Shown here: piece after piece, positions 1-27,706 of the stretch
How positions within the stretch are numbered: position 1 is the first letter of the stretch
Layout: every line of letters begins with the position of its first letter
Assembly: GCA_017989935.1 (NCBI GenBank)
Contig: JAGNOY010000002.1
Coordinates: forward strand, 1-27,706
Source of the DNA: Chitinophagaceae bacterium
Lineage (GTDB): Bacteria; Bacteroidota; Bacteroidia; Chitinophagales; Chitinophagaceae
Length of the DNA: 27,706 bases
Direction: 5' to 3'
The notes under the pieces: model-generated
Databases searched by the model: none
Told to the model about the DNA's origin: nothing
Seen by the model: the letters and a program-made list of their open reading frames with translations, nothing else
Made by a program: the position numbers and the translations under genes

Positions 1-105
1 GAGGCAGCTAAAAATATTGAAATCGAAGACAAGTTATCTATGCTGTTTAAGCAAAGAAGAATGTTGTTATCAAATAAGTCTCGTTTGAACAAGTTTGGGC
101 AATAA
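1..105 (+). CDS. 3' end of an unidentified CDS running in from the left edge (EAAKNIEIEDKLSMLFKQRRMLLSNKSRLNKFGQ*)
   Basis: Frame +1 is open from base 1 to TAA at 103-105; no recognisable motif. Confidence 0.35.
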   Translation, partial: EAAKNIEIEDKLSMLFKQRRMLLSNKSRLNKFGQ

Positions 106-314
106 ATTTAGACTATTTCAAATTTCACTTCTGCATAGAAGTGTCGCAGATGAAATTACTGCTATCATTAGGGTCTAATTTGTTGAAATTTCAAAAAGAA
201 AATAATTGAAAAGGGGAAACAAATCCTACTTGTATATAGAAGAGTCATATATTCAAATAAAAGCAACACAATTGTAAATTACACAAAATCTCATCTGCTC
301 TAAATATGTAGCCT

Positions 315-348
315 AAAAACAAAGCAGCCCCGAAAAATCGAGGCTGCT
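315..348 (-). terminator. Rho-independent terminator of the giant T9SS gene
   Basis: Minus strand reads AGCAGCCTCGA-TTTT-TCGGGGCTGCT (11-bp stem, one G-U pair) then TTGTTTTT, 22 nt past the stop codon. Confidence 0.8.
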
Positions 349-370
349 ATTCATATTGTAAAAGAGAATA

Positions 371-3300
371 TTAATTCTTCTTAACCTTGCTCACACTTAC
401 TAACTTATCATTTTCATAAATTTGAACGAAGTATAAACCAGAAGCGATTTCATCTAAATTCACTTCAAAGTGATTCGCACCTTGAACTGATTTTAATTGT
501 ACTTGCTTCAAAGTTCTTCCACTCATATCTACAATATTGATATTAGTGTTTTGTGCCTTCGCGGCAAACAAATCAATTTGCAAATTGTGTTGAATTGGAT
601 TAGGATATAAAGTCACAACAGTGCCATTTGAACTCCACATTAAGTCAATCACCTGACTATTTAATGAAGCTTTTCCATCAAGATCTACTTGCTCTAATCT
701 ATAATAGTTGTGACCCGCTGCAGGACTAGTATGATTGAAAGTATAATCTAATACCTGCTGACTTAATCCATTCACTGATTTTGAGTTGATTCGACCAATT
801 GTCGTAAATTGATTTCCATCAGTGCTATATTGAAGATTGAAATAAGCGCAATTTTGTTCGCTTGAAGTAGTCCAATCTAAAATATTACTTGAAGCTGATT
901 TTTTACCTTCAAAATTGGTGATTACAGCAGGCAAAGGCACATTATTAGGATTCTCTGCATGGAAATGGAATTGACTCAAACTAGTTACAGAAACATTTAT
1001 TTCCCAATAACTTGTCGCAGCATTCCAAACTACATTATTTGGTGTAATAACTACCGGATTAATTCCTAAACCAGCATTATCATTTTTAGTTACACGTAAT
1101 CGAGCAATACCTGCAGCATCACTTGGACCAGTTGGAAGTAAAGGCCAACCATTTGAAGTTGCGTACACATTGTAGGTATCAAAATCTGCTTGAGTTAAAT
1201 AAAAGATGATTCCAGTACCTGTGTTTGTAGTAGGTTCAATTTGAAACCATCTTTCCAAGTAAGGTTGTCCATTGTGCGTATTAACGTTATTATCAACATT
1301 CACTGTAACAGTAGTCAAGCCAAGTGCAGCAGTACTATTAATGCTAGCAATTAAATTACAGCTACCAGAGTAATAACTAATAAAGCTATTAGCAATTTGA
1401 TCATCTGTATCAGAATTTAATCCAGCAACAGAAGATGTATTGCCCGAAGTTGCATTACTTAGATCAGGACTTGCTGCATTTACGCCAACCAACACAGAAG
1501 CTATACCAGTACAAGTGTTAGCATCTGTTCCGGTAACAGTATAAAAATTATTGGCAGTCACTACTTTAGGCAAACCATCGGTTACTCCATTATCCCATGT
1601 ATAACTTGCTCCAATACCTGCACCACCTCCAGTGAATATCACTGTTGTATTTTCACAGGTACTTGATAAACTAGCACTAGCAGTCACTGTTGGGATTGGA
1701 TTTATATTGATGGTGATTGAAGTTGTATTTGAACAAGTATTTGCATCTGTTCCTGTTACAGTATATGTTTCTGTTGGACCAGCACTCAACATCGTGAAAG
1801 GTGTTGCATCAACTACTGAACCACTCCATACATATCCACCACCTAATCCAGCACCACCACCAGTTAAGGTAAGTTGTGCATTTTGGCAAACTGTTGCTGA
1901 TGAAGGTGTTGCAGTAATTAAAGGTAAGTCATTTACATTAACTACCGCTGTTGCAGTGTTTGAACAAGTATTCGCATCAGTACCAGTCACAGTGTATGTT
2001 GTTTGACCAAGCACAACTGTTGTGAAAGGAGTATTGTCTGTAATACCACCACTCCAAGTATAAGAACCTGGTAATCCACCGCCACCTGCTAAGGTCGCAT
2101 CTTTACCAATACAAGCTTCACTCATTGATGGTGTTGCAGTAATAATTGGCAAATCATTGACAGTTACCACTACGGTAGCTGTATTACTACAAGTAGTGTT
2201 TAAATCCGTTCCTGTTACTGTATATGTAGTTGGCCCAAGAATAGTTGCTGTGAAAGGCGTATTATCTGTTATTCCACCACTCCATACATAAGAAGCATTA
2301 CTTCCTGCACCATCACCAGCCAAAGTAACTTGACTATTTATGCAAGCTGAAGCAGCACTAGGTGTTGAAGTTACTGCAGGCAATGCATTTGCAGTTACAG
2401 TAACTGGTGTCCTAACTAAATTTACACAACCTGAGGTAGTTACAGTAAATTCAGCATAATATAAGTTAGCACCCGAAGTAGTTGGAGTTACATTAATAGG
2501 AGGTGCTCCTAAATTAGTTCCTCCAGATGGCAAAGTCCAATAGGTAACTGTACCTGTTTCTTGTCCAGGAGGCGCAGAGAAATTGGATACTGTTAATGTA
2601 GCTGGCTGAGAATCATCTTGAGTAAATGCCTCTAACGATATCACATCACCTGCTACTACAGGTATGGAGATTGTTCCACTTTGTGTGCCTGCACCAGCCC
2701 CTTGATTATAAGAAGGGAAGACTGTAACAGTTGCATTCTTTTTATATCTTGGTTGGTGAAAAACACCTACATCAGGATGGGTGAATGTCCAATTGAATGT
2801 AACAGTTCCACTACCTGTACATGTAAGGGTTCTTGTAAGACTTGTAACGCTATTATTTCCAAGGTTCGCAGTACTAGTTGTTAATTGAATGTTTGCAGGC
2901 GCTCCAGCAAAATTATTACTTCCACCGTTTCCTGCAAAAGTCCAAGAAGCAGGTGCATAAAACCCAGTGAATCCAGAAATATTGGAAGGTGGACAAATTG
3001 AAGCTACTGCAGCATCTAATTGAGCTGTTCCGCCAAGACAAAAAGCAGCAGGAGTGGCACTTACTGTACCTGTCATTACAGGATTCACAACAACCACTGC
3101 TGTTGCTGTGTTTGTGCATGTTCCATCAGAACCAGTAACAGTATAAGTTGTAGAAGTTGTTGCCGGAAAAGGTGTGGCATCAGGTACACTTGGGCTCCAA
3201 GTAAATGAAGTAGCTGTACCTCCACCTGTAAGAGTTACCGGATATCCTTCACAAACAGTTGTATTTAAAGGTGTTGCAGTTACTGTAGGAGGAGTAACAA

Positions 3301-6300
3301 CAGTTGCTGTAACTGCGGTTCTTCCACTGTAACAACCATTGGTTCCCTTTTCTGAGACATAAAATGTAGTTGTTGTTGTAATTGGTGTCAAGTAAGTAGT
3401 ATATCCAGGAGCTGATGATTCAGTTTGAATAACTACATTATCAACGGTAGTTCCGCTTGAAATGCCTCCAGATCTACTCTTGATAATATGTTTCCAAGTA
3501 GCGCGATTAGCGGATAAATAACCAGCAGGTAATTGCACATTATTAAAAATAGTCGTAGCACCTAATTTCAAAGTTGCTTTACCGAAATCATCAATAATCA
3601 ACGTAATATGATTTGTAGTACCTCTCCATGTTAAATTATTAGAATAAGCCAATACACCTGAGGTAACTGAAGTTTGTTCATTTGTTGTACAGTTATACAT
3701 TAAATAAATTCCTTCCAAACCTGCTCCATACTCAACAAAAGCAACTTTCAACTTAGTACCAGTGCCATTTTCAGCATTCATTCCAGCTTCAGCCGTTGAA
3801 ACACCATCATCACTAAAGCTATAACTCAATCCATCTGCCATATTGGTTGGCGTTCCAATGGTAGTCAAATCAAAATCAACTTGATAACGACTTGAATTTA
3901 TTCCACTAGCATTCACAGTAAAAGCGCCATATTGACTTACTGCATTTGGGTGTAGTTTAAGATCACCACCAGAAATAGTTGCATTTCCTGTGATTGATGA
4001 ATTTGTCAATGTTGCAGAACTAAAATCATTGCTGTAATAAGTTTGCATAGTAGGCCCTTGTAATAAGTTACCTGCTGATGCTGCACTATACCAATAATAT
4101 TGACCGCTACCTACCCCGGTTGTTGCAACAGAAACTGTTGGAATTCCAGGTCCGCATTGTGAAGTACTGATTGAACTTGGTGGGGTAATTGTATATGCCT
4201 GAACAGATACTTCTGCACTTGTTATAGAGCAAGGTCCACAATTTGAGCATGTTCTTTCAAGTACATAATAATAAGTTCCGTTAGTTAAAGCAGGAGTTGT
4301 ATAAACTGGTGTAGTTTCACCTGAACCGCCAACCACATTGGTATAAGGACCTCCTGAAACAGTTGAAGATTTCCACTGATAAGTAATACCAGTGATATTA
4401 AAATCATATCCTATCAATGATAAAGTAGAAGTAGTTCCTTCACAAACTGATGTAGGCGAGGCAGAAACTGTTCCTAAATTATTTGCACTTGAACAAATAA
4501 ATAATGAGATTGCATTTAAGGCATCAGCCCCCATATCAGTAGGTGTTAAACCTGAACGTAATTGTCCATCAATATCATCAGTGATTAAAGCAATCGGCGT
4601 TCCGGTTGATTCAATTGGAGAAGCGGGCACAGCATTGATATGCAAATCCACTGTTGATGCGTCACCAGTTGGGTTCATGTAATTCGGATCGTAGTTTTTA
4701 CTATTTCCATCACCAGCAATCCAATTTAATGTATATCCAGCTACGTCTGCCGCCAAATTCAAAGCAAAGACAGTGCCTGCTCCAGTTCCAAAATAATTAT
4801 TATAATTTAAATTAATGCCTGAATTATTAATCAATTGAAGTTGATAGTGCTTTCCACCGGTGGTTGCATTAGCTCGATTATTTACAAAAATATTATTTCT
4901 AATATCGTCATTACCAGTGCTTGTTTTAATAAACGCACCTGAATTTTTTACAGTTGTTCCTACCCCTGTTCCACCGATATACAAACTATTAAAGTAAAAA
5001 TTATTTACAAGCGTGCTTGTTTTGTTAATTCCTCGAATAACCAAAGCTGTTGAAATACTATTTCCTGCGCCATCAATTCCTAAGCGAATCATGTTATTCG
5101 CATAAGTTGCAGACCCGGCAAGTATTTCTATTCCATTGATAAATGCATTGGTATTAACTGCTGTTACACCTAAACTGTGAATAATATTTTTAGTAATTAA
5201 GTTATTTGTGATCGCAGAACTTGGTGTACCATTAAAAGTAATACCTGTTACTTGAAGTGCTAAAGTTGTTGATGTATTGGTTAAGCCTAAATTATAAATA
5301 CTATTTCCATTGATTGTGTAAGTTCCCGAAGAACCTGAAGTTCCAAGCGCAATGCCTATCAATGCTGCGGAAGCTCCTGTACTTCCATTTCCTGATGCAG
5401 TGGTGATATCTCTGATTATATTATTTGAGATATTGAATGCATTCGTGCCAGCTGAAAAAGTACCTATCATAGAAATTCCACGTGCCGTATTATTACCAGT
5501 AATCGCATCATTATTGCATTGCATATTTGCTATAGTGTTACCAGTAATATTTGTTGTTCCAAAAGCGCCTGTTACACTTAATAAGATACCATTGAAACGA
5601 GAAGTTCCACCACTAGTACTACCAGTAGTAGCATAAAAAATACTTTTTGGTGTATTTGCACTTCCTATCGTATTGTTGGTAATATTGATATTCCCGTTAT
5701 TCACAGCAATGGCACTAAAATCAACATTTGAAGTTACTGATCCAACTAATCGTATACCTGCAATGATATTATTCGTCACATTCAATGTTCCGCTGGAAGC
5801 AAATAATGGAATAAATCCTCCGGCACTTACTCCTGTATTTGTAAATGTGATTGCAGGGCTAACCGAAGCATCAGTATTAGCTACACCGATTAGGTTAGAG
5901 GTTGTTGTACCGATATCAACTGTACCTGCCGAAACAAACAAGCAAGAAAATGCTGCTGCAGACAAACTAGCACTTGTCATAGACATATTGGTAAATGTAT
6001 TACCTTGAACTTGTGTTGTTGTGCCTGTTCCAACTGCAATTACTGCTGAATTATATAAATGAGTCGTTGTTCCAGTCAAGGTATAAACTCCAGTTCCTGC
6101 ACTGCTATTTCCACCAAAAAAATTATTATTCACTGTGAATCCACTTCCAGAAGTATTTCCAGTAGGATTGTTGATATGCAAATCTCTGTTGGTTGCAGTC
6201 CCTGTAATAGTTCTAGCAAGAGTTTGATAAAATTTATTATTGCTAATAGTTGAAGCGTTTGTACCGGTACCAAAATATACCCCTGTATAACCTAAAGTTG

Positions 6301-7918
6301 CACTGAAATAATCGTAGATATCACAATTTGTAATACTTATATTATCGTTATTCAATGTAGCAGAACCAGTAGAGCCATTAATATTAAAGGCCACAGTCGG
6401 ATTCGCACCTGCTGCATTATGCACATTGCAATAACTAAAAGTATTATTATCGTTTCCAGTTATTCCAGTGGTTCCTCCGATATTTACGATACCAGCTCCT
6501 GCTGCTCCTGCGATACCAGCATTATTCGAAGTTAATTCGCAATAAGTAATTGTATTGTTTGTGGCATCGTTTGCCATCGTAACAGCAGGGGCACTTATGG
6601 TAGTATTTGAAATCAATAATTGACCAGTTGAACCGATTCCTCCAGGTCTACCATCTATTAATACATTAGAACCTCCGTTGAAATCTAACGTTGGAGTAGC
6701 TGCATTGTTCACGATACTTAAATTTGTGGCACTTAATTCAGGTCGGATTGTAATTGTTTTTACAGATGTTACACAAGCATTTGTAGGAAAAGTTATAGGG
6801 AATGTTTCTACTGTGCTTGCATAGGCTGCTTGTAATTCAAGTACAATTGGCCCGCCTAATCCATTATTCGAAATATCGGTCATTGCACTAGTCAAAGACG
6901 CATATGTTCCTGTTGGACCTACAGTAAAAGTACCCGTTAAAGCTGAGCAAGAATTAGTAGTAGCACTGCCGGTCAAAGGCGTTGTGGTATTATACTTCGG
7001 ACCACCTGCACATGATGTATTATTGTAGGTATACACATAATAATCGTATGTAGTCCCTCCAGTCAATCCAGTATTATTAAAAGAAGTACCCGTTCCATTG
7101 TAAACAACTGTTCCTAAGCCTAAACTTGCACCTGCTGTATAAGCAGTTGCATCTACTGGATTTGTTGTAGCTGCTAAATTTGGATATCTAACTACTAAGT
7201 AACCTGATGGTGTGCTTGCTGCTGCCGTATAAGAAACATTGATTTGAGAAGAAGACACAGGCGTTAGATTTAATGCAGTGGCTTGGTCTGCCGGCGTTGC
7301 ACAACTAACTGGCGGTATGACATCAATCCCGAAATCAGGCCATGAGGTGACAGTAGTTCCTAGTGTGGCTGCAAGCGTGGTTGCTGTAATACGTTTATTG
7401 TTGGGCGCTGCACCTGTGGTAGTTGTAAATACGGTAAATCCGCCAGCACTTTTAGAGGCGAATGAAATTTCAACTATAAGTCTTTGTGCAGGATCATATA
7501 AAAAATATGGCGAAGGTATATCTACATAAAACCAACCACCTGTTCCTCCTGAACCTGCAACTGCATTTGTGGTTAAGGTAACTGTTGGGGCAGAATATAC
7601 ATTAGTCAAGCCAGTGAAAAACAAAGTTCCAGAACTTGCAAAGCCTGTAGCACTTGTTTGACCTAAATTAATATTAAAATTTGTAAATGTAGCTGTTGAA
7701 GAAACAGCACTACTTCTGAAGTAAACTCTTGTGATATAACCTGCAGTGGCGCTTCCTAATTCTGCCGCAGTATACAAAGACTGCGATTTTAACACAGTTG
7801 TGCTATTAAATGGAATACCATTACTCGTTGTACCTCCACCTTTCAAGAATTGGGGTGTTTGCGCGTGGGCAAAAAAGGTAGCAAGTAAGAAAAAAAGGAA
7901 TAGTTTAAGTTTATTCAT
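371..7918 (-). CDS. 2515-aa T9SS-secreted multidomain surface/adhesin-like protein: signal peptide, N-terminal beta-sandwich, FN3, long right-handed beta-helix, Ig-like stalk with inserted L-type lectin and a second beta-sandwich, PLP-FN3-like domain, type A CTD
   Basis: Sec signal ending AHA-Q; FN3 motif (GLTGGTTYDYYVYTYN); Asn/Gly/Ile-rich beta-helix repeats ending in PTDMGAD; Cys-paired Ig repeats; CTD with LYPNP, IVDMSGR and SGLYFVQI ending KVKKN. Confidence 0.93.
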   Translation of the reverse strand: MNKLKLFLFFLLATFFAHAQTPQFLKGGGTTSNGIPFNSTTVLKSQSLYTAAELGSATAGYITRVYFRSSAVSSTATFTNFNINLGQTSATGFASSGTLFFTGLTNVYSAPTVTLTTNAVAGSGGTGGWFYVDIPSPYFLYDPAQRLIVEISFASKSAGGFTVFTTTTGAAPNNKRITATTLAATLGTTVTSWPDFGIDVIPPVSCATPADQATALNLTPVSSSQINVSYTAAASTPSGYLVVRYPNLAATTNPVDATAYTAGASLGLGTVVYNGTGTSFNNTGLTGGTTYDYYVYTYNNTSCAGGPKYNTTTPLTGSATTNSCSALTGTFTVGPTGTYASLTSAMTDISNNGLGGPIVLELQAAYASTVETFPITFPTNACVTSVKTITIRPELSATNLSIVNNAATPTLDFNGGSNVLIDGRPGGIGSTGQLLISNTTISAPAVTMANDATNNTITYCELTSNNAGIAGAAGAGIVNIGGTTGITGNDNNTFSYCNVHNAAGANPTVAFNINGSTGSATLNNDNISITNCDIYDYFSATLGYTGVYFGTGTNASTISNNKFYQTLARTITGTATNRDLHINNPTGNTSGSGFTVNNNFFGGNSSAGTGVYTLTGTTTHLYNSAVIAVGTGTTTQVQGNTFTNMSMTSASLSAAAFSCLFVSAGTVDIGTTTSNLIGVANTDASVSPAITFTNTGVSAGGFIPLFASSGTLNVTNNIIAGIRLVGSVTSNVDFSAIAVNNGNINITNNTIGSANTPKSIFYATTGSTSGGTSRFNGILLSVTGAFGTTNITGNTIANMQCNNDAITGNNTARGISMIGTFSAGTNAFNISNNIIRDITTASGNGSTGASAALIGIALGTSGSSGTYTINGNSIYNLGLTNTSTTLALQVTGITFNGTPSSAITNNLITKNIIHSLGVTAVNTNAFINGIEILAGSATYANNMIRLGIDGAGNSISTALVIRGINKTSTLVNNFYFNSLYIGGTGVGTTVKNSGAFIKTSTGNDDIRNNIFVNNRANATTGGKHYQLQLINNSGINLNYNNYFGTGAGTVFALNLAADVAGYTLNWIAGDGNSKNYDPNYMNPTGDASTVDLHINAVPASPIESTGTPIALITDDIDGQLRSGLTPTDMGADALNAISLFICSSANNLGTVSASPTSVCEGTTSTLSLIGYDFNITGITYQWKSSTVSGGPYTNVVGGSGETTPVYTTPALTNGTYYYVLERTCSNCGPCSITSAEVSVQAYTITPPSSISTSQCGPGIPTVSVATTGVGSGQYYWYSAASAGNLLQGPTMQTYYSNDFSSATLTNSSITGNATISGGDLKLHPNAVSQYGAFTVNASGINSSRYQVDFDLTTIGTPTNMADGLSYSFSDDGVSTAEAGMNAENGTGTKLKVAFVEYGAGLEGIYLMYNCTTNEQTSVTSGVLAYSNNLTWRGTTNHITLIIDDFGKATLKLGATTIFNNVQLPAGYLSANRATWKHIIKSRSGGISSGTTVDNVVIQTESSAPGYTTYLTPITTTTTFYVSEKGTNGCYSGRTAVTATVVTPPTVTATPLNTTVCEGYPVTLTGGGTATSFTWSPSVPDATPFPATTSTTYTVTGSDGTCTNTATAVVVVNPVMTGTVSATPAAFCLGGTAQLDAAVASICPPSNISGFTGFYAPASWTFAGNGGSNNFAGAPANIQLTTSTANLGNNSVTSLTRTLTCTGSGTVTFNWTFTHPDVGVFHQPRYKKNATVTVFPSYNQGAGAGTQSGTISIPVVAGDVISLEAFTQDDSQPATLTVSNFSAPPGQETGTVTYWTLPSGGTNLGAPPINVTPTTSGANLYYAEFTVTTSGCVNLVRTPVTVTANALPAVTSTPSAASACINSQVTLAGDGAGSNASYVWSGGITDNTPFTATILGPTTYTVTGTDLNTTCSNTATVVVTVNDLPIITATPSMSEACIGKDATLAGGGGLPGSYTWSGGITDNTPFTTVVLGQTTYTVTGTDANTCSNTATAVVNVNDLPLITATPSSATVCQNAQLTLTGGGAGLGGGYVWSGSVVDATPFTMLSAGPTETYTVTGTDANTCSNTTSITININPIPTVTASASLSSTCENTTVIFTGGGAGIGASYTWDNGVTDGLPKVVTANNFYTVTGTDANTCTGIASVLVGVNAASPDLSNATSGNTSSVAGLNSDTDDQIANSFISYYSGSCNLIASINSTAALGLTTVTVNVDNNVNTHNGQPYLERWFQIEPTTNTGTGIIFYLTQADFDTYNVYATSNGWPLLPTGPSDAAGIARLRVTKNDNAGLGINPVVITPNNVVWNAATSYWEINVSVTSLSQFHFHAENPNNVPLPAVITNFEGKKSASSNILDWTTSSEQNCAYFNLQYSTDGNQFTTIGRINSKSVNGLSQQVLDYTFNHTSPAAGHNYYRLEQVDLDGKASLNSQVIDLMWSSNGTVVTLYPNPIQHNLQIDLFAAKAQNTNINIVDMSGRTLKQVQLKSVQGANHFEVNLDEIASGLYFVQIYENDKLVSVSKVKKN
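1478..2377 (-). repeat. Four tandem ~75-aa Ig-like repeats (a fifth copy lies at ~3080-3286)
   Basis: Recurring T(A/S)TP..C....TL.G.G....Y.W.G...D.TPF......YTVTGTD.NTC.NT....VN.LP; DNA similarity also visible (acaagt..t.gcatc.gt.cc.gt.acagt). Confidence 0.85.
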
Positions 7919-8156
7919 AACAAATAAGATTTTTCGCCTCTGTTTAATATCGGTTTCGGCTTTACCGCATAACTAATTCAAGACGTGAAAGTAAGTTTTT
8001 TTTAATTTATCCCCAAAAAAATATTAAGCTACTGTTAAACTTCTTCATGGCCTTTAAAATCAATAAAATTGAGTTTAAATTTTCATACATAATGTGCTTA
8101 AAACCAACAACATTTTTATAAAAAGATTTAATCTTAGATTTCTACTTCAAACATTT

Positions 8157-8175
8157 TAACTTTGCATTTCAAAGT
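8157..8175 (+). promoter_or_regulatory. Bacteroidota -7 promoter element TAACTTTG overlapped by the inverted repeat ACTTTG-N5-CAAAGT (putative operator)
   Basis: TAnnTTTG at 8157-8164; ACTTTG at 8159-8164 and CAAAGT at 8170-8175, just upstream of the ATG at 8182. Confidence 0.65.
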
Positions 8176-8181
8176 AAACAT

Positions 8182-8832
8182 ATGTCTATGGATCATCAGC
8201 ACCCCTTAGATCAAATCAAAGAAATCAGAAAAATGATGGAGCATAGTAGTCGCTTCGTTAGCCTTAGTGGATGGAGCGGTATTTGTGCAGGACTCGCAGC
8301 CTTAGTGGGTGCTTGGCTAGCTCAGCTTCAGCTCCAACATCATAATATAGAACCGGCTTATCAAAGAACTGCTTACCCAGAAGATCTAAGAAATTCATTG
8401 CTAAGCATTGCTATCATCGTATTTGTTGTTGCCTTTATTGGTTCATTTTTGTTTACTTATGCAGAAAGTCGAAAAAAAGGCTTACCTATTTGGAGCGAAA
8501 CTTCCAAACGCCTTTTGTGGCATACCTTTTTGCCAATTGGTGTAGGAGGACTTCTCATTTTAAAAATGATAGCATTAGAACAATACCAATTGATTGCTGC
8601 TTCCTGTTTAATATTTTATGGTCTTGGACTTGTGAATGGCAGTAAATATACGCTTGGAGAAGTTCGGTTTTTAGGATATGGCCAAATTGGTGTTGGGTTA
8701 ATCGACCTACTTATTCCTGGTTATAGTCTTTATTTCTGGGCACTAGGCTTTGGAGTTTTACATATAGTTTATGGTGTATTTATGTGGTGGAAGTATGAAA
8801 AAATACAGCAAAAGTTTAATCAAACCACATGA
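8182..8832 (+). CDS. Conserved hypothetical integral membrane protein (about 6 TM segments)
   Basis: Several hydrophobic segments; SSRFVSLSGWSG motif; ATGA overlap with the downstream regulator. Confidence 0.8.
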   Translation: MSMDHQHPLDQIKEIRKMMEHSSRFVSLSGWSGICAGLAALVGAWLAQLQLQHHNIEPAYQRTAYPEDLRNSLLSIAIIVFVVAFIGSFLFTYAESRKKGLPIWSETSKRLLWHTFLPIGVGGLLILKMIALEQYQLIAASCLIFYGLGLVNGSKYTLGEVRFLGYGQIGVGLIDLLIPGYSLYFWALGFGVLHIVYGVFMWWKYEKIQQKFNQTT

Positions 8833-9131
8833 GCTCACCCATTCAATTATTAAATAAAGCTTTCGACAACAGAATTCGATTAGGCATCATGAGTGCCTTA
8901 TTGATGAATGAAGACGTGAATTTTAATTTTTTAAAAGAACTTCTTTCCATTACAGACGGTAATTTGGCTTCTCATTTAAAACCGCTTGAAGAACTTAATT
9001 ATATTCAAGTCAAAAAAGGATTTATTGGAAGAAAAACCAATACAACTTACAGCGTAACCCCTGAAGGAGAAAAGGCATTTAAAGAACATATTCAAGGACT
9101 GGAATTGGTGATTAAGCAACTTGGAAATTAA
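8829..9131 (+). CDS. Winged-helix DNA-binding transcriptional regulator (MarR/ArsR-like, HTH_34-type)
   Basis: RIRLGIMSAL, TDGNLASHLKPLEE and RKTNTTYSVTPEG motifs; 100 aa. Confidence 0.88.
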   Translation: MSSPIQLLNKAFDNRIRLGIMSALLMNEDVNFNFLKELLSITDGNLASHLKPLEELNYIQVKKGFIGRKTNTTYSVTPEGEKAFKEHIQGLELVIKQLGN

Positions 9132-9338
9132 AATTCAGATTTAAAAGTTCTTATGATTAACTTTAAAGACACCCGAATGCTTTTCCACTTTTGCCTTCAT
9201 GAATATTTTATCTTCTAAAATGTTATATAACTTGTTGGTATGAGACATAAGTCATTTGTGTTCATTTGTCGTAGTAAGGAAGTTTAAAGGATAGTCACCA
9301 AAGAACATAATTGTTGGTCGACAAACAAACGGTTATAC

Positions 9339-9440
9339 GAATGTTGTATTGTGGCAACGATTGCAGCGGATACCCCGCACCACGCTTGGCTTCGGCGTGG
9401 GAGGAGTAGCAGCGAAAAGCGTGTGCGCCACCCAACATTC
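9339..9440 (+). ncRNA. Structured intergenic element, Flavo-1 motif/REP-like, copy 1
   Basis: Core GATTGCAGCGGATACC...GGAGTAGCAGCGAAAAGC; nested inverted repeats GAATGTTG/CAACATTC, GTGGC/GCCAC and CCACGC/GCGTGG; homologous to 12271-12361; lies between convergent genes. Confidence 0.65.
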
Positions 9441-9447
9441 TTTATGT

Positions 9448-10416
9448 CTATTCAATCGACTGAAGCATTTTTTCTGACACCCTAGCAATCGTTTCTTCGA
9501 GTGGAGTAAAGGAAAAATCTGGCAAAGTTTGAGACAATTTAGCGCTACTAAAGGCTTGCTGTTGATGAGCCGTTATCGCAGTTTCCTTTGTAATGGTAGC
9601 TACCTTGCCACTCAGTATACTTTTTAAATACGCTAAACGCCAAACAATTTCCGACATCCAAGGTAAAGCCTTTTTGTAGGGTGGTCGCTTTTTCAGGCCA
9701 TTAGCCATCATCGTGAAAACATCCTTAAATGACGCATTTGCGCCATTGACAATAAACTTCTCTTGGCAAATAGAGCTTTCCATTAAGCGAATCATCACCT
9801 TCACCACATCTTTAACATCTACCCAACCTGTTGATCCGTTGGTATACCAAGGAAATTCGTCGTAGACAATTTTAAACAAATTAGTACTACTTTTCTGCCA
9901 ATCGCCCTCGCCCAAGATCACTGAAGGATTTACGATAACTGCTTGCAATCCTTCGCCTATGCCACGCCATACTTCCATTTCGGCATAGTATTTACTTTCT
10001 GCGTACATAGAATGTGGTTCCTTATCAAGCCATTCTGTTTGTTCGCTGACCAATTTACCTTTATCTTCCTTTCCGAGCGTAGCAATTGAACTGACATAAA
10101 TCATTTTAGCCACCTCATAATCTAGCGCCAAGTTTACCACGTTTGCAGTGCCTTCAATATTGATGCGCATCATTTCGTGGTGCCACCTAGGATCATAACT
10201 CACTTTTGCAGCACAATGATAGATATGTGTAACACCCTGCATGGCCCGTTCAAGCTCAACAATATTTACAATATCTCCTTGAAACCATTCTACATGATTG
10301 AATTTAGGCAAGCCCTCTGTTTGTCTGCACAAGGCCCTTACTGGCATTTGCTTGACCTCTAAAGCTTGTAACAAATGATGCCCTAAAAGACCTGTTGCGC
10401 CTGTAACTAAAATCAT
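9448..10416 (-). CDS. NAD-dependent epimerase/dehydratase (extended SDR, dihydroflavonol-reductase-like)
   Basis: GATGLLG Rossmann motif, HCAA, YVSS, catalytic YAESK, NPSVILG. Confidence 0.9.
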   Translation of the reverse strand: MILVTGATGLLGHHLLQALEVKQMPVRALCRQTEGLPKFNHVEWFQGDIVNIVELERAMQGVTHIYHCAAKVSYDPRWHHEMMRINIEGTANVVNLALDYEVAKMIYVSSIATLGKEDKGKLVSEQTEWLDKEPHSMYAESKYYAEMEVWRGIGEGLQAVIVNPSVILGEGDWQKSSTNLFKIVYDEFPWYTNGSTGWVDVKDVVKVMIRLMESSICQEKFIVNGANASFKDVFTMMANGLKKRPPYKKALPWMSEIVWRLAYLKSILSGKVATITKETAITAHQQQAFSSAKLSQTLPDFSFTPLEETIARVSEKMLQSIE

Positions 10417-10478
10417 GCTTTAGTATTGATGAATGAAAAATGGCTCAACATGGTGTATCATTTTATAGGTGTTGCCTG

Positions 10479-10486
10479 CGAAGGTA
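10479..10486 (-). promoter_or_regulatory. -7 promoter variant TACCTTCG for the epimerase gene
   Basis: TAnnTTCG variant just after the pheS stop, 62 nt upstream of the ATG. Confidence 0.45.
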
Positions 10487-10495
10487 GACTTACTG

Positions 10496-11530
10496 CTAAA
10501 CCACCCCTTTAAATTGTTCTAGAAACCTCAAGTCGTTTTCAGACATTACGCGAATATCTCTAATACCGTGCAGCATCATGGTTGTTCGTTCTACGCCCAT
10601 ACCCCAAGCAAAACCACTATATTTTTCCGGATCGATGCCACAATTACTTAATACATTCGGATGCACCATGCCGCAACCTAAAATTTCTACCCAACTTGTA
10701 TGCTTACATACATTACACCCTTTGCCATGACAAATAAAACAACTCACATCCATTTCAGCACTTGGTTCTGTAAACGGGAAATAAGATGGTCTAAACCGAA
10801 CCTTTACTTCGGGACCAAACATTTCTTTCACAAAATAATATAAAGTTTGCTTCAAATCAGCAAAAGATACTTTTTCATCAATATACAAACCTTCAACCTG
10901 ATGAAAGAAACAGTGTGCCCTTGCCGATATCGTTTCATTTCTATATACGCGTCCAGGAAAAATTTGACGGATTGGTAATTTACCTTCTTTCATCACCCTG
11001 ACCTGCACACTACTCGTATGTGTACGAAGCAACCAATCTGGATTTTTAGAAATATAAAAAGTGTCCTGCATATCTCTTGCAGGGTGATTTTCGGGTAAAT
11101 TTAATGCATTAAAATTATGCCAATCATCTTCAATTTCTGGCCCATCAGCCACTGTAAATCCAATTTTTTCAAATATCGACACCATTTTATTCATGGTTGT
11201 TTGAATCGGATGTCTTGCCCCAGTTTCAGACAATTGAGCAGGCAAACTCGGATCAGGACCGCGCTCAACCTTGATGGCAGAAGCAGGTTGATGCTGCACT
11301 TTGTAAGCCTCATACTTTTCTTCGGCAAATTGCTTAAATTCATTTAATCTAGCGCCAAAGTCTTTCCGAAGTTCTTTAGATACATTCTTCATTTCGCTCA
11401 TGAGCTCCTTCACCAAGCCTTTTGATCCGAGGAACCTGATTCTATAAGATTCTAGCTCTTCTACACTCGAAGGTACTAACTCATCAATCTCTTTCTTGAA
11501 ATTTTCAATTTTATCAACGATTTCTTGCAT
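10496..11530 (-). CDS. pheS: Phenylalanyl-tRNA synthetase alpha subunit (344 aa, start MQEIVDK)
   Basis: HPARDMQDTFY, LLRTHTS, FHQVEGL, RPSYFPFTEPSAE and GFAWGMGVER motifs; start moved from 11602 to 11530 because the extra 24 codons contain the promoter. Confidence 0.97.
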   Translation of the reverse strand: MQEIVDKIENFKKEIDELVPSSVEELESYRIRFLGSKGLVKELMSEMKNVSKELRKDFGARLNEFKQFAEEKYEAYKVQHQPASAIKVERGPDPSLPAQLSETGARHPIQTTMNKMVSIFEKIGFTVADGPEIEDDWHNFNALNLPENHPARDMQDTFYISKNPDWLLRTHTSSVQVRVMKEGKLPIRQIFPGRVYRNETISARAHCFFHQVEGLYIDEKVSFADLKQTLYYFVKEMFGPEVKVRFRPSYFPFTEPSAEMDVSCFICHGKGCNVCKHTSWVEILGCGMVHPNVLSNCGIDPEKYSGFAWGMGVERTTMMLHGIRDIRVMSENDLRFLEQFKGVV

Positions 11531-11534
11531 AGCG

Positions 11535-11542
11535 CAAATGTA
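11535..11542 (-). promoter_or_regulatory. -7 promoter TACATTTG, 4 nt before the pheS ATG
   Basis: Exact TAnnTTTG match. Confidence 0.7.
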
Positions 11543-11666
11543 AATCAAATCTCTTTGAACAAGAAATAGACAACTTTTCCTTTTCGTGCGTTTCATTTCC
11601 ATTCAAGTATTCCATACAACCAAAAGATGTTTATGTATATCTTCGTGCCTTAATTGGTGAAGTTTT

Positions 11667-12254
11667 ATGCGCAAAGCAGCACAGTTATTATTAAAATATT
11701 TTTTTCAAGGTATTATTATTGTTTCGCCTTTAGCTATTACAGCTTGGGCTGTGTATTCGATTTTTGATTTTCTTGATTTAAAAAACGAAAACTGGCCTCG
11801 TGGTATAGGCTTCTTCATTGTCATTGGATCTTTAGTGCTCATTGGCTGGCTTGGTAGCACGTTTTTAGTTTGGAAATTTCTCATTGATTTTTTCGAAGGC
11901 ATTCTCGAACGTACGCCTTTTATTAAATACATCTATACCTCGGTGAAGGATGTGGTTGAAAGTTTTATGGGCGACAAAAAGAAATTCACCAAGCCCGTTT
12001 TAGTTAAAGTCAGATCTTCGCCAGAAATATTTCAAATTGGTTTTATTACACAAAAAGAACTTGGTCGCTTAGGGCTTCAAGATCATGTAGCCGTTTATAT
12101 GCCTCATTCTTATGCCGTGAGTGGGTTTTTATTCATTGTGCATAAAGATGATATCACTCCTCTTGACATTAATCCTTCACAAGCTATGAAGATGGCAGTG
12201 AGTGGAGGCGTTGCCGGTTATGGAGATGAACATGATGATAAAAAACAGCCTTAA
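11667..12254 (+). CDS. DUF502 family membrane protein
   Basis: N-terminal TM helices, ERTPFIKYIYTSVKD, IGFIT, AVYMPHSYAVSG and AMKMAVSGG; TATCTTCG promoter variant at 11638-11645. Confidence 0.85.
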   Translation: MRKAAQLLLKYFFQGIIIVSPLAITAWAVYSIFDFLDLKNENWPRGIGFFIVIGSLVLIGWLGSTFLVWKFLIDFFEGILERTPFIKYIYTSVKDVVESFMGDKKKFTKPVLVKVRSSPEIFQIGFITQKELGRLGLQDHVAVYMPHSYAVSGFLFIVHKDDITPLDINPSQAMKMAVSGGVAGYGDEHDDKKQP

Positions 12255-12270
12255 ATTTTATTTTTCCTTA

Positions 12271-12361
12271 GGGCGGCATACACGCTATTCGCTCCAAGTC
12301 CTCATGCCTCCTTCGTCGTCACTCCGGGCTTTCCACTGCTATCGTTGCCGCAATACAGCAT
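12271..12361 (-). ncRNA. Structured intergenic element, Flavo-1 motif/REP-like, copy 2
   Basis: Minus strand ATGCTGTATTGCGGCAACGATAGCAGTGGAAAGCCC...GGACTTGGAGCGAATAGCGTGTATGCCGCCC aligns with copy 1 with compensatory changes; lies between convergent genes. Confidence 0.65.
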
Positions 12362-12397
12362 CACAATTTCAACCAAAATATGAATTAATCTCATCTT

Positions 12398-13798
12398 TTA
12401 TTCTAACAATCCAGCACTCCATTGCAAGGCATAAATAGTTTTGTAATACTTGGCAGTAACTTCTGCTAGTTTTACTTCAGTTTCTAATAATTTATTTTCT
12501 CGGCTATTGACCAAAAACAATGAGCTTTCTCCATTATCAAACTTTTGCTCTTCAGCTTTAAACAAACGACGATAATTCTCTAGCTGATTCTTTAATAAAT
12601 TCAATTGCTTTTGAATGGTTAGATAGGCTTGATAATAATTTCTTACTTTGAGTTGAATGGCCACTTGTTTTTGTTTCTTTTCAAGAACAGTTTGTGCTAT
12701 TTTAAGTGTTGCCTTTCTATATTCACCACGACCTTGTCCAAGTAATAAAGGCATTTCAAATTTAAGTCCATATTTAAAATTATTTTCAAACATAGAAGCA
12801 TTTGTAAGGGTAGATTGCATTTGATACCCTTTGCCTAATGCATTATACTGCACATCTAATTTGGGTAATAACTCTTGAAATTTTAATCGCTTATCTACCT
12901 TTAACCAATCTAATTTATTTGTGTAAATAGTCAAATTAGGGTGTTGCTCAGTGGCACGTTCGATCAACTCTTCAATTACTGGAATTGGCCATATTTCATT
13001 TACTATTTTGTCACTTGCTTCAGAGGGTACAATGGTTTCAGGAAGCAGGTAAGGTTCATCATTTGCTTTCCATAAAAATGCGCTCATCAAAATACCTGCT
13101 TGCTGAAATTGCAATCCATATTCATTTTGAAGATATTGAAAATTCTGAAGCTGTGTTAAGGCTTCGGTGGTATCTATAGCGGCACGTTCACCAAATTTCA
13201 ATGATTGATTGATTAGGCTTAGTCTAGTTTCATTTATTTCAATGAGTTTGTTTACAACTTGTAAAGCTTTGTAAGCTTGCACCCATGACCAATAAGCTTC
13301 CATAGCCTCCATGTACAAATCATTAAGCGCTGCCCTTCTTTGTGTAATTTCCATGTCCCTCATCACCTTGGCTTGTTGCAAAAAGGCTCTTCGTTTATCT
13401 ATCAATAAATTTTTAGCAAGCGGTACACTTACGCCTACAAAATTAGTTGCCCCTAAAGTTTCTGTTGGATCGGTTCTTGTACCTGCTAAATTTTCAACCC
13501 CAGCATTCATCGAGATACCATACCAAGTTGGCAAACTGATTTCTGGAGAGAAGTAATCATAATAATTTTTACCTTCAAAGGTTTTCTTGCCTACTTCATT
13601 TGAAATGATTGGATTAAAAGCTCCTCTTGCTTTGGTGATATCAGCATTTGCCATATCAATATCTAGTTGTGTTTGTTTGACTACCGGATGATACAGTCTA
13701 ACTAACTCAAGTAATTGTTTATCACTTAAAGTATTTTGTTGGCCAAACAATTTCAGACAACACACTACAAACAATATCAACAATTGGAAAATTTTCAT
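12398..13798 (-). CDS. TolC-family outer membrane efflux/secretion channel
   Basis: Signal peptide, two helical repeats, GE..LF.VN.RE motif near the C terminus; last gene of the ABC-HlyD operon. Confidence 0.88.
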   Translation of the reverse strand: MKIFQLLILFVVCCLKLFGQQNTLSDKQLLELVRLYHPVVKQTQLDIDMANADITKARGAFNPIISNEVGKKTFEGKNYYDYFSPEISLPTWYGISMNAGVENLAGTRTDPTETLGATNFVGVSVPLAKNLLIDKRRAFLQQAKVMRDMEITQRRAALNDLYMEAMEAYWSWVQAYKALQVVNKLIEINETRLSLINQSLKFGERAAIDTTEALTQLQNFQYLQNEYGLQFQQAGILMSAFLWKANDEPYLLPETIVPSEASDKIVNEIWPIPVIEELIERATEQHPNLTIYTNKLDWLKVDKRLKFQELLPKLDVQYNALGKGYQMQSTLTNASMFENNFKYGLKFEMPLLLGQGRGEYRKATLKIAQTVLEKKQKQVAIQLKVRNYYQAYLTIQKQLNLLKNQLENYRRLFKAEEQKFDNGESSLFLVNSRENKLLETEVKLAEVTAKYYKTIYALQWSAGLLE

Positions 13799-13817
13799 GC
13801 ATAAATTTATTTAGAGC

Positions 13818-15140
13818 TTACTTCTTTTTTGTACTATTCTTCACCGCATAATAATCTGGCGGAAACCCATTAATATTTCTCCATAACTCATACCAAATTG
13901 GCACATCATTTAAGAGGGCAATGCTTTGAGCTCCACTTCCAATTTTAATCTGAGCTGGCCAAGGTTTTTCAGTTGAATCTTCTGCAACTAAAACGCGAAA
14001 CAAACCATTCGGGCTAATTGTGTTTTCGTAGGATACAACCTTGCCACCAAAAGTTCCATAGCTATTATCAGGCCATCCACTAAATACAATGGCAGGAAAT
14101 CCATCAAACATGAATCTTACTTTTTGACCAATATTAATCAATGGTAAATCTACAGGTCGTACAAACATTTCTACGCAATAATCAACTCGAGTAGGCACAA
14201 TTGTCGTGATTCTTTCTCCCTCTTTAACCACTTCACCAATACCGCTACTTTTTGCTTGCACAATTTGACCATCTTGAGGAGCCAAAATATAATACATGCC
14301 ATTTCGAATGGTATAATTCATCACTTGATTTTCTAATTTAGCTACATCGCTTTGACTTGTGGCAATTTGGCTTTGATTCTGAAATCTATCTCCTTCAATT
14401 TTACTTATCTTTTCTGTATACTCTTGTTCGATTGCAAATTTTTCAATGTTCACATTATTAAGCTCTTGCTTGGTTTGGGCTAATTTATTTTCAGCCACTA
14501 TTTTTTTAGCTAGCGCTTGTTGAAACGACATATTTCTTTGTTGTAATTGGGTTTGTGAAACAAGACCTTGATCAAACATTTTTTGTTGTCGTTCATATTG
14601 ATCTTTAGACAAATTAAAATCATTATTCGCTGCAAGTAGCTCAGCTTCTTCACCCTGAATTTTGTTTTTTAATTGGCTTAGCTTGTTGCTTAGCTGACTC
14701 AACTTAAGATTTTTAGCTGCTTGCAAGGCGCCTACTTGCGTATAGTTGGTTGATATTTTGCTTTGATAATTTTGAATAGCCCCTTTTTTCGCATTGAGTT
14801 GTTCTTGTGTACGTCCAACTAAATTAGGATCTAAATAATCTTCTTTAATTTCACTGAGTTGTAAAATGGTATCACCTTTTTTTACATAGTCACCTTCCCT
14901 CACCCACCATTTTACAATACGTCCAGCAATAGCCGTATTCATTTCTTGGGGACGTTGGTCTTGCCAAAGCGATGTAACTATTCCTTTTGATTTTATATTT
15001 TGCGTCCACGGCAAAAAAAGTGTGACTATCAAAAAAAGCATGATGCCAAAAAACCAAAACTTGACTTTACTTTTTCTATCATATCGATAAATTTGCTGTA
15101 AAGCATTTAGCTTAATAAAATGTTGCTGTGTAGTTTCCAT
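13818..15140 (-). CDS. HlyD-family membrane fusion (periplasmic adaptor) protein
   Basis: N-terminal TM (LPWTQNI), lipoyl-like VREGDYVKKGDTI, long coiled coil, ILAPQDG, FDGFPA. Confidence 0.92.
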   Translation of the reverse strand: METTQQHFIKLNALQQIYRYDRKSKVKFWFFGIMLFLIVTLFLPWTQNIKSKGIVTSLWQDQRPQEMNTAIAGRIVKWWVREGDYVKKGDTILQLSEIKEDYLDPNLVGRTQEQLNAKKGAIQNYQSKISTNYTQVGALQAAKNLKLSQLSNKLSQLKNKIQGEEAELLAANNDFNLSKDQYERQQKMFDQGLVSQTQLQQRNMSFQQALAKKIVAENKLAQTKQELNNVNIEKFAIEQEYTEKISKIEGDRFQNQSQIATSQSDVAKLENQVMNYTIRNGMYYILAPQDGQIVQAKSSGIGEVVKEGERITTIVPTRVDYCVEMFVRPVDLPLINIGQKVRFMFDGFPAIVFSGWPDNSYGTFGGKVVSYENTISPNGLFRVLVAEDSTEKPWPAQIKIGSGAQSIALLNDVPIWYELWRNINGFPPDYYAVKNSTKKK

Positions 15141-15142
15141 GA

Positions 15143-16807
15143 TTAAGACTGATTAAAAAGGTTTGCTCTACCATTTTTCAACTGGAGATGTAAATCAAAT
15201 TGATCTAAAGACTCAGGATCATTGCTAATAATTATAACTGAAGATTTTAAATTTTTATCGAACAAATATTTCTTCAATGATAATTTTTCATTGGCCTCTA
15301 AACCTTGCCAAGGTTCTTCTAATAGCAACAATTCAGGCTCGCCAAGCAATGCCCTTAAAATCAATATCTTTTTACTTACTGAATCAGCCAATTTTTTTCC
15401 TACCGGATCAACACGGGTTTCAAAACCATTTGATAAATCTGTAACAAAATTTTCAAGACCTGCTTTTTTCGAGACTTGCATAATATCATTCATTGTTACA
15501 TTTTCTTTCCCCATACTTATATTTTCCCAAACGGTACCTTCAAATAATTCTCGTTGGTTGAGATACACGCCCGTTGCATTTCTTAATGATTGTAATTGAT
15601 AATTTCCAATTGGAATTTTATTCAATAAAATAGTGCCCTCAAAGGCTCTGTAACTTCCGCTAAGCACCTTAATTAAAGTAGATTTTCCTGCTCCTGCTCC
15701 TCCTGAAATACAAATTTTAGCATTGGGCTTAATATGCATATTAATATGTTGTAAGGCTTTTTTCCCATCGGGATATTCAAAGCCAAAATCTCTAAATTCA
15801 ATTTCCATGCCTTCTTGTTGATGTTGAAAACTAAATGTCCCTTCCTTTTCGAGTGGACTTTCAGTGACTATGGCCAATTTCTCTAACCCTGTAAGTGTAT
15901 CGTACACGCTATCTAAACTACTGATTAGCTTTTCCACAGCACTTATTACTGTGATAATTACAATTTCGGTTGCAATAAACTCACCAATATTTAATTGTTG
16001 TTCTAAAAGCAAATAAGTACCTACGCTTAGCATAGCGGTAATAATGGCCACTTTAAATGCAACTAAGGCTCTGTATTGAAACAATAAAATTTTAAAATGC
16101 GCTGTTCTAGCATTCAGATAACTTGATACATTTTCATCAGTTCTTTTTAAATTCAAGTGGCTTCCTTGACTAAACTTAAATGATTTAATGATTCTAGCCA
16201 TTTCTTCAAACCAAGCAACTACTTTGTATTTATATTTACTCTCTAATAAACTAGTGCTAAGTCCCTTTTTGCTAGTGTATTTTAAAATCACCCACAAAAT
16301 AGTGATCAACACAAAACCAAATACTATAAATACAGGATGATATAAAGCCAATAAAATCAGGCCAAATAAAATCTGAATACTAGCTGTAGGCACATCTAAT
16401 AAAATTTTTGATAAGCCCTTTTGTACATTTATTGTATCAAAAAATTTATTGATTTTTTCTGGCAGATAATATTGATCCGTTTTTAGCAAATCTAGTCTGG
16501 GTATTTTTTCAGCGAAATCGAAGGCATATCTTGCAAAAATTTGTTGTTGTATTTTTTCAATAAGTTTCATTTGATTCATTTGAAAAATACCTACAAACAA
16601 CACACCTAATACCACCAAAAATATCAATACATATAAAGAAGTTACCATAGAAGCACCTAGCACAAATCCAATAATTGCTTGTACGCCAATTGGTACACTT
16701 AGTTGAACTAAACCGCTTAATATGGCATAAAAGTAGATAGCAAAAATTTCACTCTTATCTTGTAGCAGTAAGTTCCATATTTTTCTAAATAGATGGTTTG
16801 TTTCCAT
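15143..16807 (-). CDS. Type I secretion-like ABC exporter (TMD + NBD) with a degenerate ATPase site
   Basis: Six TM segments, Walker A GGAGAGKST; signature LADSV, Walker B LLLLEEP, H-switch replaced (ISND). Confidence 0.88.
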   Translation of the reverse strand: METNHLFRKIWNLLLQDKSEIFAIYFYAILSGLVQLSVPIGVQAIIGFVLGASMVTSLYVLIFLVVLGVLFVGIFQMNQMKLIEKIQQQIFARYAFDFAEKIPRLDLLKTDQYYLPEKINKFFDTINVQKGLSKILLDVPTASIQILFGLILLALYHPVFIVFGFVLITILWVILKYTSKKGLSTSLLESKYKYKVVAWFEEMARIIKSFKFSQGSHLNLKRTDENVSSYLNARTAHFKILLFQYRALVAFKVAIITAMLSVGTYLLLEQQLNIGEFIATEIVIITVISAVEKLISSLDSVYDTLTGLEKLAIVTESPLEKEGTFSFQHQQEGMEIEFRDFGFEYPDGKKALQHINMHIKPNAKICISGGAGAGKSTLIKVLSGSYRAFEGTILLNKIPIGNYQLQSLRNATGVYLNQRELFEGTVWENISMGKENVTMNDIMQVSKKAGLENFVTDLSNGFETRVDPVGKKLADSVSKKILILRALLGEPELLLLEEPWQGLEANEKLSLKKYLFDKNLKSSVIIISNDPESLDQFDLHLQLKNGRANLFNQS

Positions 16808-16822
16808 GTTGTACTATTTAGG

Positions 16823-16864
16823 CAAATATATAAATACTTTTTATTATAATAGTATTACTATTAT
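16823..16864 (-). promoter_or_regulatory. ABC operon promoter (TATATTTG, 16823-16830) plus the 9-1-9 palindrome ATAATAGTA-T-TACTATTAT (16846-16864), a putative TetR operator
   Basis: Exact -7 consensus on the minus strand; perfect inverted repeat over the expected -33 region; a divergent TetR gene is adjacent. Confidence 0.65.
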
Positions 16865-16921
16865 TTATAAATGTTAAATATACTATAAGAATATTATGAC
16901 TTCATTTTAATATATCTTTAC

Positions 16922-16929
16922 TACATTTG
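16922..16929 (+). promoter_or_regulatory. -7 promoter TACATTTG for the TetR gene
   Basis: Exact TAnnTTTG, 16 nt before the ATG. Confidence 0.65.
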
Positions 16930-16945
16930 TAAAAATACTTGAATT

Positions 16946-17617
16946 ATGGACTTCCAAGTGAGTTTTAAGGTAAATGAAAATATTTTTCTGAGAAATCCAG
17001 AACAAAGTGAATTAGGCAGACAAATTATCAAACATGCGATTGACCTAATTTATAATGTAGGATTTGAGCATTTTACCTTTAAAAAACTTGCAATAGACAT
17101 GCAAACAACCGAAGCTTCTGTTTATAGATACTTCGAAAATAAACATCGGCTTTTACTTTATATTTTAAATTGGTATTGGAGTTACATGGAATTTTTAGTG
17201 ATGTTTAAGCTTCAAAATATTCAGGATAACAAAATCAAATTAAAAACCATCATTGAATTATTGACAAATGAATTACCAGATAGAGCAGGTCAATTAGAAT
17301 ATAACAAAACATATTTACACCATATTGTCATCACAGAAAGCAGCAAGGTATACTTAGTGAAAGAAGTGAAAGCAATTAACGAACATGAAGTGTTTAAACC
17401 TTATAAAGATTTATGCAGTAAAATAGCTGAAATAATCGTTGCCTACAATCCTGCATACAAATATCCACGTTCCTTAAGTAGTACGCTCATTGAGACCTCT
17501 CATGATCAGCAATTTTTTTGTCAATATTTGCCTAAACTTACTGATATTCATCAACAGCCGAGTAATCAATTTACTGCAGCTTATCTAGAAGAGTTGCTTT
17601 TTAAAATTCTTGACTAA
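16946..17617 (+). CDS. TetR/AcrR family transcriptional regulator
   Basis: HTH: GFEHFTFKKLA...TEASVYRYFENKHRLL; divergent from the exporter operon. Confidence 0.92.
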   Translation: MDFQVSFKVNENIFLRNPEQSELGRQIIKHAIDLIYNVGFEHFTFKKLAIDMQTTEASVYRYFENKHRLLLYILNWYWSYMEFLVMFKLQNIQDNKIKLKTIIELLTNELPDRAGQLEYNKTYLHHIVITESSKVYLVKEVKAINEHEVFKPYKDLCSKIAEIIVAYNPAYKYPRSLSSTLIETSHDQQFFCQYLPKLTDIHQQPSNQFTAAYLEELLFKILD

Positions 17618-17800
17618 CACATTGTACTTGGCTAGTCTTTGTACATTTAAAAAACAATAGCCACTTGTATCAAACTATTAATTTTCAAATCGAAAAGTTA
17701 GCTTCGTTTTACTTCTATCAAAAAGAGTGAATACGACATGATATATATTCTAAAATCTTTATCCTTGCGCAAAAATTATTCCCTAGGCGACTATAAACAA

Positions 17801-18292
17801 TTATTGCACTTGTGTAATATCAACAGTTAAATTTCCGTCTGTAATATTTTTTGTAACAGAACCATTACTGCCCACAAAATTAAATCCGCACACAACTTTC
17901 TTGTTGATAGTATCACATTGCGTTACAGTCAATTTGCCAGAAATAGAATTATAATAATCTGTTGGAAATACTTGACCCGTTTTTAAGGTTAGCCACGCGT
18001 TGGTGAAAGTACCATCGGCAGTTACTTCACCCGTGACTGGTCTAAAATGAAATTCTAACATTTGCACCCCACCCTTAAAAGCATATACATCTATCATACG
18101 ACCAAAAGGCGCCACGCCTAATGTATATAGTGTAGCACGTGCTGAATCTACTTTTATTTCACTTCCATCTAATTTAAATGTATAGGCATTCGCTGGCGGG
18201 TTTGTGGTTTCTTGGTTTGTGCTAGATTTCTTGCACGAAAAAATAAGCAAGCTCATCATGGTCACTAAGGCAGTTTGTTTGAATTTTTTCAT
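17801..18292 (-). CDS. Hypothetical lipoprotein (all-beta)
   Basis: Lipobox LIFSC-KKSST; YTFKLDG and G.F.F...N...K.ITDG pattern typical of small Bacteroidota surface lipoproteins. Confidence 0.8.
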   Translation of the reverse strand: MKKFKQTALVTMMSLLIFSCKKSSTNQETTNPPANAYTFKLDGSEIKVDSARATLYTLGVAPFGRMIDVYAFKGGVQMLEFHFRPVTGEVTADGTFTNAWLTLKTGQVFPTDYYNSISGKLTVTQCDTINKKVVCGFNFVGSNGSVTKNITDGNLTVDITQVQ

Positions 18293-18337
18293 CTGTAATA
18301 TTTTTTACAAATTTGAAAACAATTTCATAGTTCCCAT

Positions 18338-18355
18338 ATACCCTTCATTGGGTAT
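18338..18355. promoter_or_regulatory. Inverted repeat ATACCC-N6-GGGTAT (7-2-7 TACCCTT-CA-TTGGGTA), a putative NarL/FixJ-family response regulator box
   Basis: Palindrome 45 nt upstream of the lipoprotein ATG; each heptamer is one mismatch from TACYYMT. Confidence 0.45.
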
Positions 18356-18531
18356 TTTCTTATGCCTTTAAGTTGAATGAGATCGTATTGTCATTTGCTA
18401 ACATTCTTTGTTCTATTCTAAACTATCATCATTATTTTGGTATTTAGCTTTCCTAATGTTTAAACTTGGAAGAGATATAGCTAAATGAGCCTTAAACTCT
18501 CTCACTTATTTAATTTTAAGAACCTCAACAC

Positions 18532-19206
18532 CTAAATAATCCTTCCATCTTCCATTTCAATAATCCGATTCGTACGCGCGGCAAATTCATTATCGTGTGT
18601 CACAATCAATAAGGTCTGATTAAAATCCGAAGCTAACTTCTTGAAGGTATCAAATACAATTTCACTATTTTTTTTATCTAAATTTCCTGTAGGCTCATCT
18701 CCCATAATGATGTGCGGATCATTAATTAATGCACGTGCAATAGCTACACGTTGCTTTTGTCCACCAGATAATTGATTAGGCATTTTCAAAGCTTGCTCAT
18801 GAATATCTAAAATTTTTAATTTCTCCATGGCCTTGTGTTCAATTTCACTTTCGGTAAACTTGCCTAATTTGATACCTGGCAACATCACATTTTTCAATAC
18901 ATTAAATTCATTCAACAAATAATGAAACTGAAATACAAAACCAATTTTTTCATTTCTGATTTTTGCTAAAGCCTTTTCCGAAAGCGGCTTCATCAATTCT
19001 TGATCAATATACAATTCGCCTTCATAATCTGTATCCATCGTAGAAAGTATATATAACAAAGTTGATTTGCCACAACCCGATTTACCAATCACAGAAACAA
19101 AATCGCCTTTGTTGATAGAAAAACTCACCTCCTTTAAAATTGGTATCGTAATCGGATCGTGAAAATTTTTGCTGATGGATTTTGCTTCCAAAATTATTTG
19201 ACTCAT
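18532..19206 (-). CDS. ABC transporter ATP-binding protein (LolD/MacB-NBD-like)
   Basis: GKSGCGKST, GFVFQFHYLL, LSGGQKQR, MGDEPTGNLD, IVTHD. Confidence 0.93.
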   Translation of the reverse strand: MSQIILEAKSISKNFHDPITIPILKEVSFSINKGDFVSVIGKSGCGKSTLLYILSTMDTDYEGELYIDQELMKPLSEKALAKIRNEKIGFVFQFHYLLNEFNVLKNVMLPGIKLGKFTESEIEHKAMEKLKILDIHEQALKMPNQLSGGQKQRVAIARALINDPHIIMGDEPTGNLDKKNSEIVFDTFKKLASDFNQTLLIVTHDNEFAARTNRIIEMEDGRII

Positions 19207-19207
19207 A

Positions 19208-20461
19208 CTATTTACCTCGAATAATGATTACAGGATCTATCTTACTTGCTTTTCTGGCAGGAAATAATCCAGCTAAATAAGTCGTGATTAAAGAAAATAC
19301 AATTCCAATGATATAATATTTAGGATTATAATTGACAGGAAACGTTTTAATAGTGGGCAGAGAAGCTGTATTAAATGGAATTTGATCTACTACACTAGAC
19401 AATAAAAATCCAAACAACAACCCAAGTAATCCGCCAAACAAACCGATTGTGAGTGCAATGGTTGTAAATATTCGCTTCACATCAGACCCCGAAAATCCTG
19501 TAGCTTTCAATATCGCAATTGAATCCATTTTTTCGTAAATCATCATATTGAGGATATTGTAAATCCCAAAACCTGCTACAATCAACAATGTAATGCCCAC
19601 CGCATAAGAAATAATACTACGTACATTACTGCCTGTTTCGAATTGAGAATTTGCAGTTTGAATATCTTCAGCATCTGTATCAAACAGCCCTCGATATTCC
19701 TTTGCTAAGGCGGGTGCTTGCAGGATATCAAATAACTTTACATTTAAATCTGTAATATAAGAGCCCTGTCTACCTAACAACTTTTGTGTCGTAGCCAAGG
19801 AAGCAAAGCTTTGAACCTTATCTAAATCTTGCAAGCCCGATTGAAAAAAGCCTACAACTTTAAGTGATTGCCTATCTCCTCGTGGCGTAGTCACTTGCAC
19901 CACATCGCCTATGCTAGCCAACATTTTATCTGCCGCTGCCTTACCAAGAATAATACTATTTGGCACATTGCGCAAATCCATCATATTTCCCTTAGGCACA
20001 TAATCGCTAAAATGAAATAATTTACTTTCAGCTTCTACATCAACGCCATTAATGACTCCTGTGATATCAATATTACCTACGTTGTAAAATACTTGCGCTG
20101 TTACTTTAGGAGATACCCCTAATACTCTTGGATCTTTTTTTAAAGTTTGTATGATGGCTGTTACATTATCAATAAACTGTCCATTCCCCGAAGGTTTTAC
20201 TGAACGAATAAATCCATATCCTGCATTTTTAATCAGACTTATGGGTTGGTTAGGATTGGGCTTTACTTCTTTAAATAATCTGATATGCGGTGTACGATTT
20301 AAGATAAGTCCATCAAGCATATCATTCAAACCTGTCATAAAGCCCAACAAAGTAATAAACATAGTTATACTAAATGTTACACCTATAGCAGCCACAAGGG
20401 TTTGTTTCCATCTTGCAAGTAACAAGGCTTTGGCAATATTGATAATTAACTTTCCGTTCAT
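19208..20461 (-). CDS. ABC transporter permease (FtsX/LolC-E/MacB-like)
   Basis: One N-terminal TM, large periplasmic domain, three C-terminal TMs, IAILKATG and PARKASKIDP. Confidence 0.9.
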   Translation of the reverse strand: MNGKLIINIAKALLLARWKQTLVAAIGVTFSITMFITLLGFMTGLNDMLDGLILNRTPHIRLFKEVKPNPNQPISLIKNAGYGFIRSVKPSGNGQFIDNVTAIIQTLKKDPRVLGVSPKVTAQVFYNVGNIDITGVINGVDVEAESKLFHFSDYVPKGNMMDLRNVPNSIILGKAAADKMLASIGDVVQVTTPRGDRQSLKVVGFFQSGLQDLDKVQSFASLATTQKLLGRQGSYITDLNVKLFDILQAPALAKEYRGLFDTDAEDIQTANSQFETGSNVRSIISYAVGITLLIVAGFGIYNILNMMIYEKMDSIAILKATGFSGSDVKRIFTTIALTIGLFGGLLGLLFGFLLSSVVDQIPFNTASLPTIKTFPVNYNPKYYIIGIVFSLITTYLAGLFPARKASKIDPVIIIRGK

Positions 20462-20462
20462 C

Positions 20463-21539
20463 TTATTGTGGCAAGTAAATTTTATCGCTTGTGCTTAGCC
20501 CTTCAAGTATTTCTGCTTTCTGATAATCTTTCAACCCAACTTTCACTTTCTTTTTTTGTTTTTTATCGAGCAATACATATTCTTCATCAATTAAATATTT
20601 ACGTGGGATGGTTAAGGCATTTTCTTTGCTTTGTAAAACGATATTGGCTTCTAAAGTTAAGTTTGGATACATCGTACTTGGTGGCTTAGTAAAATGCGCT
20701 TCCACTTCAAAGGATCTACTTTTTTCATTCATCAACGGATTAATTTTATCGACCATCGCTTCGAAAGATTGTCCTTTATAACTATCCATGGTGATATAAA
20801 TCAATTGACCTTGTTGCACCTTCACGATATCATTTTCATCCACTTGCAAGAGTATATTAAAATTCGTAGCGTCACCGATAATCGCTAAAGGCATTTGTGG
20901 TGAAACCATTTCGCCTTGTTCCTTTAAAATCGAATATACTTTACCATTAAAACTACTCTTTACTTGAAAATCGCTCTGCATCGACTTGCTGATTGACAAG
21001 GTTTTTTTACTTTGCTGAGCATTAAAACTTAATTGCTTTTTTAGTTCGCTATAACGCAACTGTGCCGATTGATAAGTTGTTTTAGAATTCGCATAGGCCA
21101 ACTCTCTTTGCTCTAACTCAAATTTAGTTCCAATCTGATCGGCCCACAATTTTCGTTGTCTATCCAACATGAGTTTATCATTGTCCATTTTCTTTTTACC
21201 CATATCAATAGCCAAACTCAATTCGCGTAACTTATCCTGATTGCTTTGTACATCGGCATAATTCGCCGCCAAACGTGCATTGTCTGTATTTAACCTTGAA
21301 ACCTCATTCGACAAGGTAAACAACACTTGATCTTTTTTAACTTGATCACCTTGTTGAATATGAATTTTTTGTAAAATGCCATTGGCTTTGCTGAATACTT
21401 GATATTGATCTTGACTTTTCAAATAGCCTGATGCATAAACCGATTCGGTAATTTTTTCTTGTAGCGGAGAAACAAATTCTTGTTTATCCTTGCACGACAA
21501 TACAACAAACAAGAAAATGAGGTATAGATATTTGGGCAT
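20463..21539 (-). CDS. Efflux periplasmic adaptor subunit (MacA-like), probable lipoprotein; start MPKYLY
   Basis: VLSC lipobox, lipoyl-like IQQGDQVKKDQVL, coiled coil; start moved from 21569 to 21539 because TACCTTTG overlaps the longer start. Confidence 0.88.
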   Translation of the reverse strand: MPKYLYLIFLFVVLSCKDKQEFVSPLQEKITESVYASGYLKSQDQYQVFSKANGILQKIHIQQGDQVKKDQVLFTLSNEVSRLNTDNARLAANYADVQSNQDKLRELSLAIDMGKKKMDNDKLMLDRQRKLWADQIGTKFELEQRELAYANSKTTYQSAQLRYSELKKQLSFNAQQSKKTLSISKSMQSDFQVKSSFNGKVYSILKEQGEMVSPQMPLAIIGDATNFNILLQVDENDIVKVQQGQLIYITMDSYKGQSFEAMVDKINPLMNEKSRSFEVEAHFTKPPSTMYPNLTLEANIVLQSKENALTIPRKYLIDEEYVLLDKKQKKKVKVGLKDYQKAEILEGLSTSDKIYLPQ

Positions 21540-21566
21540 AGTAAGAGAATGAACTAATAAAGAAGG

Positions 21567-21574
21567 CAAAGGTA
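21567..21574 (-). promoter_or_regulatory. -7 promoter TACCTTTG of the MacAB-like operon
   Basis: Exact TAnnTTTG, 27 nt upstream of the ATG at 21539. Confidence 0.6.
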
Positions 21575-21820
21575 CATGCAGACAAGCGACTAGACATCAA
21601 ATTTCATGATTCATGATTAAAATCATACAATCGAATTGAAAAGATGTTTGTTTTTTATGCCCCCATCAAATTAAGTTCTCACCTAAAGCCATTTTTTGGG
21701 GACCCGCCGAAACCTTTGCAGCAAGCCGATTAAGACAACTTTTCACAAGGCACAACACATCACTACATGATCATCCTATTTAAGTTTTGGCTCCTTTAAA
21801 ATACTTCATAGATAACATGT

Positions 21821-21845
21821 AAAAAGCCGGCTTTCGCCGACTTTT
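21821..21845 (-). terminator. Rho-independent terminator after the secreted thioredoxin-fold gene
   Basis: Minus strand AAAAGTCGGC-GAAA-GCCGGCTTTTT, with a GNRA loop and U-tract. Confidence 0.8.
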
Positions 21846-21894
21846 ACTGTTTTCATATACATAAAACAAAACTAAAACATCTATTTAAAAGCAC

Positions 21895-22740
21895 TTAGTG
21901 TGCGATTGATAATCTCATATTCACATTTCTGTTTCCTACTGTTAAGTTTACAAAATATATTCCTTCAGCCCAAGAACTAGAATTTAAATTCATGTCATGA
22001 TTACCAACTGACAATGATTTGAATGAATTTGCAATCATTTGTTGGCCCAATGAGTTAGACACAGTATAGCTTACATCATTAGAGTTATCAAGGTTTAAAT
22101 GCAAAACGGCGTTATCTTGAGCCGGATTAGGATAAAGATTATACGAAAAATCTATATCCATCACATCATCATTAGAAGTAGGGGCTACTCCGCATTTAGA
22201 TGAAACAAAACTACGAAGACCAGATTCTGATGTCAAATTAGTGCTGATTTTATACAACTTTTTGTCTTTGCAAACCACGAATACTGCTGGAACACCATAG
22301 CTTTGGCCTGGCTGAACAAATTTTAATACCATTGAATTCGTGCTAGCTTCATTACAAATTGGATGAGTTGTCCCGGCTATCCAATCTCCTTGTGTTGCGG
22401 CTGTTGTGCCTTGCAAGTCTGCCATAGTAGTTGCAGCATCCACTTCATATAAAAATACTTGAGCGTCTTTTACACCTGTACCGCTTGGACCATACTTATC
22501 ATAATAAGAATCTAATACCTTGCTTGTATGATATGACCAACATGGCCCGCACCATGTTGCAGATAAATCAATTATAACATGTTTGCCAGAATTGCAAAGT
22601 GTAAATAAATCATATGTTGTGTTATTGATGTCCTTAAAACTTATTGTTGATGATATGGTGGTTCCATCTGGATAATAAATTTGAGCTTTTGAAGCATTGA
22701 AGCACATAATTGCAAATACTAATAGGAAAATTCTTTTCAT
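21895..22740 (-). CDS. T9SS-secreted thioredoxin-fold (TlpA/redoxin-like) protein with a type A CTD
   Basis: Signal peptide (SKA-Q), DLSATWCGPC active site, GVP cis-Pro loop, CTD with LYPNPA, NSLGQ and EGIYFVNL. Confidence 0.88.
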   Translation of the reverse strand: MKRIFLLVFAIMCFNASKAQIYYPDGTTISSTISFKDINNTTYDLFTLCNSGKHVIIDLSATWCGPCWSYHTSKVLDSYYDKYGPSGTGVKDAQVFLYEVDAATTMADLQGTTAATQGDWIAGTTHPICNEASTNSMVLKFVQPGQSYGVPAVFVVCKDKKLYKISTNLTSESGLRSFVSSKCGVAPTSNDDVMDIDFSYNLYPNPAQDNAVLHLNLDNSNDVSYTVSNSLGQQMIANSFKSLSVGNHDMNLNSSSWAEGIYFVNLTVGNRNVNMRLSIAH

Positions 22741-23002
22741 TTTTAATAATTAAGGGTTAAAGATAATACTCAACTAGACGAACTTGTATCTCTCTTGGTT
22801 AGATGTATTTTCTCTTGAAACGCCTTGAAATATGATGATTTAATGTCACGAATATGACAAAATTATCTACTTCAAAATTCTTAGCTATTGATAATAAAGG
22901 AATTTCTATTTTATATGGTGAAAACAGATCATTCAATTTGGTAGATAGTACTATAATTTCAGTGCGACTAACAATCGAAATGTTGCGATTAAAAAAAATG
23001 AG

Positions 23003-23416
23003 CTACTGTTTCGAACTCATATAGCCTTGCAATAAAATCACCGCACTAATTTCATCGACGAGGGATTTATTTTGTCGATCTTTCTTCTTGAGTCCGCTAT
23101 CAATCATGGTTTGAAATGCCATTTTCGAAGTAAATCTTTCATCGAGGGTTTGCAAGGGCATGTTGGGGAATGTTGTTTGAAACACTTTGATAAATGCCTC
23201 TACTAAGGGTGTGGCATGGGTATCATCATTACGCAAACTCTTAGGTAAACCTATTAAGACTTTCTCTACCGATTCTTCTTGAAAATATTTTTTTAAAAAG
23301 GGTATTAATTCAGGGGTCGGAACCGTGGTTAAACCATTGGCAATAATTTGCAATGGATCACTGACAGCTAATCCTGTTCTTTTTTTACCATAATCAATCG
23401 CAAGAAGTCTGGGCAT
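23003..23416 (-). CDS. ruvX: Holliday junction resolvase-like / pre-16S rRNA nuclease RuvX (YqgF); start MPRLLAIDYG
   Basis: AIDYGKKRTGLAVSD, DERFTS, VDEISAVILLQ. Confidence 0.95.
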   Translation of the reverse strand: MPRLLAIDYGKKRTGLAVSDPLQIIANGLTTVPTPELIPFLKKYFQEESVEKVLIGLPKSLRNDDTHATPLVEAFIKVFQTTFPNMPLQTLDERFTSKMAFQTMIDSGLKKKDRQNKSLVDEISAVILLQGYMSSKQ

Positions 23417-23420
23417 GCTT

Positions 23421-23428
23421 CGAAGGTA
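23421..23428 (-). promoter_or_regulatory. -7 promoter variant TACCTTCG, 4 nt before the ruvX ATG
   Basis: TAnnTTCG with the same spacing as at pheS. Confidence 0.55.
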
Positions 23429-23485
23429 GTACATTCAGGAAAACTGAAGGAAAATATTCTGAGAACTGTACACTACAAACGGCCA

Positions 23486-23547
23486 CCGGATAGTCGTGGA
23501 AATCCCATCTCGTTCTTCAAAACGAGATGGATTGGAACAATAGCCGG
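23486..23547 (+). ncRNA. Structured intergenic element, Flavo-1 motif/REP-like, copy 3 (shorter, more divergent)
   Basis: CCGG-ATAGTCGTGGAAATC-CCATCTCGTT-cttcaa-AACGAGATGG-ATTGGAACAATAG-CCGG; perfect 10-bp inner stem and the same flanking core motifs as copy 2. Confidence 0.55.
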
Positions 23548-23591
23548 CAGACACATCACCAAGACATGGATGATGATGGCCCCTAAAAAAA

Positions 23592-24461
23592 CTAAACGGT
23601 ATAAAAACTAATGATACTAAAGGCTGCATAAATTAATCCTGCAAAGCCATTAGTCGTAGCAAAAGCCATATTGACTTTACTAATATCATCGGGTTTTACG
23701 AGCCAATGTTGGTAGATCAATAAGCCAATAAAAATGAGGGCCCCTGCCGTATAAATTAATCCAAAGCCTCCAATAAATCCGATGGCCAGCACAATAATGG
23801 CGCTGCACACATGAAGTAAGATTGACACCCACATGGCTTTTTTTCTCCCCAACATCGCTGGTATAGAATACAAATTTTGCGCCTTATCGAAGTCTTCATC
23901 TTGCAAAGCATACAAAATATCAAACCCCGAAACCCATGTAAAAACCACTGAACCAAAAAGTATGGGGAGATAGCTAAAGTAGCCTGTAACGGCCAAATAG
24001 GCGCCAACGGGGGCTAAGGATAAACCAAGACCTAATACCAAATGACAAAGAGCCGTAAATCTTTTGGTATAACTGTACACCATAATCACGGCTAAGGCCA
24101 CAGGAGACAAGTAAAAACAAATTGGATTGATGAACCATGTAGTGATTACAAATAAGCCACAATTGAGCGCTATGAATAATAACGCATTGGAGGATTTGAT
24201 TATACCAGAAGGAATTTCACGTTGGGCCGTACGTGGGTTGAGGGCATCGTAACGTGCGTCGATGTATCGATTAAATGCCATAGCTGCGCTTCGGGCGAAA
24301 ACCATACATAAGATAACCGCTATAAACAATCGAATTTCAAAAGGGCGATTTTCGTAAATCACAGCCAACATAAACCCAATAATAGCAAAGGGCATAGCGA
24401 AAATTGTATGACTAAATTTAATTAATGATAAATAAGTAGAGAATTTTTTTAAGAGAGTCAA
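23592..24461 (-). CDS. UbiA-family prenyltransferase, MqnP-like (probable TTG start at 24461; the ORF track start is 24503)
   Basis: IKFSHTIFAMPFA, ARSAAMAFNRYIDARYDALNPRT..REIP, YSYTKRFT, GFDILYALQDEDFD; TAATTTTG promoter at 24477-24484. Confidence 0.88.
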   Translation of the reverse strand: MTLLKKFSTYLSLIKFSHTIFAMPFAIIGFMLAVIYENRPFEIRLFIAVILCMVFARSAAMAFNRYIDARYDALNPRTAQREIPSGIIKSSNALLFIALNCGLFVITTWFINPICFYLSPVALAVIMVYSYTKRFTALCHLVLGLGLSLAPVGAYLAVTGYFSYLPILFGSVVFTWVSGFDILYALQDEDFDKAQNLYSIPAMLGRKKAMWVSILLHVCSAIIVLAIGFIGGFGLIYTAGALIFIGLLIYQHWLVKPDDISKVNMAFATTNGFAGLIYAAFSIISFYTV

Positions 24462-24589
24462 CGTGTAGAATTTGGGCAAAATTAAGTGCAAATCTTTATA
24501 CACGGTGCTAGAATTCTTTGCTTCCGTTTTCTTTTGGTAAAAAATTGCTTTGTGTGTAAATATATTTTTTCTCTACGAGTTGCTTCTTT

Positions 24590-24597
24590 TATCTTTG
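24590..24597 (+). promoter_or_regulatory. -7 promoter TATCTTTG for dnaX
   Basis: Exact TAnnTTTG, 8 nt upstream of the ATG at 24606. Confidence 0.7.
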
Positions 24598-24605
24598 CAC
24601 CCTTC

Positions 24606-25757
24606 ATGGCAGAAAATTACGTAGTATCCGCGATTAAATACAGACCTCAACACTTTAATACAGTGATTGGGCAGTCGCATATTACCACTACCTTGAAAAA
24701 CGCTATTCGCACCGATCAACTGGCTCATTCATTTTTGTTTTGCGGACCAAGAGGCGTAGGAAAAACAACCTGTGCGAGAATTTTGGCCAAAACCATTAAT
24801 TGTACCAATCGCCGCGAAGATGCAGAAGCTTGTGATGAATGCGCCTCTTGTGTATCATTTAGAGAAAATACTTCTTTTAATATTCATGAATTAGATGCGG
24901 CCTCGAATAATTCCGTTGATGATATTCGTGAATTAATAGAGCAAGTGAGATTTGCGCCCCAAGGAGGCAGTAAATACAAGGTATATATTATTGATGAGGT
25001 GCACATGTTAAGTACTAGTGCCTTTAATGCTTTTTTGAAGACATTAGAAGAGCCTCCTACTTACGCCATATTTATTTTAGCGACTACAGAAAAACACAAA
25101 ATACTTCCAACCATTTTATCGCGTTGTCAGATATTTGATTTCAACCGAATTACTATCAAGGACATTGTAGAGCACTTGGCTGATATTTGTACGAAAGAAG
25201 ATATTCAAAGTGAAACCGAAGCCTTACATCTTATAGCTCAAAAAAGTGAAGGTTGTATGCGTGATGCCTTGTCTATCATGGACAAGATTGCAAGTTTTAG
25301 TAATGATAAAATAACTTATAGCTCTACCGTTGAACATTTGAACATACTAGACTACGATTATTATTTCCGTTTGGTAGAATCGTTGATGTTGCAGGACTTA
25401 AGTAGCGTATTGCTGTTGTTTGATGAAATCAACAGTAAAGGATTTGAAGGCGATATGTTTATGCAAGGCATGACTGAACATTTTAGAAACTTGCTCATGT
25501 GTAAGGATGTGCGTGTAGCTAAGTTGTTGGATTTGCCAGAAAAAATTAAAGCGACTTATTATGATCAGGCTAATCAATTAAGTCAGGCCTATATAGTAAA
25601 TGCATTGTCAATTTTAAATGCTTCAGAAATTCAATACAAGCAATCACGCAATAAGCGTCTTCATGTTGAATTGGCCTTGATCAAATTAAATCATTTACCA
25701 TCAGCCATTCAATTATTCAGTGATGAAGAAGGAGGACTTGTAAAAAAAAAATCCTAA
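24606..25757 (+). CDS. dnaX: DNA polymerase III clamp loader subunit, zero-frame gamma-like product (383 aa, start MAENY)
   Basis: KYRPQHF, GPRGVGKTT, zinc-binding Cys cluster, ELDAASNN, IIDEVHML, SRC; ends V-K-K-K-S-stop on an A10 run. Confidence 0.96.
   Translation: MAENYVVSAIKYRPQHFNTVIGQSHITTTLKNAIRTDQLAHSFLFCGPRGVGKTTCARILAKTINCTNRREDAEACDECASCVSFRENTSFNIHELDAASNNSVDDIRELIEQVRFAPQGGSKYKVYIIDEVHMLSTSAFNAFLKTLEEPPTYAIFILATTEKHKILPTILSRCQIFDFNRITIKDIVEHLADICTKEDIQSETEALHLIAQKSEGCMRDALSIMDKIASFSNDKITYSSTVEHLNILDYDYYFRLVESLMLQDLSSVLLLFDEINSKGFEGDMFMQGMTEHFRNLLMCKDVRVAKLLDLPEKIKATYYDQANQLSQAYIVNALSILNASEIQYKQSRNKRLHVELALIKLNHLPSAIQLFSDEEGGLVKKKS
25731..25757 (+). other. Putative recoding site: GGAGG-N6-A10-TCC-TAA (-1 ribosomal frameshift or +1A transcriptional slippage)
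   Basis: The -1 frame is open from the A-run into the downstream ORF and is closed upstream by TGA at 25724-25726. Confidence 0.75.
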
Positions 25758-26386
25758 GCGGGAATACGTTTCAACTAAGTAGTGGGAAATTTAGTTTGCA
25801 TGCACCAATAAAAATGGCTGCTGAAACTAATACCCCAGCAGCCACTGTAGTAAATATTGAATCTCAAACACCCGTTAATATCCCACAAAATACAAATCCT
25901 TCATCTGCGCCTGCGATGGAAAAGAAAGAAGGATACGGATTGACCCTTGGGAGTTTGAAAAAATTAAAAGATAGCGCACGGGAAAAACTCAAAGCTAATT
26001 TAGAGAATAAAGAATCCATTGAAATTACAGATGAAAATTTGGCTGAAGCTTGGGTGCAATTAGTGAATTTAATTGCGTCTCATAAAGTGCTTTATAAAAG
26101 TGCCTTATTAGAAAGTGACTTAAGTTTTATTGGACATGAAATTTCTTTAGCAGGCGATTTGGTGGCGATGGATTTTTTAAAAACAGAAAGGCTTACCTTA
26201 CTTGATTTTTTCAAAAAGCATTATCACAATGAAGAGATTAATGTTTTATTTAAAGAAAAAGTAAATGCTCCAATAGATGCTAGCAAGCATGTACCAAGTA
26301 CCAGAGAATTGTTTGAAGAAATGGCAAAACGAAATCCTTATCTAAAGCAATTAAAAGATAGTTTAGGATTAGATATTGAGTATTAA
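25751..26386 (+). CDS. dnaX: C-terminal tau-specific part of DnaX in the -1 frame (211 codons, ILSGNTFQLSSGKFSLHAP...); fused product 593 aa
   Basis: Low-complexity P/T/N linker followed by a domain ending RELFEEMAKRNPYLKQLKDSLGLDIEY, like Bacteroidota tau C-termini; the ORF track starts it at an internal TTG (25796). Confidence 0.78.
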   Translation: MLSGNTFQLSSGKFSLHAPIKMAAETNTPAATVVNIESQTPVNIPQNTNPSSAPAMEKKEGYGLTLGSLKKLKDSAREKLKANLENKESIEITDENLAEAWVQLVNLIASHKVLYKSALLESDLSFIGHEISLAGDLVAMDFLKTERLTLLDFFKKHYHNEEINVLFKEKVNAPIDASKHVPSTRELFEEMAKRNPYLKQLKDSLGLDIEY

Positions 26387-26479
26387 ATAGCATTCTTGTA
26401 AAAGCAAGCCTTAGAATGATTATCCAGCCATTCTTAGCACAAATTATGCAGTTAGCGGATATTTTAGAAAATCGACACA

Positions 26480-26595
26480 ATGGACTACAACGACAAAAAA
26501 ATCAGACCGATTATCAACACCGAAATCAGAGAAACTTCAAATGAAAGTCTTTTTCATTACAAAAAGTCGGAAATATTCTTGCTTCTGAATATTCT
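26480..26595 (+). pseudogene. Frameshifted, truncated remnant of a small Bacteroidota protein family often annotated as N-acetylglutamate synthase-like
   Basis: MDYNDKKIRPIINTEIRETSNESLFHYK, then after a 1-nt shift VGNILASEYS, then similarity ends; family recognised from memory. Confidence 0.55.
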
Positions 26596-26646
26596 AAATT
26601 CCACTTCTATATAAATTGTGTCTTCCTTTAAAAAAATTCAAAACCT

Positions 26647-27369
26647 ATGGTAAACTATAAGAAATATTTAGACATAGAAATCTTTGAAGGAGAAATTTCA
26701 AGGCATCAATATCCTTGGCATTTCCACAACAGCTATACATTTATTATTGTTGAAAAGGGATCTGTCTTTTACGAATTAAAAGACAGAAGTATACAAATTG
26801 GTGAGGCCGAAATACTAATCATAGAGCCCTATAAGGTTCATAGAAATATCATTTCTCAAACTACCATCTACAAAGTCTTTTTCATTCCACAAGAATATTT
26901 TGTGCGAGAAGAAAAAAATATAGTTATAACACAAAAAGTGAAGAACCCAAACGGGGTTTATCACATTAAAAATTTACTTAACAAAATAAACCAACATTAT
27001 AGTAGAAGTGAATTAAAAGAATTTATGAGTGAAATTAGTGAATTAATTGATCAGCCGCAAACAGCCTATTTAAGCGAAAAGCCTGACAATCTGAATATTA
27101 TCCCAGAATTAAACCATGATTTAACTATTGAAGAGCTTGCTAAAGAAGCCAATTTGAGCAAGTTTCATTTCCAAAGAAAATTTAAAAAAGAATGTGGATT
27201 AACAATTGGTCAACTAAAACAGCAAGAGAAAACAATCAAGGCAAAGAACCTATTAGAAAATGGAAAGTTGTCAACTGATGTAGCTTATGAATTAGGCTTT
27301 TTTGATCAAAGTCATTTTATAAAATATTTTAAAAAAATGTGGGCTATAACACCTAAGAATTTTAAATAG
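26647..27369 (+). CDS. AraC-family transcriptional regulator with an N-terminal cupin-like sensor domain
   Basis: YPWHFH, IEELAKEANLSKFHFQRKFKK, VAYELGFFDQSHFIKYFKK...TP. Confidence 0.93.
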   Translation: MVNYKKYLDIEIFEGEISRHQYPWHFHNSYTFIIVEKGSVFYELKDRSIQIGEAEILIIEPYKVHRNIISQTTIYKVFFIPQEYFVREEKNIVITQKVKNPNGVYHIKNLLNKINQHYSRSELKEFMSEISELIDQPQTAYLSEKPDNLNIIPELNHDLTIEELAKEANLSKFHFQRKFKKECGLTIGQLKQQEKTIKAKNLLENGKLSTDVAYELGFFDQSHFIKYFKKMWAITPKNFK

Positions 27370-27462
27370 CGCATTTTTTTACTATTTCCTGCTTATACCT
27401 TTGGATATATTTGTTCAACGAATGACGAATAATTTTCGAATGATACAATCAAAAGCTGTAAT

Positions 27463-27706
27463 ATGATGATTGGCATCAAACCACTAAATATCATGGAAAA
27501 GTTTTCCTTGTTTGACAAGCAATGGACACCTCACATTATTGGAGAACTTAATGAACAATATGTGAAACTTTGTAAACATAGAAATGACTTTGTTTGGCAT
27601 AGTCATGAGCATATGGATGAACTTTTTATGGTGTTCAAAGGAACACTCTTGATGGACTTTAGGGATGGCCGAACAGTTGAAGTAAAGGAAGGAGAAATTC
27701 TAAACG
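27463..27706 (+). CDS. Cupin-domain protein (mannose-6-phosphate isomerase-like), truncated by the window end
   Basis: MMIGIKPLNIMEKFSLFDKQWTPHIIGELNEQYVKLCK...FVWHSHEHMDELFMVFKGTLLMDFRDGRTVEVKEGEI, with the cupin H-x-H-x4-E motif. Confidence 0.85.
   Translation, partial: MMIGIKPLNIMEKFSLFDKQWTPHIIGELNEQYVKLCKHRNDFVWHSHEHMDELFMVFKGTLLMDFRDGRTVEVKEGEILN

Follow-up and report, generated by a model that had tools for sequence, protein, structure and literature searches.

A complete L-type lectin inserted within a split Ig_7 domain of a giant T9SS protein from a Chitinophagaceae bacterium, a putative ligand-binding head

Introduction

Can a complete lectin sit inside, rather than beside, an Ig-like domain of a giant bacterial surface protein, and might such a lectin serve as a ligand-binding head? 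The question is raised by a gene, here P0001, of a Chitinophagaceae bacterium (assembly GCA_017989935.1). It lies in a window of 27,706 nt, the whole stretch of DNA that was analysed (contig JAGNOY010000002.1, positions 1 to 27,706 of the forward strand). Environmental Bacteroidota abound in giant T9SS cargo proteins that are almost wholly uncharacterised, and to learn how attachment to particles, algae or prey works one must begin by finding which of their dozens of beta-sandwiches bind ligands. An original prediction, made from the letters of the DNA, proposed that a legume-lectin-like domain interrupts an Ig-like domain of this protein. Here we follow up that prediction with profile searches, structure prediction and comparison with homologs; the features discussed are collected in Table 1.

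Results

The gene product and its secretion

All of the strings quoted in the original prediction are present in a single minus-strand ORF, and its coordinates were right to a base or two; the strand had been left unstated. Its description of a giant T9SS protein also stands, since the C-terminus passes the cut-offs of both PF18962 (E 4.4e-13, 49.8 bits, cut-off 27) and TIGR04183 (39.4 bits, cut-off 23). A search of the MAG for T9SS core genes gave 3 matches over cut-off to GldM. SprA (TIGR04189) was matched neither in the MAG nor in the control genomes, and that search is hence uninformative. Judged by eye, the N-terminus of P0001 resembles a Sec signal peptide (MNKLKLFLFFLLATFFAHA/Q). The host is a freshwater-type Bacteroidota.

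Table 1. Features of P0001 and their coordinates in the window
Feature	Residues	Window position	Strand	Basis
Gene P0001, secreted surface protein, 2515 aa		371..7918	minus	ORF list and translation
T9SS type A C-terminal sorting domain	2437-2512	383..610	minus	PF18962 and TIGR04183
Second nested module, Ig interrupted after strand B (predicted)	1612-1848	2375..3085	minus	AF2 and VIA-wide
Split Ig_7, C-half, strands E, F, G, Cys1529	1506-1541	3296..3403	minus	Pfam Ig_7 and contiguous-repeat HMM
Inserted L-type (legume / ERGIC-53-like) lectin, 216 aa, complete	1290-1505	3404..4051	minus	VIA, Foldseek, family profile
Degenerate metal/Asn loop F-V-E-Y-G-A-G	1394-1400	3719..3739	minus	Alignment to ERGIC-53 and family
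Codon of Asp1362 in the A-D-G loop, position of sugar-binding Asp121 of ERGIC-53	1362	3833..3835	minus	Alignment to GADGL
Split Ig_7, N-half, strands A, B, C, C' (model), Cys1255	1249-1289	4052..4174	minus	Pfam Ig_7 and contiguous-repeat HMM
Intact contiguous Ig_7-type domain, directly before the split domain	~1151-1240	4199..4468	minus	Pfam Ig_7

One Ig_7 domain is shared between two flanks

Profile searches found Ig_7 (PF19081, CHU_C associated) on both sides of the insert, split at profile position 47. The N-half, which contains CGPGIPT at residue 1255 (window position 4156) and closes with NLLQGP ending at 1289 (window position 4052), corresponds over residues 1249-1289 to profile positions 7-47 of 84 (18.1 bits). 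The C-half opens with YTTYLTPITT at residue 1506 and closes with RTAVTATV ending at 1540 (window positions 3403-3299), and its residues 1507-1540 correspond to profile positions 47-82 of 84 (27.7 bits, cut-off 27.3). The whole profile is therefore matched in order, shared between both halves. The intact domain next to it matches profile positions 6-82 of 84 with 27.2 bits, just under the 27.3-bit cut-off. Moreover, an HMM built from natural contiguous Ig_7 repeats gave 87.0 bits to the spliced halves, against 45.1 bits to the N-half alone and 41.0 bits to the C-half alone, and the splice covers positions 3-76 of that HMM free of gaps. When the insert was removed in silico, the spliced query matched 135 contiguous Ig_7 repeats of ~70 aa end to end.

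AF2 modelled the nested unit with a pLDDT of 94.1 and a pTM of 0.87; values in the split Ig_7 flanks were 86-95, and 87-93 in the N-half. The lectin fold occupies model residues 46-261, leaving ~85 residues, which is the size of one Ig domain. Together with the pTM and the pLDDT of the flanks, the absence in the model of any other long partner for the long C and F strands indirectly supports packing of both halves into one beta-sandwich. Taken together, the matches of the two Ig_7 halves, the 87.0-bit splice and the full-length recurrence of the unit in homologs (below) place the nested-unit match far beyond chance. On the evidence of profiles and model, residues 1249-1289 and 1506-1541 are confirmed as the halves of one Ig_7 domain, and the interrupted Ig-like (CHU_C-associated) domain of the original prediction is borne out.

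The insert has the fold of an L-type lectin

The insert carries GDLKLHPN, ADGLSYSF, KLKVAFVEY and VDNVVI, starting at residues 1318, 1361, 1389 and 1492 respectively, and had been read as legume-lectin-like from these strings. Structure prediction agrees: the AF2 model has a ConA-like fold with L-type lectins as its top matches. In VIA comparisons it was aligned with the ERGIC-53 CRD at Z 23.6 and an rmsd of 2.1 A over 196 residues, the entire CRD being covered by model residues 46-256, and with residues 1-234 of pea lectin at Z 21.4; Emp47p was also among the structural matches (Z 21). Foldseek matched the insert to an L-type lectin with an E of 1.7e-10, and its language-model features scored 0.95 to L-type lectin clusters.

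With phmmer, the insert alone found no match among PDB sequences, and P0001 itself stays below the Pfam gathering threshold for PF18483 (13.5 bits, E 0.067, cut-off 78.3). A profile of 78 homologs was required; this retrieved ERGIC-53 (E 4.8e-5) from the PDB, along with VIP36, Emp47p and legume lectins. Individually, 21/78 of the homologs match PF18483 (best 6.9e-7) and 9/78 match PF03388, and Pfam searches of P0001 or the lectin homologs matched no glycoside hydrolase family. The fold search of AFDB clusters recovered the lectin part only (TM by query <=0.57), the nested unit as a whole being absent from its matches, and the Atlas fold search was uninformative on nesting. By family profile and predicted structure, residues 1290-1505 are a complete L-type lectin fold.

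The sugar site is kept in part and its metal loop is altered

The original prediction was also right that the Asp of the ADG loop is kept and that the metal loop is altered. The ADG Asp is present in 72/78 members of the lectin family and the Gly that follows it is invariant; G1385 and G1387 are invariant or almost so, and G1484-G1485 align with G251-G252 in the GG loop of ERGIC-53. Where the family has F-D-A-Y-G-N-N as its consensus and ERGIC-53 reads F-D152-S-F154-D-N156-D, the lectin of P0001 has Val1395 at the position of Asp152 and Ala1399 at that of Asn156, replacing the Ca-binding Asp and the Ca/sugar-contacting Asn. For Asp181 of ERGIC-53, no counterpart in P0001 could be aligned confidently. 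Moreover, the full set of Asp, Asp and Asn is found in 2/35 of the Ig_7-nested homologs compared with 20/43 of the other family members, a difference that suggests weaker or altered constraint on the canonical site among the nested proteins. With the canonical Asp and Asn missing from the Ca/sugar site, carbohydrate binding by this lectin is not assured. Given this loss and the retention of the ADG Asp and the GxG and GG loops, any binding is probably metal-independent or via a modified site. Metal-independent L-type lectins do exist, for example Emp47p.

The nested unit recurs, and P0001 carries a second one

The 301-aa nested unit recurs at full length in ~35 cluster representatives (E 1e-47 to 1e-155). 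The insert joins its Ig_7 host at the same point in 35 cluster representatives, with one conserved Cys per Ig_7 half: that of the N-half (Cys1255) is present in 34/35 nested homologs and the NGC motif of the C-half in all. Ig_7 halves flank 37/111 complete lectin domains, and the lectin family includes other nested clades, one in He_PIG and one in a divergent Ig_7-like domain. Judged from sequence, then, the nested unit is an inherited module, and nesting within the lectin family is common, not exceptional. By eye, the flanks of the lectins in P0031, P0035, P0072 and P0085 resemble an interrupted SprB-type repeat; neither Pfam nor the flank-splice test gave a match to these flanks.

The nested lectin module is present in a single copy within the genome of P0001. 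Among homologs it sometimes occurs twice per protein, and it is often succeeded by a second split Ig with a CBM-like bud. P0001 also has a second nested module, separated from the lectin module by one ordinary Ig domain of ~70 residues (1545-1611), and its predicted insert is a CBM-like beta-sandwich of ~140 aa (about residues 1645-1785). AF2 gave this module a pLDDT of 85.7. In VIA-wide comparisons, beta-sandwich/CBM chains fell on model residues 33-174 (Z 8-10.8) and single Ig/PKD domains of ~85 aa spanned residues 1-237 of the module, among them the neck of GhpA (9flp_A, Z 9.9). Packing of a split Ig is thus seen directly in the 3D comparison of this model. Both modules are found at equal spacing in 6 homologs.

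Discussion

Other readings of the locus

Could the same residues form sequential, independent domains, that is a full Ig, a lectin and a leftover Ig fragment, with no true nesting? The contiguous-repeat HMM can indeed be carried past the N-half to take in the first ~30 insert residues (HMM 3-63, residues 1252-1316). However, adding the next 40 insert residues to the N-half takes its score to just 48.6 bits, and we rejected this match into the lectin as a low-complexity over-extension worth 3.5 bits. The residues concerned are the first lectin strands, as model residue 46 onward aligns with residue 1 of the legume lectin. Moreover, the C-half represents profile positions 47-82 only, two or three strands that could not fold alone, and is part of flanks modelled at pLDDT 86-95. 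Sequential domains are already largely refuted, and we regard them as extremely improbable. It is scarcely more credible that the insert is a ConA-like enzyme or belongs to the superfamily without being a lectin, for instance as a GH16-type glucanase or a LamG domain. The ConA-like fold is common to many families and the Pfam lectin match of P0001 itself is weak (E 0.067), but the top profile and structure matches are all L-type lectins (ERGIC-53, VIP36, Emp47p and legume lectins, Z 20-23.6), the L-type motifs (ADG, GxG before the F-D-x-Y strand, and T/S-G-G) are aligned and conserved, and glycoside hydrolase families went unmatched.

An alternative that deserves more weight, although we still think it unlikely, accepts the nesting and holds that the lectin fold no longer binds sugar and is now a protein-binding, spacer or self-association module, as in lectin-fold proteins such as arcelin and the alpha-amylase inhibitor, whose metal loops have been lost. 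Val1395 and Ala1399 speak for such a loss, as does the scarcity of the full Asp/Asp/Asn set among nested homologs. Against it, the ADG Asp and the GxG and GG loops are strongly kept, which would be unexpected for a mere spacer, and metal independence has a precedent in Emp47p, itself one of the structural matches.

Proposed architecture

We consider it likely that one Ig_7 acts as a split domain with a complete L-type lectin as its bud, a putative ligand-binding head, in a T9SS-secreted surface protein. In the Ig-rich middle of P0001 the chain would exit the Ig fold after the fourth strand (C'), form the 216-aa beta-sandwich of the lectin and return to give the last three Ig strands. Two connections lying close together hold the lectin in place, with the Ig array running on at both sides. 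The bud may well be a ligand-binding head, most likely for glycans. As in the ligand-binding regions that RTX adhesins build from split domains, the lectin would be displayed laterally, off a mid-protein stretch of the fibre, much as the original prediction envisaged. Strand parity suggests that in both modules of P0001 the bud would emerge at the N-terminal pole of the host Ig, and this pole would be the cell-distal one.

Comparison with known systems

The original prediction called this an unusual adhesin design, a view that we could not uphold: Ig-like split domains whose ligand-binding buds point away from the fibre axis have been described as characteristic of RTX adhesins (PMC12077191, PMC10865825), and nesting is common in the lectin family as well. 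Examples from these T1SS proteins are MpIBP, FrhA of V. cholerae and AhLap of A. hydrophila (PMC12077191, PMC10865825, PMC5550230). In RTX adhesins and P0001 alike, a complete domain breaks into an Ig-like, extender-type domain, the remainder of which then follows, and the RTX buds are sugar-binding beta-sandwiches. Both also have serial split units with ordinary Ig domains between them, AhLap having two that are two extenders apart and P0001 two that are one Ig apart. However, P0001 has a T9SS type A C-terminal domain in place of T1SS secretion and an N-terminal retention domain, its host domain is Ig_7 rather than a BIg-like extender, and it carries an L-type lectin as its bud where RTX adhesins have PA14, CBM or vWFA. 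The modules of P0001 are mid-protein (1250-1850 of 2515), whereas those of RTX adhesins are in a distal ligand-binding region; the phyla differ (Bacteroidota versus Proteobacteria), and P0001 has no RTX repeats, no RTX family having been matched in it. P0001 is an analogue of the RTX split-domain adhesins, not a member of the family. The novelty lies in the setting, in that the protein is T9SS cargo, the host is Ig_7 and the bud an L-type lectin; the split-domain design itself is known.

The lectin can be likened to the CRDs of ERGIC-53, VIP36 and Emp47p (Lectin_leg-like, PF03388) and to legume lectins (PF00139 / PF18483), with which it shares the fold (Z 20-23.6, rmsd ~2.1-3 A, ~196-200 residues) at ~12-16% identity. 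It resembles ERGIC-53 in its ADG Asp, in the Gly that precedes the F-D strand and in its GG loop, but it is without equivalents of Asp152 and Asn156 of the Ca2+/sugar site. Moreover, ERGIC-53 bears its lectin N-terminally on a coiled-coil stalk and plant lectins exist as free oligomers, whereas the lectin of P0001 is embedded in another domain of a bacterial surface protein. Tandem L-type lectin adhesins include the binding region of S. aureus SraP and the Lactobacillus lectin-like proteins. In these, as predicted for P0001, a legume-lectin-like module is the binding head of a long fibre; there, however, it is sequential, distal and combined with Gram-positive secretion and anchoring, and in P0001 it is inside an Ig. 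SRRP adhesins are the subject of a review (PMC6973325). GhpA of Aureispira, a T9SS grappling-hook protein (PDB 9flp), is like P0001 a giant Bacteroidota fibre of Ig-like domains. Among solved structures, the neck Ig of GhpA gives the best match to the split Ig in the second module (Z 9.9, 19% identity), although the matched domain is contiguous, unlike the split Ig of P0001.

The P0001 locus suggests that the split-domain rule of RTX adhesins extends to T9SS fibres, and it offers two candidate binding heads, the lectin (1290-1505) and the CBM-like sandwich (about 1645-1785). A bolder proposal, which we put forward tentatively and with the balance slightly against it, is that T9SS fibres arrived independently at an RTX-like split beta-sandwich, that the L-type bud is habitual in at least two unrelated hosts (Ig_7 and He_PIG), and that the Ig_7-nested clade, being without the Ca2+/Asn site, represents a new metal-independent binding mode. 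If that holds, a domain emerging from a split Ig could be a general locator of ligand-binding heads in the many uncharacterised T9SS megaproteins. The lectin together with its two Ig_7 halves is a confidently modelled, well-behaved unit of 300 aa. The finding is an ordinary-sized advance in domain architecture and involves no new principle.

Genomic context

The neighbours of P0001 are housekeeping genes (an epimerase, pheS, DUF502 and a TolC/HlyD/ABC operon), and the adjoining genes gave no functional link or clue to a ligand. Cluster look-ups for relatives of P0001 returned no informative names, one member being labelled 'hypothetical protein'. A single-protein query for related loci returned 5, all of them from Chitinophagaceae or Bacteroidota MAGs.

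Architecture of the split Ig_7 domain

The 7.5-kb ORF on the minus strand of the window (371-7918) encodes a protein of 2515 aa, and all sequence strings quoted in the original prediction are present in it at their places. Its N-terminus resembles a signal peptide by eye and its C-terminus is a T9SS type A sorting domain (PF18962, 49.8 bits; TIGR04183, 39.4 bits; both scores exceed the cut-offs), which bears out the earlier assignment of the protein as T9SS cargo. About eleven Ig-like domains, the split Ig_7 among them, lie in a row between the sorting domain and an N-terminal region of ~1100 residues. The N-terminal region comprises an fn3-like piece and a repetitive Asn/Gly/Thr-rich part; the latter had no match in a Pfam scan and, judged from its sequence, looks like a right-handed beta-helix.

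Features of the 2515-aa protein
Feature	Window position	Residues	Strand	Basis or remark
Asn/Gly/Thr-rich repetitive region	~4520-6900	~340-1130	-	recurring N-N-x-I and I-x-N motifs
Ig_7 N-half		CGPGIPT from 1255, NLLQGP end at 1289	-	string match
Insert	4051-3404	1290-1505 (216 residues)	-	string match
Ig_7 C-half		YTTYLTPITT from 1506, RTAVTATV end at 1540	-	string match
Ig with ~140-aa CBM-like beta-sandwich inserted after strand B	2375-3085	1612-1848	-	AF2, VIA

The claim that a lectin is inserted inside an Ig domain is supported by the sequence on either side of the insert. HMM searches, proposed as a check, found Ig_7 in both flanks: scanned singly against Pfam, residues 1249-1289 matched profile positions 7-47 and residues 1507-1540 positions 47-82, two segments that adjoin exactly. 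Moreover, when the insert was cut in silico the spliced 80-residue sequence could be aligned over its full length to 135 contiguous Ig_7 repeats of ~70 aa that occur naturally in other proteins. Against an HMM built from the contiguous repeats, the spliced halves scored 87.0 bits in an ungapped match to positions 3-76, the sum of the scores of the N-half (45.1 bits) and the C-half (41.0 bits). Extending the N-half by the first 40 residues of the insert brought the score to just 48.6 bits, and therefore an apparent Ig match running on into the insert was dismissed as noise. Cys1255 and Cys1529, one in each half, are kept in essentially all homologs of the same architecture.

Fold of the insert

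Searched alone, the insert was barely matched by Pfam (PF18483, E 0.067) and had no phmmer match among PDB sequences. A HMMER scan of 1.84 billion representatives yielded 157 relatives; among 78 aligned homologs, 21 matched Lectin_L-type_dom and 9 Lectin_leg-like, and the profile of these 78, through which the lectin family was recognised, retrieved ERGIC-53 (E 4.8e-5), VIP36, Emp47p and legume lectins from the PDB. The proposed structure prediction (AlphaFold2, residues 1245-1545, with the homolog alignment) gave pLDDT 94.1 and pTM 0.87, with all residues at 70 or above, and modelled the ConA-like insert as an L-type lectin fold. The ERGIC-53 CRD ranked first in both Foldseek and VIA-align (Z 23.6, rmsd 2.1 A, 196 residues), followed at Z 20-21 in VIA-align by VIP36, Emp47p and some thirty legume lectins. 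These alignments run from model residues 44/47 to 256/261 and span entire lectin chains (pea lectin 1-234), so the lectin domain is complete inside the insert. The ~85 residues left outside it are the size of one Ig_7 domain.

Two neighbouring connections, both in the C'-E loop of the Ig_7 domain, attach the complete lectin fold to its host. Strand C of the host spans residues 1270-1277 and strand F residues 1517-1525. The flanks of the lectin were modelled at pLDDT 86-95, and from such values in a two-strand fragment we strongly infer that the C-half is packed against the N-half in the model, i.e. that the two Ig_7 halves of this first module pack together.

A second nested module

Downstream of the first module, and separated from it by one ordinary Ig domain, residues 1612-1848 were modelled with six homologs at pLDDT 85.7. 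An exhaustive VIA search with this model returned two classes of match. CBM-like beta-sandwiches, including the C-terminal domains of Elapor1 and VesC and CBM51, match residues 33-174 of the model at Z 8-10.8. Single Ig/PKD domains of ~85 residues, including the Ig of the neck of GhpA, a T9SS fibre of Aureispira (Z 9.9), align across residues 1-237. A contiguous Ig of 86 residues thus spans the whole model, and therefore its first 32 and last 63 residues must combine into a single sandwich round the inserted domain, or bud. This second module is direct 3D evidence for the same nesting arrangement as in the first. Both modules occur at identical spacing in six homologs, and thus the two buds travel as a cassette.

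The insert would follow an even number of strands in both cases, four in the first module and two in the second, so that both buds would emerge at the N-terminal pole of the host Ig domain. Type A T9SS cargo is anchored via its C-terminus in P. gingivalis; were this protein C-terminally anchored, the N-terminal pole would be the cell-distal one. As the fibre axis is filled by neighbouring Ig domains, the buds would have to sit off-axis.

The putative lectin binding site

Binding-site residues were assigned by profile alignment to ERGIC-53 and the numbering that it implies. The expected sugar-binding Asp of the A-D-G motif was recovered: Asp1362 is the equivalent of Asp121 and is kept in 72 of 78 members. 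Ahead of the F-D strand, a G-x-G is nearly invariant in the lectin family, and G1484-G1485 are the equivalents of G251-G252. The metal loop is altered, as had been noticed, with Val1395 at the position of the Ca2+ ligand Asp152 and Ala1399 at that of the Ca2+/sugar ligand Asn156; canonical Ca-dependent binding by this copy therefore appears unlikely. The full Asp, Asp and Asn set is kept in only 2/35 Ig_7-nested homologs, as against 20/43 of the remaining family members. P0030 and P0024 are examples of nested homologs in which F-D-x-Y-x-N is retained.

The main rival reading of these substitutions is a degenerate lectin module that no longer binds sugar. More likely, the site is modified and independent of metal, for which Emp47p, a metal-independent L-type lectin, offers an analogue. 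The insert may plausibly function as a lectin.

Distribution and recurrence of nesting

The whole 301-residue unit was aligned in ~35 cluster representatives at 40-81% identity, with identical junctions on both sides, in host proteins of 400 to 4400 aa. Two giant homologs carry it twice, P0002 (2332-2635 and 3255-3553) and P0029 (119-406 and 1337-1633). In the tree, each copy groups most closely with the other copy in its own protein (99*), which indicates that the entire nested module was duplicated within the gene. Within the source family the module is patchy, with any match in 5/150 genera sampled and the nested form in three.

A tree built from 111 complete lectin domains places the Ig_7-nested lectins in one part (a 56-row group, SH-aLRT 90), and many lectins initially scored as non-nested proved to be nested in other hosts. 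In a clade of six homologs (P0044, P0073, P0057, P0050, P0067 and P0109) the spliced flanks match contiguous domains, here He_PIG (PF05345, 49.8 and 51.7 bits); the upstream flank ends at about profile position 67 of 96, and these hosts come after NHL repeats. The host in the P0103/P0113/P0114/P0121/P0119 clade is a divergent Ig_7-like domain. Given nesting in Ig_7, He_PIG and Ig_7-like hosts, the lectin family seems to be habitually a bud domain, with nesting its usual state.

Homologs of a third group, among them P0031, P0035, P0072, P0085 and P0052, have lectin flanks of the form C....GSI.V.N..G upstream and ...WQ.S..F.GL..G.YDV....C downstream. By eye these look like an interrupted SprB-type repeat, a reading for which neither Pfam nor the flank-splice test gave confirmation.

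Comparison with known adhesins

The original prediction regarded the arrangement as an unusual adhesin design. This is not supported, as a split Ig-like domain with a bud is already established in RTX adhesins, where the buds typically have their N and C termini next to each other (PMC12077191, PMC10865825). The nested lectin is a variant of this known architecture. Unlike in the RTX adhesins, secretion is by T9SS rather than T1SS, the phylum is Bacteroidota rather than Proteobacteria, the host folds are Ig_7 and He_PIG, the bud is an L-type lectin, and the position of the module along the fibre differs. No paper joining 'split domain' with T9SS was found in the literature searched, an absence that is not proof of novelty.

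Genomic context

The nearest named relatives of the module are from Chitinophagaceae and other Bacteroidota MAGs, part of them from lake samples. The source genome is itself a MAG of 2.5 Mb (71% complete, contamination 3.6%). This genome (G000) holds three full-length GldM-family genes above the TIGR03517 cut-off (C134:1130-2725, C196:6004-7632 and C272:1039-2613), which suggests either several paralogs of the T9SS/gliding motor or mixed bins.

Follow-up and report, generated by a model that had tools for sequence, protein, structure and literature searches.

Gene layout at the dnaX locus

The window (the whole stretch of DNA analyzed, 27,706 nucleotides of contig JAGNOY010000002.1) carries the dnaX gene of a wastewater Bacteroidota bacterium, which is represented by a fragmented MAG (411 contigs, 71% complete) and in which dnaX is single-copy. 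The products of this essential gene are gamma, a functional clamp-loader subunit, and tau, which tethers the polymerase to the clamp loader. All features described here are on the forward strand. The frame-0 ORF (24606-25757, with ATG at 24606 and TAA at 25755-25757) encodes a gamma-like product of 383 aa, consisting of domains I to III and about 17 further aa. Its 3' end reads GGA GGA CTT GTA AAA AAA AAA TCC TAA, and the stop codon comes one codon past a run of ten A's (A10; 25742-25751), phased GT(A AAA AAA AAA) in frame 0, which is the candidate recoding site. In the −1 frame, two TGA codons at 25721-25726 are followed by an open stretch from 25727 to 26386, and its part beginning at the last A of the run (25751-26386; 211 codons and a stop, TAA at 26384-26386) would supply the remainder of tau. 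The +1 frame is shut by a TAG (25780-25782) about 10 codons past the run.

This layout supports the view that plain reading would yield only the gamma-like protein and that the tau C terminus could be joined to the gamma ORF only in an overlap of ~30 nt with the A10 run. The fused product would have 382 + 211 = 593 aa, with the junction ...GLVKKKILSGNTFQ and the predicted junction peptide ...LVKKKILSGNTFQ. The −1 part encodes a Pro/Thr/Ser-rich linker, followed by a conserved C-terminal domain that ends ...MAKRNPYLKQLKDSLGLDIEY. Around the run are a GGAGG word (25731-25735) that codes for part of E-G-G, a weak inverted repeat, AACTAAGT (25773-25780)/ATTTAGTT (25789-25796), and two possible start codons inside the −1 ORF, TTG at 25796 and ATG at 25814. 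The ORFs, the run, the GGAGG word, and the two arms had been described in an earlier sequence-only reading of the window, and all were found in place.

Domain content of the two ORFs

Pfam assigned three clamp-loader domains to the frame-0 product, namely, DNA_pol3_delta2 (PF13177) at residues 23-182, DNAX_ATPase_lid (PF22608) at 187-227, and DNA_pol3_gamma3 (PF12169) at 248-365, and TIGR02397 (dnaX_nterm) scored 438 bits against a cutoff of 250. The fused 593-aa protein aligned over residues 3-592 with positions 2-613 of the 614 in the full-length equivalog NF011531, scoring 696 bits (cutoff, 685), and the tau C-terminal part alone covered profile positions 427-613. A Pfam search of this C-terminal part gave no match; it is conserved as protein and aligns with the in-frame C termini of relatives. 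Its predicted structure has pLDDT values of >90 at residues 90-205. The best PDB matches in a fold search were to DnaA domain I (4tps; TMt, 0.64-0.67) at a nonsignificant E value of 3e-3, the match to E. coli tau-C (5fku_E) was weak (TMt, 0.38), and a profile search found DnaA domain I and the PolC N terminus (E, 0.004-0.009). Related KH-like folds have been described for DnaA domain I, the DciA N domain, and tau domain V.

Reality and conservation of the split

The sequence-only reading had raised the possibility that the length of the A run was an assembly error. The run was A10, without gaps, in the DNA contigs of two runs from independent studies (X1 and X2). The alignment of related dnaX genes that the same reading had proposed revealed a conserved Lys run, stop, and −1 ORF in 16 congeneric species, the window organism among them and assemblies of 10 to 20 contigs included, all with the layout ...xTA AAA AAA AAA NNN stop and with tau in the −1 frame. 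Layout and conservation bear out the polarity that it had claimed, with gamma made by default and tau only after a shift, and since the layout is conserved, recoding at dnaX would be programmed. In three further congeners, tau lies in frame 0 and the A10 run is kept, and the same sequence is encoded there as one continuous protein. Two congeners look damaged, one (L021) with A9 and several stops in the dnaX C-terminal part and the other (L016) with a second frame change in dnaX.

The run is identical in 15 of the 16 split congeners, the remaining one having A9G. All three Lys codons are AAA, and the preceding codon varies (GTA, TTA, or CTA) while always ending in A; in the source genome, AAA accounts for 0.77 of Lys codons, GTA for 0.36 of Val codons, and TTA plus CTA for 0.50 of Leu codons. 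This pattern points to a constraint on run length past what a heptamer needs. Directly past the run, KKKILSG... is conserved in the −1 frame, and the frame-0 stop, TAA or TGA, overlaps a synonymous Leu codon of the −1 frame, CTA or CTG. Together with the match to NF011531, these features indicate that translation runs over the dnaX junction into the −1 frame.

Candidate stimulators next to the run

The sequence-only reading had proposed a ribosomal shift stimulated by GGAGG as a Shine-Dalgarno (SD)-like element and by a downstream hairpin. The GGAGG word did not hold up, being present in only one of the 16 congeners, the window organism itself, and replaced through a synonymous Gly change by GGCGG in the closest, 96%-identical congener. 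SD-like words reach 4 nt at most in five other congeners and are absent within 20 nt of the run in 10 of the 16. We therefore rejected this element as a stimulator because it is not conserved among the congeners. The inverted repeat of the hairpin is real but not significant; it is absent from the minimum-free-energy fold, and it begins 21 nt past the run. The 80 nt past the run gave a folding z score of −1.46, with 20 of 200 shuffles folding equally well, and RNAalifold found no conserved pairs near the run across the 16 congeners. The downstream hairpin was rejected as a stimulator on these grounds, as was an upstream nascent-RNA hairpin, for which neither conserved pairs nor significant folding was found.

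The A10 site across Bacteroidota

We surveyed 125 Bacteroidota dnaX loci, which are phylogenetically nonindependent (24 belong to one genus); 86 of them, or about two thirds, have A10 at the corresponding site. The tau tail of the A10 loci lies in frame 0 in 47 cases, in the −1 frame in 29, and in the +1 frame in 8, and the run occurs in all three codon phases. The +1 layout was found in all five species of a second genus, one from the same order. Both non-tau frames are shut at a median of 2 codons past the run (maximum, 15; n = 200 frames); random positions in long ORFs of the source genome are a median of 7 to 8 codons from a stop.

Long A/T runs are avoided in the coding sequence of the source genome. 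The share of A/T runs located in long ORFs is 0.86 for runs of 5, 0.45 for runs of 9, and 0.36 for runs of 10, and there are no runs longer than 10 in 2.5 Mb. Under a criterion set out by Baranov et al. (2005, PMC1088944), avoidance of this kind is the sign of a genome with slipping runs, and the source genome would accordingly be one of these.

The survey also allows a broader reading, to which we give about as much credence as doubt: the conserved element of Bacteroidota dnaX would be the A10 run itself and not the reading-frame layout, with the tau tail having shifted repeatedly between frames 0, −1, and +1 through small indels directly past the run, even inside a single genus, and the run itself remaining at exactly ten A's. 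If so, the RNA polymerase of Bacteroidota would yield transcripts of n−1, n, and n+1 at comparable, tuned rates, and an essential replication protein would routinely be made from nontemplated mRNA.

Transcriptional slippage as the probable mechanism

We consider it probable, from these comparisons, that the dnaX locus is a two-ORF programmed recoding site working by RNA polymerase slippage at A10. The polymerase would slip on the run (T10 in the template) during transcription, and not the ribosome during translation, to give a mixed mRNA population. Messages with A10, A9, or A12 would reach a stop 1 to 10 codons past the run and yield gamma, with ~383 to 391 aa and domains I to III, and messages with A11 (also A8 or A14) would bring the 211 downstream codons in frame and yield tau, with 593 aa. 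Both gamma and tau would presumably be made in useful amounts.

An alternative is that tau arises mainly through −1 programmed ribosomal frameshifting on A_AAA_AAA, by tandem slippage of tRNA-Lys with or without stimulators. We regard this as unlikely to be the main route, and it may contribute, as the run is phased xxA AAA AAA AAA in all 16 split congeners and thereby offers two in-phase heptamers. Atkins et al. (2016, PMC5009743) treat the reversed layout as ribosomal frameshifting and name a candidate from Chlorobium whose stimulators resemble those of E. coli. Against this route stand the GGAGG word confined to one of 16 congeners, a 3' structure that is neither conserved nor significant, and the upkeep of ten A's where seven suffice, one of them at the wobble position of a codon that varies. 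In E. coli, according to the same review, A_AAA_AAA is much less shift prone than A_AAA_AAG. The +1 layouts of the second genus, which a −1 ribosomal shift cannot serve, use the same A10 as well, and across the phylum the run is found in every codon phase. An aragorn search of the 71%-complete MAG recovered only 19 tRNAs, with no tRNA-Lys among them, a set too incomplete to bear on how shift prone the heptamers are.

Transcriptional slippage, which the sequence-only reading had offered as its own alternative, thus accounts for the comparative data better than a −1 shift on the ribosome would, because the A10 run is fixed down to its wobble A, the same site occurs with tau in all frames, and the non-tau frames are shut early. 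The RNA evidence consists of Logan contigs only, and contigs hide minor variants. A single RNA-library contig, X25 (191 nt; depth, 4.5), spans the run; it reads A9 where tau would need A11, and because of an SNP in its sequence, it may come from a different strain. In another RNA contig, X26, an ordinary A6 run (25540-25545) is one A longer, from which it follows that the cDNA contigs are noisy at A runs in general. These contigs cannot distinguish slippage from a strain difference or cDNA noise.

We also considered two separate polypeptides made with no recoding, namely, gamma and a free C-terminal tau fragment translated from its own start. The TTG and ATG codons inside the −1 ORF could serve such a fragment, but start codons are not conserved among the congeners, in which the position of the first −1-frame ATG ranges from +44 to +329 nt past the run or no such ATG occurs in the first 400 nt. 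The conserved ILSG.. past the run lies upstream of any start, relatives encode the same sequence as a single continuous protein, and a tau fragment deprived of its clamp-loader domains could not act as the tether between polymerase and clamp loader, making this explanation highly improbable. It is barely credible that the split is a homopolymer assembly error (true run, A11) or a decaying dnaX pseudogene, as the fragmented MAG and the two damaged-looking congeners might hint, given the A10 run in both independent DNA assemblies, the shared layout of 16 species, and a single-copy, essential gene with a C-terminal part conserved as protein.

Relation to known recoding systems and implications

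The sequence-only reading had allowed that split dnaX genes might already be documented in this phylum and that the novelty might lie in the mechanism. The split with reversed polarity was indeed published in 2013, and the SD and hairpin mechanism found no support. Two-ORF dnaX genes that need recoding for tau were described in Bacteroidetes, Chlorobi, and Coraliomargarita as the GeneTack dnaX cluster (Antonov, Coakley, Atkins, Baranov, and Borodovsky 2013, NAR 41:6514, PMC3711429), the Bacteroidetes cases being Flavobacterium johnsoniae, F. psychrophilum, Cytophaga hutchinsonii, and Capnocytophaga ochracea, and transcriptional realignment was predicted there for A10 two-ORF genes; the reversed polarity was restated by Atkins et al. 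(2016, PMC5009743). The window locus has the features of this class. Its first ORF encodes DnaX domains I to III (the AAA+ clamp-loader core) and ends in a poly(A) run within the 7 to 10 A's of the class, with the frame-0 stop directly behind; its second, overlapping ORF encodes the tau C terminus in the −1 frame and completes a full-length fused DnaX; and the position and direction of the shift are conserved (16 congeners; 29 A10 loci with tau in the −1 frame among the 125). That list of 12 genera lacks the genus of the window organism, and the named relatives nearest to it are Chitinophagaceae, at ~69% identity. No experimental test of the published cases, or of any two-ORF dnaX in Bacteroidota, was found in the searched literature.

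The window organism is a further lineage with a layout known since 2013 and raises no new question in this respect; it adds comparative support for RNA polymerase slippage over ribosomal frameshifting. If slippage operates here, this is one more lineage in which the essential replisome subunit tau would depend on nontemplated nucleotides. In annotation, the two ORFs would best be merged into a single dnaX carrying a programmed slippage site and entered neither as a pseudogene nor as two genes. The 2013 work covered the −1 two-ORF subset only, and a phylum-wide picture in which all three frames occur and the length of the run is what is tuned may lack an explicit prior statement.

In Thermus thermophilus dnaX, slippage at A9 gives the gamma/tau pair (Larsen et al. 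2000, PNAS 97:1683, as summarized in PMC1088944 and PMC5009743). The window locus shares with it a poly(A) run at the gamma/tau boundary (a homopolymer of at least 9 A/T), nearby stops in the alternative frames, here early in both non-tau frames, and mixed run-length mRNAs as the proposed source of the two products. Unlike in Thermus, where templated mRNA gives tau and slipped mRNAs give gamma, here templated mRNA would give gamma, and tau would come only from n+1 (or n−2 or n+4) transcripts; the Thermus polarity is seen, at the same A10, in the three congeners whose tau lies in frame 0.

The comparison with E. coli dnaX extends to the gene, the domain boundary, a slippery sequence of Lys codons, and two products sharing their N terminus, and the X_XXY_YYZ heptamer occurs in phase twice in the window as A_AAA_AAA. 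Unlike the E. coli gene (A_AAA_AAG, with an upstream SD-like stimulator and a 3' stem-loop), the window locus has reversed polarity and keeps a 10-nt homopolymer, not a heptamer. Across the 16 congeners there was neither a conserved SD-like stimulator upstream nor a stable 3' stem-loop ~5 to 9 nt past the heptamer, the proposed stem beginning well beyond that distance. Shigella flexneri mxiE (cited in PMC1088944) needs transcriptional slippage for its longer product. In both cases, the longer functional protein would need a nontemplated nucleotide at a homopolymer that joins two overlapping ORFs, whereas the mxiE gene is unrelated, its run is of U's, and its short product, unlike gamma, has no known separate role.

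The split dnaX site and its layouts

The frame-0 ORF of dnaX in the window (ORF1; forward strand, ATG at 24606, stop TAA at 25755-25757) encodes 383 amino acids and ends with GGA GGA CTT GTA AAA AAA AAA TCC TAA, in which the A10 run occupies positions 25742-25751. In the -1 frame, two TGA codons (25721-25726) precede an open stretch that runs from 25727 to a TAA at 26384-26386, and the +1 frame closes at a TAG (25780-25782). Joining the two frames within the run gives a protein of 593 amino acids (382 + 211; junction ...GLVKKKILSGNTFQ). The features named by the sequence-only reading all lie where it placed them, and the observation of a split dnaX is confirmed.

Among 24 species drawn from the same genus, 16 share the layout xTA AAA AAA AAA NNN TAA/TGA followed by a tau tail in the -1 frame, with A10 in 15 and A9G in 1. 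Three species of one closely related congener group (L006, L008, and L009) instead have a continuous ORF of 593 amino acids with the same A10 at the same codons (GTA AAA AAA AAA CTA TTG, about codon 379 of dnaX). Tau is thus in frame 0 in these species, and their -1 and +1 frames stay open for 9 and 2 codons, respectively. The polarity of these three is of the Thermus type, whereas the reversed type is found elsewhere within the genus.

Proposed mechanisms: transcriptional slippage and ribosomal frameshifting

Programmed transcriptional slippage at A10 is probably the best explanation for dnaX; RNA polymerase would slip at the run, rather than the ribosome shifting to the -1 frame. This preference rests on the retention of A10, the occurrence of all layouts, a genus with the +1 layout, early frame closures, an insertion bias, and run avoidance. 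In a survey of 125 phylogenetically nonindependent Bacteroidota dnaX loci (the genus, the order sample, and 80 loci phylum-wide), A10 was found at 86 loci, with tau in frame 0 at 47, in the -1 frame at 29, in the +1 frame at 8, and in an unclear frame at 2. A9 was found at 11 (9, 1, 0, and 1, respectively) and A11 at 5 (3, 1, 1, and 0), with one locus each for A12 (-1), A13 (unclear), and A7 (frame 0); the other 20 loci had no run of at least 7 A's. Whatever the tau frame, the run lies at the same domain boundary, and all three codon phases occur.

The main rival, ribosomal -1 shifting at the run, appears unlikely. Two in-phase A_AAA_AAA heptamers lie within the run and one congener has A_AAA_AAG, so that a ribosomal contribution is possible; however, A10 is kept although a heptamer would suffice, and the Lys triplet is preceded by different codons among the split congeners (GTA, TTA, or CTA), all of them ending in A. 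In the window genome, GTA accounts for 36% of Val codons, TTA plus CTA for 50% of Leu codons, and AAA for 77% of Lys codons. Moreover, A10 leads straight into TAA/TAG in all five species of a second genus in the same order (L031, L118, L120, L122, and L134), whose tau tail of 195 to 214 codons lies in the +1 frame. This layout requires transcripts with one A fewer or two more than the templated run, and no -1 ribosomal shift could produce tau from it.

Several further patterns point to slippage. At loci with runs of at least 9, the non-tau frames close early (median distance past the run, 2 codons; maximum, 15; 83% within 5), versus 7 to 8 codons (39 to 44% within 5) for random positions in long ORFs of the window genome, as would follow from an abundance of transcripts of several lengths. 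Loci with tau in the -1 frame, for which an insertion is needed, outnumber those with tau in the +1 frame, fitting the insertion bias ("up to 6 extra nts"; PMC5009743) that has been reported at A runs. Long A/T runs are also avoided in coding sequence of the window genome (G000): the share of runs within long ORFs falls from 0.86 at length 5 to 0.45 at length 9 and 0.36 at length 10, and length 10 is the maximum in 2.5 Mb, reached by just 14 runs, of which five, dnaX included, are within long open frames. Under the criterion that Baranov et al. 2005 (PMC1088944) set out, such avoidance marks genomes in which runs slip, suggesting that they do slip here. Other length-10 runs lie at C58:4639-4648, C135:2201-2210, C380:7645-7654, and C387:14116-14125.

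A single RNA-library contig (X25) spans the dnaX run; it reads A9 and also differs by a SNP. In a second contig, from a metatranscriptome (X26; 248 nt, depth 2.2), an ordinary A6 run inside dnaX (25540-25545) is one A longer than in the DNA contigs. Noise from cDNA synthesis or assembly, or a strain difference, is the probable cause, and cDNA contigs are thus noisy at A runs in general.

The proposed stimulators found no support. The Shine-Dalgarno-like GGAGG (25731-25735) falls within the codons GAA GGA GGA (E-G-G). In the closest relative, GGC GGA takes the place of GGA GGA, and further congeners show, for example, GGT AAT, GGC TCA, or GGA AAT. Of the 16 split congeners, 1 contains a five-letter SD-like word, and 10 had no SD-like word within 20 nt of the run. 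For the downstream hairpin (AACTAAGT, 25773-25780; ATTTAGTT, 25789-25796), RNAalifold predicted zero base pairs in 135 nt around the run across the 16 congeners. The fold predicted for the 80 nt 3' of the run (-16.8 kcal/mol; z = -1.46; 20 of 200 shuffles equally good) does not contain the proposed stem, which begins 21 nt past the run, too distant for a classical -1 stimulator; for the 80 nt 5' of the run, z = +0.72.

The downstream frame as a tau tail

Pfam identified only domains I to III in ORF1 and had no match in the -1-frame tail (ORF2). NCBIfam model NF011531, which describes the full-length DNA polymerase III subunit gamma/tau in 614 positions, fits the fused protein from one end to the other with 696 bits (cutoff, 685), and ORF2 alone matches positions 427-613. 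ORF2 can also be aligned with in-frame C termini of relatives across the phylum, and the tail consists of a variable Pro/Thr/Ser-rich linker and a conserved domain of ~120 amino acids ending in ...MAxKNPxLxxLKxxLxLDxE. The residues immediately after the run (KKK-ILSG...) are kept within the genus, the first -1-frame ATG in congeners is scattered from +44 to +329 nt or missing, and the frame-0 stop varies between TAA and TGA, a synonymous Leu change (CTA/CTG) in the -1 frame. Taken together, the homology (including the full-length profile match), the conserved junction, the unfixed ATG, and the synonymous stop swap speak against separate translation of the two ORFs as independent polypeptides.

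The window corresponds to contig C326 in a MAG that is fragmented (411 contigs) and 71% complete and in which dnaX is single copy; the population is present in many wastewater and activated-sludge metagenomes. Contigs from two DNA sequencing runs of different studies (X1, a 794-nt piece, and X2, a 2,550-nt piece) align across the run without a gap, showing A10 in DNA, and the comparative evidence is more telling still. Because A10 occurs in both DNA runs and the layout is kept among congeners, assembly error or a pseudogene is excluded for practical purposes.

Some relatives are irregular. In the closest one (L007, genome G023; N-terminal part 96% identical), the -1 ORF stops ~23 codons early at a TAA, and the tail lacks the conserved ...KNPxLxxLK...LD.E end. 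L021 (G011, a single-contig genome) carries A9 instead of A10, with five stops within the C-terminal match, and in L016 (G002) the frame changes a second time, 85 codons into the tail; these latter two have the appearance of long-read assembly errors (homopolymer or indel) or of decay.

An AlphaFold model of the tail (25751-26383), built from a 42-sequence alignment, is confident at residues 90-205. Its top PDB matches are to DnaA domain I (4tps; TMt, 0.64 to 0.67), with weaker matches to the DciA N-domain and the E. coli tau C-fragment in 5fku, all with nonsignificant E values; a profile search of the tail gave DnaA domain I and PolC N-terminal matches (E, 0.004 to 0.009). As modeled, the C-terminal domain is compatible with a tau domain V-like module. 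The confidently modeled part (~90-205) is closer to DnaA domain I (4tps) than to any solved tau fragment.

Comparison with published dnaX systems

The sequence-only reading is borne out in its polarity, with gamma made by default and recoding needed for tau, but not in its SD/hairpin mechanism or its claim of novelty. We found no experimental test of a two-ORF dnaX in the searched literature; the layout itself was described by Antonov et al. 2013 (PMC3711429), who reported 17 genes from 12 genera with a DNA-level -1 shift, nine with A10, aligned them to the Thermus A9 site, and predicted transcriptional realignment, a result repeated by Atkins et al. 2016 (PMC5009743). Among the taxa they list are Flavobacterium, Cytophaga, and Capnocytophaga, together with Chlorobi and Coraliomargarita. 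The window genus, whose closest named relatives are Chitinophagaceae, is not in that list, and the window dnaX thus adds an unlisted genus to a known type.
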